64,000 nt of DNA from Somniosus microcephalus (lineage: Eukaryota). Of this stretch, positions 1 to 64,000 are shown one piece after another. The position numbers were made by a program, and so were the translations under genes. How positions within the stretch are numbered: the first letter of the stretch is position 1; the number at the start of each line of letters is the position of its first letter. Location of the stretch: positions 21,328,001 through 21,392,000 of the forward strand of contig CM126223.1 of assembly GCA_052327205.1 (NCBI GenBank), in the 5' to 3' direction. The notes under the pieces are model-generated. The model did not search any database and had not been told where the DNA came from. It was given only the letters and a program-made list of their open reading frames with translations.

Positions 1-430
1 CTGGAGATCGAACAGGTTTTTAAGCAAGTGCAGGGACAGGGAAAGGTGGGGGGGGGGGGGGGGAGTGGAGGAAAGAACAAAAGGGAAGGTCTGTGATAGG
101 CTGGAAGGCAGGAGAGATTAAGAGACATTAAGAGATGGTGCAAGGCAAAAGGAGATGGTAATGGGACAAGTTAAGAAACAAAAGATGGCTCTAGATGAAG
201 TGTAAATGGCAGAGTGAAAGACAGCTGCCATGTGGGAGAGAGAAAAAAATATATAATAATTAAAATAAATGTAAAAAAATAATAGGGGCAGAGGTTCTGG
301 TCTGAAATTGTTGAACTCTATGTTGAGTTCAGAAGGCTGTAAAGTGCCTAATCGAAAGATGAGGTGCTGTTCCTCGAGCTTCATTGGAACAGTGTAACAG
401 GCCGAGGACGGTGAGGTCTGAGTGGGAGTT
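1..430 (-). mobile_element. Penelope-like element remnant (GIY-YIG C-terminus plus 3' region)
   Basis: ORF 118..486(-) contains KLEEQHLIFRLGTLQPSELNIEFNNFR, resembling the C-terminus of Penelope GIY-YIG endonucleases; runs off the window edge. Confidence 0.65.
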
Positions 431-3200
431 TTTAAATTCTCCTCTGTACTTCTTATATTCAGCCTGATTCTCCCTTGTATTATCAAGCTGATCTGTTGTA
501 CGCCCCCTTTTTCTGCTTCATCCTACTCTCTAACTCCTTTGTCATCCAGTGAGCTCTGGCTTTGGTTGCCCTCCCTATCCCCCTTATGGGAACGTATCTA
601 GACTGAACACAAACCATCTCCTCTTTAAAGGCCAGCCATTGCTTTATTACATTTCTGTCTGCCAGTCTTTGACTCCAATTTACCCAGGCCAGATCCCTCC
701 TCAATTCCCATAAAATTAGCCCTCCTCCAGTTAAGTATTTTTTATTCTAGAGTGCTCCTTGTCCTTCTCCATAACTAATGTAAACCGTATGATACTATGA
801 TCACTATTCCCGCGATGCTCCCCCACTGTGACATTCGCCACTTGATCCACTTCATTCTCCAGGACAAGATCCAGCAATGCATCCTTCCTCATTGGGCAGG
901 ATCAAGAAAATTCTCCTGAATACACTTCAGAAATTCCTTCCCTTCTCTGCCCTCAACACAAACACAATCACTGCCCCATTCAATATTAGGGTAAAGTCTC
1001 CCATTATCACTACTTTACAGCTCTTGCACCTCTCAGTGATTTCCTTGCAAATCTGCTCCTCTATCTCCTTCCCACTATTTAGTGCCCTATAAAATACACC
1101 AATAGCTCCTTTATTGTTTCTTAACTCCAACCAAATGGATTCTGTCTTTGACCCCTCAAGGACATTCTCTTTCTAGCACTATAATATTTTTCTTAATCAA
1201 AACTGCTACCCCTCCTCCTTTTTTCCTTCCCTATCTTTCCTGAATACCTTGTACCCAAGAATATTAAGCATCTAATCCTTCCTTTTTTGAGCCAGGTCTC
1301 AGTTATCGCCACTGCATCATATTCCCATGTGGCTATTTGCGCCTGCAGCTCACCAACCTTATTAACCACACTTCATGCATTTACACACATGCACTTAAGT
1401 TAGACCTCTTTGTATTTTCTATGATTCCACCTAATTCTGTATTATTTCCAACTCTAGCTGTCTATCCCAGTCCTCTGTGCACCTGGTTTCTACTTTTTAA
1501 TACTACAACTTGGTGCCCAACCCCCTGCCGAATTAGCTTAAACCCTCCTCCACAGCACTAGTTAACCTGCCCGCGAGGATATTGGTTCCAGCTCTGTTCA
1601 GCTTCAACCTGTCCATCTTGAACAGGTCCCTTCTGCCACAGAACTGGTCTCAGTGCCCCAGGAATCTGAAGCCTCCCCTCCTGCACAATAATCAGGGAAA
1701 TAAATTAACAGGCACTTGGAGAGGTTTAAGTTAATTAAGGAGAGCCAGTACTGATTTGTAAAATGCAGATCGTGTTTGACTAATCTAATTGAATTTTTCG
1801 ATAAAGTAACAGAGAAGGTTGATGAAGGGAATGCAGTGGATGTTGTCTATGGATTTTAAGAAAGTGTTTGACAAAGTACCACATTAAAGGCTGGTTAACA
1901 AAATTGAGGCTCATGGAATAGGAGGGTCAGTGTCAGCTTGGTTAAGAAATTGGCTTAAAGACAGAAAACAGCGACTCGTGGAAAATGGTTGTTTTTCAGA
2001 TTGGAGGATGGTAGACAGTGGTGTTCCCCAAGGATCAGTGCTAGGACCACTGCTTTTTTTGATATATATAAATTACTTGGATATTGGAATACGGAGTAAA
2101 ATTTCAAAATTTGCCGATGATACCAAACTTGGAGATGTGGCAAATAGTGAGGAGGATTACAATCGACTGCAACAGGACATAGAAAGGCTAGCAGAATGGG
2201 CAGACAAGTGGCAGATGGAATTTAATACAGAGAAGTGTGAGGTGATGCATTTTGGCAGAAGGGATAGGGAAAGGCAATATAGACTTAATGGCACAGTTCT
2301 AAAGAGTGTGCAGGGAAAGAGGGACCTGGGGGTTCATGTGCATAGATCTTTGAAGGTGGCAGGACATATTGAGAGAGTGGTTAGCAAAGCATATGGGATC
2401 TTGGGCTTCATAAATAGAGGTATTGAGTACAAAAGCAAGGAAGTTATGCTGAACCTTTATAAAGCTCTGGTTAGGCCACAACTGGAGTATTGCGTCCAGT
2501 TCTGGTCACCACACTTTAGGAAGGATGTGAAGGCCCTTGAGAGGGTGCAGAGGAGATTTACCAGAATAGTTCCAGGGATGAGGGATTTTAGCTCCAAGGT
2601 TAGGTTGGAGAAGCTGGGGTTGTTCTCCTTGGAGCAAAAGAGGTTGAGGGGAGATTTGATAGAGGTGTACAAGATTATGACAGGTTTGGATAGGATAGAC
2701 AAAGAAAGGCCGTTCCCATTAGCTGTTGGTACAAGGACTAGGGGACACAGATTTAAGGTTTTGGGCAAGAGATACAGGGGGGATGTGAGGAAGAACTTTT
2801 TTATGCAGCGCGTGGTGAGGACCTGGAACTCACTGCCGACGAGGGTGGTGGAAGCGGAGACGGTCAATGATTTCAAGGGGAGATTGGATAGGCACTTGAG
2901 GGAAATAAACTTGCAGGGCTACGGGGATAGAGCGGGGGAATGGGACTGACTGGATTGCTCTACAGAGAGCCGGCACGGACTCGATGGGCCAAATGGCCTC
3001 CTTCTGTGCCATAATGATTCTATGACTCTAGCCACGCATTAACCTGCCATATCCTCCCTATTTCTACTCTCAGTAGCACGTGGCACTGGGAATAATCCAG
3101 AGATTACTACCTTTGAGGTCCCGCTTTTTAATTTCCTCCATAGCTCCTTAAACTCTGACTCAGGGACCTCAACCCTCTTCCTCCCTATGTTGCTGGTTCT
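430..3200 (-). mobile_element. Decayed CR1 LINE (ORF1 esterase end plus endonuclease), split by a younger CR1 at 1687-3030
   Basis: Fragments GVFYRALNSGKEIEEQICKEI..IMGDF (927..1130) and KLKSGTSKVVISGLFPVPRA (3039..3293). Sequence either side of 1687-3030 is contiguous when compared with the intact CR1 near 12140-12180. Confidence 0.8.
1687..3030 (+). mobile_element. 5'-truncated CR1 LINE (RT plus 3' UTR)
   Basis: ORF 1930..2949 with [10 protein letters not shown] and FADD; 3' end GGGCCAAATGGCCT stem-loop and ATTCTATGACTCTA tail. Confidence 0.92.
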
Positions 3201-3269
3201 CAAGTTCCCGTTGCCACTCTGTTTAGCAAGCACTCCGGTGTAGACTCTCTCAGCTCTGTGCACACAGCT

Positions 3270-4013
3270 CCTGAATGAGTGATACTGATTCACTAGTGCT
3301 ACACACTCCCCGAATGTTATACACTAATCCCAGAGTGCGCTACACACTCCCTGAATGTGTTGATCTAATCTCCAAATGTGCGGCACACTCCCTGAACGTG
3401 TGATACTAATTCCCAAGTGTGATGCACTACTCCGTGAAATGTGTTACACTAATCCCATGTGTTGTACGGTCACTGAATGCATCATACTAAACCCCATGTG
3501 TTGCACACGCCCTGAATGAGTTAACCAATCCCCGAGTGTGCAACACACTCCTTAAATGTGTTACACTAATCGTCGAGTGTGCTGCACACTCCCTGAGTGC
3601 GATATACTAATCCCAATTTTGATACACATCTCCCTGAATGTGTTATATAGTCCTCGAGTGTGCTGTATACTCCCTGAATGTGTTATATAGTCCCCGAGTG
3701 TGCTGCATACTCCCTGAATGTGTTATATAGTCCCCGAGTGTGCTGCACACACCCTGAATGTGTTATATAGTCCCTGAGTGTGCTGTACACTCCCTGAATG
3801 TGTTATATAGTCCCCATGTGCTGTACACTCCCTGAATGTGTTATATAGTCCCTGATTGTGCTGCACACTCCCTGAATGTGTTATACTATTCCAAGTGTGC
3901 CACACACCCTAAATGTTTTATACTAATTCCAAAAGCGCTGTACTAATCCTAGAATGTGTTATAATAATTGCTGAGTGTGTTGCATGCTCCTTGACTGTGC
4001 TGCACACTCCCAG
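3270..4013. repeat. ~40-bp minisatellite built from two related ~20-bp halves
   Basis: Near-identical units TCCCTGAATGTGTTATATAGTCCCCGAGTGTGCTGCACAC at 3631-3890, more degenerate toward both edges. Confidence 0.9.
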
Positions 4014-5480
4014 AAAGAATGGCCACCAATGGTGGAACGATTAAAATCGGGGATGCGCAAGAGGCCAGAATTCGAGAAGCATAGAGATCTCAAAGGGTTG
4101 TAGGGCTGGAGGAGGTTAAAGAGATAGTGAGGGGCGAGGCCATGAAAGGATTTGAAAACAAGGATGAGAATTTTAAAAGCGAGGCGTTGCTTATCCGGGA
4201 GCCAATGTAGGTCAACGAGCACAGGGGAGATGGGCGAACGGGACTTGGTGCGAGTTAGGACACAGGCAGCAGAGTTCTGGATGACCTCAAGTTTATGGAG
4301 GGTAGAACGTGGGAGGACAGCCAGGAGTGTGTTGGAATAGTCAAGACTAGATGTAACAAAGGCATGGATGAGGGTTTCAGCAGCAGATGAGCTGAGGCAG
4401 GGGAGGAGTTGGCCGATGTTACAGAGGTGGAAATAGATGGTCTTAGTGATGGCGCGGATGTGATTGGAAGCTCATCTCAGGGTCAAATATAACACCAAGG
4501 TTGCGAACAGTCAAGTTCAGCCTCAGACAGTTGCCAGGGAGAGGGATGGGGTCGGTAGCTAGGGTACGGAGTTTGTGGCGGGGACCGAAGACAATGGCTT
4601 CGACCTTCCCAATATTTACTTGGAGGAAATTTCTACTCATCCAGTACTGGATGTCGGAGAAGCAGGCTGACAATTTAGAGAGAGCGGAGGAGTCGAGAGA
4701 GGTGGTGGTGAGTTAGAACTGGGTTTTGTCAGTGCACATGTGGAAACTGACGCTGTGTTTTCGGATGATGTCGCCGAGGGGCAACATGCAGATGAGAAAT
4801 AGTAGGGGGCAAGGACAGATCCTTGGGTGGACACCAGAGGTAACGGTGCGGGAGCGAGAAGAGAAGCCATTGCAGGTGATTCTCTGGCTATGGCTGGATA
4901 GATGAGAATGGAACCAGGCGAGTGCAGTCCCACTCAGCTGGACGATGGTGGAGAGGCGTTGGAAGGAGGGGTCAACCATGTAAAAGGCTACAGATAGGTT
5001 GAGAAGGACGAGGAGGGATAGTTTACCTTTATCACAGTCACATTGGATGTCATTTGTGACTTTGATAAGAGCCGTTCGGTACTGTGGCAGGGGCGGAAAC
5101 CTGATTGGAGGGATTCAAACATGGAGTTCCAGGAAAGATGGGCATGGATTTGGGAGGCGACAACATGCTCAAGGACATTGGAGAGGAAAGGAAGGTTGGA
5201 GATGGGGCGCTAGTTTGCAAGGACAGAGGGGTCAAGGGTTTTTTTTTTTTTTTTTTAATAAAAGGAGAATGGTGATGACAGCAGATTTGAAGGGGAGAGG
5301 GACAGTACCTGGGGAGAGAGGACCATTAACAACATCAGTTAACATAGGAGCCAGGAAGGGAAGTTGGGTGGCCAGCAGTTTAGTGGTAATAGCGTCAAGA
5401 GAGCAGGAGGTGGGTCTCATGGGCAAGATGAGATGGGAGAGGGCATGAGGGGAGATAGGAGAGAAACTAGAGAAGGACAC
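4014..5480 (-). mobile_element. Decayed L2 (LINE2) RT fragment
   Basis: Frameshifted pieces LHWLPDKQRLAFKILILVFK, WMSRNFLQVNIGKVEAIVFG..RNLGVIFD, GTALAWFHSHLS, PTSCSLDAITTKLL. Confidence 0.88.
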
Positions 5481-6065
5481 CAATCCTGTCCTCATTCAAC
5501 ATCCACAAATGCACACTTCCAGTAAGGTTTGTTACATAGAGATCAGATGGGGTGGGGGCGGGGGGAAAGAGGAGAAACACTGGCTCATTTGCCCTTCACT
5601 AACCCAGGGCATTTGACGCAATTATTGTACCTTGCTTTTTGTGGTATATGTCAATGATTTAGACTTGAATGTAGGGGGTATGATTAAGAAGTTTGCAGAT
5701 GATACTAAAATGAGCTGTGTGGTTGATAATGAAGAAGAAAGCTGTAGACTGCAGGAAGATATCAATGGACTAGTCAGGTGAGCAGAACAGTGGCAAATGG
5801 AATTCAATCTGGAGAAGTGTGAGGTAATGCATTTGGGGAGGGCTAACAAGGCAAGGGAATACACAATAAATGGTAGGACACTGAGAAGTGTAGAGGAACA
5901 AAGGAACCTTGGAGTGCAGGTCCACAGATCCCTGAAGGTAGCAGGCCAAGTAGATAAGATGGTTAAGAAGGCATACGGAATACTACCTTTATTAGCCAAG
6001 GCATAGAATACAAGAGCAGGGAGGTTATGCTTGAACTGTATAAAACACTAGTTAGGTCATAGCTA

Positions 6066-6185
6066 TGGTGTGGAGATGCTGGAGTTGGACTGGGGTGGAC
6101 AAATGTAAGAAGTCACACAACACCAGGTTATAGTCCAACAGCTTTATTTGAAATCACAAGCTTTCGGAGCGCTGCTCCTTCGTCA
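6066..6185 (-). mobile_element. Short Penelope-type terminal fragment with truncated minimal hammerhead core
   Basis: Flanked by GTCATAGCTA (6056-6065 / 6182-6191); minus strand begins TGACGA-A-GGAGC-AGC-GCTCC-GAAA. Confidence 0.65.
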
Positions 6186-6311
6186 TAGCTAGATTACTGT
6201 GTGCAGTTCTGGTCACCACATTACAGGAAAGATGTGATTGCACTACAGAGGGTACAGAGGAGATTTACGAAGATGTTGCCTGGACTGTAGAATTTTACCT
6301 TCGAGGAAAGA

Positions 6312-7696
6312 TCGGTAGTGGGGAAAATGCTAGAGTCCATTATAAAAGATGTAATAGCAGAGCACTTGGAAAAAAGTGACCAGATCGGACAAAGTCAACA
6401 TGGATTTACAAAAGGTAAATCGTGCTTGACTAATCTACTGGAACTTTTTGAGGGTGTAACTGGTAAAATAGATAAGGGAGAACCAGTGGATGTGGTGTAT
6501 TTGGATTTTCAAAAGGCTTTCGATAAGGTCCCGCATAAGAGATTAGCGTGTAAAAAATTAAGGCACATGGGATTGGGGGCAAGGTATTGACTTGGATAGA
6601 GAACTGGTTGGCAGGCAGAAAGCAAAGAGTTGGAATAAACGGCTCTTTTTCCGAGTGGCAGGCAGTGACTAGTGGGGGTACCGCAGGGATTGGTCCTTGG
6701 ACCCCAGCTATTCACAATATATATTAATGATCTGGACGAGGGAACTAGATGTAATATCTCCAAGTTTGCAGATGACACAAAGCTGGGTGGGCGTGTGTGC
6801 TGTGAGGAGGATACCGAGAAACTCCAGTATGATTTGGACAGGTTGGGTGATTGGGCAGAAGCATGGCAGATGCAATATAACGTGGATAAATGTGAGGTTA
6901 TCCACTTCGGTGGCAAAAACAGGAAGGCAGAGTATTGTCTGAATGGCAATAGATTGGGAGAAGGGGAAGTGCAACGAGACCTGGGCATCCTTGTGCACCA
7001 GTCGCTGAAAGTAAGCATGCAGGTGCAGCAAGCGGTTAAGAAGGCAAATGGTATGTTGGCCTTCGTAGCGAGAGGGTTTGAGTACAGGAACAAGGATGTC
7101 ATGCTGCAGTTGTACAGGGCCTTGGTGAGACCACATCTTGAGTATTGTGTGCAGTTTTGGTCGCCTTATCTGAGGAAGGATGTTCTTGCCATGGAAGGAG
7201 TGCAGCGAAGATTCACCAGGCTGATACCTGGGATGGCAGGAATGACGTACGAGGAGAGATTAGGACGATTGGGCTTGTACTCGCTGGAGTTTAGAAGAAT
7301 GAGAGGTGATCTCATCGAAACTTATAAAATTCTAACAGGACTAGACAGACTAGATGCTGGAAGGATGTTCCCGATGGTCGGGGAGTCCAGAACCAGGGGT
7401 CACAGTCTAAGGATAAGGGGTAAGCCATTTAGGACAGAGATGAGGAGGAATTTCTTCACCCAGAGAGTGGTGAACCTGTGGAATTCTCTACCAAAGAAGG
7501 CAGTTGAGGCCAATTCATTAAATATATTCAAGAAGGAGTTGGATATATTTCTTAAGGCTAAAGGGATCAAGGGATATGGAGAGGAGGCAGGAACAGGGTA
7601 CTGAGTTTGGATGATCAGCCATGATCGCATTGAATGGCGGAGCAGGCTCGATGGGCCGAATGGCCTACTCCTGCTCCTATCTTCTATGTTTCTATG
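6312..7696 (+). mobile_element. 5'-truncated CR1 of a different subfamily nested in CR1
   Basis: ORFs 6318..6590 and 6672..7604 (FADD, frameshifted); tail CTCCTATCTTCTATGTTTCTATG. Confidence 0.92.
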
Positions 7697-8968
7697 ATTG
7701 GATAGGCTGGCTTTGTTTTCTTTGGAACAGAGGAGGCTGAGGGGAGGCCTTGTTGAGGTGTATAAAATTATGAGGGGCCAAGATAGTGGATGGGAAGGAC
7801 CTATTTCCCTTAACAGAGGGGTCAACAACCAGGGGGCATAGATTTAAAGTAATTGGGGGAAAGTTTAGAGGGGATTTGAGGGGAAATTTCTTCACCCAGA
7901 GGGTGGTGGGGGTCTGGAACACACTGCCTGAAAGGGTGGTAGAGGCAGAAACCCTCACCATATTTAAAAAGTACTTGGATGAGCACTTGAAGTGCCGTAA
8001 CCTACAGGGCTACGGACAAAGAGCTGGAAAGTGGGATTAGGCTGGATAGCTCTTAGTCAGCCGGCGCGGACACGATGGGCCGAAATGGCCTCTTTCTGTG
8101 CTGTAATTTTCTATGATTCTACCACTGCCCTAGCTAACTCAACATGGATTGGGGATCAAGCCTAGGAGTTCAAAGGCCATTGGCGCGGAGCTTGGTATCT
8201 GTGTATCAGATGTTCTGTAAACAGAAATGGGGTCTGCACTTTAGTCTCCTTGGGCTACGAAGCGAAAAAAATATATCCAGAATTCCCACTCCTGGTTGCT
8301 GCTCAATGAGCACTGATCAACAGTACAAACATGCGAATGTTGGGTGAAGACAGGACTGGATAGCTGAATAGCCTGCTGACTGTCACTGACATGCTCACAC
8401 ATAAAGACTTGAGAGAAAAGTACTGCAAGGCTGCCATTCCCCACGGAACTGCACCCTAGCAAAAAAAAAAAAAAAAAACCGCTGGTTGCCATCTGGAGGG
8501 GAAGCAATCTGGTTGCAGCTGTATTAATGGCTGACTCTGCAGTGTCGCAGTGCTTTACGGGAGAATATTATTGTGGAGCATTTGCAATGTGAGAACTACA
8601 CCCTGTTCACTATTGAGTTGCACGCTAAATGTGCATAAGTGAATTCTGAATTTAATGGGACGTGTTCTTGCAGCCTTATTATCCACACAGAATCTAAGAT
8701 AAGCCTGTTTGGAAACCGTGTCTTGGCAATAAACTGAATTTTTATGTACAAGTGTCTACTTTGTCAGCATAGTTTTTGGGCAGGACAAGTTTGTTCTGGC
8801 TCACAAGAGAATGTGGTTAAGCAGAATATATTAGTGCCACGCAACTATCTCAAGTACTTGGTTTCTCTTTAATTGCTCTTTAATTCCAGCCTCTACGTTA
8901 GCACAAAGTGCAATCAATCTGGTACAGTATTACACTGGACCATGGCAATGGAGGTTTCTGTGATAGAG

Positions 8969-9341
8969 CAGTGTTGTCCAATACATTAACCACTAGCCAC
9001 ATGTGGCTAATATGGGGTTCCAGATGTGGCTAATTGCATTTCTGATTAGCAAATAAATGAGTATAGACACCATTGTTGGGCATATGATCTCAATACTCAT
9101 ATTTGCATGGCATATGCATGTGTACTTCATTTTTTTTGCTTTTGTTGGTAAAATAGTAAAATGAAAAGCAGTGCACGAATGTTTTTTGATCTCTGCGAGT
9201 GTTTTACTTCTTCGGTTGTAGAATGGTGGTAGATATTTGTTAAGTAAATTTACCTGTATGGTGTGAGCGTGTGCAAGGCATTTTCTACTAAAACTAGTGC
9301 ATCTGGCTAAAATGGCCTCTGATTTCTATTGGACAATACTC
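8969..9341. mobile_element. hAT-Charlie (MER3/MER33-like) MITE
   Basis: TIRs CAGTGTTGTCCAATA / TATTGGACAATACTC; 8-bp TSD TGATAGAG / TGATAGAA; internal TAGCCACATGTGGCTA palindrome. Confidence 0.8.
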
Positions 9342-10493
9342 TGATAGAATAGTTTTGATATTTTCAGAGAAATGGGACTTTGTCCAAACGATGCACGGTA
9401 ACACTTTCTTGTTCCCACAGCTTTTTGTCCAAGAAAAATCAAACAAATGAAATTAAAATAATTGTCAATCAGTTTTCTGCTATTTTAGAATGGTTCTAAA
9501 TTAAAACTCTAGCAAAAACCAGCAGGTTTATAAAATAAAGTTAGTGAAGCTAATGGACTTTTCCTGTTTCTAAAAAAAATCTTATGTTCAGTCCAGAGGG
9601 AGGGGCAAAATAGCATGGAAGTCTCTGGCGGCCCTACTCCTAGTGGCCAGATAGAGAGGGGGATTTGGGTCAGTGGTTAGTGTATAGTGCCGAGGAAAGA
9701 GGGAGAAAAGACAATTAAAAATATATATTGGGAATGGGAAGGTGATCCCTATCCAGTATAAATGGGAGGTAGGTTGGGGGGTAAATTAACAGCTCTCAAA
9801 GATTGGTTCAGGAAGCTCAGGCATTTCTTCGGAAAACATGATGTGCTTTTTATTATTCTGCACATAGACTTGGTGGAGGGTTTTTTTCCCCCTCCTCAGT
9901 CTGATTTTACATACGTGCTGTACAAGGCGTCGCTCAAAAGCAGGGAATCATGTGGGTGGATTTTTAAGTAAACAGCACTGGCCGGCAGATCCTCCAGCAG
10001 AAGAGCCACCAGCTATTTCAAGCAGTTCGTTAAAAATAAATATAAATACCTTTTTATAGGATTGACAATACTTAGTCACACAGGCAGGAAATGCCGATTA
10101 GTTAGTTCCTGGCTTCTCGAGAGTGGCAATTGAAAAATATTATGAGCAAATATAAAAGCATCATGTAGTAAACAAGCTGAGGCGGCGGGAGGGGGTGGGT
10201 AGCTAATCTTTCAGTCACAACAGTGTCCTATCGAAGGCCATGCACCAACTTAGAATTCAGTCCCGTAACAAATAAAATGTGTAGATTCCTAAAATACAGA
10301 TCCTACTATACTTAACGTTAACCTAAATAACTGCATCCATGCAGTAGTCACTAACCCGGAGAACTGAATTTAATTATTCGCTATATGTGAAGTGTTACTT
10401 AGTAATTATCGCCGTAATCATTTTGAAAATGCGCCCCCGTCCTCATCGGTAAAAACACAAGCTTGGAAAAGACAAAAGATATATGATCTTGAC

Positions 10494-10760
10494 CTTTTCA
10501 GCTGCTGCATCAATGGCAGATTGATTGTAGAAAGAGGTGACAGTTTTAGATCTTTCCCTGGCTAGTTCAGAATAGCCTGTCATGGAGAAGGTGGACCTCC
10601 ACCTCGTCAAGGTGAACCCGCCCGCAGGACTCTGCGGGGTTGCAGCGGCGCCGAGAACGGGAGATGGATACAATCTGAGTGGATACAGTCTGGATCCTCC
10701 ACCCCTGGCATACAATACTGTCAGCACGACTGTCCGACCTCCTGATCTGTTGGCCATCAT
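10494..10760 (-). CDS. BCKDK: First coding exon of a branched-chain alpha-ketoacid dehydrogenase kinase (BCKDK or paralogue), 89 aa including mitochondrial presequence
   Basis: MMANRSGGR...[37 protein letters not shown]; the last ~25 aa match the BCKDK N-terminal motif as I recall it. Arg-rich, acid-free leader; phase-0 donor AAG|GTCAAG at 10493. Next exon not found in window. Confidence 0.85.
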
Positions 10761-10799
10761 TTCCACCTTGGTTTAGCCTGCTGGCTACACGCAGCCCTC

Positions 10800-11170
10800 T
10801 TTTTTTTTGTTTGCCTTCTTCACCCTTCCGATGTCGTTTTACCCCTTCCTATGATTGGTTTTAGTCCATTAACAGGCACATTAGATCTTTGCTTTCCGGG
10901 CAATTTTGCCGACTTGAGTCAGCCCAACAGTCCTTGCGATCCATATCCATCTTGCAGCTGAGATGCAGGCTTGGAGTAACTGCTTGTATGTTTCAGTCAT
11001 GCTGCCAGCAGACTGCTGCCGCTGTCCAAATGGACAAACAACAACTGCCCAATCTCACTCATTGGCCTGCTCCAGCCTGTAATTTAAATATTAATAACCT
11101 CAGCCACCAATCGTGAGAAAGAGTCTACCCGACCGCCGTTGGATACGACAGACGTCACGATAAATCAATT
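10800..11170 (-). promoter_or_regulatory. Candidate promoter/5' region of the BCKDK-like gene
   Basis: TE-free, CpG-containing stretch upstream of the ATG with several CCAAT/ATTGG boxes (~10853, ~11049, ~11060, ~11107) and a CRE-like GACGTCA (~11151). Confidence 0.35.
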
Positions 11171-11559
11171 TTGTGTTTCACTGAGATTAAACTTGCAGGA
11201 ACAGATTAAAACACACCAATTCAGCTGATTTAATGAACGTTGTAAATGAAAGGGGCATTGTCACCCGCTTCACTGACCCGATCTTGCACCAGGTGTGTAA
11301 ACACAGGCATGTTTAATTACATCATTTAAAAATATTTGTTTATGGGATTCGGACATTGCAGGCAAGGCCAGCATTTATTGCTCATCCCTAGTTGCCCTTG
11401 AGAAGGTGGTGAGCCGCCTTCTTGAACAGCTGCAGTCCATTTGGTGAAGGTTACTCCCACAGTGCTGTTGGGGCGGGAGCTCCAGGATTTTGACCCAGCG
11501 ATGATGAAGGAACGGCGATATACTTCTAAGTCAGGATGGTGCATGAGTTGGAGGGGAAC

Positions 11560-12319
11560 GAGGCTCGTGGATAGCACGTTTAGCGAGTTGTTCACGCCTC
11601 GGGGCAGGGCGGCACAGGGGGTGACCATCAGGCGGAGCAACAAAGGCAGGCAGGTAATGCAGGGAACCCCTGCGGGCATCCCCCTTTCAAACAAGTATAC
11701 CGCTTTGGATACTGTTGAGGGGGATGACTCACCAGGGGAAGGCAGCAGCAGCCAACTTCCTGGCACTGGGGGTGCTCCTGCTGCCCAGGAAGGGGGGAAA
11801 AAGAGTGGGAGAGCAATAGTGGTAGGGGATTCTATAGTAAGGGGAACAGATAGGCGTTTCTGTGGCCGTAGACGTGAATCCAGGATGGTTTGTTGCCTCC
11901 CTGGTGCCAGGGTCAAGGATGTCACTGAGCGGCTGCAGGGCATTCTGGAGGGGGAGGGTGAACAGGCAATGGTCGTGGTCCACATTGGTACCAACGACAT
12001 AGGTAAAAAGAGGGATGAGGTCCTGCATCAAGAATTTAGGGAGCTAGGTAACAGATTAAAGAGCAGGACCTCAAAGGTTGTAATCTCTGGATTACTCCCA
12101 GTGCCACGTGCTAGTAAGTATAGGAATGGGAGGATAGAGCAGATGAATGCGTGGCTAAAGAGTTGGTGTAGGGGGGAGGGTTTTACTTTCCTGGATCACT
12201 GGGCCTGCTTCTGGGAAAGGTGGGACTTGTACAAGTCGGACGGGTTGCACCTGAACCAGAGCGGGACAAATATCCTTGCGGGGAGGTTTGCTAGCACTGT
12301 TGGGGGGGGTTTAAACTAA
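11560..12319 (+). CDS. CR1 ORF1p, C-terminal SGNH/GDSL esterase domain (5'-truncated)
   Basis: VGDSIVRG, HIGTND and DGLHLN blocks; stop TAA 12317-12319. Confidence 0.88.
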
Positions 12320-15237
12320 CTTGGCAGGGGGATGGGATACAGAGGGGAGCTGAAATAGGGGGGGATGTGCTGCCAATTATAGAGAAAAAAACAAGTCAGC
12401 TTGGTAGACAGGGCAAATATATAAGGGCAAGGCTGGATGGCATCTATTTTAATGCAAGGAGTCTTGCGAATAAGGTGGATGAACTGAAGGTGTTGATAAA
12501 CACATGGGAGTATGATATTGTTGCTATCACGGAGACATGGTTGAGGGAAGGGCAAGACTGGCAGCTCAATATTCCGGGGTACAGAATCTTCAGGCGAGAC
12601 AGAGGGGGAGGTATAAGAGGAGGGGGTGTCGCAATATTAATTAAGGAGTCAATTACTGCAGTAAGGAGGGATGATATATTAGCAGGGTCCTCCAATGAGG
12701 CCATATGGGTGGAGCTTAAAAACAAAAAGGGGGCAAGCACTTTGCTGGGAGTGTACTATAGGCCTCCAAACAGTCAGGGGGAGATAGAGGAACAGATATG
12801 TAGGCAAATCTCAGAGAAATGTGCAAATAATAGGGTAATAATAATGGGGGATTTCAACTTCCCCAATATTAACTGGGATAGTCAGAGTGTGAAAGGCTCA
12901 GAGGGTGTAGAATTCTTAAAGTGCATCCAGGAGAGCTTTTTGAGCCAGCATGTAGAAAGTCCTACAAGAGAGGGGGCAGTACTGGACCTAATTCTCGGGA
13001 ATGTGGCCGGCCAAGTGGAAAAAGTGCTAGTAGGTGAGCACTTTGGTGATAGTGACCATAATATGGTAAGATTTAAGGTGGCCATGGAAAAGTACAGGGA
13101 TGGGCCGGAAATAAAGGTTCTAAATTGGGGGAAGGCGGATTTTAATAGGATAAGGCAGGATCTGGCCAAAATGGACTGGGATCAGCTACTTGTAGGAAAA
13201 TCCGCATCGGAGCAATGGGAGGCTTTCAGAAGGGAGATTGAGAACATACAATGGCAACATGTTCCCGTAAAGGTCAAGGGTGGTTCCAAAAACCACAGGG
13301 AACCTTGGATGTCAGGGGATATACGGGAATGGATTAGGAAAAAAAGGAGGGCTTTTGGTAGATACAAAAGGCTAAAGACGGAGGAAGCCCTAGAGGAGTA
13401 CAAAAAGTGCAGGGGGATACTTAAAAAAGAAATTAGGAGATCAAGGAGGGGCCATGAAATAACACTGGCAAGCAAAATAAAGGAAAATCCGAAGATGTTT
13501 TATAAGTATATTAAGGGTAAGAGGATAACTAGGGAAAAAATAGGGCCCATTAGGGACAAAAGTGGCAATCTGTGTGAGGAGCCGGAAGATGTAGGAGGGG
13601 TTCTGAATGAATTTTTTGCGTCTGTTTTCACTATGGAGAAGGACGATGTAGACATAGAAATAGGGCGGGGGGACTGTGATATGCTCGAACATATTAACAT
13701 CGAGCGGGGGGAGGTATTGGCAGTTTTAGCTGGCCTAAAAATGGATAAATCCCCAGGCCCGGATGAAATGTATCCCAGGCTGCTGTGTGAGGCAAAGGAG
13801 GAGATTGCGGGGGCTCTAACACATATATTCAGGACCTCTCTGGCCACAGGGGATGTGCCAGAGGACTGGAGAACCGCTAATGTAGTACCATTATTCAAGA
13901 AGGGTAGTAGGGAAAAACCGGGGAACTACAGGCCAGTGAGCCTAACATCAGTGGTAGGAAAATTATTGGAAAAAATCCTGAGGGACAAAATGTGTCTCCA
14001 CTTGGAGAGGCAAGGATTAATCAGGGATAGTCAACATGGCTTTGTCAAGGGAAGATCATGTCTGACTAATTTGATTGAATTTTTTGAGGGGGTGACTAGG
14101 TGTGTGGATGAGGGTAACGCAGTGGATGTGGTATACATGGATTTCAGTAAGGCCTTCGATAAAGTCCCGCACAGGAGACTGGTCAAGAAGGTAAGAGCCC
14201 ATGGAATCCAGGGTGCCTTGGCACATTGGATACAAAACTGGCTTAGTGGCAGAAGGCAGAGGGTGATGGTCGAAGGTTGTTTTTGTGACTGGAAGCCTGT
14301 GGCCAGTGGGGTACCACAGGGATCGGTGCTGGGTCCCTTGCTGTTTGTGGTCTACATTAATGACTTGGATATGAATGTAAAGGGTATGATCAGTAAGTTC
14401 GCGGATGATACAAAAATTGGTAGGGTGGTAAATAGCGAGGAGGGTAGCCTCAGTCTGCAGGACGATATAGATGGGTTGGTCAGATGGGCGGAACAGTGGC
14501 AAATGGAATTTAACCCGGAAAAGTGCGAGGTGATGCACTTTGGGGGGACTAACAAGGCAAAGGAATACACAATGAATGGAAAGACCCTAGGCAAGACGGA
14601 GGGTCAGAGGGATCTGGGTGTGCAAGTACACAGATCCCTGAAGGCGGCGGAACAGGTGGATAAGGTGGTAAAAAAGGCATATGGGATACTTGCCTTCATT
14701 AGCCGAGGCATTGAATATAAGAGCAAGGAGGTTATGATGGAGCTGTATAAAACACTGGTTAGGCCACAGCTGGAATATTGTGTGCAGTTCTGGTCGCCAC
14801 ACTACAGGAAGGATGTGATCGCGTTAGAGAGGGTGCAGAGGAGGTTCACCAGGATGTTACCAGGGCTGGAGCGCTTCAGCTATGAAGAGAGACTGGGCAG
14901 GTTGGGTTTGTTTTCCTTGGAGCTGAGGAGGCTGAGGGGGGACATGATTGAGGTGTACAAAATTATGAGGGGCATAGATAGGATGGATGCTGAGGAGCTT
15001 TTTCCCTTAGTAGAGGGGTCGATAACTAGGGGGCATAGATTCAAGGTAAAGGGCGGGAGGTTTAGAGGGGATTTGAGAAAGAACTTTTTCACCCAGAGGG
15101 TGGTTGGAGTCTGGAACTCACTGCCTGAAAGGGTTGTGGAGGCAGAAACCCTCACAACATTTAAGAAGCATTTGGATGTGCACTTGAAATGCCATAGCAT
15201 ACAAGGCTACGGGCCAAATGCTGGAATATGGGATTAG
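12310..15237 (+). CDS. CR1 ORF2p, APE endonuclease plus reverse transcriptase, uninterrupted
   Basis: YFNARS, ITETW, GDFN, SDH endonuclease motifs; PQGSVLGP and FADD RT motifs; frame open from 12310 (-1 relative to ORF1). Confidence 0.92.
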   Translation, partial: FKLTWQGDGIQRGAEIGGDVLPIIEKKTSQLGRQGKYIRARLDGIYFNARSLANKVDELKVLINTWEYDIVAITETWLREGQDWQLNIPGYRIFRRDRGGGIRGGGVAILIKESITAVRRDDILAGSSNEAIWVELKNKKGASTLLGVYYRPPNSQGEIEEQICRQISEKCANNRVIIMGDFNFPNINWDSQSVKGSEGVEFLKCIQESFLSQHVESPTREGAVLDLILGNVAGQVEKVLVGEHFGDSDHNMVRFKVAMEKYRDGPEIKVLNWGKADFNRIRQDLAKMDWDQLLVGKSASEQWEAFRREIENIQWQHVPVKVKGGSKNHREPWMSGDIREWIRKKRRAFGRYKRLKTEEALEEYKKCRGILKKEIRRSRRGHEITLASKIKENPKMFYKYIKGKRITREKIGPIRDKSGNLCEEPEDVGGVLNEFFASVFTMEKDDVDIEIGRGDCDMLEHINIERGEVLAVLAGLKMDKSPGPDEMYPRLLCEAKEEIAGALTHIFRTSLATGDVPEDWRTANVVPLFKKGSREKPGNYRPVSLTSVVGKLLEKILRDKMCLHLERQGLIRDSQHGFVKGRSCLTNLIEFFEGVTRCVDEGNAVDVVYMDFSKAFDKVPHRRLVKKVRAHGIQGALAHWIQNWLSGRRQRVMVEGCFCDWKPVASGVPQGSVLGPLLFVVYINDLDMNVKGMISKFADDTKIGRVVNSEEGSLSLQDDIDGLVRWAEQWQMEFNPEKCEVMHFGGTNKAKEYTMNGKTLGKTEGQRDLGVQVHRSLKAAEQVDKVVKKAYGILAFISRGIEYKSKEVMMELYKTLVRPQLEYCVQFWSPHYRKDVIALERVQRRFTRMLPGLERFSYEERLGRLGLFSLELRRLRGDMIEVYKIMRGIDRMDAEELFPLVEGSITRGHRFKVKGGRFRGDLRKNFFTQRVVGVWNSLPERVVEAETLTTFKKHLDVHLKCHSIQGYGPNAGIWD

Positions 15238-16047
15238 ATTAGACAGGGCTTGATGGCCGGCGCGGACACGATGGGCCGAAGGGCCTCTATCCGTGCTGTA
15301 TTACTCTATGACTCTATGACTTGCTGCCCTTGTCCTTCTAGGCGGTAGAGGTCGGTTTGGGAGGTGCTGCCGAAGAAGCCTTGGTGAGTTTGCTGCAGTG
15401 CATCTTGTAGGCGGTACACACTGCAGCCACGGTACGCTGGCGGTGGAGGGAGTGAATGTTTAAGGTGATGGATGGGGTGCCAATCAAGCGGGCTGCTTTG
15501 TCTTGGATGGTGTCGAGCTTCTTGAGTGTTGTTGGAACTGCAATCATCACACTCCTCACAGAATACCCAGCCTCCGGCCTGCTCTTGTTGCCAGAGTATT
15601 TATGTGGCTGGTCCAGTTAAGCTTCTGGTCAATGGTGACCCCCCAGGATATTGATGGTGGGGGATTTGGTGATGGTAATGCCGTTGAATGTCAAGGGCGG
15701 TGGTTTGACACTCGCTTGTTGGAGACAGTCATTGCCTGGCACTTCTGTTACCTACCACTTATCAGCCCAAGCCTGAATGATGTCCAGGTCTTGCTGCATG
15801 TGGGCATGGACTGCTTCATTATCTGTGGAGTTGCGAATGGAGCTGAACCCTGTGCAGTCATCAGCGAACATCCCCACTTCTGACCTTATAATGGAGGGAA
15901 GGTCATTGATGAAGCAGCTGAAGATGGTTGGGCCTAGGACACTGTCCTGAGGAACTCCTGCAGCGATGTCCTGGGGCAGAGATGATTGACCTCCAACCAC
16001 CACAACCATCTTCCTTTGTGCTAGGTATGACTCCAGCCAGTGGAGGG

Positions 16048-16271
16048 TGTATTGCTTTCTATGTGGGTTCAATGACGACACATTCATGAAAGAGATGTCT
16101 TTTTATCTAAAGTATGTTCAACTCAGTTAACAGCATTACAGGAGACACCATCTTAGAGCTCCATCTAAAACGAAACCAAAACTAAACTCTGCCTCTGTCA
16201 CATGCCCTCTGCTGGTAAGGCATAAATAATCAAACAGGCAAATACCATCACTATTTGCTGATATCATTACA
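16048..16271 (-). repeat. 3' LTR of Gypsy A (224 bp)
   Basis: Matches 25309-25356 plus 26081-26256 with about 2 substitutions; adjacent polypurine tract. Confidence 0.93.
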
Positions 16272-16482
16272 TCTCCCTTTCTTAAAACAAAAGTATTTTA
16301 CTTTTATCTAACAACATGTTTTCTTTGTATTATTCTGCATTTTAACTGTAACACTTAATGAACTTACATTATCATGATCAAGGTTTTTTAACCTTGCTTT
16401 GTGTGTTCACATGAAATTTGTAAATACACTAGAACTTGAAGAAAGAATAAGATAACATTACTTCCTTCTATAACAAGAGTCC

Positions 16483-17634
16483 TTAAACTTGCTCAATGAG
16501 TCTCTCAGGAGGCTTCACGTGTCTTGAGGATTTTCTGATTGATTGTCCTTGAATCTGAGTTGTTGCCTCAGATGATTGGTTCTCAGCTGTGTGATCAGGT
16601 TGTTCAACAGTATCAGTCTTTTGACCTGCTGTGTGATCAGGTTGTTCAACAGTATCAGTCTTTTGGCCTGCTGTGGCTGGTCCCATGAGAAGATCCTGAT
16701 GATTTCTTCGCAGAACAGCACCCTCATCTGTCTGAATGGTGTATGATCTTGGTTGAACTTCACTCAGGACAGTTCCCTTCTGAGTCCATATGTTTGTTTC
16801 GTCTTTGAACCTTACTTGGTCACCAGTGTGGAGTTCAGGTAGGTTTTGTGTTCCTCTGTCATAGTAGTACTTTTGCTTTTCTTTCTGTTGTTCTTTGAAC
16901 TTCCTCACTTTCTCCCCCTCTTTTGTTTTCAGGAGGTTCTCCGGGATGGGTAGGTTTGACCTTAACAGACGTCCCATAAGGAGTTGGGCTGGTGACATAC
17001 CACACTCGAGCGGCGTTGTGCGGTATACAAGCATGCTCTGGTAGAAGTCAGTTCCACTGTCTTTTGCCTTGTACATCAGTCTTTTCACTGTCTGGACCGA
17101 TTTTTCCACTAGTCCATTGGACTGTGGAAAGTGAGGACTTGACGTTGTGTGGACAAAGTCCCACTCTTTGGCAAAGTGTCGGAAACTTGCATTGTAAAAC
17201 TGGGGTCCGTTGTCTGTGAAGACCTCGCTTGCCACGCCATGTCTGGAGAATATGGCTTTCATACATGTTATCACAGCATCTGCAGTGGTGGTGTACAGTC
17301 TACAAACCTCTGGATACAGGGAGTAATAGTCTGTGACTACAAGATAGTCCTTCCCTTGACATACGAATAGGTCAGCGCCTACCTTCTGGTAAGGTCTGTC
17401 TGGCGCTGGGTGTGGCTTTAGTGGTTCTACCGGATTGCTTGCTCGATATTTCAGGCATATTGTGCAGTTTGACACCTCATTTGTCACATCTTGGTTGATT
17501 CGTGGCCAGTACATCACCTCTCGTGCTCTTTTCTTACACTTTTCGATTCCCAGATGTCCTCCATGGATCCTTTTTAGCATCTCTTTTCTCAGACTCTTTG
17601 GGATAACTATTTTACTTCCTTTGTAGATGATGTC
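16483..17634 (-). CDS. Gypsy A integrase
   Basis: HGGHLG..CTIC zinc finger; GADLF, TDNGPQF, SNGLVEK DDE core; frame joins RNase H across the Gypsy B TSD (VVEDI/IYKGSKIVIP). Confidence 0.9.
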   Translation of the reverse strand, partial: DIIYKGSKIVIPKSLRKEMLKRIHGGHLGIEKCKKRAREVMYWPRINQDVTNEVSNCTICLKYRASNPVEPLKPHPAPDRPYQKVGADLFVCQGKDYLVVTDYYSLYPEVCRLYTTTADAVITCMKAIFSRHGVASEVFTDNGPQFYNASFRHFAKEWDFVHTTSSPHFPQSNGLVEKSVQTVKRLMYKAKDSGTDFYQSMLVYRTTPLECGMSPAQLLMGRLLRSNLPIPENLLKTKEGEKVRKFKEQQKEKQKYYYDRGTQNLPELHTGDQVRFKDETNIWTQKGTVLSEVQPRSYTIQTDEGAVLRRNHQDLLMGPATAGQKTDTVEQPDHTAGQKTDTVEQPDHTAENQSSEATTQIQGQSIRKSSRHVKPPERLIEQV

Positions 17635-20600
17635 TGATGCGCTATCAATTACTCATAAAAGACTGAGAGTTAGAAGAGTAACTAAAGGCTTTTATTAACA
17701 ACAGAATGGAGGTCTGCCTCGCGTGGTCGACCGGTCCAGGATACAAAGGGCTGGGGAGCAGTCACCTTTATACTAGGACCTGTGGGAGGAGTCAGCCGAG
17801 GCATGTCCAGGCATGTACACAGTGGAATACAAACAGGACAAACAGGAATACAAACAGTGGTTTACCACATTCACCCCTTGTTTAAAATTGAGTCTGGCGG
17901 GGTGAAGTGTATTAAAAGTTAGTGTATTGGAGTCTCTCCGGAGGTCTTGTCTGCCGCTGTGATCGGCGTGGCGACGGCAGGGGTAGTGAAGCTTCCGGCG
18001 TCGAGTCCAGCGTAGGCTGTGGCACAGGCGTGTCGTCCTCGTAGATGTCGAGCGGGTCGCGGGGCCCAGGCCTGCCGTCTGCTGGGGCTGGATATCGGAT
18101 CGTGGGGGGGGGTGGTAGTGGGTAGTGGGTTACTGCGGCCCCCGAGGGTGCAAGGTCTCTTATGGAGACTGTGTCCTCCCGCCCGTCCGGGTATGCGATG
18201 TAAGCATACTGGGGGTTGGCGTGGAGGAGGTCGACCCTCTCAACCAGGGGGTCCGTTTTATGGGTCCTCACGTGTCTTCTCAGTAGGACCGGCCCTGGGG
18301 ACGTCAGCCATGGTGGTAGCGATGTCCCCGATGTGGACTTCCTTGGGAAGACAAACATTTTCTCATGAGGGGTGGCGTTAGTGGCAGTGCAGGGCAGTGA
18401 CCGAATAGAGTGGAGCGCATCGGGGAGCACATCCTGCCAGCGGGAGGTTGGAAGGCCCCTAGACTTTAAGGCTAGCAGGACGGCCTTCCAAACTGTCGCA
18501 TTTTCTCTTTCCACCTGTCCGTTCCCCCGGGGGTTGTAACTGGTGGTCCTACTTGTGGCAATACCCCTAGTTAGCAGGTACTGATGGAGTTCGTCGCTCA
18601 TAAACGATGAGCCCCGGTCGCTATGGATATAGCTGGGGAAGCCGAACAGGGTGAAGAGGTTGTTCAGACATTTAATGACCGTGGCACTGGTCATGTCCGG
18701 GCAGGGGAAGGCGAACGGGAAACGGGAGTACTCATCAATAATATTGAGGAAGTACACATTGCGGTCGGAGGAGGGGAGAGGCCCTTTAAAATCAACGCTC
18801 AGGTGCTCGAAGGGGCGAGTGGCTTTTATCAGGTGGGCCCTGTCTGGTCTATAAAAGTGCGGTTTGCACTCAGCGCAGACTTGGCAGTTCCTGGTCATGG
18901 TCCTGACCTCCTCAATAGAGTAAGGCAGGTTGCGGGCCTTGATGAGGTGGAAGAACCTGGTGACCCCCGGGTGGCAGAGGTCATTGTGGAGGGCCCGCAG
19001 TCTATCGATCTGCGCGCTGGCGCAGGTGCCACGCGATAGCGCATCCGGGGGTTCATTTAGCTTCCCGGGCCGGTACAAGATCTCGTAGTTGTAGGTGGAA
19101 AGTTCGATTCTCCACCTCAAGATCTTGTCATTTTTGATTTTGCCCCTCTGCTTGTTGTTAAACATAAAAGCAACTGAACGCTGGTCAGTGAGCAGGGTAA
19201 ATCGTTTTCCGGCCAGGTAGTGCCTCCAATGACGCACAGCCTCCACAATCGCCTGGGCCTCCTTCTCAACAGCGGAGTGTCTGGTCTCCGGGCCTTGGAG
19301 GGTTCGTGAAAAGAAGGCCACGGGTCTCCCCGCCTGATTGAGGGTAGCGGCCAGGGCAAAGTCGGATGCGTCGCTTTCCACCTGGAAGGGGATGGATTCG
19401 TCCACTGCGTGCATGGTGGCTTTGGCAATGTCCTCCTTGATACGGTGGAAGGCTAAGCGGGCCTCTGCCGTCAAGGGAAAAGAGGTGGACTTGATCAGCG
19501 GACGGGCCTTGTCCGCATAGTAGGGGACCCACTGGGCGTAATAGGAGAAAAACCCTAGGCACCTCTTCAGGGCCTTGAGGCAGTGGGGCAGTGGAAGTTC
19601 CATAAGGGGACGCATCCGGTCGGGGTCGGGGCCGATGACTCCGTGTTCCACAACACAGCCAAGGATGGCGAGGCGGTTTGTGCGGAATATGCACTTCTCC
19701 TTGTTATATGTCAGGTTTAGGAGTTGGGTGGTGCGGAGGAATTTTTCGAGGTTTGCGTCATGGTCCTGCAAATCACGGCCGCAGATGGTCACATTGTCCA
19801 GATATGGGAAAGCGGCCTGCAACGCATTTTGATCTACCATCCGGTCCATCTCCCTTTGGAAGACGGAGACCCCGTTGGTGACGCCAAAGGGAACCCTAAG
19901 GAAGTGATAGAGGCAGCCGTTTGCCTCAAAGGCAGTGTACTGGCGGTTCTCAGGGCGGATGGGGAGCTGGTGGTACGCTGATTTCAGGTCAATGGTCGAG
20001 AAGACGCGGTACTGCGCGATCTGGTTGACCATATCAGCTATACGGGGGAGTGGGTAGGCGTCAAGCAGGGTGTAGCGATTTATTGTCTGGCTGTAGTCGA
20101 TGACCAGGCGCTGCTTCTCGCCGGTCTTAACGACCACAACCTGGGCTCGCCAGGGGCTGGTGCTGCCCTCAATAATCCCTTCTTTCAGGAGCTGCTCCAC
20201 TTCGGTTTTAATGAAAACCCTGTCCCCGGCACTGTATCGCCTGCTCTTTGTGGCGATGGGCTTACAGTCGGGGGTGAGGTTAGCAAACAGTGGTGGGGGG
20301 GTGACTCTGAGTGTGGAGAGGTTGCACCTGGTGCGCGGCGGGCAATTTGGAAGCTGCTGGCTGCGGACTGTGAGTGGGGGTAGGGGTCCACCGTACGCCA
20401 TCGTAACACTTTTAAGGTGGCACTGAAAATCTAACCCCAGCAGGACGGCAGCGCAGAGGTCAGGCAGGACCAGAAGTTTAAAATGATCGTACACGGTCCC
20501 GTCTACTACGAGTGTCACCACGCAGTAGCCGCCGATGTCCGCCGACTGGGACTCGGAGGCCATAGAAATCCGCTGTTGCGCAGGCAGGACTGGGAGAGAG

Positions 20601-22009
20601 CAACGCCGCACCGTGTCGGGGTGGATGAAGCTCTCCGTGCTCCCAGAGTCAAAAAGGCAGATTGTATCGTGACCATTTACCTTAATGTCCATTGTGGAAC
20701 TGGCCAGTTGGTGCGGTCTCGCTTGGTCCAGTGTAACGGATGCCAGCGTAGGGGTCGGTGTGTCGCTGCGGGTATCAGATGAGGCGGTGTCGGGGGCCTG
20801 CTGCGTCCCGGCTGTCGTCCAAGATGGCTGCGTCCATGATCCCCATGTGGCTGGAGGCGTCCAAAATGGCTGCTGTACCGGTGATTCGCACATGGCCGGG
20901 GAGGTCCAAGATGGCGGCCCGCATGGCCCACACGCGGCGCTGCTGGGGTTCGGGGTGGCTTTGGCCCTGCAGACGCTAGCGTAGTGTCCCTTCTTCCCGC
21001 AGCCCGAGCAGATCGCGTTTTTCGCCGGGCAGCGCGCTCTGGGGTGTTTTGCCTGGCCACAGAAGTAGCATTTCTGGCCTTGGGGCACTGCAGTCTGGCC
21101 TTGGGACACTGCTGCGGTAGTTGGGCCGTTGTTGGGGTGTGGCTGGGGTGGCACGGCACTATGAGGCGGTCCTACCGTGTCTCAGGCTGTCATTCCCCGC
21201 GGCGTCCACGGTGCAGAGGAGTAGGCATCCATGCCCTGGTAGGCTGCATCCAACGATAGTGCGAGTTCAGAGGCCTTGTTGAGGTCGAGGTTACTCTGCT
21301 CCAACAGTCGCTGTCGGGTGTAATTGGATCTGTGGCCCGCTACAAAAGCGTCCCGGATAAGTTCCTCTGTGTACACGGCGGCTTTTACATCCTTACAACC
21401 ACAGGCCCGGCCAAGCACAGACAGTGCCTGAAGGTATTCCACGGTCGATTCCCCAGGTTGTTGTTTACGACTCCCCAGGAGGTGCCTGGCGTACACTTCG
21501 TTCACTGGGTGCGTGTACTGGTCCTTGAGGAGCTTGATAGCGTCCGCGTACGAGGTCGCGTCTTGGATGACCGAGTACACTCGGTGGTTCACTTTGGAGG
21601 TCAGGACATCCAGTTTGTCCTCGTCCGATTTGATTGCTTCGGAGGCGGTCAGGAATTTTTCGAAACACTTAAGCCAGTGAGTAAACTTGGTGGATGAGTC
21701 CGCCTCCTGATGATCTAAGTCCAGGCATGCTGGTGTGAGGATCTTCTCCATTATAAAAATGTTGTTAATAAAATTGATGCGCTATCAATTACTCATAAAA
21801 GACTGAGAGTTAGAAGAGTAACTAAAGGCTTTTATTAACAACAGAATGGAGGTCTGCCTCGCGTGGTCGACCGGTCCAGGATACAAAGGGCTGGGGAGCA
21901 GTCACCTTTATACTAGGACCTGTGGGAGGAGTCAGCCGAGGCATGTCCAGGCATGTACACAGTGGAATACAAACAGGACAAACAGGAAAACAAACAGTGG
22001 TTTACCACA
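17635..22009 (-). mobile_element. Gypsy/Ty3 LTR retrotransposon B, complete and very young, nested in Gypsy A
   Basis: 235-bp LTRs 17635-17869 and 21775-22009 differing at one base; TSD ATGTC; PPT AAGGGGTGAA. Confidence 0.96.
17912..21751 (-). CDS. Gypsy B gag-pol polyprotein (single frame, one internal TGA at 21182-21184)
   Basis: ORFs 21182..21751 and 17912..21154 are in the same frame; two Cys/His knuckles, FDSGS protease, RT with YLDN, RNase H SDAS/TDQ, HHCC plus DDE integrase. Confidence 0.9.
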
Positions 22010-23880
22010 ATGTCTTCGACCACTGATAGTTCCGCCCTGCAGTTCCAGTACTCTGCCATGTCAGGTGAGCAGTCTTGCTTCATGTTGGGCCATCCATCCA
22101 AGATGCTTTTCCTCAGTCGTCTCAGTGTTTCATCTTTGTTTGCCTCAGTCTTTATGAGCTCCATTTTTGCATCTGCTATGGGCAGTGCACTTGTGATCAT
22201 GTCCACGTAAGCGTTCACTTTTTCATCCATTTTGGTGTTTGCGGGCTCACTTGGGTCAACAGCTCTGGACAACGTGTCTGCTGTATACATCAGCTTACCC
22301 GGTGTGTACGCAACATTCAGTGTATAGCGTTGCAGCCTGATCATCATTCTTTGTATTCTAAGCGGACAGCTATTTAGTGCCTTTTGGAACAATGCAATCA
22401 AGGGCTTATGGTCAGTCTCTACACTGATTGCTTGTCCTGACACAAACTGGTGAAATCTTTCACAGGTGTATGTGATGCTGAGCAGCTCCTTTTCTATTTG
22501 AGCATATCGCGTCTCCGCGTCTGTCATTGAGCGCGATGCATATGCAATAGGTTGCCAGTAGTCATATTTTTGCAGAAGAACGGCACCGAGCCCACTCTGT
22601 GATGCATCTGATGATATCTTGATGGGTCTCGCTGGGTCATAAAACCTCAGAACTGGTTCCTCTGTGAGCAGTTTCTTTAGATCGCACCATGACTTCTCAT
22701 GCTCATGATTCCATTCCCATTCTATGTTCTTTTCAGTTAGTCGTCTCAGTGGCGCCATCTTTTCTGAGAGGTTGGATATGAATTTACCCATGTAGTTGAT
22801 CATTCCATTAAACCTCTGCACGTCCTTTTTGCATTGTGGCTTTGGCATATTCTCAATGGCGGACACCTTTCTGGGATCTGGTCTGATGCCCTCACTGCTA
22901 AGGATATCTCCCACGAATGTCAGTTCTGTCACCCCGAGCTGGCATTTCTCTCTATTCAGCTTCAGGTTTGTTTTCCTTGTTGCTTCCAGCACTTTTTTCA
23001 GTCTCTCGTCATGCTCAGTTCTCGTGGTTCCCCATACTATGATGTCATCCATTGAGGTATCAACTCCCTCCAGGTGCTCATAGATCATATGGATAGTTTT
23101 GTGATACACTTCAGGAGCTGAGGCAACGCCAAATGGTAACCTTAGGAATCTGTATCTGCCAAATGGACTGTTGAACGTGCACAGTCTTGAACTTGCCTTG
23201 TCCAATTTCATCTGCCAAAATCCTGATGATGTATCTAACTTGCTGAAATACTTTGCATTTGCAAACTGTGACATGATTTCCTCACGTGTAGGAAGCTTGA
23301 AGTGCTCTCTCTTTATTGCTCTGTTTAGATCTCTTGGATCCAGGCAAATTCTGAGCTTTCCATTCTTTTTGTCCACAATGACGAGGGAACTCACCCACTC
23401 AGTTGGCTCATCTATCTTCTGAATCACGTTCAGGCTTTCCATCCTGTCCAACTCTGCCTTCAGTTGCTTTTGAAGAGCAAACGGAACTTTTCTGCATGGA
23501 TGTATGACCGTTGGCATACTTTTATCTACTCTGATCGTGTGTTCTCCTGGAAGGCAGCCTAGACCCTTAAATAGGTCATTGTACTCTTTCATGAGTTCAT
23601 CATAGACTGCCTCTCCTTCGCTTTCCACAACAAGGACTCTCTTTACCAGGTTCAGTCTCTCACAGGCTATTAAACCTAGTATGGCTTGCACATCCTTTGG
23701 CACCACGATTAATGCTAGCGTGTGCTCTCTGTCCTTGTGTGTCACTTTGACAATGCATTTTCCTTTCACTGGTATATCAGTACCTGAGTATCCTGTCACT
23801 TTCACTTTTATTCCATGTATCTTTGGTCTGGGTCTAATTTTCTTAAAATCAGTCTCTGATATCACATTAACTTGTGCTCC
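22010..23880 (-). CDS. Gypsy A pol (protease C-half, RT, RNase H)
   Basis: RICLDPRDLN, LPFG, SMDD, SDASQSGLGAVL, ETDHKPL in ORF 21913..23865. Confidence 0.9.
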
Positions 23881-24233
23881 ACAGAATCACAGAAACCCCA
23901 CAGTGCAGATGGAGGCCATTTCGGCCCATCGAGCCTGCACCGACACATATCCCACCCGATCCCCGTAACCCCTACACCAACACATGTCCCACCCTATCCT
24001 TGTAACCCCACGTATTTAATCCCCCTAACACTAAGGGTCAATTTATCATAGCCAATCAACCTAACCCGCACATCTTTGGACTGTGGGAGGAAACCTGAGC
24101 ACCCGGAGAAAACCCACGCAAACACGGGGAGAATGTGCAAACTCCACACAGACAGTCGCCCGAGGCCGGATTCGAACCCGGGTCTCTGGCGCTGTGAGGC
24201 AACAGTGCTAACCACTATGCCACCGTGCTGCCC
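23881..24233 (-). mobile_element. tRNA-derived V-SINE (HE1-like) with CR1-derived tail
   Basis: Head GGGCAGCACGGTGGCATAGTGGTTAGC..GGTTCGAATCC (A/B boxes), V core TGTGTGGAGTTTGCACATTCTCCCCGTG, tail GGGCCGAAATGGCCT..ATTCTGT. Confidence 0.9.
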
Positions 24234-25131
24234 GGTATCCAATTTAAATGGAATGTGTATGTCATTCACTTTTAGTGTCAACATCCAGTCTCTTTTTTCT
24301 TTTTTGTTTTCAGACACGACATCCACATAGAACTCCCCTCTCTCGCTTTCATCTACTGCATGGACCTTGCTTTGTTGCGCTTGGTTCTTACAGCAACGGG
24401 CAACTATTGTATGTTTTACCATATGCTGGACACTTTTTTGGTGTATGCTGTGTATCGCATCGACTACATGACTTTCGTTTGTCCCTTTCATTTTTGTTCG
24501 CTGGCCACGCCTCTTTTTTCACATTGGCGCTCTTTTTGTTAAACGGTTTGTGTCCGTTCTTTCTCACTGCATCCACGTTGCAGCTACTGTCACTGAACAG
24601 CTCCTTTGCCTGCGACTTCACAGTCTCTGTAGCCCTACACAGTGCTATGGCTTTTCCCAGGTCTAGATTTTGCTCTCTTAGCAGTCTTTCCCTTAGACCA
24701 TTATCTGGAATACCACACACCAGTCTGTCTTTTATTAGCGAGTCTGTCAGTCCCCCAAATTCACACGTTTTGCTTCTGTTTCTCAGTTCAGTCACATACT
24801 GATCAATAGTCTCTCCCGTTTTCTGTACACATGTGAAAAATCTGTGCCTCTCAAACGTCACGTTACGTTTAGGTATGCAGTAGGCCTCAAACTGTTCCAT
24901 TATTTTATCTAGCTTCATTTTGTCTCCATCAGCAGCGAATGTGAAGTTATTATACACCTCCAGCGCTTCATCACCCACGACATGTAAGAATACTGACGCT
25001 TTCATTTTATCACTTTTTTCGTCAGCTCCGATTGCCACTAAATACAACTCCAAACGTTGTTTGAACCTCCTCCAATTTTCAGCCACATTACCTGTCAACT
25101 GAAGCTTCGCCGGTGGGAGTAAACCTTCCAT
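24234..25131 (-). pseudogene. Gypsy A gag and protease start, frameshifted in the second zinc knuckle
   Basis: MEGLLPPAKL..NWRRFKQ..LIKDRLVCG; continues in another frame (ARCC..FKLDTG). Confidence 0.85.
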
Positions 25132-25294
25132 TTTTTCACTTCGTTAGCTATTCTTCAAAGGTAAGTAACGATGTTCTCTTTTGGCTTGCTAATATGTGGA
25201 GAGCTGATTTCACTGGGTAGCTTACTTGCCACGACTCCGTTCACTATCTCATCGAGTTGCTAACTTCAGATTTTTCCTTTTCATCTCTTTCAAT

Positions 25295-25308
25295 CACTTC
25301 TGACACCA
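25295..25308 (-). promoter_or_regulatory. tRNA-Leu primer-binding site of Gypsy A
   Basis: TGGTGTCAGAAGTG directly after the 5' LTR, complementary to the vertebrate tRNA-Leu 3' end CACTTCTGACACCA. Confidence 0.85.
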
Positions 25309-25358
25309 TGTATTGCTTTCTATGTGGGTTCAATGACGACACATTCATGAAAGAGAAG

Positions 25359-26078
25359 GGCCTAGAAATTCAGTTGGGCGCGCCAGCCGTTAGCGCCTTA
25401 GGAGTAGATCTCGAGCGCTAGGCGCGATCTGCGCCTCGCCCCAACTTCAGTACACATTTAGCGCCGGCACAAGTCTTAGCGCGCGCTCTGCTGCACGCGC
25501 AGATCATGACGTCATTTCGTCGTGCAACGCCCTTTGTGCGCCCCGAACCGGAACTTCACTCGCGCCGGCCCATTGTGCGCCGGGCGGCCCTAACGACTGT
25601 GAAGTGGAACGGTACACAGCCGATGCGGGCCGCGGGGAGCGCAAATTAAAGGGCCCTCCTGTACTAGAAATGGTATGGCTGGCGAGGAGGAGGACGAGGA
25701 CGAGGAGGAGACTGGTGTGCCGGGAACACATAACAAACTGATGGAGAGAAACCCTCCCCACAACCACAAATACACCAGTGTCGGCCTTTCAAAAAAACAA
25801 ATCCACCCTCCCCCTTTAAGAGCTCACCGGAGCCAGAGTGTCTGCCGTCAATCAGCAGCTCGCCGCACCTGCCCTGCGCCCAACTTCCGGTTTAGCGCCC
25901 CAGCCCGCTGGCTTAACGCCTAAAGAGAGGCGTGCAGCGCCAGTTTTAGCGCTCGAGCAAACTCTTAGGGCGAAGCTAATGAATATCGGAGAAGTGGCCT
26001 CGATTTTGCGCCGGGTGCAAACTTTAGCGGCCGCCCGACTTTACCGCCCCAAAAGTGGCTACAATGAATTTCTAGGCC
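25359..26078. mobile_element. Harbinger-type MITE inside the 5' LTR of Gypsy A
   Basis: Perfect 14-bp TIR GGCCTAGAAATTCA / TGAATTTCTAGGCC; absent from the other LTR; flanks AAG/AAT. Confidence 0.82.
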
Positions 26079-27809
26079 AATGTCTTTTAATCTAAAGTCT
26101 GTTCAACTCAGTTAACAGCATTACAGGAGACACCATCTTAGAGCTCCATCTAAAACGAAACCAAAACTAAACTCTGCCTCTGTCACATGCCCTCTGCTGG
26201 TAAGGCATAAATAATCAAACAGGCAAATACCATCACTATTTGCTGATATCATTACAGAGGGTTTCCCCCGATTCCCATTGACTTCAGTTTTACTAGAGCT
26301 CCTTGATGCCATACTCTGGTCAAATGCTGCCTTGATGTCAAGGGCAGTCACTCTTACCTCACCTCTGGAATTCAGCTCTTTTGTTCATGTTTGGACCAAA
26401 GCTATAATGAAGTCTGGAACCGAGTGGGCCTGGTGGAACCCAAACTGGGCATCAGTGAGCAGGTTGTTGGTGAGTAAGTGCTGCTTGATAGCACTGTCGA
26501 CGATACCTTCCATCACTTTGCTGATGATTGAGAGTAGATTGATGGGGCGGTAATTGGCCGGATTGGATTTGTCCTGTTTTTTGTGGACAGGACATACCTG
26601 AGCAGTTTTCCACATTTTTGGATAGATGCCAGTGTTGTAGCTGTACTTAAATTGCATCACAATTGCCACAAATTTAAACTTTTGTTACAAAAATGAAAAA
26701 AAATCATAAAATCCTGCACTTAAGCAACAGTATTGGTTAAAAATCACCTCCTCCCAGCAGCTCACACTGTTAATTGGGATACTAAATGTTCCAAGCAACA
26801 ATGCCACTTCTACTTCATCCTGCAATCAGCATTTTCTATATTTGTTCAAGATATTGACATAAATGTTGTTCTTTGCAGGTTAGGATAATTGCTGGGGGAA
26901 CAGCAGAGAACTTTACCTTTACAATCAAACAGCCAGCGTCGCAAAGTCCAGTTTAGTAAATGTAGTCACTTTAGCACTGCAAATAGAAAGGATGAACTGC
27001 AAATGCTGGAAATCTGAAACAAAAATCACAAAATACTGCAAATTCAGTCAGCCTCTGGAGAAAAAGGGTTAATTGTTCTGTAGAAGCGAAAATAACTGGT
27101 CTCAGAAGTGAAAAAGGAGTGTGCACACCCACCCATTCCCCTTATTAGATTGAAATAATACCCAAGAACAGTACAATGAAAATTAGTCTTCAAACTTATT
27201 TGGCAATATAGAGATCTAGAAACACAGAAATTCACATCATTTTGAGTTTTCATTGATGCTACTGAAATCTGCAAATCGTAATCTTTCAAATTAATCACTC
27301 TGGAAATTTGAAAGTATCTGTCAATCTTTAATTTTCTCTCATGATCAGCAATTAGCCTCTAGCTGATCTCAGGATTTACAGCAGACTGTGGTTCTAAAGG
27401 GACAAAACACTTAAAACAAACTCTACCTTAGTAGCAGAATAATATTATAACAGTTGTTATAAACCAGCACATCATCTGACATATGCAATGGTATAGGAAA
27501 TTCACTAGTAATAATAAAAATGTTACCTGACTTCGAACCAAAGAAGTTTACAGAACAGATGGAGGCCAATTACCCATCATGTCTGTGCAGGCACATCGCT
27601 GGAGCAATCCAAAACTAATCCCATTGCTCCACTCTCTCCTCAAAACCCTGTATTTTCCTCCACTGCAAATATTTATCCAATTTTTCCTTAAAAGAAGCAA
27701 CGATCTCTGCCGCAACCCCTCCCTGTGGCAAAACATTAAAGAAATTTCTCCTAACCTCTCGCCTCACTTTCCTGTGACAACTTTAAATTGAAGACATGTC
27801 TCCAAATAG

Positions 27810-28240
27810 AAAAAGAACTTGCATTTATATAGCATTTTTCACAACCTCAAGACATCTCAAAGTGCTTTACAGCCAATGAAGTATTTCTTGAAGTGTAGTC
27901 ATTGTTGTAGGTAGCGCACAGCAAGTTCCCACAAACAGCAACGAGATAATGACCAGATAATCTGTTTTTAGGTGTTAGTTGAGGGATAAGTATTGTCCAG
28001 GACACCAGGAAGAACTCTCCTGCTCGTCTCAGTAGTGCTATGGGATCTTTTACGTTCACGCAACAGGGCAGACGTGGTGCCCTCGGTTTAACATCTCATC
28101 TGAAAGACAGCACCCCCGACTGTGCAGCACTCTCTCAGTACTGCACTGCAGTGTTAGCCTAGAATTTGTGCTCAACGTTCTGGAGTGGGACTTGAATACA
28201 CAACATTCTGACTTGGAGGCGAAAGTGCTACAGCTGACAC
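27810..28240 (-). mobile_element. Deu-domain SINE (SacSINE1-like)
   Basis: Plus strand GCTTTACAGCCAATGAAGTA and TGAAAGACAGCACC..TGCAGCACTCTCTCAGTACTGCACTG; similar copies at 35780, 40665 and 41365. Confidence 0.7.
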
Positions 28241-28309
28241 CTAACACAGCTAACGTAGTTCCCATATTTAAGTAAAGAGACAAATCTAATCCAAGCAATG
28301 ACACACCCA

Positions 28310-29720
28310 TTGGTTTAACATTGATAACTGATACAATAATGGAATCAATCATTTGAAGCAAACCGGCGAAGTATCTGTATGAGAATAATCGAATAAATAC
28401 AAAGCAATGTGGCTTTAGAAAGGGAAGATCCTGTCTGACAAATCTCCTTATCTTGTTTGAGGAAGTGACATCACGTGGATAGGGGAAAACCAAATTACAT
28501 GGAATGTACAGCATAGAAAAAGGCCATTTGGCTCAACTGGACCGTGCCACTGTTTATGCTCCATACAAGCCTCCTCCCTCCCTACTTCATCTAACCCCAT
28601 CAACTTATCCTTCTATTCCTTTCTCCCTCATATGTTTATCTAGCTTTCCCTTAAACGCAACTATACTATTCACCTCAGCTACCCGTTGTGGTAGCGAGTT
28701 CCGCATTTTAACCACTTTAGATAAGGAATTTTCTGCTGAATTCTGTATTGGATTTATTAGTGACTATCTTGTATCTAATGGCATCTAGTTTTGGTCTCCT
28801 CCACAAGTGAAAAGATCTTCTCTATGTCTACCCTATTAAGCCCTTTCATAATTTTAAAGACCTCTATCAGGTCACCCCTCAGCCTTCTCTTTTCTAGAGG
28901 AAAAAGCCCCAGCCTGTTCAATCTTTCCTGATAAGTATAACCTTTCAGTTCTGGTATCAACCTTCCAAATCTTTTTTGCACCGTCGAGTGCCTCTATATC
29001 CTTTTTATAATATGGAGACAAGAACTGTGCACAGTACTCAAAGTGTGGTCTAACCATGGTTCTATACAAATTTAACATAACTTCTTTGCTTTTCAATTCT
29101 ATCCCTCTAGAAATGAACATTGTACTTTGTTTGCTTTTTTAATGGCCTTATTAAGCTGTGTCGCTACTTTTAGTGATTTGTGTATCTGTACCCCTAGAAA
29201 CGTTTGCTCCTCTACCCCAATTAGGCTATTAGGATATGATGTGGTACTTGGATCTCCAAAAAAGCCTTTGATAAAGTTCATGAAAGACTGCTACTGAAGC
29301 TAAAAACAGTGGGAATTTAAGGTAAAATCTGAACATCAATAAAGAATGAAGAAAAGAATACAACAGGTATTTGTTAAGACAGTCACACCAGGATTTGGTC
29401 AGTAGAGTGCTGGAGGCTCGGTGCTGGGGCCCCTAGAGTTCCTAATTTGTATTAATGTAGACACCCAATGCAAACTGGTCAAGTATGCAGTTGATCCTAA
29501 GCTTGGGGGGAGTGTTTGCAGTTAAGATAGATAAATTAGCCAGAGATCTGCGAAAGATGTTAGATAAAATTGCCAATTGGGCAAATCAGTGGCAGATAAT
29601 ATTGAATAAATAAGTGCCTGGTATTACAAAAAATATTATACAACAGATGTAGAAATAGCTATGGTGAAACATAAAGGACTCTGGGCATGATTGTAGATTC
29701 AGTACTTCAACCATTATGGA
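28310..29720. mobile_element. Old CR1 (+) interrupted by a CR1 3' fragment (-, ~28495-29225)
   Basis: Minus fragments FISRGIELKSKEVMLNLY and RLRGDLIEVFKIMKG; plus strand GGCTTTAGAAAGGGAAGATCCTGTCTGACAAAT and GCCTTTGATAAAGTTC. Confidence 0.7.
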
Positions 29721-32511
29721 GCAGTTACGTTTTGGGATTTATGACTATTTCCCAATGGAAGGATTTTGGCGTAATGATATTAATTCAACTTTAGTTCACA
29801 AGGGATTAAAATCATAGCTGCCATGTGATAGATCTGGATAAAACTTTGGGTAGAACATCTTTTATACTGTCATCAGAAATTACCAATATGAATCTAAACA
29901 ATATGAACTTTCTACCATGGACGGATGGCATAAAGCCAATGCTCAAAACATTTTAAAGAGTCATCAATCATTTGATTCTTCCCTTTATAACCTGAGTTTA
30001 TCCCAATGTGTAAAATGCAAAACGACAAGGACAATTCCAGGTAACACATGCAAAGAGGTGAAATGCACCAAACAACATTTCCATTGTATTAACAGTTGAT
30101 TGAAACTGGACACTAGCTCGCCCCAACCCAGCACATACTCAACATCATTTCTGACTTTGATCAAACAAAACAACTTTTTCTTCCCACTTCCCCCTTTTAA
30201 ATATACTAAAAAGTGTCTCATTCAAATCTACTTACTAAGTCGACAAGGAAAGAAACCGTACCTTTTTGGATTAATTTTGAATTTGCAAAGTAATGGAAGG
30301 TGCAATACTGGTCTGTGGGTACAGTGCCAAATTCCAGCATAATATGTGGGGTGATTAGGGGAAAGGAAGAAAGACGCATCATTGGTGACTAAGTGACCAA
30401 TCATGAGATATTTTAAGATGGTTTGATAAATTTGCTAGATTCCCATTTGTAGTTTCTGTATTGGTTCAAATTAAATTTTTGAATTAATGGCAAAATCATC
30501 AGAATCCTCAAGCATAAAACATTGTGGCAAATTCCATATGCATTTATCAGGATTCCGTTATATATGACCAGCTGACAGCAGTGAAGATGGTAAACCAGGA
30601 TTTATTTTCAAACAGATATGAAATAAGGCAGTGAAGCAGCAGCAGTGGGACCATTTAGTTCTGGTTCTACTGCTGTTCACAGTCGCTTCCATCACCTAAA
30701 GACCTTTATTTTGTTTCTATGACCAAACAATACAGTTGACTCTGATAAATTAATACGTGAAGCAGACCAGATGTTCCAGTCTATTTTGCTTTAAGTAAAA
30801 ATGTCCAAAAGAAATAAAAAGTAAAAAAAGACAAACATGAAAGCCAACACAATAGACAGTAGCTGGTTTAATTTTACACATTCCTTTTCAGTCAATAAAA
30901 GATCCAGACTACACATGGCATAATTTGCAATAATTTGGAACAAAAGAAAAACATTTCAGAGGCAATAGTAAAATAAAGAAAAAATCATTGGCACATATTC
31001 ATGATTAACATTCAATTATTAGATAGAAGATAACATATTATGATCATTCTAATAGTGATTGCTTCGTTTCCAGTGAGTAAAACCATAACTTAGAAAACAC
31101 CAAGCCACAAAGTAAAACCAATACCAGAGGCACAATTATCTATATTCTTTCACATTTTTCATATGCAACTTTTTTGTAATTTACTAGCAAATCTTCCGTG
31201 ACATTGCTCACGGTAATCAGATGACATTTTAGAAGGACAGGAGTGTTATACAATGTAATGCAGATAGTATTATTCTGAAGCTAAGCCGGGGCTCTGTTTC
31301 TTTAAAACCACTACATCTCATTTCTAAGTAAACATAGCCTCAGATTAATGAGAGTTTACCTGTTGTTTGGTGAAGGAAATTTACAGTGTGGAAGTGCTTG
31401 TAATTTTAAGTTCTAGGTCAATGACTAGTTTTCATCTGTAGCCAAGTGCAACACATTGGTGTATGATGGACTTGCCCTAGACACAAGACTTAATATATAT
31501 AATGACCATGTAGTAGTCTCCCTTTAAGGCCCCTATTAAGGTTAAGGTCTGTGTCCCTCTAAGGACACAAAGTTTAATTACTGTTAAAATGAAGTCAAAG
31601 TCTAATGGCTCTTTAAGCTGCAGGTCACAACTCTGGCTTTTCCTTTCTTTTAAAAGTGTTTGGTAAGGTCACTCTGAGGATAGACACATTCTGGCTCCTG
31701 TGTCAAATGGCTGCCTTTGTTTATACTTTTTTTTTTACAAGTGCGATACAGAAATTTGACAGTGACAGACATGAAACTAGAAGTGTGATAGACATGAAAT
31801 GTGTGCTAGACATTATACGGTATTTTTAACATTTATCAACATGATACTGTTTACTTTGATAGAAATTCTGAGCTGCATCCATCACACTTCATGTCATGCA
31901 TGCAAATTTGTACATCATTTGTTTTACAGTACATTTGAAAGATACCAAGAAAGCCAATCATGTCTAATGTATAGATAAACTTTCCCAGCAACAGAAAGTA
32001 GCTTCTAATTGATTTTAAAATTCACATTGTGGGGGTGGGGGGGAGGAAGGAGTATATAAAAAATACAAATCAGAATGACCTGAGGATCATAAAAGCAATT
32101 AGCCTATAAATGACCGCAGGAAGGATCTGCAATTACATCTTGTAGCCTTAAAAGAAACACGGCAGGTCACGCACAGCTACACTTTAGCAGTAAAATAATG
32201 CACTGTGCGTCATATGCTATAAACTCTCCTATATTTATTACACAGCACATCCTCCGACTTACCATGAGCAGCATCACGAGTGATCTGCTAGTATTTATTA
32301 CATTGGCTCAATGACGCTTTTACTATGTCCCATTTCTTCAAAAGGCACATTTCCCGTGCAGAAGGGATTCTGGATTCTCAGATAAAATGAAAAACTATTT
32401 TGAATACAATACTAGAATGCTATATAGCATCATTCAGTTGTACTTGAAGTCAAGGCGGCTGTAAATCTGAATTCTGGACGTCCTGTTGCTCTGCTCCCAT
32501 TTCCAAAAACG

Positions 32512-32652
32512 TTATGTTCTTTTCCAAATAACAATGATGTTTTTGTCTGTTGCTGCTACAAGATATTTAAATTCTGGGTCTGTAGTTACGTTATTTATCA
32601 AAGTTCCTTCAAATATTTCCCCTTGTGCTTTTATGGTTGGCCACTTGAGAAT
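32512..32652 (-). CDS. LRWD1: LRWD1 last coding exon
   Basis: CAG|ILKWPTIKAQGEIFEGTLINNVTTDPEFKYLVAATDKNIIVIWKRT-stop; similar to the LRWD1 C-terminus; phase 0. Confidence 0.92.
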   Translation of the reverse strand: MLKWPTIKAQGEIFEGTLINNVTTDPEFKYLVAATDKNIIVIWKRT

Positions 32653-33680
32653 CTGCAAAATGCACAGGAATGAGTCAGGTGAGCAAATGAAGCCAATCAA
32701 CCATCCACCGCCTAGTATTTTACAATGCCAAGTTCTCAGATACAATGAGCGCTGCGCATTCCAATGCAGGTATATAATCATTCAATGCTTCACACTGAAT
32801 TGCTGCAGTGTCCCACAAATGCTTTCCCTGCCTTCCCACCTCACCTATTCTTGGATAGGACAATGGCAAAGTGGGTGTTGGAAAATCAAGTTCCTAATGC
32901 GATTCATCTTAAAACATTCACAGAGTGGATAATCAACGGGAAATATCGTTTTTGTGAATTCAGCATTTCTCTTCCTTCCCCTTCACCCTTGTCAATCAGC
33001 TGAAAACCAGAATGAAGAGTGGTGGAAGTATACAAAATTTACGATACTGCCTCTTGAGCTCTGCTATTAAAAACAAGTACTGCATCTTCAAAATTCATCA
33101 CGTTAAAAATGCAATTTTTTCCCCATGGGAATGTTCTCTGCAAGGAAAAAAAATTACATGTTTCAGCATTAAAAACAAGCTGAAGCCACATTCTAATTAG
33201 GGAGAGCCAAGTGAGTTTCGTGTGTGCACCACAGAATGGTAAGCACACAGAGTACACTGCTGTGTTTCTCTATGTGGAGTTTTGCAATCTCAGCTATGCC
33301 ATCAAAGGAGGCATTGAACAGTTGCTGAGTCAGACTTGAGCCACCCTTGAGTGCCTAAGCTGTTTTATCTGGCTTGACAACAGATTGCCTCCTTGCTGGG
33401 AAAAGATATACAGAAATATATGAGATTACAAATAACAAAAATAACTTAGTGAAAAATCTTGGCTAGAATTTCATACGAATATAATCCTTGAATCACTAAA
33501 CCATACTCAGAATTTTTATATTCTTGCTAGAGGTAAGCAGAACACAAGGACCAATTATCATATTCACAGGCTGAAGACAGATGTGATGCTTCACTAGGTC
33601 TTTTCCACACCACTGGGAACAGTGAGAATGTAACCAATGGCAACTATTGAAGAAAGAGAATAGAGCAAAGAAAAGACAAT

Positions 33681-34356
33681 GGCCCGGATTTTGTGGTGGT
33701 AATGACGGCAAAACTGTCAGCATTTGCAGTCATTGCTCCTCTGAAAGTGACAGCAACTTCTGGAGTTAGATAAATGTGGAAATCCAGAAGTTGCTGTCAG
33801 TGATTCTACGCTTCTCCACAGGTTGCGCTGTGGAACTCCCCGGAACCGGCAATCAATTCAAATCACATGGAAATGTAGTTCCTGATGAAAACATCCCATA
33901 TTACGCTGGAATATCGCGATTAAAAACCTCCAAAAAAAAGTTAAGCCTTGTTGAAAGAGGTGTAACTAGGTTTTTAACGGCATATTGACTGCTGAAAAAC
34001 TTTTTATATTTGTGGAATTTAAATTTTTTCGATTAGTATGATAAGAATTACATGGTTTTTAATATAATAAAAAAAATTAAAAGTTTGTTTATGATATTTC
34101 AGCTTCTACCTTAATCCTGTGTATGTCCCAATCTTTATTTCGCTCTCTGTAAAATTTATAAAAAGTAAATTAAATCTGCGCATTTTACTTCCTGGTTTGC
34201 TGTCTGTGAGAATTATTCAATGTGATTGGCTGCTTAGCCTGCTTGATGACATCATTGTTGCTGGACACTGGAGATTCGCTTGATTTGGTGGCAGATTCAA
34301 ACCAATGCCGGGAGAGGTGAAATTCACGCCACAAAGATCGCTAAAAATTCCGGGCC
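33681..34356. mobile_element. Harbinger-type MITE
   Basis: Termini GGCCCGGATTTT / AAAATTCCGGGCC; flanks AAT/ATT; internal IR TGACAGCAACTTCTGGA / TCCAGAAGTTGCTGTCA. Confidence 0.65.
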
Positions 34357-34693
34357 ATTAGGGCATGTTGTAGGCCACGGGAAAAGGGACAGTCATTTGA
34401 CAGAATGATGTAATTTGATTTTGAAGGGGCACTGCTCTTGAAAATATCTGTAACAGGCATTCTGGCTTCACATCTTCAGGGATATATGGAGAACAAGAGG
34501 ATGAAATAACATTTCATTTTAAATTCACAGAAACTTTTACTACCTTAAGATTCTACCTATAGACAATACCATAGCACATGCAGATACAGATGAATAGACA
34601 AACCATTTAAAAACAGTAACTAGAATCAGTTAATTATTCGATTCATTATAAAGAGGTTTATTTTGTCATTAATTTTGCTGCAGTATGTGGCAC

Positions 34694-34803
34694 CTGTGTT
34701 GGTGAGGTCTTCTTGCCAGAAGTCACGTCTTCATTGGTGAACTCATCCAGGTCATACATCCAAATGTCTCCCTTCTCATCTCCGCATAGGAGATAGTTTT
34801 CAT
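34694..34803 (-). CDS. LRWD1: LRWD1 exon
   Basis: (D)ENYLLCGDEKGDIWMYDLDEFTNEDVTSGKKTSPTQ; TTTCCACAG acceptor, CAG|GTGCCA donor; 110 nt, phases 1/0. Confidence 0.92.
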
Positions 34804-35315
34804 CTGTGGAAAGAATCCACTCTGTTTAACTACTGCAATACTGTCAGGTAGACCCTCCTGCATGACCTTTCCAACTGTCTGTCTGTATTACACTACACAT
34901 TTAGTCTTTAACCTTTCACATCTAAAAGTTTTATTTTGAATCTTCTGATACTGGGCGTTGACATAATAGAATGTGTATATAGAACTTTGTACTTTTTGTT
35001 GTCTAATAGTGTCTATTCCATGGAGGCTCTGTTGTTTGAAAGACTATCAAAACAGGTAAAGGGAGGTAATGGGACTGGACAATGAAAGCCAAAGCAAAGA
35101 ACAGTGCTCCTACACTGAGAACATATGATTACAATGACTAAGTACGGTCATATCTTAACAGGCTATCTACCATTACACTGATTTCACCACCATAAAATAG
35201 ACACTATTGTACAACAAAATTCTATATACACATTTTATTATGTCAACACCCAGTATCAGAAGATTAAAAAAATATATTTTTACATCACTGGCCCTTCTTA
35301 TCATGTTTCATCATA

Positions 35316-35491
35316 GTGGTAATTTTAACCTAACCCATCTGGCAGGAAACAGCTGTGATCGGATCGGCCCCTTATTTTACACACTACCCGATTTTACTTT
35401 CGATCGATGGAAAGTAAAACCAAGCGGAGTGTAAAACGGGCGGGCAATCCAAACAGTTTCAGGTCGGACGGGTTAGGTTAAAATTACCCAC
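35316..35491. mobile_element. Short fold-back MITE
   Basis: 19-bp perfect IR GGTAATTTTAACCTAACCC / GGGTTAGGTTAAAATTACC with nested IRs TTTTACAC/GTGTAAAA and TTTTACTTTC/GAAAGTAAAA. Confidence 0.7.
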
Positions 35492-35779
35492 GGCATATAT
35501 CCATCCCTTAATCCTATAACATCTCCCCGCAACTAAAAATTAGGAATTAAAAACAAAGGGAGGATTGGCAAGCACCTCAATACATGCACACATTTTACAA
35601 TCACCCATAAGATATTGCTGATTTACTTTTAAGAACAAGTCATCATGCCTGACTTTTTCCTGCCACAGCCTATTTTTAAAAGAACATTTCCAATGCTTTA
35701 TTCCCTGGCTTAAAAGACAATTCTCCAGCAGTTCAGACAAGGCAGAGAATCTGTTGACACTTTTATACTTTGAGAAGTG

Positions 35780-36125
35780 TCAGCCTTGGCTCAGTGGTAG
35801 CAGTCTGACCTTTAAATAAGAGGGTCGCGCCCCAGAGGTTTGAGCACATAATCTAGGCTGACACCAGTGCAGTACGAGGGACTACTTGAAGAGCAAGGAA
35901 GTTCTTCTGGTGTCTTGGCTGGACAATACATCACTCAATCAACACCACTAAACAAAAACAGATTATTGGTTATTTATCTCATTGGGACCATGCTGTGTAA
36001 ATTGGCTGCTGCATGCGCCTACATTACAGTGATGACTACTCTTCAAAAGTACTTCATTGGCTGTGAAGCATTTTGAGACGTCTTTGAGAATGATAATATC
36101 GTTATATAAATACAAGTTCTTTCTT
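35780..36125 (+). mobile_element. Deu-domain SINE, internally deleted
   Basis: Head GCCTTGGCTCAGTGGTAGC; AAAGTACTTCATTGGCTGTGAAGC tail. Confidence 0.6.
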
Positions 36126-36740
36126 TTTTTGTTTATGGGCTAGGGGCAATGCTACATTTATTGCCCATCCCCAGTTGCCCTGAGATGGTGATGGTGGGCC
36201 TTCTTCAACTGCTAGTCCTTGTAGTGATGGTGACCCCGCAATGGTGTTAGGCTGGGAATTCTGGGATTTTTGACCGAGTGACAATTAAGGAACAGTGATA
36301 CATTTTTAAGTCAGGATAATGCGGAACGTAGTGGTGATCATGATCCCACAATATTGTCGCTCTTGGTCGTCTAGGTAGTAGACCACTGAAAGATTTGGAA
36401 AAAGTTTAAGGGATCACAAGATAACTAAACATAGAAACATAGAAGATAGGAGCAGGAGTAGGCCATTCGGCCGCTCGAGCCTGCTCCGCCATTCAATGCG
36501 ATCATGGCTGATCATCCAAGTTCAGTACTCGGTCCCTGCTTTCTCCCCATACCCCTTGATCCCTTTAGCCTTAAGAAATATATCCAACTCCTTCTTGAAT
36601 ATATTTAATGTATTGGCCTCTACTGCCTTCTGTGGTAGAGAATTCCACAGGTTCACCACTCTCTGGGTGAAGAAATTCCTCCTCATTTCTGTCCTAAAAG
36701 GCTTACCCCTTATCCTTAGACTGTGACCCCTGGTTCTGGA
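36120..36740 (-). mobile_element. 3' ends of LINE B (~36120-36385) and CR1 (36428-36740)
   Basis: Matches 49141-49400 and the reverse complement of 7390-7695, respectively. Confidence 0.8.
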
Positions 36741-37019
36741 GATGAAGATGAAGACGACAGCCGCGATTTTACCATAGGCGGCGGGTTGGAGTCGGGTTGG
36801 CTGGTCGGCGGATTCCGGTCCTGCTGCCGGTTTAAGCCGCTTTGAAATAACTATTTTCGCTTATTAAGCCCGTTGTGCACGTTAACCGGCCCAATCAGTG
36901 GGTTCGGATCTGCTGCTCGCCTCTGCTGAAGTCTTCCATTTAGCTGGATTTAAGGGGTCCATGAACCCTTGTGGTGTTTCATTCACATTCTGCTGCTTCT
37001 CAGTATTACTGAGAGCGAG

Positions 37020-38916
37020 ATGACTGCTTCAAGAGCAAAGGCTTCTCCAAGATTCAATGATGACTCCCTCCATGCTCTTGTGCAGGGAGTGAGAGGGCGC
37101 AAGGAGGTTCTGTTCCCCTCAAATGGACAGAGGAAACCTCCTCAGCAAACCAAGGCAGCCTGGCTGCAAATTGCTGAGGAGGTTAGCGCCAGGTCTTTGT
37201 GCTCCCACACCTGGGTTCAGTGCCGCAAAAGGTTCAATGATCTGCTACGCTCAGCAAAAGTGAGTATAACATCACACTTACCTTCAATCTGCTCCCCATC
37301 TCTTCTCATCACCAGCACTCTGCACTGTCAACCTACTCCTGCAGATCCCAACTTATCCTTACATCCCTTGCACCCTTAACCATCCCTCTCTCCCTATGTA
37401 CAGAATCACTCCACCATTCTACTATGCATTCCTCACACTCGCTCTCAATGTTATGCAATGGCAACAACTAACGCATAGGGAGGGCCCTTGGTATTGGCAC
37501 CTCACTCCATCTTTGTCTCCCTCTAAGCATCTATGCTATGGATTCTCTACACTCACGCCAACATTCTCGCTCAAACTCCACTTGTGTCCCTCATTGCAGG
37601 AAAAGAGAGTCCACAATAAGAGGGAGAGGGGGAGGACAGGAGGAGGGCCACCTTCCATGGCGCACTTGACCACTGCTGAGGAGGCTGCTATCGACATTGT
37701 CGGAGGTGCTGAGGAGCTGGAAGTGGGGGACGGAGAGACAGGCGCAGTAGAGCAAGCTGGTGACAGAATAGATTTACAACCCTCTCATTTAGATTTCATG
37801 AGTGACTGATATGGCATCTGATGTTCATACAGATTGAGTTCTGATCATCTGCACAATGGGATGTGTCTGCTACATTAATATCACATATCTAACTCATGCC
37901 TTTACTCCCCCACAGGACCATCGAGGCCCCCCTCCCCACTGTCCAGGAGGAAGAGCCAGACGACTCCTCAGAGGAAGCTGCAACCTCTGAGGGTGCAGTG
38001 TCAGCAGAATTGATCACACCCAGCACCAGAGCAGAGACGCACACCTCAGTGGGTCATTCGCAAGATAGATTAGTGTTGTCACCTGGTGTATCACAGCTCA
38101 CAAGTGAGCATCAGCAGATGGTGGAGACAGGGACAGCAGAGGAGAGTCCTCGTCAGAGGGCGCTGGACACTCTTGGCTCTGCTCAGCTGCATGTGGACGC
38201 TGTGCCTCTGGGGCCATCTGGAAAGAGAGCTTCAGGAACAAGTGCAGAAGTTGACAGGGTTTGCAACCACTATAACTGCGAGTGTGCAGAGAATGGAGGA
38301 GTCCTTCTCAAACATGAGCAATGCCGTGGTGCATGCAATGGCGAATGTAGGTGCTGCCATGGAAAGGATGACAACCTCCATGGAGGACATAAATCGCCAG
38401 ACTCAAATGAACTTGGTGACTCTTCTCAATAGATGGTCTTCTATGGAGGATAGATGGGCATCTACTGAGGAGAGGAACCAGAGGTACATGGACATCACCG
38501 TTATGAGGACTGTCAGTACAGAGATGGGTCCTCATGGCCCCACTGATGTGTAGCAAGGTGCTCTCCAGCTACTTGCTAGCAGTGAAGTGCAGGTGACCCA
38601 TGAGAGAGATGTTGGTGGTCGACAACAAGGAAGTGTGGGCTCCTCTCCAAGCACTCGCACTCCCATGCCACCGCGGAGCCCTCAGTCAGAGCCCCAGATT
38701 CCTCACCCAATTGAGATGGCTGTCTCAGCCCCTGCACAGCTGCAAGAGAAGCAGACTGTTGCTGAGCCCTCCCAGGCTCCCAAACCCAGAGGACGCCCGC
38801 CAAAGGCGTCGAAGCAGGCGCAGCATGGAAGTGAGCAAGGTGCCTCAACATCTGCTGAAGCCACAGGGGAAGTACCACATAGAAGCACACGCAAGAGAAA
38901 GTTAACACACAAATAG
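37020..38916 (+). pseudogene. Harbinger Myb/SANT-like DNA-binding protein; exons 37020-37259, 37600-37759, 37916-38916
   Basis: PRFNDDSLHALV..AWLQIAEEV..TWVQCRKRFNDL|GTGAGT; CAG|EKRVHNKRERGRTGGG; last exon disrupted, ends RSTRKRKLTHK. Confidence 0.82.
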
Positions 38917-39195
38917 TCACAAGGGTAGTCACTTGGGTGTTTTGATATAATACAAAGTGAAGTTTCTCATCGTTATTTCAATTGTAATAAAGAAATGCGA
39001 TGGCAAAGATTCAGAGTTGGCCTACGTGTGCTCAGAAATGGAAGTTGCACAGTGAGGGGTCAGGGCGCCTTTCATCTGTAATGGTAGTGGTGAGAGTGGT
39101 AGGAACCCACAGTTTATTGTACAGATGCTGTATGGCATGTTAAGGTCGGCCAGACACTCATTTCCATGTGCCAGCCACGTGTTGGCTGCGTAAAT

Positions 39196-40349
39196 TTACG
39201 CGAATCTGGCATGGATTAGTGCATCCCTTGCCTCACGGCCAGCAATATGCTCACGTGCTGGTGGAACTGGCACATCTGCCTCCGCAAGGTCTTCCTCATC
39301 TGCCTGAGGAGGCTGTGCGGTAAGCCACGCTGCTGTGCAATGTTGTGCAGGGCGCAGCAGACCACGATGATTCTGGATACCCTGGCTGGCAAGTACTGTA
39401 GGGCTCCACCAGATCTGTCGAGGCATCTGAATCGCATTTTGAGCAAGCAGATGGTTTGTTCTATGATGTTTCTGGTGGAAATGTGGCTCACATTGTAGCG
39501 CTCCTCAGCTTCGTTTGATGTCCTCCTCATTGGTGTCATTAGCCATGTCTTCAGGGGATAGCCCTTGTCTCCAAGTAGCAATCCAGAAAGTTGTGTTGGC
39601 CGATATGAACAGCTCAGGCACAGTAGCCTGCTGCAGGATGTACGAGTCATGGCAACTGCCAGGGAACTTGGCACAAACATGCATAATGTTCTTCCTGTGG
39701 TTACACACCAGCTGGACGTTAAGGGAGTGGAAGCCCTTGCGGTTGACAAATACAGCTGGGTTGTGATGGGGTGCCCTAATGGCCACATGTGTGCAGTTTA
39801 TGGCGCCCTGCACCCTTGGGAAGTCTACCATATTTGCAAAGCTAACCGCCCGCGCAGTAACACTTGCTTCATCCTTGGAGAAGTGGATGTAAATGTGCGA
39901 CTTTGCAAAGAGGCTATCGGTAACCTGCGTAATGCAAGTGTGTGCGGCCGACTGGGAGATGCCGCTGATGTCTGCTGCTGATCCCTAGAGGGACCCTGAA
40001 GCAAAGAAGTTGAGTGCGGTGGTGACTTTGGCAGTCACTGGTAAGGAGTGTCCATCCGCTCCTCTGGGCTGCAGGTCTTGCTGCAGCATTGTGCAGATGT
40101 CAGCGACTACCTCTCGCGAAAGTCTCAGCCTCCTTTGGCACTGCTGCTCACTCATGTTGAGGAAGCTCATCCTCGGCCTGTGTTGGGGGTATCTCCTGCG
40201 GCGCGGATGTCCTGTGCAGCATCAGATGGCTGAGGACAAGGTTGGCGCTCCTGTTGTTGCTGCTGCTGTTGTGCCTGGTTCTGCTGCAGCCGCGGCTGCT
40301 CTTCCTCCGATTCGGAGGACCAGGATGAGAGGGTATAAATGGTTCCCAT
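39196..40349 (-). pseudogene. Harbinger (HARBI1-like) DDE transposase, frameshifted
   Basis: [69 protein letters not shown] over several frames. Confidence 0.9.
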
Positions 40350-40664
40350 TCCACTGGTATATATCTCAGTTAAGGAAGAGTTGTTATAAGCGCTCAGTCA
40401 ATGTGGGGAGAGGGTTTTCCAAGGAGATCACAGTGCATATGGATCTCAGCTTAAACACTTACAAGCTGAATAGACCTGCAAAATGTGTTCCAAAACCTCA
40501 AAACACAAAGTTCAGGGATCTGAAAGTCAGCAATGTTATAGGTCTGCTTTTATGCTGCAGGAGCAGCTGTCAAGTATTCAGCTAGTTGCTGAACCCGGCA
40601 CAATCCGCTGGCGTGGTTGTCGCACGACGTGCAACACGCTGAAAATGTAGTAAAATAGGGAGAG

Positions 40665-40950
40665 AAAAAGAAAAAAAAGACTCACATTTATATAGTGCCT
40701 TTCACGACCACTGGACGTCTCAAAGCGCTTTACAGCCAATGAAGTACTTTTGAAGTGGAGTCACTTTTGTAATGTAGGAAACGCGGCAGCCAATTTGCGC
40801 ACAGCAAGGTCCCACAAACAGCAATGTGATAATGACCAGATAATCTGTTTTTGTTATGTTGGTTGAGGGATAACTAAGGGCAAGGACACTGGGGATAACT
40901 CCTGTGCTCTTCTTCGAAATAGTACCATGGGATCTTTTAAAATCACCTCT
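40665..40950 (-). mobile_element. Deu-domain SINE 3' part inserted in the Harbinger
   Basis: AAGCGCTTTACAGCCAATGAAGTACTTTTGAAG; similar to 27810-28050. Confidence 0.7.
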
Positions 40951-41364
40951 TAAAATCGCATTATTTAGGCAGTTAACAAGCTGTTAACTGCCTTAAGTGG
41001 CTATCCCGCCGTTTGATGTTGGGTCCGATCAGGATTTGCAGACCCGACACTTTGTAAAGTTGAGTGGAGGCAGGACAGCGGCAGGTTCGCAATCCGCCGT
41101 CAATCATTTAGATTTTAACTCCTCACCAGCCTACAAACCCGCCCTCTGAACGCTGGCAAAATCGCGGCCAACCATTCAGCCCATCTTAGTTTCTCCATCC
41201 AGAATTACTGTAGAGTGTCTCAACTTTAACACCAGTTGGCTTGTTAATTATGCAAGGATTTCACTTCCGTACTCTGTCCAGGAGCCCATTCCATGTATTG
41301 CTCACTCTTAATGTGAACAGCTTCCTGATACCAGTCCTAAATGTTCTGTTTATAAGTTTGAACT

Positions 41365-41655
41365 GCGATGTTAAACCAAGGCCCCACGTGCCCTCTCAGG
41401 TGAACGTAAAATACCTCATTGCACTATTCGAAGAAGAGCTGGGGAGTTGTCCAGGCCAACATTTACCCCTCAAACACCATCACTCAAACAGATTATGTGG
41501 TCATTATCTTATTGCTGTTTGTGGATCTTGTTGTGTGTAAATTGGCTGCCGCGTTTCCTACATTACAATAGTGACTACACTTCAAAAAGTACTTTATTGG
41601 CTGTAAAGCGCTTTGGGACATCCTGAGGTTGTGAAAAGCGCTATAGAAAAAGCAA
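41365..41655 (+). mobile_element. Deu-domain SINE 3' part within an old LINE remnant
   Basis: AAATTGGCTGCCGCGTTTCCTACATTACAA..GGCTGTAAAGCGCTTTGGGAC. Confidence 0.65.
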
Positions 41656-43365
41656 GTATTTTGTCCCCCCTTGTGGCCTTTGTCTTACATGAACAATTTA
41701 ATTTAAAAGTAATTTTTCAGATTTACCATTTCCATACTGTTTACGATCTTGTATACTTCTACAAACAAGATCACGTCTCAGATGCCTCCTTTTAAGGCTG
41801 CAAAGCCAAAGTTTCCAAGTCTTTCCTCATAGATCAGAGCACCAAGATAACAGAACAGCCTTGTGGCTCTTCTCTGCAATGCGTCCAACACTTGAATCTC
41901 TTCCTCGTATCTTCACGAGCAGAACTGGTTTGGTTTGACTAAAACACTGTACTCATGCTGAGAGGCAGCGATTTTGATCGTCACCTCTTGGATCGCATTT
42001 CTCAGGAACCAAACTGATCCAGCGGTTGTATGCAGTTTTTCTGTGTTATGGGAAATTTTACCAGGGCCCCATATTTCGCTGTGACCCCTGGGCATGGGCC
42101 CTGTAGACTTGTGCATTAATCGATTCCTGCTTCACTGGTATTCAACACAAAATAGTTCCAGATTTTTGTACTGCTGTCTTCAGAACATCATACCAGCTAT
42201 TTATGAATAATACAGGCTGCCCCATGGTCATAGACTTCACAGCGCAACAACCAAACTCTAATATATGTTGGATATATGCTATCTCCATGTAAAATCATGG
42301 AAAATAAAATGTCACTGCAATCACATAATACTCTAGTCTGAGCTACTTATACAGCTGAAGCTGGGATGCCATCTGAAATGGAGCAACTCTTACACGAATT
42401 GTACAAGAAATGCATCTAAAACAGTTTACACATTGCTGTTATTATTTACTGTTATTATTTGAAAAAGGGAAATAAAAATGGCAAAAGTTGGTAAAAAGTT
42501 AAAAGGCAGAAAAGATTAAACTAAGAGTTCAATCTCTCTTGTAACCAGCAACTTTTCAGAACTGAGACTAGAGGCAATCTGTTAAATAACAGTGAAAGCA
42601 GGACTGCAAAACAATGGGTTTTGTATATTACCTTTAAGACTTCAAGCAATTGCCTAGGCAACCCCAAATAGGCAATCCAAAAATGAAATAAGTTAACAAA
42701 AGCCTGGGTAATTCCCATTGCAGGCAGCCAAGGATTAATGACAAAGTTGTCTCTAGACTAGATTTCCATGGCTTCTGGTAATTTCCACTGCAACTTGTAT
42801 CCATCAGGAACTAATTTATGTACTGAATGCAAAGATCTCTCATTCTATTTATATGCATTACAAAGAATAGTTTTCTCTATTCAAGACCTTAATACATCAC
42901 AAGGCTCCAAGAACACACTGTTCTACTGTCATGCCTACAGCTCTTCGTGATGTCACAGCAGAAGTTTCATAAAGTGGCTTCCCCCAGGCTGCCTCTAATC
43001 AGTAACATTAAAACACAGTAAATATGGAACAACTAAAACACCAGCAAATCATGATACTTATGTACTTATCTGCCTGTAACATTTTGTCTACATAATAAGC
43101 ACCGTACTTGGAATAAAACATTTTGTGAAGCACTTTGATATGTTTTGATGTGATTAAGCATTATTTAGTTTTGTGTAATAATGTAGTACAAAACAGCTTC
43201 TTCTTTAATTAAAATTTCAAAATCCTTCAAAACAGCTTCCTGTTCAACTACATCATAGCAAGACAATTTTTGGGTACCCTGGCAGAAGAGACAAAAACTA
43301 CAGTATATGCTGGAGAAGAACAAGGATCTTGCAAATCCGTCACTCCAGAGATCTTGTGCACTAAC

Positions 43366-43521
43366 CTGGACAAGCAGTGAGTGCTATGTAAGCTTGTTCT
43401 GTATTGGACCACTTCATCTCTCTCAGAATCTCTGCATGCACCTTCTTATTTTGTTTCTGTCTTTTTAAAGTTTGACTCCAGCTCCACAGGTATATTGAGC
43501 CTTGCATGGAACTTTTGGAAG
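43366..43521 (-). CDS. LRWD1: LRWD1 exon
   Basis: (A)SKSSMQGSIYLWSWSQTLKRQKQNKKVHAEILREMKWSNTEQAYIALTACP; CAG / GTTAGT; 156 nt, phases 1/1. Confidence 0.93.
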
Positions 43522-43989
43522 CTGTATAAAAACAAGACAAAATACTTTAAGCATAACAGTTTCAGTAATTTAAAAGGTTTAATTACTGCTGTACATAAAC
43601 ACTAATTAAAGTTAAGTAGAACATAACTGATATTTTAGGAATGAGTTATACTGTGATAAGTCTTCTTGCCATTAAAAAGTGCTGGATTGTTCAAATCTGA
43701 GAAACACGAGTGACCTCTACTCAATGACAACTGGTTATACAGCAGCTTCACCGTTTGGCATCTGAAGTTAGAAAAATTGCCATTTTCCTTATTCAGTGAA
43801 ATTTGTTTTCAAAATCCAAGATTTTAAAAACAAAACTGTCTAACATTTTATTTTAGGTTGATTGTGCTCTATCATGACCGAGTATAAGAAAGTGTAACTT
43901 TATGCTGGATGCCTAAGAAGGAAATTGGACAATAAACTGCCACTGCCCAAATTCATTTTATTTAGAAAATAAGCTTTAATTCCATCAGG

Positions 43990-45395
43990 ATACATAGATA
44001 CATAGAAGATAGGAGCAGGAGTAGGCCATTCGGCCCTTCGTGCCTGCTCCGCCATTTAATGAGATCATGGCTGATCCTTTAATTCAGTATCCCGTCCCCG
44101 CCTTCTCTCCGTAACCCTTAACCCCTTTTGCCCGTAGAAATATATCTAATTCCCTCTTAAATATATTTAATGAGCTGGCATACACTGCCCTCTGTGGCAA
44201 TGAGTTCCACAGGTTCACCACTCTCTGAGTGAAGAAATTCCCCCTCATCTCTGTCCTAAATGGTTTAGCCCTTATCCTTAAATTATGTCCTCTAGTTCTG
44301 TTCTCACCCGCCAAGGGAAACATTCCTTCTGCATCCAGTCTGTCTAGACCTGTCAGAATTTTATACACTTCTATGAGGTCCCCTCTCAATCTTCTAAACT
44401 CCAGTGTGTACATCCCTAAACTACATAGTCTCTCCTCATAGGTCATTCCCGCCATTCCTGGTATCAGCCTGGTGAATCGCCGCTGCACCCCCTCCATGGC
44501 AAGAACATCCTTCCTCAGATGAGGCGACCAAAACTGTACACAGTACTCGAGGTGTGGTCTCACCAGTGCCCTGTACAGCTGCAGCAAGGTATCCCTGTTC
44601 CTGTATTCTAACCCTTTTGCTATGAAGGCCAGCATACCGTTTGCCTTCTTGACCGCCTGTTGCACCTGCATGCTCGCCTTCAGTGACTGGTGTACAAGAA
44701 CACCCAGGTCTCTCTGTACTTCCCCCTCTCCCAATCTATTGCCATTTAAATAATAATTTGCCCTCCCGTTCCTGCACCCAAGGTGGATAACTTCGCACTT
44801 GTCCACATTATAGTGCATCTGCCATTTATCCGCCCAATCGCCCAGTCTGTCCAAATCGCTCTGGAGCTTCCTGGTCTCTTCCTCTGAGCCCACCCCCCCT
44901 CCTAGTTTAGTGTCGTCTGCAAATTTGGAAATGCTGCATCCGACTCCCTGATCCAGGTCATTAATGTAAATTGTGAACAGCTGGGGGCCCAGGACAGATC
45001 CCTGTGGTACCCCACTTGTTACTGCCTGCCATTCAGAAAATGAGCCGTTTATTCCAACTCTCTGTTTTCTATCTGACAGCCAGTTCCCTATCCACGCCAA
45101 AACTTTCCCCTTTATCCCATGAGCCTCAATTTTCCATGCTAATCTTTTATGTGGGACCTTATCGAAGGCCTTTTGGAAGTCCAGGTACACCACATCTACT
45201 GGCTCTCCCCCATCTATTCTACCAGTTACTCCCTCAAAAAATTCCAATAGATTAGTCAAGCACGATTTACCCTTTGTAAATCCATGTTGACTCTGTCCTA
45301 TCCTGTCCCCATTTGCTAAGTGCTCCGCTATTTCATCCTTAATGATGGACTCCAGCATTTTGCCCACAACTGATGTAAGGCTTACAGGTCTGTAA
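43990..45395 (-). mobile_element. 5'-truncated CR1 with open RT frame (427 aa)
   Basis: ORF 44084..45367 with FADD; same subfamily tail as 6312-7696. Confidence 0.93.
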
Positions 45396-45534
45396 CCAGT
45401 AATGAACTTAGGTTACAGATAAAGCAGCATTCTAACCATTGTGAAAGTCAGTCTAACTTGGTAAACTAGTCACAAATTTAAATGGGTCCGAGTGGAATGT
45501 TCCTACAATTTCCATCAAATCCTAGCACACTTAC

Positions 45535-45638
45535 CTACAAGATCATCACTGCAGAAGGCCAACGAATCAACAATATGGTAATCAGTTTTATCATCTTCTT
45601 TATTGTAAATTGGGAACAGAAATTCCATCTCCATGTTT
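45535..45638 (-). CDS. LRWD1: LRWD1 exon
   Basis: (R)NMEMEFLFPIYNKEDDKTDYHIVDSLAFCSDDLV; TAG / GTAAGT; 104 nt, phases 2/1. Confidence 0.93.
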
Positions 45639-47459
45639 CTAACAGTACAGGAGGAAAACCATATGTTAATTTCACCATGAAGCGTTGCACTCAGTAGAAT
45701 ACAAAGGGTACACTTCATTTCCGTGTCAGAAGAGTAGTTTGCCATTTCTGGTACCAACTGCAACATTCCTATCTACTTGGAGGAAATGTAACTATGAATA
45801 AGTAAAGTAAAAATAAGTGGCACAGTGCAGCAATCTTGCTGCCCCAGCAGTACTTGTATTCAGATTTTACTCCGTCACTGCTGAATCCCAAACTCAGCCA
45901 CTCAATATTAGCATCGAGTAAAAGCCAAGCACTTGCTCATAAGACGGGAAAATTGGCCTCTGGATGCTCTTGTGCATGCCTTCCAGTGACTGGCTTTCAT
46001 CGTCTCAGACAGTTGTTGTAGCCCCAAGAAAAGAAATTGGAGAGAAATTTAATCTCAAATAAAACAATTAAAAAAAAAGTTTAGATAAATTGCAGTTGTT
46101 GGAAAAGTTACTAGACTTTGATCACTTGGCAAATGTGTAACATGGGCCACTCTAAGGGCAACAGAGTATTTAAAAATAACATTTTGCACAAAATACTCCA
46201 ACTTGATGCTATCCTGTTCATAACCAACACATCATTACCACCAGAAATGTATGTCAAATGATTAAACTTTTTGGTAGAAGACGTGGGAGCAAATTTTAAT
46301 CTTCAGGTGTCAGCTCTAACTTGGTTAACAGTGTTTTAAGACCTGCCTGAATCCAAGTGCAAATAGCATTCAATTCTCTGGTTTAAGTTACATAGAAAAT
46401 GCAAGAAGAAGGCTGTTCGGCCCAACCAGTCCATGGTGATATTTGTGCTTCATACGAGCAGTAGTGCTAATCCCATGTGCCCGCTCTGCTCCCAAATCCC
46501 TTTATTTCCCTTTTGTTCATTTGCATAACTATTCACAACTCCAGGTTCAAACTCAGATGGGTCGAGGGTTAGCATCACTGGTAGGAGAGGAAAAATGGAT
46601 TTTGGTTAAAGCTTAAATTAATGGGACCATTAAAGGTGAATATCAATGGACAGGATGGGAATGTCACTGGGGAGGTGGGGGTGAAAAAAAGGGAGCAAAA
46701 ATTCAGAAAGCTTCTGGATAGCTATAATAAAGCCTATCAGAAGCCTTTACCAAGTCTGATGGGGCAGTGGATTCAGAAGTAGGCCAAGATGAAGGAAAAG
46801 AAAGCTCCAGGCACAGGCACAAGTCTGCAGATAAATAATGGTACAGCCAGAACCTGATCCCTTTAAATGGTTGCTGAAGTTGAGATGGAGCTGCATGTGT
46901 AGGGGGTTGCCTTCTGTGCTACTCCACAGCACTATCCCATCAGTCAGCACTGCAAGAAGGTGCAGTGAAGTTTCAGGCCACACCTGACCTTTACGGTTCC
47001 TGCACATGTGCAAAGCGCTTTGCATGCCACAGGTGTCTTAGCAACAGGTGATACAGCTTGGCATCTGCCTCTCTGCTGACCCAGATCCTGAAAAAAGAGG
47101 TCCCCATGATCATTCTCAGACAGGTTTGTCAGGGCTTGCAGAAATGGTTAGCCAGGCATTCACATTTCAGTGATGTCACCAGGGATATACTGGTGCAGCT
47201 TCCTTTGGCGAGAGAAGCCTCTGCCAACACAACATGTTACCTCCTTCTGCATAACAGGGGTTGCGAGTGCCAGCACCAGCAGGAGAGCAGAGAGCACTTC
47301 TCCAGCAGCCTGACCTCCATGGCATCCCTCCGCAGAATCTCCTCTTATTCTGAAATCTTCAGCTCAGACTAAAAAAGTTTTGCCCTTATTGACAAGCTGC
47401 CATTTACTGTTGTGCAAAGAATAGCAGAAACATTTTATGATAATGTAATAATACGAATA

Positions 47460-47793
47460 CAGGAAACTTTGGTTTATCCGGAGGTTGTATGTCCGGAAAC
47501 CTCGATCCACCGGCAGAAATCAGGAGCTGTTTTGTTAGGTTTTTTTTCTTCTTGTGGCTTTTTTTTCCAACAGTCAGGCTCTGCAAAGTCTCTCTGAAGC
47601 TGTTGCTAAGCTACAGAGACGCTTCCAAGGTACGGCCGACTGTTTAGAAGCTGTTGCTAAGCAACAGTGTTTGTTGCCAGATACGGAGCTGCAAATCTCC
47701 GTATGCTTCAACATTGCCGCTGGTTTGCCCGGCAGTTTTGATAGATCGGCAACGGCTCAGTCCCGTCGGTGCCGGATATCACAAAGTTTCCTG
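47460..47793. mobile_element. Tc1/mariner-pogo (Tigger-like) MITE
   Basis: TIR CAGGAAACTTTG / CAAAGTTTCCTG with TA on both sides. Confidence 0.78.
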
Positions 47794-48519
47794 TATATGA
47801 TAATGTCATAAAGCTGCTAATAGCCATTTCAAGTGAAAACATTTCCATTAAAACTCACTTTTACTGTACAGTTGAAATATAATTGAATCGGTGCTGGGAA
47901 CCCAATATTGAAGTAGTTCTCTTTACATTAAACAGAAATAGTCAGGAGCATGAAATTTCCTTTAATCGTGACATGAGAATTCCCAAATTATCACTATCTT
48001 ATGTTTAAAGGAATGCACATTTTATGATAAATCAAGGATTTAAACTATATATTTGGCCTATTACATAACAAATGTCTCAAGGTGCTTTATTGGCAATCAG
48101 AAGACAACAAGTAGGATGTGGGAGAGTAGTTACAGGAGGTGAACAAACGTACAAAATAAACAGGTAGCTTTTGAGGAGGCGCTTGAAGGTGGGAGAGAAG
48201 AGGCAAGGCAGAGGGGTTTCAGAAGAGATTTCCAGAGTAAAAAGGGGATGGTGGCTGAATGATCTACCACTAACAGTGGAGCAGGAGAGGCGAACAGGGG
48301 AAGACACAGTAGATAGATTGTTGGAAAAGCAGAGGGTGCATGCTGGGACATTAGCGGGAGGAGACTGTAGAATTCATGGAGGCATTTGAATGAGGTACAG
48401 GGAGGGTGGCTTGCACCCATAGAACTGCACCCAACAAGGGTGAGAAATTTCAGGAGGGGGGGGTACAAACAGGCCAAAAATGCAATTAAATGCTAATACA
48501 CTTGAAGTAAACTACTCAC

Positions 48520-48660
48520 CTTTTACCCTCATATTTTGTTAGTGTGATGTCCCAGGCAAAGCAGCCTCCTTCGCAAGCAGCCACAAGGTATTGATCGGGG
48601 CAGGTTGGGACAAGGCTCATCTTCAATGGGGTTGAACAAACTTTCAAAACCAGCAACTGA
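48520..48660 (-). CDS. LRWD1: LRWD1 exon
   Basis: (S)QLLVLKVCSTPLKMSLVPTCPDQYLVAACEGGCFAWDITLTKYEGK; TAG / GTGAGT; 141 nt, phases 2/2. Confidence 0.94.
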
Positions 48661-49140
48661 CTATTGCAATGTGAGAACACAAAGAGCGTTTGATTTAGTC
48701 AGAGTAGTTCCAAGAAAAATATAATTTCTCTTCTAGAACTTGGCTCGGAGACCCACCCATTAGTGTTTAGGTATGCTTCTCTATTCAATACCAATGTTGT
48801 GTAATATATACAGTTCATTCCTTCTATAATATATCACCCATGTATTAGAAATTATGTTTAACATACAAGGATATGTAATCAGATCAATAACATAGATGCA
48901 AGAAATCTAAATACATTCATAATGAAAGAACACATTTATAGCACCTAATCAATCTGTCAGGACGTCCCAAAGTGCTTCAGATCTATTAAATTTGGCATGG
49001 CATTCCATTTCAAAGTGCCTTGAAAAGTCCCATCTCAACCTCTTTCTATGGTAAATCTCATTACAAAAGTGTTCACATTTACCTTTTATAGGTGCCACCG
49101 TGAGAGGTATTTTGAATGTTAAAGCTGTCATGGCTCTACC

Positions 49141-51255
49141 TTTTTTTTATTCGTTTATGGGATGTGGGCGTCGCTGGCAAGGCCAGCATTTATTGCTCAT
49201 CCCTAGTTGACCTTGAGAAGGTGGTGGTGAGCCGCCTTCTTGAACCGCTACAGTCCATGTGGTGAAGGTACTCCCACAGTGCTGTTAGGGAGGGAGTTCC
49301 AGGATTTTGACCCAGCGACGATGAAGGAACGGCGATATACTTCTAAGTCAGGATGGTGTATGACTTGGAGGGGAACTTGGAGGTGGTGGTGTTCCCATGC
49401 ACCTGCTACCCTTGTCTAGGTGGAAGAGGTCGTGGGTTTGGGAGGTGCTGCCGAAGAAGCCTTGGTGAGTTGCTGCAGTGCATCTTGTAGATGGTACACA
49501 CTGCAGCCACAGTACGCCGGTGGTGGAGGGAGTGAATGTTTAAGGTGGTAGATGGGGTGCCAATCAAGCGGGCTGCTTTGTCCTGGATAGTGTCGATCTT
49601 CTTGAGTGTTATTGGAGCTATGCTCAACCAGGCAAGTGGAGAGTATTCAGTCACACTCCTTACTTGTGCCTTGTAGATGGTAGAAAGGCTTTGGGGAGTC
49701 AGAAGGTGAGAAACTCGCCGCAGAATACCTAGCCTCTGACCTGCTCTTGTTGCCACAGTATTTATGTAACTGGTCCAGTTAAGTTTCTGGTCAATGGTGA
49801 CCCCCAGGATGTTGGTGGGGGATTCGGCGATGGTAATGCCATTGAATGTCAAGGGGCGGTGGTTAGACACTCGCTTGTTGGAGATAGTCATTGCCTGGCA
49901 CTTCTGTGGCATGAATGTTACCTGCCACTTATCAGCCCAAGCCTGAACGTCGTCCAGGTCTTGTTGCATGTGGGCATGGACTGCTTCATTATCTGAGGAG
50001 TTGTGAATGGCGTTGAACACTGTGCAGTCATCAGCAAACATCCCCATTTCTGACCTTATGTTGGAGGGCAGGTCATTGATGAAGCAGCTGAAGATGGACA
50101 CTGCCCTGAGGAACTCCTGCAGCGATGTCCTGGGGCTGTGATGATTGACCTTCAATCACCACAACCATCTTCCTTTGTGTTAGTTATGACTCCAGCCAGT
50201 GGAGAGTTTTCCCACCGATTCCCATTGACTTCAGTTTTACTAGGGCTCCTTCATGCCACACTCGGTCAAATGCTGCCTTGATATCAAGGGCAGTCACTCT
50301 CACCTCACCTCTGGAATTTAGCTCCTTTGTCCATGTTTGAACCAAGGCTGTAATGAGGTCGGGAGCAGAGTGGTCTTGGCGGAACCCAAACTGGGCATCA
50401 ATGAGCAGGTTATTGGTAAGTGCCGCTTGATAGCACTGTCGATGACACCTTCCATCACTTTGCTGATGATTGAGAGTAGACTGATGGGCGGTAATTGGCC
50501 GGATTGGATTTGTCCTGCTTTTTGTAGACAGGACTTACCTGGGCAGTTTTCCACATTGTCGGATATATGCCAGTGTTGCAGCTGTACTGGAACAACTTGG
50601 CTAGAGGCGCGGCTAGTTCCGGAGCACAAGTCTTCAGCATGATAGCCGGGATGTTGTCGAGGCCCATAGTCTTTGCCATATCCAGTGCGTTCAGCTGTTT
50701 CTTGATATTATGTGGACTGAATCGAATTGGCTGAAGACTGGCTTCTGTGATGGTGGGGACCTCAGGAGGAGGCCGATATGGATCATCCACTCGTCACTTC
50801 TGGCTGAAGATGGTTGCAAACGCTTCAGCCTTGTCTTTTGCACTCACGTGCTGGGCTCCACCATCATTGAGGATGGGGATATTCATGGAGCCTTCTCCTC
50901 CCATTAGTTGTTTAATGGTCCGCCACCATTCACGCCTGGATGTGGCAGGACTGCAGAGCTTTGATCTGATCCATTGATTGTGGGATCGCATAGCTCCGTC
51001 TATAGCATGCTGCTTCCACTTTTTAGCATGCATGTAGCCCTGTGTTGCAGCTTCCCCAGGTTGGCACCTCATTTTTAGGTACACCTGGTGCTGCTCCTGG
51101 CATGCTCTTCTACACTCCTTATTGAACCAGGGTTGATCCCCTGGCTTGATGGTAATGGTAGAGTGAGGGATATGCCAGGCCATGAGCTTACAGATTGTGG
51201 TGGAATACAATTCTGCTGCTGCTGATGGCCCACAGCGCCTCATGGATGCCCAGCA
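49141..51255 (-). mobile_element. LINE family B, 5'-truncated and frameshifted
   Basis: ORFs 50794..51378, 50455..50790 and 49406..50155 (MFADDCT); A-rich tail at 49141. Confidence 0.88.
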
Positions 51256-52266
51256 ATGTCTGTGTGACACAATAGCTGGTATTTTACAATGAGAGTAAAT
51301 GTGGCAAAATACTGCATGAAGTTGCAAGCTTTGGCCACTGAGTGACACCATGGAACAATACATTTCCCTCGGCTCCAAAGGTGTGCTATGTTGGTTTCTT
51401 TCAGTTATGTATTTTAAAATTTTAAACGCATTTAGCGGTTAACCTTTCTTTTTATTTCCACTTTCCAGGTAATATTTTTCTCAAGTGTTTCGTTGGCCTG
51501 GCCTCCCATGTCTGCCAGGGCCCAAAATACACTGCTGCCAGTTATGGTATTTTATATCAACAGATTATATGTTGTATATTTACCATTTATTAAAATTTTT
51601 ATACAATTATATATTGATTATTGCCATTTTTCCCTTCCTCGCTGCTGGTCCCCATCCTGGTCAGTCGGATGCTCCACGGCTGGATTTGGGCCATCACTGG
51701 AGCACAGCTTCCTCCAAATTCCCTCCTAATCTGTTGCTAGCTATGGAGTAAGACCTTTGAGAAAGATGAGAGCAGGCCCTGCTCAAAACTCTGACAGCCG
51801 CTCCCGCAAGTGGCACACAGTGGCCACCCTGCTGGCTGATTTTTGCCTTGGATCACTTTGGCTGATAGCCCGCCCCACTCAGTTCCTCCCCCACTCACAT
51901 CCTCTCAGTTGTGTCAAGTGTGGGTGGGCTGCAGCCTGACAATGCAGAGAGCCCTCACGGCTCCATTCTGGCACCACAATAGTTGTAGTCTTTCCTATAA
52001 TTGCAAAATGATCATCGAAAAACTAAAACAAAATCCATGGAAAGGTCATTAAACTTAATTTTACTGCTAGCTGATGATCAAAGCATCTAAACACATCCTT
52101 GTGTACCTTGTTTGATGAAAAACGTGATTCTGTTCCATCCTCAAACCAAAAGTCTGCAAAAGGCTTTTTGGGAAGCTAGTGCCCCGTTGAAATTGCAATG
52201 GATGAATAGATGGAGTTAAGTTTAAATACTGTTTCTATTTACTTAGTAAGACTGCACAGCATTTAC

Positions 52267-52339
52267 CTCACTCTGAAGTTATAATCACAATCTGGAACAC
52301 CGATATCCCATAAGATGACGGTTTCATCATAGGATCCAG
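52267..52339 (-). CDS. LRWD1: LRWD1 exon
   Basis: (T)GSYDETVILWDIGVPDCDYNFRV, a WD repeat; CAG / GTAAAT; 73 nt, phases 1/2. Confidence 0.94.
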
Positions 52340-53539
52340 CTGGTTAAAGAAAATGAATTGAAACATTATAATCTGAAATGTTGCAAGTGAGACTGAGGCA
52401 ATCCCAAGACATATCTATTTCAACAGTTAGTTACGACCCCTCTGTTACTGTTATTTTGTGAGTAGCTGCCGTATATTGTATTGCTGACTGATCTGGTCTG
52501 TTATGATTCTAATATTAAAATAGTAGCTTCAGTGGGATCTTTATAATTGTTTTATGTTCAACGCCACACAAAAAAATCAATAAATGGAAGAAACTCACAG
52601 AAGCAAGGGCCCTTTAAGAAGGAGAGTTCCGCTCAGTCAGTAGGTGGAAATTCTAAACCCTGATGCCAAACAAGGGCCATGACAGTCATTTAGGTCTTTC
52701 CTCACACCTACTGTCCAACAGGTATTGTTCTTGAAGCATACATTAATAGTAATTAATTCTCTCGTCTCATCTACTGTGATAGCCACTATGTTAAAATGAT
52801 AGGAAGGGAGGTGGTGGGGTAAATTCCCATTGAGGGAACCAGCTGGATAGATGGGGGATCTTGCGGTCAGTAAAAACCATCATTCCACAAAACTCAATTG
52901 GGAGAAAAACTACATCTTCTAGTGTGCACAACAGGTATTTAAGCATTCAAAGTAGACTTTGCAATTAAAAACACATGGTCAATGATTTTACTATAACTGC
53001 TGTAAACTGAAGTGTGTTTTTGGGTGGACAAAACAAATAGACAGCTGAAGAAGTGGGTACTTTGAAACATATCCCCCTTTTCCCAGCATAGCATTCAGTA
53101 GGAGTTTTTATTACCTTATACGATGGTTACTGTACAAACACTGCGGAGGCACAAAATAATTTCAGATGTATTCTGATTCATGTTTATCTGGTGCTGCAGC
53201 GGGATGTAAGCTGATCCTGCGGCGTTGAGGCATCTCATGATACTAATTCATGCCCATTTTAGAAAGTTTTATATGTGTCGGGTCCAAGTTACAAGGAATA
53301 TATAAAGTAAATGAATCCATTTAATGTTATTACATTCCAAGGATTCCTCAATATCGCTGATTACATTCCAGGAAAGAGAGATTTGCCACATTAGGAGATA
53401 TATGTAACAGGCTACTGTGGGGCTGAAACACAATTTTTTGAATTAAGTTAAAAGGAAGAAAACATTAACATATTGGCTCAGGAAATCAAGATGTACAATC
53501 AGTCTGGGTGGAGCTAAGAAGCACTAAGGGGTAGAAAAC

Positions 53540-53950
53540 ATTGAGGACTGTAAAAGACTTCAGGAACACATAGGTTGGCAGAATGGGCAGATGCCATTCA
53601 ATGCAAGTGTAAAGTAATTCATTTTGGAAAGAAAACCAAGGAATGAGAAGAAAGAGGGAACACTCAATGGAAAGATGAGTTCCGAGGAGAGATGAGATAC
53701 TGGGACTATTTCCACTGGAATAGGGAGGCTAAGAGGAGATTTAAGAGGTTTTTTAAATTATGAAGGGTTTTGATAGCTTGAATAGGGAAAGATCATTTCC
53801 TCTGGTTAAGGAGTCAATGACAAGGGGGCATCAATTTGAATTATTACTACAGGAATAAAAAAAGAAGTTGGAAGAAATTTCTTTAAGAGCTAGTTCAGAA
53901 ACGCTGGCTTAAATGGCCTCCTTCTGTACTGTAAATGTCTATGATTCTAT
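53540..53950 (+). mobile_element. Old deleted CR1 3' fragment
   Basis: AGGCTAAGAGGAGATTT.. and AATGGCCTCCTTCTGT..TCTATGATTCTA tail. Confidence 0.65.
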
Positions 53951-54134
53951 ATACATCGACCATTTCAAATCTTGTGGTTTATTTTAGCAGATCTTGTTCT
54001 TTACTTTAGCTCATGGTTATAAATAATACCAATTAATGCATTTTCCTCACCCTCAATCAAGATAAAACTGTAAGCTTGCTCTCCTCCACCAAAATCATCT
54101 TAAAATCTCTCCCCATACAAAGTTCAATACTTAC

Positions 54135-54339
54135 TGAAGAGAAACGTCTCCCGTTTTGGACAAAAGCAGAGAGCAGATATTGATTTCTTGTGAGCCTTTA
54201 TCTTCCCATAGCAGTAATTCACCTTTGCGTGAATCAGTTTTACCACACCCATCCGGCCACCCACAGCTAACACGTTGAGTTTTCTTTTCTGATCCTTATC
54301 AATCACAGTTAGGGTAGTCCAGGCCAGGGAAAAGAATTC
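54135..54339 (-). CDS. LRWD1: LRWD1 exon
   Basis: EFFSLAWTTLTVIDKDQKRKLNVLAVGGRMGVVKLIHAKVNYCYGKIKAHKKSISALCFCPKRETFLF; CAG / GTAAGT; 205 nt, phases 0/1. Confidence 0.95.
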
Positions 54340-55009
54340 CTGAGGAAAATCATATAAAACAATAAAGATCTTATCATGGATATTGTATTCTTAATACACC
54401 TATACCTTAGATAGGATATGGATCAATTAAAAGGATGTCAGATTATCTGTACAGTATGACCATTACTAGCTCACGCTTTATGTACACTCCTGAAGACAAT
54501 TCTAAAGAAAGGGAAGACTTTCTGGCATTGGAACCAGCTTACTCACTAATGTACAGTGCTGTTTCAAATCTCACCCATCTTAAAAACTAAACTATTATAG
54601 TTAAATTTTAATTTGTGCACACCATAATTATACAGTTTAAAATCATAATTTGCACACTTACAAATATTTATGGTAAAACATGAGCATCTCATATTTTGCA
54701 TAAGAAACACCAGGGTCAAGTACATGAACCAGTCTTTTAATACAATGAAAGCACTGGTTTAAGCCATATTCCCTGTTAGCGTGCACAGTTGGGGACCACT
54801 GTGGTATCAACAGACCAGAATTTCAGGAAGCACCAATTTCTCTTTACTCCAGTTCCTGGTAGATTAAACATTTGTTACAAATATTAGAGAGAAAAAAAGA
54901 AATTGAGACACACAAACAGAGACAGAGAAGAAGCTTTGCAAAAAAGACATAGGCAATATCCTACACCTTCAGGTGTGCTTCTTACTACAGACTATATAAC
55001 TGCACTCAC

Positions 55010-55113
55010 TTCTCCAATTGATTTATACTTGTGATGGACGATCCCAGTTTCACAGTCAATGATGCAAACTGAATCTCCTCCGCATGTAGCCACAGTTCGA
55101 GATGATCGCAGCC
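55010..55113 (-). CDS. LRWD1: LRWD1 exon
   Basis: (G)LRSSRTVATCGGDSVCIIDCETGIVHHKYKSIGE; TAG / GTGAGT; 104 nt, phases 1/0. Confidence 0.95.
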
Positions 55114-55269
55114 CTACATTCGATACGAACATTTAAATACATGGTTTATGTAAAGCTAAACATGACATTTTTTCTACTACCTCTGATTGACTATTCTCTA
55201 AAAATAAAATTAAAGAACTACTCCAGTGACTACTCACAGAAATCATATGAATAAATATTCCCTAGTAAC

Positions 55270-55685
55270 TGGCATTTAGAGTTTAGAAGAATGATTGGTG
55301 ATCTAATTGAAATATATCAAATTCTTAAGGGCTTGACAGGGTAGATACTGGGAGGATGTTTCCCCTGGCTGGGGAGTCTAGAACTAGGCATCACAGTCTC
55401 AGAATAAGGGGTTGGCCATTTAGGACTGAGATGAGGAGAAATTTCTTTACTCAATGAGTTGTGAATCCTTGGAATTCCCTACCTCGGAGGGCTGTGGATG
55501 CTCAGTTGTTGAGTCTTTGTCAAGACAGAGATCAATAGATTTTTGGATACTAAGGGAATCAAGGGATATCGGGATAGTGCGGGAAGGTGGAGTTGAGGTA
55601 GAAGATCAGCTATGGTCTTACTGAATGATGGAGCAGGCTCGAAGGGCCGAATGACCTACTCCTGCTCCTATGTTTTTATTTCTAT
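55270..55685 (+). mobile_element. CR1 3' fragment
   Basis: Similar to 7285-7695. Confidence 0.8.
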
Positions 55686-57438
55686 GGTCAAAAATTAATT
55701 TTAAATTTATCTGCAAAAGTTATTTTATAGTTAATCCTGCAGAGCATCTCCTTTAACTATCTCACAGAGTGGACTATAATGCTTGTTTTCATATTACTAT
55801 GGCACCCACAAACTCGATGTCTCCTCATGCAAATGCTCTAGATTTGCCACCTTTAAGCTCCATCAAGCTCATGAATGCCTGTCTCGCTGCCTCAGAAATT
55901 TCTAGTGGTTGGGTTTTTCTTTTGTTTAATAGCTTTGGATTTTGAAATATAGGGCTAAGGATTATAAAATGTTGCTTTCTGATTGGTGTTCCACCAACTA
56001 GAGGAAGGTGTTTTTCAATTAATCAGTCCTGTATTGAAAAACCCAGCACTGTAATGGCTATAATAGTGGAACAGAGGAACCGGGGCTTCTCTGGGCACAA
56101 GTCAGGAACCCCGAGTTATACATTTCATGAGAAAATGGGCAACCTGCACCCAGGCCCCGACACTACCGCTCCTCTAAGCCAGCCACGAGGAGCTGCATGA
56201 GGGTAGCACGCTGATGACACCGATTTTCTTTCTGTCTCTTCTAGGAAACTGAGCTCTGCTCAGTGCTTCCTCACGGAAATTTGACATGGCCAGAATTAAG
56301 GCATTGTGAACATAAATCTACATCATACTTCTCTATAGTGCTGTGCCAAAAAGGATTAATGTCTGTTCACATCCCACAAGAAATTTGCATCACAAATAAC
56401 TCAGGAATTCTCAAAGCAGTTTCAGTTTGGGGGTGGAAAAGATGTATTGCAAAAATGTATTGGATTCAATTTTCAGAGACTGCTCGACCACAAAACAGGA
56501 GCGCAGCTGCAGCTAATGGGCCCCGAGGCCCAAAGGTCATCTGGAAAGAGGGAAATACTTAACAGATTGCATTAACCGTTTTTTCTGGACCCATCTTCAG
56601 ACTGTCCGCTTGGGATCCCTGCAAACCCACTGGTCGACAGGGACCCCAGCGCAATACCTAACAACAGATTTCTTCAGGCACTGCTCCACATGGACGCCCA
56701 ACTGCCAAACGACAACGACAGAAATGTGGCGGGAGGTTAGGAATGCCCCCTCTTGCCTCATTTGAATGATTAACTGGCCCCAGTACAGCCTATTTGGAAC
56801 CCCCCCCAGAGTGGTGTAATGGGGCAGAGACCTGACGTAATAGGCCTCTGTCCCTTTTTCCTCTTGGCTGCAACTTGGAACAGTTCCTCAGGTACTGCAA
56901 TGAGGAAAAACAAATCACAAAAGTTTCATTTGGAGAACAAGATTCTTTCAACATAATGAATAGAACATTGGAAAGTACAATCCACCTGGCCAGTCTCTAA
57001 TATCTGTCCAGTTTATCCTTTGATTTTTTTCCCCACACACTCTGCCTTCCTGTTCAGCATATTCACTATCGTCTGCGGAGGATAGTTAAATCCAACCTGT
57101 CTGTACATCTTCTCTTTTCTAAGCTAGAGCCAGTGTCCCCTGGTTTTATAGCTTGCGGAAGTGTACAGCACACTGTCAGATTCAATGTATTTATTCCATT
57201 ACGTATCTTGAATATTTGAATAATAACTCCCTTAAATCTTCTCCAGAATAAACAATCACAGTTTGGTTGTACTGCCTCTAATGCCTGGATTTCCTGCTGT
57301 AGTGCAGCATGCAGAATTCGATACAATACTCCAGGTGTAGCCAAAACAGTGTCATATACAGAACCAATATCCTTATGCGGGCTTCAGTAAGCTATCCATC
57401 AACACCCCCATATCCCTCTCCTGTAGTCTAGAGTCATT

Positions 57439-58273
57439 GGCCTCGATTTTAACTGACCTGTGGAGTCGGGATTGGAGGCGTGTGGGGGGGGTTAAAGTCC
57501 CGAATTTGGGGGTCCCAACACCATCCCGCCCCAAACCCGCCTCCATGCAAGTTTCAAAGGAGGCGGGTACCCGCCCCACACTGGGACCCGCCTACCCGAG
57601 ACGAGAAGGGATTAGTGACAATTAACTACCTGTTAACAGGTAGTTAACAGGCAGTTTTTAGCCTAATTCCAATTTAAAGCTTGAAGTGTGGGATTCCCGA
57701 CGGCTCCAAACCACGCCAAATTAGAGGAGTCGGGCCGTCGGGCTGAAGGACTTGGAGGGGTCGAGATGTCGGTGTTCAGGTGAGTGATGGGTGCATGAGT
57801 GCAAAGGTAAGTGTGTCTAAAGTGTGTAAAGAAGTTTAAATTACCTGTACTTACCTTTTCAGCCTTCCTTCCTCTAGGTTTCGGGAGTCCATCACCTAAC
57901 CGGCACAGAAAGCAGAATGGCTGCGAACTGTCAAAAGTGACAGCCTGCAGCTTTCTGTGCCGGTGAGATTTCTAACTGAGTCTGTGTAGAAGGACTCAGG
58001 TTAGAAGTAAGACTGTCAGTGTTTGACAGCTTCAAACAGCTGTGAAACACTGATATTTCATCTGTCAAAATGTCTTGACAGATGAAATTTCAGTCTGTGA
58101 TGTCACCTGTTGCCGGGTGGCCCTTAATTGGCCTGCTGAGCCCGCTGGGCAGGCTCAACAAGGTCAATCAAGTTAAAATCGCGTGGATTGGCTGCATCTC
58201 GATGGAGGCGGGACTACAACCCCGAAAGTTGTAGTCCCACCTCCTTCCCGACTTCTGAGTGAAAATCACCCCC
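57439..58273. mobile_element. Harbinger-type MITE inserted in an old minus-strand CR1 (~56990-58570)
   Basis: Termini GGCCTCGATTTT / AAAATCACCCCC; TSD ATT; CR1 sequence resumes across it. Confidence 0.72.
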
Positions 58274-58637
58274 ATTTAGTTTACATTCCCACTGTTTAGT
58301 TCCCATCCCTAGTCTCATTACCTTGTATTCATCCACATTATATAGCCTTTGCCACTCACCAGCCCACCTTTCCAACATATTCACATCAGTTTGCATTTGG
58401 TTTGTTTCCTCTCTATTGGTTGAGATCCCCACCAATATGGTGTCATTTGCAAACTTAGCTTTGTTTCTCTCTCCAGCTTCAAATCATTTGCATACACTGA
58501 AAATAGCACTAGCCACTGATCGTGCCAGTGAGCCTCTTGCCTCGTTTGTGCAATTCGATTCACAACCATCCAATGCTCATTTGGTTGTATTCTCTACATT
58601 CTATACACTGTTTTACTTTACAGTTGTATTATTTCAC

Positions 58638-58764
58638 CTGGAATCTGGGAATTCTTGACTTCTGGTTCAAAAGCACAGGCCCAGAGCTGAGTGCTGAAAT
58701 CCTCAGGGTTGTTATCCTTGCTGTGGCTCTGTAGAAAATGTAGAGGTTCTAGCACAACAGAATT
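58638..58764 (-). CDS. LRWD1: LRWD1 exon (start of WD40 region); earlier exons not found in window
   Basis: NSVVLEPLHFLQSHSKDNNPEDFSTQLWACAFEPEVKNSQIP; CCTCACTAG / GTGAAA; 127 nt, phases 0/1. Confidence 0.94.
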
Positions 58765-59397
58765 CTAGTGAGGATTTAAAAAAATACATCATGAGTGCTG
58801 GTCGGACATAATTCAATTCACAACCATCCTTTGCTTCTTTGATTCACAAAAGAAAACCATTTGGCCTATCAAGTTTGTGCTGGCTCTTTGCTAGAGCAAA
58901 GTACGGTCCTACTCTCTTCCCATAGCCTTGTAATGGTCTCTGCTGAAACGGCTCCCTGTGAAACAACCTTCTCCGTAATAACAAACCTCTTTCTGCACTC
59001 TTAGCAATAATTTTAAAATGATGACCCTATATCACCAACTCCCCAACCAGAGGAAGTAGTCTTATCTTATTCACTCTATCAAAACTCTAAAGAATTTTTA
59101 AAACCTCTATTCAGTATCTTCTTAGCCTTCTAAATTGCACCTGCCACCCATCTTCCCATTCCACTAACTTGTCTACATCTTCTTGATGTCTTTTACAGTC
59201 CGCCTCACTATTTGCCAAGTCTCCTTCTTTTGTGTCATCAGCAAGTTTTGAAATTGTGCTCCCTATACCCAAATCCAAATCATCTATATGCACAAACAAA
59301 GGACAAAAGTGGACCCAGCACTGACTCTACCCCGCCACCAGTACACCACTTCTAACCCTTCTCCAGTTCAAGCAACGCCTATTTCCTCAAACTCTTT

Positions 59398-62124
59398 GGC
59401 CGGAATTTTCCGGGGTGTTAGCGGGCACGGTCGGTGGTGGGTCAGGTGGGAAAGTTGTTATTTTTGACAGCGGGTCAGGAACCCACTGTCATCTCGCTCC
59501 CATGCGCCTTTCTGCCAGGCACATCTGTCACCACGAACTGATCCGATCGGCAGTGGCGGGCAATCCAATGGAGATGATTATCAGGTAGTTAACAGGCACT
59601 TAAGAGCCCTTTTTTACTTACTTTTTACATTTCCTTGCATGACCACGGGATTCACGCAGCTCGGGAACCACGTCTGTCAACCTGAGGCGGGAGTTCCGTG
59701 GCCATTGCTCCAGCTGATTACTTGACAGCATCAAATGTACAGTAAAAGCTCCCGCCTGACAGCTGATCACTTTCCTCAGGCACAAGTTGTTGCTCAGTAT
59801 ATTTCCAGCACAGATTCTGCAGGCTGCAAGTCTTTCCAGCAAAGTCTCCATCCAGTATCACCACATTGGAAGAACTCTCTCACCATTGACAGAATGTTTC
59901 TGTCATCTGTACTTCACCTGCCATCTATTCCATCAACATGGGTACCATTTATACTGTCTCACCTTGGTCCTCAGAATCGGACCACGATGAGCAACCAACA
60001 CCAGCACCAACCTTCTCCGAATCACCTGATGCTGCACAGGACACAAGGCATCAGCACCCGAGCACATTGCTGCCCGGGAGGCCAGAGATGGCCTCATCAT
60101 GGCCAGATTTAGTTAACTTTACGCTGTACACACATATGGCTGCCACATGATGCGCCAGGTTTGCACTATTCCACACCAACATCATAAAGCATCCCTTCAA
60201 TGCCCAAGCCATTCCTTTCACACTCATCACCATTGCGGGGAGTACCGTTATGTCTCAACCATCTTCAGCTGTTTCATCAATGACCTTCCCTCCATCATAA
60301 GGTCAGAAGTGGGGATGTTCGCTGATGATTGCACACTGTTCAGCACCATTCGAGACTCGTCAGATACTGACGCAGTCCGTGTCCATATGCAGCAAGACCT
60401 GGACAACATTCAGACTTGGGCTGACAAGTGGCAAGTAACATTCGCACCACACAAGTGCCAGGCAATGACCATCTCCAACAAGCGAGACTCTAACCATCTC
60501 CCCTTGACATTCAATGGCATTACCATCGCTGAATCCCCCACTATCAACATCCTGGGGGTTACCATTGATCAGAAACTGAACTGGACCAGCCATGTAAATA
60601 CTGTGGCTACAAGAGCAGGCCAGAGGCTGGGAATTCTGCGGCGAGTGTCTCACCTCCTGACTCCCCAAAGCCTTTCCACCATCTACAAGGCACAAGTCAG
60701 GAGTGTGATGGAATACTCTCCACTTGCCTGGATGAGTGCAGCTCCAACAACACCCAAGAAGCTCGACACCATTCAGGATAAAGCAGCCCGCTTGATTGGC
60801 ACTCCATCCACCACCTTCAACATTCACTCCCTCCACCACCGGCGCACTGTGGCTGCAGTGTGTACCATCTACAAGATGCACTGCAGCAACTCGCCAAAGC
60901 TCCTTCAACAGCACCTTCCAAACCCGCGACCTCTACCACTTAGAAGGACAAGGGCAGCAGACGCATGGGAACATCACCACCTACAAGTTCCCCTCCAAGC
61001 CACACACCATCCTGACTTGGACCTGTATCGCCGTTCCTTCACTGTCGCTGGGCCAAAATCCTGGAACTCCCTTCCTAACAGCATTGTGGGTGTACCTACA
61101 CCATATGGACTGCAGCGGTTCAAGAAGGCGGCTCACCACCATCTTCTCAAGGGCAATTAGGGATGGGCACTAAATGCAGGCCTAGCCAGCCAGCGACGCC
61201 CACATCCCATCAATGAATTTAAAAAAAACATTCACTGCAACTCACTAAGCCACTTCCAAAGGTGCACACAAATTTGCCCAAGACCGGAAAGTGTTGAAAA
61301 TAAAGATTTTTATGTTTGACACCACATTAACAGAAACTTTACATAAACATTGGATAAAGCACCCAAGTGACTACCATTGTGTGTTGTTAGTTGGTATGAT
61401 TGCACTAGGATGAGGGTGAATGTGAGGGGTGGTGGCTACTGAGATGGGGATGTGATAATGTAAGTAAAGAGGGAGGGATGAGTGGAGGTGCAAGGTATGT
61501 TGGTGTGAGTAAGGATGTGCAGGAGTAGGGTAGGGAAAGCACAGTGATGGGGATGTGATATGAGGCACAGCAGGATGCAGTTGAGTCTGGCTTTGTACTA
61601 ATGTTTCCTGATCTAATGAGATCATTGAAATGTTTGTGGCACTGCACCCAGGTCCTCCTGAACACATCCCTGCTTGTGACCTCCTGTGCAATCTGCAACC
61701 AGGCTGTCTTGGTCTCCTGGGGAGGTGTCTTCCGCCCATGGAAAGGGAAAAGGACCTCCCTGCGTGCTCTGACTCCCTCCACAAGCATATGGTGGGAGTC
61801 ATCGGAGAAGCTGGGTTCAGCCCTCTGCCTCTGTGCAGTCCTTGTCAGTGTTTGCAGTACTCCAATGCTGTAGTGCACTGACAGCACTATGTTAGATTAA
61901 ACTTCAAATGTAATGTGGCCATGGTCCCTTTAAAGATCCTGGCTGAAAACGTGTCATGAATGACGTCACCAGACCCGCCCCGTCTCATTGGGCTGGGTAA
62001 CGAGCTGGGCGGGCCCCATTAAGGTAAGTTCATTTTCAACAGCGGGATGGAGCTAGCAGCGGGGTCGCGACCCGCCACGGACACCGCCCACACCGGACCC
62101 ACCCAGGTAGGCAAAATTCCGGCC
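59398..62124. mobile_element. Internally deleted PIF/Harbinger inserted in an old minus-strand CR1 (~58850-62900)
   Basis: TIR GGCCGGAATTTT / AAAATTCCGGCC; TSD TTT; Myb exon on minus (AWLQIAQEV..TWVQCHKHFNDL); transposase start MGTIYTVSPWSSESD at 59938 resembles 40349(-). Confidence 0.88.
60255..61228 (+). mobile_element. LINE family B 3' fragment nested in the Harbinger
   Basis: ORF 60147..61160 with MFADDCT; tail ATGAATTTAAAAAAAAA. Confidence 0.88.
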
Positions 62125-62904
62125 TTTGTTTCCTGTCAACCAACTTTCTATCCATATTGCTACATTTTCTCTTAGTTCATAAGCCAGAATTTTTCTAACA
62201 AACCTTTTGTGAAAAGCCAAATACACAATGTCCCCGTTATCTATTCAGTCACTTATATAAAAAAACGATTAATTTTGTCAAACATGACTTGCCTTTAACA
62301 AATCCATGCTGGCTATCCTTGAGTAACCCATGCATTTCTAAATGGTCACTAATATTATCTCGAATTGTGAATTCTAACAGTTTGCTGATCTAGTTACCTA
62401 GTTTATCTTTCTCTTCATCCTTGAAGTGTTATAACAAATACTCTCCAGACCCATGGCACAGTTTGCAAATTTAAAGAGGGTTGAAAATTGCAGCTAAAGC
62501 CTCTGCTATCTCCTCTTTGATTTCTTTCAACATGCAGAGTGCTTGCAATCATGGTCCAGTGACTTTTGTGCAATTAATTCAATAAATTGTTCCAAATCCT
62601 CCTCTAGTACACCTACATTCTCACCTCCACCATCATCTGTAAAAGCTGATACAAAATATTTATTCATTATTTCCACCATACCTTCATCCTCCATAATTAG
62701 ATTCCCTGCTTCATCCTAACTACTCCTATCTTCTCTAATCATTCTTTTACTTTTTGTGCTGATAAAAGCCCTTACTATTTATTTTTATATTTGCTTGTCT
62801 TTTTTCATATTCCCTTTTAGCCCTTCTAAATTTTTTCACCTCCCCACTATATTTTCTGTATTCCTCATGATTTTCTTCAGTATTGTTATCCCTAACTTTA
62901 ACAA

Positions 62905-64000
62905 TTTTGACAAATTTGCTAGAGTTCTTTGAGGATGTAAAACAGGGTGGATAAAGGGGAACCAGTAGATGTAGTTGTGGTAAACCACTGTAGTTCACTG
63001 TTGTTGTTGTTGTTGTCGTTCACTCTTGTTTCACTGTTGTGCCTGACTATGCCTCAGCTGACTCCGCCCCTGGGCTACCGAGTATAAGAGCGGCCGCATG
63101 GCAGCTCCTGGCATTCGGTCGTCCACTAGAGGCATAGTCCTGATCTGTCTGAAGTGCAATTCAGTAGTTAATAAAAGCCTGTCGTTCTGAACTCTGCCCA
63201 GCCTTTTATTAGAATTGATAGCGCATCAGTAGTATATTTGGATTTCCAGAAGCATTTGATAAGGTGCCACATAAAAGGTTACTGCGCAAGATAAGAGCGC
63301 ATGGGGTTGGGAGTAATATATTGGCATGGATAGGGGATTGGCTAACTAACAGAAAACAGAGAGTCGGGATAAATGGGTCATTTTCCGGTTGGCAATCAGT
63401 AACTAGTGGGCTGCCACAGGGATCAGTGCTGGGGCCTCAACTATTTACAATCTATATTAAGGACTTGGATGAAGGGACCGAGTGTACTGTAGCCAAATTT
63501 GCCGATGATACAAAGGGTTAGCATGTTGTGAGGAGGACACAGAGTCTGCAAAGGGATATAGACAGGTTAAGTGAGTGGGCAAAAATTTAGCAGATGGAGT
63601 ATAATGTGGGAAAATGTGAGGTTATCCACTTTGGAAGGAAGAGTGAAAAAGCAAATGATTATTTAAATGGAGTGAGACTGCAAAATGCTGCGGTACAAAG
63701 GGATCTGGGGGTCCTAGTACACGAAACACAAAAAGTTAGCATGCAGGAACAGCAAGTAATTAGGAAGGCTAATGGAATGTTGGCCTTTATTGCAAGGGGT
63801 GTGGAGTATAAAAGTAGGGAAGTTTTGATGCAACTTTACAGGGTGCTGGTGAGACCGCACCTGGAATACTGCATACAGTTTTGGTCTCCATATTTAAGGA
63901 AGGATATACTTGCATTGGAGGCAGTTCAGAGAAGGTTCACTACATTGATTCCTGGGATGAAGGGGTTGACGTATGACGAAGGCTGTGCAGGTTGGGCCTA
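62905..64000 (+). mobile_element. CR1 RT fragment interrupted by a solo LTR
   Basis: ORF 63264..63521 ([14 protein letters not shown]); runs off the window. Confidence 0.85.
62976..63228 (+). mobile_element. Solo LTR related to Gypsy B (253 bp)
   Basis: TGTGGTAAACCACTG..AATTGATAGCGCATCA, same termini as the Gypsy B LTR; TSD GTAGT (62971-62975 / 63229-63233). Confidence 0.92.

Follow-up and report, generated by a model that had tools for sequence, protein, structure and literature searches.

We report a conserved heptamer, U_UUA_AAC, at the end of ORF1 in an abundant CR1 LINE of Somniosus microcephalus, and comparison of its sequences indicates that -1 ribosomal frameshifting at this site probably yields an ORF1-ORF2 fusion. 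The heptamer lies in the ORF1 zero frame directly ahead of the ORF1 stop, the -1 frame is open, there is no conserved AUG, and the endonuclease is under selection upstream of the first AUG. CR1 is among the major LINEs of birds, reptiles and cartilaginous fish, and the synthesis of ORF2 in two-ORF LINEs is only partly settled, with reinitiation as the standard view. If the prediction is correct, the active enzyme would be a fusion of ~1,285 amino acids tied to the multimerising and esterase domains of ORF1, in proportions that the shift rate would determine; the annotated start of CR1 ORF2 would change, the design of CR1 constructs for retrotransposition assays would be informed, and CR1 would supply a shift site that lacks a classic structure. 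The features of the copy found in the window (the whole 64,000-nucleotide stretch of DNA that was analysed) are as follows.

11564..15320, + strand: young CR1 LINE copy, 5'-truncated, without the promoter and the first ~60 ORF1 codons.
11564..12319, + strand: C-terminal part of ORF1, SGNH/GDSL esterase (Pfam Lipase_GDSL_2, E 4.8e-16), ending in Gly-Leu-Asn-stop.
12307..12313, + strand: G_GGU_UUA, overlapping heptamer, not conserved (preceding codon GAT or CAT in 3/10 lineages).
12310..12316, + strand: U_UUA_AAC, conserved candidate shift site (36,749/39,483 junctions; TTA AAC in 10/10 lineages).
12317..12319, + strand: ORF1 stop, TAA here, TAA or TAG in the lineage comparison, directly 3' of the heptamer.
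12316..12450, + strand: variable linker in the -1 frame, with no AUG in the window copy (141 nt from heptamer to endonuclease here).
12321..12376, + strand: 7-bp stem and three-tier G-quadruplex (G4) pattern, subfamily-specific and not significant.
12322..12336, + strand: conserved G-rich tract, 5-6 nt past the heptamer, which may be a stimulator (two-tier G-quadruplex pattern) or may reflect coding constraint.
12448..13059, + strand: APE endonuclease of ORF2 (Pfam Exo_endo_phos, E 1.6e-15), with the first in-frame ATG (12844) inside it.
13906..14580, + strand: ORF2 reverse transcriptase domain (Pfam RVT_1, E 1.7e-34, residues 538-762).
15235..15237, + strand: ORF2 stop, end of the -1 frame.

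Similarity to full-length copies begins at ~11564 and a short tandem tail stops at ~15320. In full-length copies, such as L008 and L018, ORF1 is present from its ATG and its N-terminus carries two CxxC pairs. ORF1 therefore combines a zinc finger with an SGNH esterase, as in CR1 ORF1 type IVB, while ORF2 combines an APE endonuclease with a reverse transcriptase and is followed by the short tandem 3' tail of the CR1 clade; we take the element to be a CR1 on the basis of this architecture and its lizard and turtle ORF1 relatives. A zinc finger/leucine zipper plus esterase ORF1 likewise characterizes the vertebrate-only CR1 subgroup 7 with ORF1 type IVB described by Metcalfe and Casane (PMC4120745), whose paper mentions neither frameshift nor overlap. 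A PDB search with the endonuclease as query returned no matches. All 40 scored matches to the junction region (12150-12600) were 100% identical, so that at least 40 such copies exist, and in four lineages ORF2 is uninterrupted over its whole length from the heptamer on (975, 980, 988 and 983 codons); the junction is therefore not a copy defect.

The earlier note had placed GGGTTTA at 12307-13, TTTAAAC at 12310-16, TAA at 12317-19, TTGGCAG at 12321-27, CTGCCAA at 12370-76, GTG at 12367 and four G runs at 12327-31, 12334-36, 12344-47 and 12358-64, all of them correctly. Both heptamers sit in the ORF1 zero frame, where U_UUA_AAC has the X_XXY_YYZ form of a canonical -1 signal. Words of the strict XXXYYYZ form are frequent (the + strand of the window holds 265, the element 12), and so the heptamer carries weight only through its place and its conservation. 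With any Leu-Asn codons permitted in the search, TTTAAAC occupied 36,749 of 39,483 junctions (93%), and 30 loci retrieved through a junction-blind ORF1 motif comprised 25 with TTTAAAC, one with TTTAAAT, two with an altered first base and two in which the junction was lost. Across ten lineages, a sample biased in that three came from a heptamer-containing pattern only and one from a protein with an LN end, the last ORF1 Leu is always TTA, while codon choice varies in each of the other six invariant Leu columns. The codon preceding TTA specifies Gly, Asp or His, yet its final T is kept in 9/10 representatives. Conservation of the heptamer exceeds the amino-acid requirement of ORF1, as expected of a canonical -1 signal. 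The fusion by -1 frameshifting proposed in the earlier note is thus upheld by comparison for U_UUA_AAC, but not for G_GGU_UUA, which is lost after GAT or CAT codons and was rejected as a shift site for its lack of conservation.

UUUAAAC is the coronavirus shift site. Viral -1 sites (retroviral gag-pol, coronavirus 1a/1b) share with CR1 a consensus X_XXY_YYZ heptamer in the zero frame and an enzyme ORF in the -1 frame, as set out in PMC3542737. They differ in that CR1 has no conserved stem-loop or pseudoknot 5-9 nt downstream, its stop adjoins the heptamer, and it encodes no fusion-cutting protease.

An extra base could enter some transcripts or copies, and so fuse the frames, if RNA polymerase or reverse transcriptase slipped in the G or U/A runs, and the window family does carry eight G ahead of the heptamer. 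One extra base is present in 3/58 junction-independent copies, and copies of this kind, L060, L065, L068 and L167, read through. Normal spacing was nevertheless found in 49/58 copies, offsets of -1, +2 and +3 are about as frequent as the one-base gain, and a long G run is lacking in L091 and L083, both intact lineages, which makes slippage a very improbable source of the fusion. Of two long open frames considered as possible natural fusions, L166 has a normal junction and L165 gave no junction match, and both were set aside.

The -1 frame is open from stop to stop between 12295 and 15237 (980 codons), with 975 open codons leading from the heptamer into the selected coding region, again as in a canonical -1 signal. 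Its first ATG, at 12844, lies 159 codons past the GTG and ~130 residues inside the endonuclease as matched by Pfam (residues 52-255), in agreement with the earlier description of a frame open to 15237 whose first AUG falls some 160 codons on, inside the endonuclease. The endonuclease upstream of this AUG is under purifying selection (dN/dS 0.07), and the linker is weakly constrained (dN/dS 0.53 vs the sister family, and 1.02). The linker differs in sequence between lineages, and its main heptamer-to-endonuclease lengths (141, 156, 162, 171, 177, 180, 186, 195, 198 and 204 nt) are all multiples of 3. The -1 frame is open in 52/56 in-frame copies, and the other two frames carry 2-10 stops; upstream, it closes five codons ahead of the heptamer in 9/10 lineages, with no start codon in between. 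The first Met is codon 178 in the window family and codon 255 in the lineage L082/83/96/97, two intact lineages whose proteins are only 50% identical and which both lack an AUG upstream of the endonuclease. The AUG of the sister family falls where the window family has a 15-nt in-frame gap, and an in-frame linker AUG occurs in 4/10 representatives, two intact lineages among them.

It is unlikely, though less so than the other alternatives, that ORF2 is instead made by termination-reinitiation or from a non-AUG start just past the ORF1 stop, as proposed for L1 and SART1, with Leu-Asn kept for reasons of protein function or termination. L1 and SART1 resemble CR1 in having a bicistronic LINE RNA whose ORF2 depends on ORF1 translation, through an initiation reviewed as unconventional (PMC2881922), and L1 ORF2 initiation is AUG-independent according to PMC5009743. 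That the stop always adjoins the site, that no structure was found and that some lineages have linker AUGs would also fit. However, those elements reinitiate to give a separate ORF2p, whereas CR1 has no conserved in-frame start and its frames overlap at the heptamer. No in-frame stop-start overlap exists, and no in-frame AUG lies within 19 codons of the heptamer in the ten representatives, as SART1-type coupling would need. Near-cognate starts, including GUG 12367, the independent start offered as an alternative by the earlier note, vary in position by lineage; they were rejected, and GUG 12367 itself shows no conservation as a start. Reinitiation also leaves unpredicted the fixed TTA AAC and its preceding T, the alternation of LN, GN and KN ends described below, and an overlap in another lineage that begins 13 codons ahead of the stop.

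An ORF2 mRNA could also arise by splicing, for instance between a 5' UTR sequence resembling a donor and an AG close to the junction, yet of all the alternatives we consider this the least probable. Donor-like sequences do occur upstream of ORF1 in full-length copies, and 12316-27 holds a branch-point-like word with CAG after it. Against this, there is no pyrimidine tract (at most 8/15 for ten AGs), the branch-like word differs between lineages, and the donor is unspliced in 2,685 copies; among 369 copies with other bases after the donor, none of the 34 examined joins ORF2. Contigs of four runs presumed to be RNA gave five joints, none of them GT..AG, these contigs being uninformative on expression or absence, and one contig of runs presumed to be RNA crosses 12269-12477 unspliced.

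Under the favoured -1 frameshifting, a small share of ribosomes would slip back one base at U_UUA_AAC just ahead of the ORF1 stop. We infer that tRNA-Leu and tRNA-Asn would slip in tandem from UUA AAC to UUU AAA, and reading would then restart at CTA (12316-18), giving in a full-length copy a fusion of 312 ORF1 and 973 ORF2 residues. The majority of ribosomes would terminate and release ORF1p. The stimulator is the least certain part of this mechanism: a conserved local hairpin or pseudoknot is disfavoured, and we favour the G-rich tract 6 nt downstream, as a possible two-tier quadruplex or protein site, together with a slowly decoded stop next to the heptamer.

The stem between TTGGCAG and CTGCCAA suggested by the earlier note found no support. 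The local 7-bp stem (-10 kcal/mol) has a z-score of +0.43, 131/200 shuffles folding equally well, and is a perfect complement in 10/63 copies, all within the window's own lineage cluster. RNAalifold found no common structure in eight copies (-0.2 kcal/mol, 0 compensatory pairs), and fold z-scores across ten lineages ranged from -1.5 to +1.3, with no conserved base-paired stimulator. The stem-loop or pseudoknot 5-9 nt downstream of canonical sites was thus not recovered by folding, which did not model pseudoknots directly, and a duplex scan of nine copies gave no common long-range partner for the G tract, the 3' end of the element included. An ORF1 site ~425 nt upstream recurs as a partner of the tract in 6/9 copies, a weak pairing within a conserved protein motif and without a shuffle control.

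The G-rich tract is an invariant block in alignment A2, whose copies were chosen with a pattern covering part of the tract. A two-tier G4 pattern begins 6 nt downstream at the exact place in 7/10 lineages, is wider in one and is absent in two (the intact L043/L083, and L061). The G-quadruplex of the earlier note holds as a real three-tier pattern in the window, the sole such match in the element, but its G runs 3 and 4 (12344-47, 12358-64) are not conserved; three-tier patterns occur in 2/10 lineages, and at these positions the pattern is specific to this subfamily. UUUAAAC is in use as an efficient shift site in the work of Yu et al. (PMC3919603), where an engineered G4 placed 5-8 nt past it gave up to ~7% shift, with an optimum at 6-8 nt. 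The CR1 tract likewise begins 6 nt past the heptamer, although three-G tracts are described there and the CR1 pattern is two-tier and absent in 2/10 lineages; natural G4-stimulated cases were left open in that work.

Among APE-type non-LTR elements with two ORFs there is a precedent in Dictyostelium, where ORF2 of TRE5-A and TRE3-A is stated to require a -1 frameshift (PMC5911963); these elements belong to another clade and host, and the TRE ORF2 has a zinc finger. No report of CR1 frameshifting appeared in the literature searched, the coverage of which lay outside Haas 1997 and 2001, the turtle CR1 paper, Kapitonov and Jurka 2003, Kojima 2005 and Alisch 2006.

We tentatively suggest, as a rather doubtful extension, that the -1 shift might be the ancestral and general route to reverse transcriptase of esterase-type CR1 in jawed vertebrates and of related lineages with G_GGA_AAC or A_AAA_AAC, giving a Gag-Pol-like fusion with the ORF1 zinc finger and esterase, and that its stimulator might be a small natural G-quadruplex with the adjacent stop rather than a base-paired structure. 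Junction DNA of other species was absent from the metagenome, viral and prokaryote contigs. ORF1 relatives ending in Leu-Asn occur in rays, bony fish, frogs, lizards and turtles, and in other lineages the last two residues are Gly-Asn or Lys-Asn, the ends that different slippery heptamers would encode. Among 110 relatives, 52 end in LN, 10 in GN and 3 in KN (background 1.1%), with LN matches favoured by a profile (A1) that itself ended in LN; the remaining 45 have other ends, and at 55% identity only 12/28 groups have mostly LN, GN or KN ends. Gln precedes 9/10 GN ends, and the residue ahead of LN is one without a U-ending codon in 1/114 cases vs ~15% expected. Another lineage has a -1 overlap of 13/14 codons that starts at Lys-Asn. 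Frameshifted protein models from one ray and one turtle read Phe-Lys-Leu at the site, and T_TTA_AA is therefore forced there.

The signal at the ORF1/ORF2 junction is real and conserved, and its sequence features make a -1 programmed frameshift with an unusual stimulator the probable way of joining the two frames in this CR1 element:

~11564-15320, + strand: LINE with the ORF1/ORF2 boundary under study

The window copy is 5'-truncated. Full-length copies carry a tandemly repeated 5' UTR and an ORF1 of 312 codons with two CxxC pairs, a build assigned in PMC4120745 to type IVB of vertebrate CR1. The C-terminal part of ORF1 is a GDSL/SGNH esterase, and ORF2 (980 codons stop to stop) carries an APE endonuclease and a reverse transcriptase (RT). 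The closest named relatives of ORF1 come from sharks and rays, which makes a cartilaginous fish the likely host. All 40 scored copies (the best 40 of 861 candidates in the 6.4 Gb genome) show 100% identity across 12150-12600, which marks the family as young and means that the lack of an AUG in ORF2 is no defect of a single copy. In the full-length loci L008 and L018 (5' UTR positions ~1-500 and ~560-590) the 5' UTR starts with a ~64-bp tandem repeat, and two donor-like sites lie 5' of ORF1; a variant with a 15-nt deletion, seen in 14 of the 15 loci inspected out of 338 matches, loses the first and keeps ORF1. The insertion site of the window copy seems to lie within or next to a different, older minus-strand LINE (15641-16102, with flank 11340-11563), with no clear target-site duplication. 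Three long ORFs at 16483-23886 (-) belong to gypsy-like LTR retrotransposons, apparently nested or tandem, and encode protease, RT, RNase H and integrase.

The junction coordinates in the earlier note were all correct, and of its two overlapping heptamers one has lasted. U_UUA_AAC (12310-12316) is kept in all 10 lineages, and G_GGU_UUA (12307-12313) is lost where GAT or CAT precedes. The lineages derive from 122 loci with an ORF1 anchor, of which 68 were distinct and 63 had both anchors (5 dropped); these formed 9 clusters by linker, the stretch between heptamer and endonuclease, and the largest was divided in two by length. The final ORF1 codons are TTA AAC in 10/10 lineages, six of them reached without use of the heptamer, one through an LN-ending protein and three only through the heptamer pattern. 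The codon varies in the remaining 6 invariant Leu columns of ORF1; of 17 columns with an invariant residue, 5 are also invariant in codon, TTA and AAC being two of them. The preceding codon is GGT, GAT or CAT, with GGC in one representative; its T thus persists although the encoded residue differs. Genome-wide, the pattern of heptamer, stop and downstream tract had 36,749 matches (control 1); when any Leu/Asn codons and any preceding base were allowed, TTTAAAC made up 93% of 39,483. Among 30 loci found by a junction-blind ORF1 motif, 25 had TTTAAAC, one TTTAAAT, two a changed first base and two had lost the junction. A second, decayed CR1 copy in the window has the same layout (1542-1533, -; ORF1 end 1688-1536, ORF2 start 1417-492), with TTTAAGC, one substitution away, then TAA.

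As the earlier note held, ORF2 has no AUG until inside the endonuclease: the first in-frame ATG, 12844, lies ~130 residues into the endonuclease match. The 131 codons 5' of it differ from the sister family by 5.5 nonsynonymous and 19.5 synonymous changes (dN/dS 0.07), and such strong purifying selection indicates that this part is translated, from a start other than the ATG at 12844. Where the sister family has an AUG, the window family lacks 15 nt (in-frame), yet has multiplied. ORF2 is intact from heptamer to end in four lineages, with the first Met at codon 178, 43, 19 or 255. The linker is loosely constrained (dN/dS 0.53, 1.02, 0.32), and the first Asn of the endonuclease mainly lies 141, 156, 162, 171, 177, 180, 186, 195, 198 or 204 nt from the heptamer. 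Endonuclease and heptamer are in -1 register in 56/63 copies, 52 of these 56 being open, and the other two frames hold 2-10 stops; one lineage is represented solely by an out-of-frame copy (L046) and one by a stop-bearing copy (L061). On the 5' side the -1 frame closes 5 codons before the heptamer in 9/10 lineages, with no start codon between.

ORF2 may instead be reached by L1-like reinitiation without an AUG, for which PMC2881922 and PMC5009743 give precedent; near-cognate codons in the linker differ in position among lineages and AUG occurs there in 4/10 representatives, and reinitiation predicts neither the fixed codons nor the switch among LN, GN and KN ends of ORF1. Splicing from a 5' UTR donor is an unlikely source of an ORF2 mRNA: none of the 34 loci inspected among 369 candidates was a spliced processed copy, and 2,685 copies are unspliced. 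Slippage in the G run does not explain a fusion in lineages that lack the run, and the usual spacing is retained in 49 of 58 copies. An extra base 5' of the heptamer, which puts ORF1 and ORF2 in one frame (L060, L065, L068, L167), is uncommon, at 3 of 58 sampled copies.

What would stimulate the putative -1 shift is less conventional. The 7-bp stem proposed previously (12321-12327 with 12370-12376) did not hold up: it folds no better than shuffles, is perfectly complementary in 10/63 copies and shows no covariation. The conserved G-rich tract past the stop matches a two-tier quadruplex pattern starting 6 nt after the heptamer in 7/10 lineages, but not in L043 or L061. In reporters, a G-quadruplex 6-8 nt after UUUAAAC can drive ~7% shifting, natural cases being left open (PMC3919603). 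The G-rich tract may reflect coding constraint or a protein site instead. Sequence conservation reaches ~20 nt beyond the stop, then collapses, and a search for a long-range pairing partner common to the copies found none. The junction would thus work like viral -1 sites but without their structured stimulator, as far as tested. Reviews describe a -1 shift needed for ORF2 of TRE5-A and TRE3-A (review legend, PMC5911963) and frameshifting within HeT-A gag (Atkins 2016). 'CR1' is absent from the first 300,000 characters of the latter review, a literature query combining CR1, retrotransposon and programmed ribosomal frameshift had no match, and no report of CR1 frameshifting turned up in the literature searched, although the founding CR1 papers could contain an earlier suggestion.

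Other species were compared through proteins only. In a profile search, 110 of 156 listed entries carried the motif with a tail of 22-45 residues, ending LN in 52 (a count inflated by a profile itself ending LN), GN in 10, KN in 3 and otherwise in 45, against a background of 1.1% for these dipeptides. When the sequences are clustered at 55% identity, LN, GN or KN ends prevail in 12 of 28 groups; a second search gave LN in 49/62. Leu, Gly and Lys are alike only as products of UUA, GGA and AAA, the XXA codons of slippery heptamers. Among named organisms, LN ends occur in sawshark, catshark, skate, rays, sturgeon, two teleosts, frogs, lizards and turtles. Of 114 retrieved proteins, 1 has before LN a residue that no codon ending in U can encode, versus 15% expected, the sequences not being independent; Gln, whose codon can end in G, precedes GN in 9 of 10 GN ends. 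Protein models of frameshifted copies (Hypanus, Chrysemys) have Phe-Lys-Leu at the site, a reading possible only with T_TTA_AA there. In one further lineage the -1 overlap is compatible at 13/14 codons, from a Lys-Asn 13 codons before the stop, and continues to the endonuclease. Distant relatives P0189, P0192, P0216 and P0171 end Phe-Phe-Arg or Phe-Phe-His, for which a U-rich slippery heptamer could be the source. Two ORF1 esterases filed under Pseudomonas aeruginosa and Proteus mirabilis (P0003, P0031) are likely host contamination of those bacterial assemblies.

Follow-up and report, generated by a model that had tools for sequence, protein, structure and literature searches.

How does a Gypsy element begin reverse transcription when nothing resembling a tRNA-binding site follows its 5′ LTR? 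The question is raised by a 4.4-kb retrotransposon on the minus strand of a 64,000-nt stretch of Somniosus microcephalus DNA (hereafter the window; features of the element are given in window coordinates and lie on the minus strand). Pairwise comparison of the 5′ LTR (21775..22009, 235 bp, TG...CA) with the 3′ LTR (17635..17869), of which it is a direct repeat with one mismatch, yields 234 identical positions out of 235 and marks the element as young. A 5-bp target site duplication (TSD; 22010..22014, second copy 17630-17634) flanks the element, which sits within the pol frame of a second Gypsy. The single gag-pol frame (17912..21751) encodes two CCHC motifs, protease (PR), reverse transcriptase (RT) with a YLDN motif, RNase H (RH) and integrase (IN), without a chromodomain; a polypurine-tract-like stretch (17870..17884), similar in relatives, lies upstream of the 3′ LTR. 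By its TG...CA LTRs, its TSD and the order PR-RT-RH-IN it is a Ty3/gypsy LTR retrotransposon, and the best solved-structure match of its RT is the RT of Ty3 (E 7.5e-47). Among the matches listed, the closest named proteins come from rays and catsharks (74-82% identity), followed by a nematode and a sea anemone.

The window copy carries one in-frame stop in gag-pol, at 21184-21182. Among the genome copies, many others of the window family keep a single frame open over ~1289 codons, for which reason we rejected programmed read-through of a gag/pol stop. A first look returned tens of thousands of candidates in the 6.4-Gb genome, a figure that is not a copy count. The Gypsy element that hosts the insertion has a canonical TGG primer site directly 3′ of its LTR end (25293-25308), which we take to be of the tRNA-Leu type; its 5′ LTR is split by a ~720-bp GC-rich, MITE-like insert with terminal inverted repeats (25360-26080).

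The original prediction for this locus was that the element has no TGG or tRNA-type primer-binding site after its 5′ LTR, and its coordinates hold when checked on the minus strand. A single A (21774) follows the LTR end, and the next 14 nt, at the primer-binding position (21773-21760), are the perfect complement of an LTR segment ~55 nt upstream (21843-21830, hereafter the arm), which contains AATAAA at 21836-21831. Between the arm and the LTR end lies an inner stem-loop (21781..21829; fold −12.3 kcal/mol), and 23 nt separate the LTR end from the gag ATG (21751). Two further elements were found where they had been placed: a TATAAA (21912-21907), a candidate promoter from which a start near 21882 would be expected, and a CTCCATT (21851-21845) complementary to AATGGAG (21752-21746) over the gag AUG. 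The 161-nt region folds at z = −3.83, with none of 200 shuffles equally stable, and the 14-bp helix is predicted at a pairing probability of 0.97-0.99 under all seven assumed RNA starts.

Copies of the window family retain the helix while changing its letters. Pairing over 14 nt is perfect in 43 of 45 distinct copies and interrupted by one mismatch in the remaining two, and three versions of the helix occur among the 45, changed on both strands at position 13. These copies are matches to an extraction pattern in loci L001-L060, where the best-scoring copies were fetched redundantly; they are not a random sample. In RNA reads of a related organism, 21761 and 21842 both show alternative letters that match each other, without phasing.

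We then compared related families from the S. microcephalus genome and from marine metagenomes. Of 89 loci, 36 apparently reach the gag start; seven of them, in which no start was located, were set aside, and the remaining 29, together with eight representatives of the S. microcephalus genome, make up 37 scored loci. LTR ends were compared with 3′ LTRs in 17 loci, some of whose 3′ LTRs were truncated or over-extended by the aligner. With the arm end and the primer site called by separate motifs and ties broken toward pairing, at least 12 of 13 positions form Watson-Crick pairs in 30 of the 37 loci, and all 13 do so in 26. The other seven comprise two loci at 11, one short contig without a call and four at 4-7, of which one (L110) is a miscall that pairs over 15 nt in a separate helix search. 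When the strands of 25 distinct helices are cross-paired, the mean falls to 8.8 of 13 and 4% of combinations reach 12. The same contrast is seen in 23 representatives, a well-paired member picked per family or subfamily: each has a complement of 12-17 nt to its own LTR, against a median of 5 across families and a maximum of 9 in 4600 shuffled-LTR trials. Between-family complements of at least 12 occur in 6 of 506 comparisons, all among three subfamilies of the window family.

The helix has a sharp outline. Positions 1-12 are Watson-Crick in 23/23 representatives, with two to four pair types at positions 4-9, 11 and 12, and pairing then drops to 22, 14, 11 and 9 of 23 at positions 13, 14, 15 and 16. 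Its register is constant: the LTR end CA, one spacer base (A in 22 representatives, G in one) and TTT; in 20 of 23, GCC or ACC follows the AAA that closes the arm. The loop between arm and site ranges from 24 to 80 nt in the clade, and the energy of the inner stem varies among relatives from 0 to −13.0 kcal/mol. Covariation of LTR and leader across relatives had been set beforehand as the check on the pairing, and compensatory changes are present both among copies and among families; since the anchor motifs were derived from the same data, the figures express consistency and not an independent probability. On comparative sequence grounds, the LTR-leader pairing is a real, selected RNA helix.

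Several observations were made along the way. The pair at position 10 (21764:21839) is C:G in 23/23 representatives while its neighbours vary, and is possibly a recognition or cleavage determinant. One host-genome family (L173, L232-L256) has a ~100-nt leader before the AUG, and two of its subfamilies, each with ~13 pairs, have the distal part of the helix shifted relative to one another. One copy of a related family (L204) carries a clean inversion of ~23 nt across the LTR end and primer site. Copies of another related family that share the same short open frame (L179-L184) cluster at 21.7-23.5 Mb of one contig, which suggests segmental duplication. Relatives in contigs filed as bacterial MAGs (L143-L148, L141-L142) are most likely carried-over animal DNA, and a scan of viral contigs found no relative.

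What would such a helix be for? We consider it likely that these elements, having no tRNA-type primer site, use the arm as their minus-strand primer, the 13-14 nt that follow the 5′ LTR pairing with this segment of the LTR itself. No TGG follows the LTR end in the window or in any of the 36 called loci. Against two isotypes, tRNA-Lys(TTT) and tRNA-Cys(GCA), the longest complement in six host-genome families is 4-7 nt, a bare sample of the host tRNA set, the retrieved tRNAs being mostly one tandem array. The polarity fits priming, as in the antiparallel pairing the 3′ end of the arm faces the LTR end across the one spacer base. An RNase H domain is present in the window gag-pol, and cleavage at the arm is predicted. 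The earlier suggestion of tRNA-independent self-priming is well supported by the covariation and the fixed register; the likeness to cleavage in Tf1 is drawn by analogy.

In Tf1, the RNA's initial 11 bases anneal to the primer site and RNase H cleaves between bases 11 and 12, according to the accessible part of PMC7175516, and a preprint available in part sets priming within a three-duplex structure (bioRxiv 2022.12.06.519325). Applied to the window element, such a pathway would start from the helix, whose fixed register and covariation across copies and families were described above. The RNA would next be cut at the 3′ end of the arm (AAAA|GCC, between 21830 and 21829 by the geometry of the helix), probably by the element's own RNase H, and the cut would free a 3′-OH pointing at the spacer base and U5. 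The RNA probably starts 20-40 nt before the arm, so that the primer would be internal, and its sharp length of 13-14 bp would depend on a second cut or on the extent of primer copy-back, and not on the cap. Finally, the arm would have a second role in the 3′ LTR as its poly(A) signal; masking would be confined to the 5′ LTR, the one copy followed by the primer site, and the 15-30 nt between the cut and the poly(A) site could supply the homology for the first strand transfer. Copy-back of the primer into its site would explain the fast two-sided changes as well. RNA reads of the related organism show no pile-up of read ends at the predicted cut or at any start, a weak observation given the fragmented libraries.

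The position of the RNA start bears directly on this pathway. The original prediction placed the arm downstream of the start, unlike Tf1; TATA spacing and a sushi-like element of the same genome that we used as a control speak for this, RNA reads do so weakly, and the start itself is deduced from them. TATAAA stands 83-86 nt before the predicted cut in three host-genome families and 103 nt before it in a fourth, and one metagenome family has a TATATA 75 nt before the cut. Most other families, including most invertebrate-type ones, have no TATA, and a search across families for a TATA conserved at −30 from the arm found none. Because the four host-genome families with a TATAAA have it ~70-90 nt upstream of the arm, against 34 nt in the sushi-like element, the primer probably lies inside the transcript and not at its 5′ end. 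The RNA data are two stranded runs from one study of a related organism, with reads of 5′, 3′ and solo LTRs pooled and the read strand assumed from library convention and gag asymmetry. The ratio of sense to antisense depth in run X7 is 0.61 at 21872-21887 and climbs to 1.27 at 21848-21855; in run X8 it goes from 0.36-0.40 to 0.62. Together these figures are a weak indication that the excess of sense reads begins near 21864-21871, upstream of the arm. Neither run contains a splice joint or a sharp start or end in the LTR. Gag (21100-21660) is covered mainly by sense reads, at hundreds-fold depth in both runs, and U3 is more antisense than sense.

A start at or just before the arm, either at the A at 21847 or within a TTAG-like motif of the arm, would instead make the element self-prime exactly as Tf1 does, one cut releasing a capped primer of 11-18 nt. 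We regard this sub-case, assessed separately from the internal primer, as unlikely, although it has points in its favour. CTCCATT overlaps an initiator-like YYANWYY match whose A is 21847, and such a match, with its A at −18 from the cut, recurs in four of eight host-genome representatives; T-A-G-T predominates at arm letters 12-9, with the G invariant in 23/23; and a second cut becomes unnecessary. Against it stand the TATA spacing (83-103 nt before the cut; the sushi-like control has its TATA-like box 34 nt upstream of the arm), the weak excess of sense reads upstream of the arm, and the covariation of positions 12-13, which fall outside an 11-nt primer.

In retroviruses, the AAUAAA of the 5′ repeat is held in the stem of a poly(A) hairpin. 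The arm carries AATAAA or ATTAAA in 18 of 23 representatives; the other five end in GTTAAA or TTTAAA, and two of these have a hexamer in the loop. Occlusion of the 5′ LTR poly(A) site is plausible as a side effect of the helix and would follow from its geometry; here, unlike in the retroviral hairpin, the arm pairs with a strand beyond the LTR, at the primer site, and masking could thus reach the 5′ copy only. That the helix does nothing but mask this signal, or serves packaging, while a host RNA fragment or another site provides priming, we judge improbable. The frequency of the hexamer and the invariant AAA end of the arm agree with a masking function. However, masking needs neither a partner fixed one base past the LTR end nor a constant length of 13-14 bp, the five arms that have no canonical hexamer are fully paired all the same, a host primer would have to fit more than 20 different sites, and the missing TGG in all 36 called loci counts against masking with host priming as well.

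It is more doubtful still that priming falls to the arm copy in the 3′ LTR, with the 3′ end of the RNA folding back onto the primer site and the stretch of 40 nt from cap to arm acting as the strand-transfer repeat. Such a route would give a use to a start 40 nt upstream, would explain why the arm ends in a poly(A) hexamer, and would require release on the 5′ side by a cut at 13-14 nt. On the other hand, the local 5′ helix, at its predicted 0.97-0.99, would block the loop-back, the tail downstream of the hexamer would have to be removed, and we found no precedent.

The prediction had also coupled the helix to a translational switch, which finds no support as a feature of the clade: the Watson-Crick run over the AUG exceeds shuffles (p<0.05) in two of 21 loci, and AUG pairing is 0.03 in the sister subfamily. 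In the window, predicted probabilities for the 7-bp AUG helix run from 0.35 to 0.97 with the choice of RNA start, and the helix is absent from the minimum-energy fold of the 161-nt region. That sequestering the gag AUG is the main function of the structure seems scarcely credible: the 7-bp helix of the window family (shuffle p = 0.002), a C-to-T variant that retains a G-U pair and predictions of partial, G-U-rich pairing at the AUG in roughly half of the 21 loci favour it, but no compensatory change is seen, the gag AUG lies 86 nt beyond the helix in one host-genome family, and AUG pairing, besides the low value in the sister subfamily, is near 0 in several others.

If the arm is the primer, does the window element simply belong to the Tf1/sushi group? 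Tf1 and Tf2 of Schizosaccharomyces pombe, Tj1 and sushi are alike with it in having no tRNA site, a primer position complementary to the LTR, an inner stem, a single gag-pol and the order PR-RT-RH-IN. Membership was rejected on three features, namely no chromodomain or Tf2-type SH3, an RT ~30% identical and no third duplex. Searches at E<=0.05 find no Chromo or SH3_Tf2-1 match in the window integrase or those of six relatives, whereas the sushi-like control matches both, and the precomputed domains of the 120 matches listed contain no PF00385. RT identity is 29-30% to three sushi-like RTs (a label that rests on their chromodomain and SH3 matches), 27% to the TGG-primed host Gypsy and 44-80% within the clade. 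A quick RT tree, from which seven of 38 rows shorter than 150 aa were dropped, sets sushi apart on a long branch, with the deep order unresolved and BEL rooted inside the clade; a sister relation is compatible with it. The third duplex of the Tf1 "pretzel", sought as Watson-Crick runs in the 30 nt after the primer site, exceeds shuffles in 0/23 representatives; in the sushi-like control it is 8 bp long (p = 0.04). Since Tf1 depends on this duplex, its absence also counts against the self-priming reading. By the features tested, the window element appears to work like Tf1 but falls outside the Tf1/sushi group.

The control, L257, is itself a chromodomain-bearing sushi-like family of the same genome with an 11-nt self-primer signature (arm at 1623, primer site at 1783), and its TATA-like box 34 nt before the arm together with the third duplex reproduces the Tf1 layout. 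Compared with the Tf1 group, the clade has a helix of 13-14 bp where that group has 11, and its loop is shorter than the 148 nt of the sushi-like element; its arm is probably internal, in place of the first 11 nt of the RNA, and carries the poly(A) hexamer. It also differs by the absence of a third duplex, of a chromodomain and of a Tf2-type SH3, by its two CCHC motifs and by an RT that is mostly YxDN. In the window, this RT motif (within 19082-20341) is YLDN and not YxDD, and YxDN forms account for 94 of 122 motif matches in the 120 listed proteins, young and abundant families included. Replacement of Asp by Asn at this position blocks retroviral RTs and Ty1 transposition, which makes a mobile YxDN clade odd. 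The full-text literature searched yielded no paper joining the YLDN motif to retrotransposons.

A search of the full-text literature, with subscription papers and Repbase lying outside it, returned no description of self-priming in this animal clade. Entries in Repbase may record self-priming in Gypsy families of marine invertebrates or fish, and if so the present case would be less new. The main text of two clade surveys, as far as accessible, makes no mention of the primer site (PMC8556966, PMC6238403), nor do their readable supplements contain a clade motif; the "self-priming" of PMC9873768 concerns PCR, not retroelements. Self-priming has been described for Tf1/sushi, Tcn1 and TAR in the available portions of PMC6317226, PMC4600332 and PMC5341516. 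As excerpted, the first of these likewise predicts it from complementarity of LTR and primer-binding site in plant lineages, Tcn1 (Gypsy) and TAR, Houba and Osr-1 (Copia), and TAR indicates that self-priming is able to evolve outside chromoviruses; of the two, both in plants, Tcn1 is a chromovirus and TAR a Copia element, whereas the window clade is animal and non-chromoviral (PMC6317226). The Skipper elements of dictyostelids are Gypsy elements that likewise have no TGG at the primer site; in the accessible text they carry a polypyrimidine tract without a complementary LTR region and, unlike the window clade, are chromoviruses (PMC5006619).

The clade would be a widespread and compact one, taking in cartilaginous fish, cnidarians, a nematode and many marine invertebrate-type sequences. 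Its self-priming is likely to be of independent origin relative to Tf1/sushi, a point that the quick RT tree does not show. We put forward, tentatively and as a possibility that goes well beyond the priming itself, that a non-chromoviral animal Gypsy clade with a YxDN RT evolved self-priming independently of Tf1/sushi, with a 13-14-nt primer made of the poly(A) signal and excised internally by two cuts, one helix both silencing the 5′ poly(A) site and supplying the primer. What would be new here is that the primer lies within the transcript and that it coincides with the poly(A) signal.

Taken at the level of sequence, this non-chromoviral Gypsy lineage bears a strong signature of self-priming, from which priming itself is deduced, and the covarying helix gives exact, testable positions. 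The missing tRNA primer site explains why annotation based on such sites would miss these elements, and if the reading is true they may also escape control by tRNA fragments. Starting reverse transcription from an internal primer would be a novel route, and would bear on the question, raised in the accessible part of PMC3601003, of whether hairpin priming preceded tRNA priming. tRNA-independent priming among Gypsy elements would then not be limited to chromoviruses, and would span a large animal clade that is abundant in the 6.4-Gb genome of S. microcephalus.
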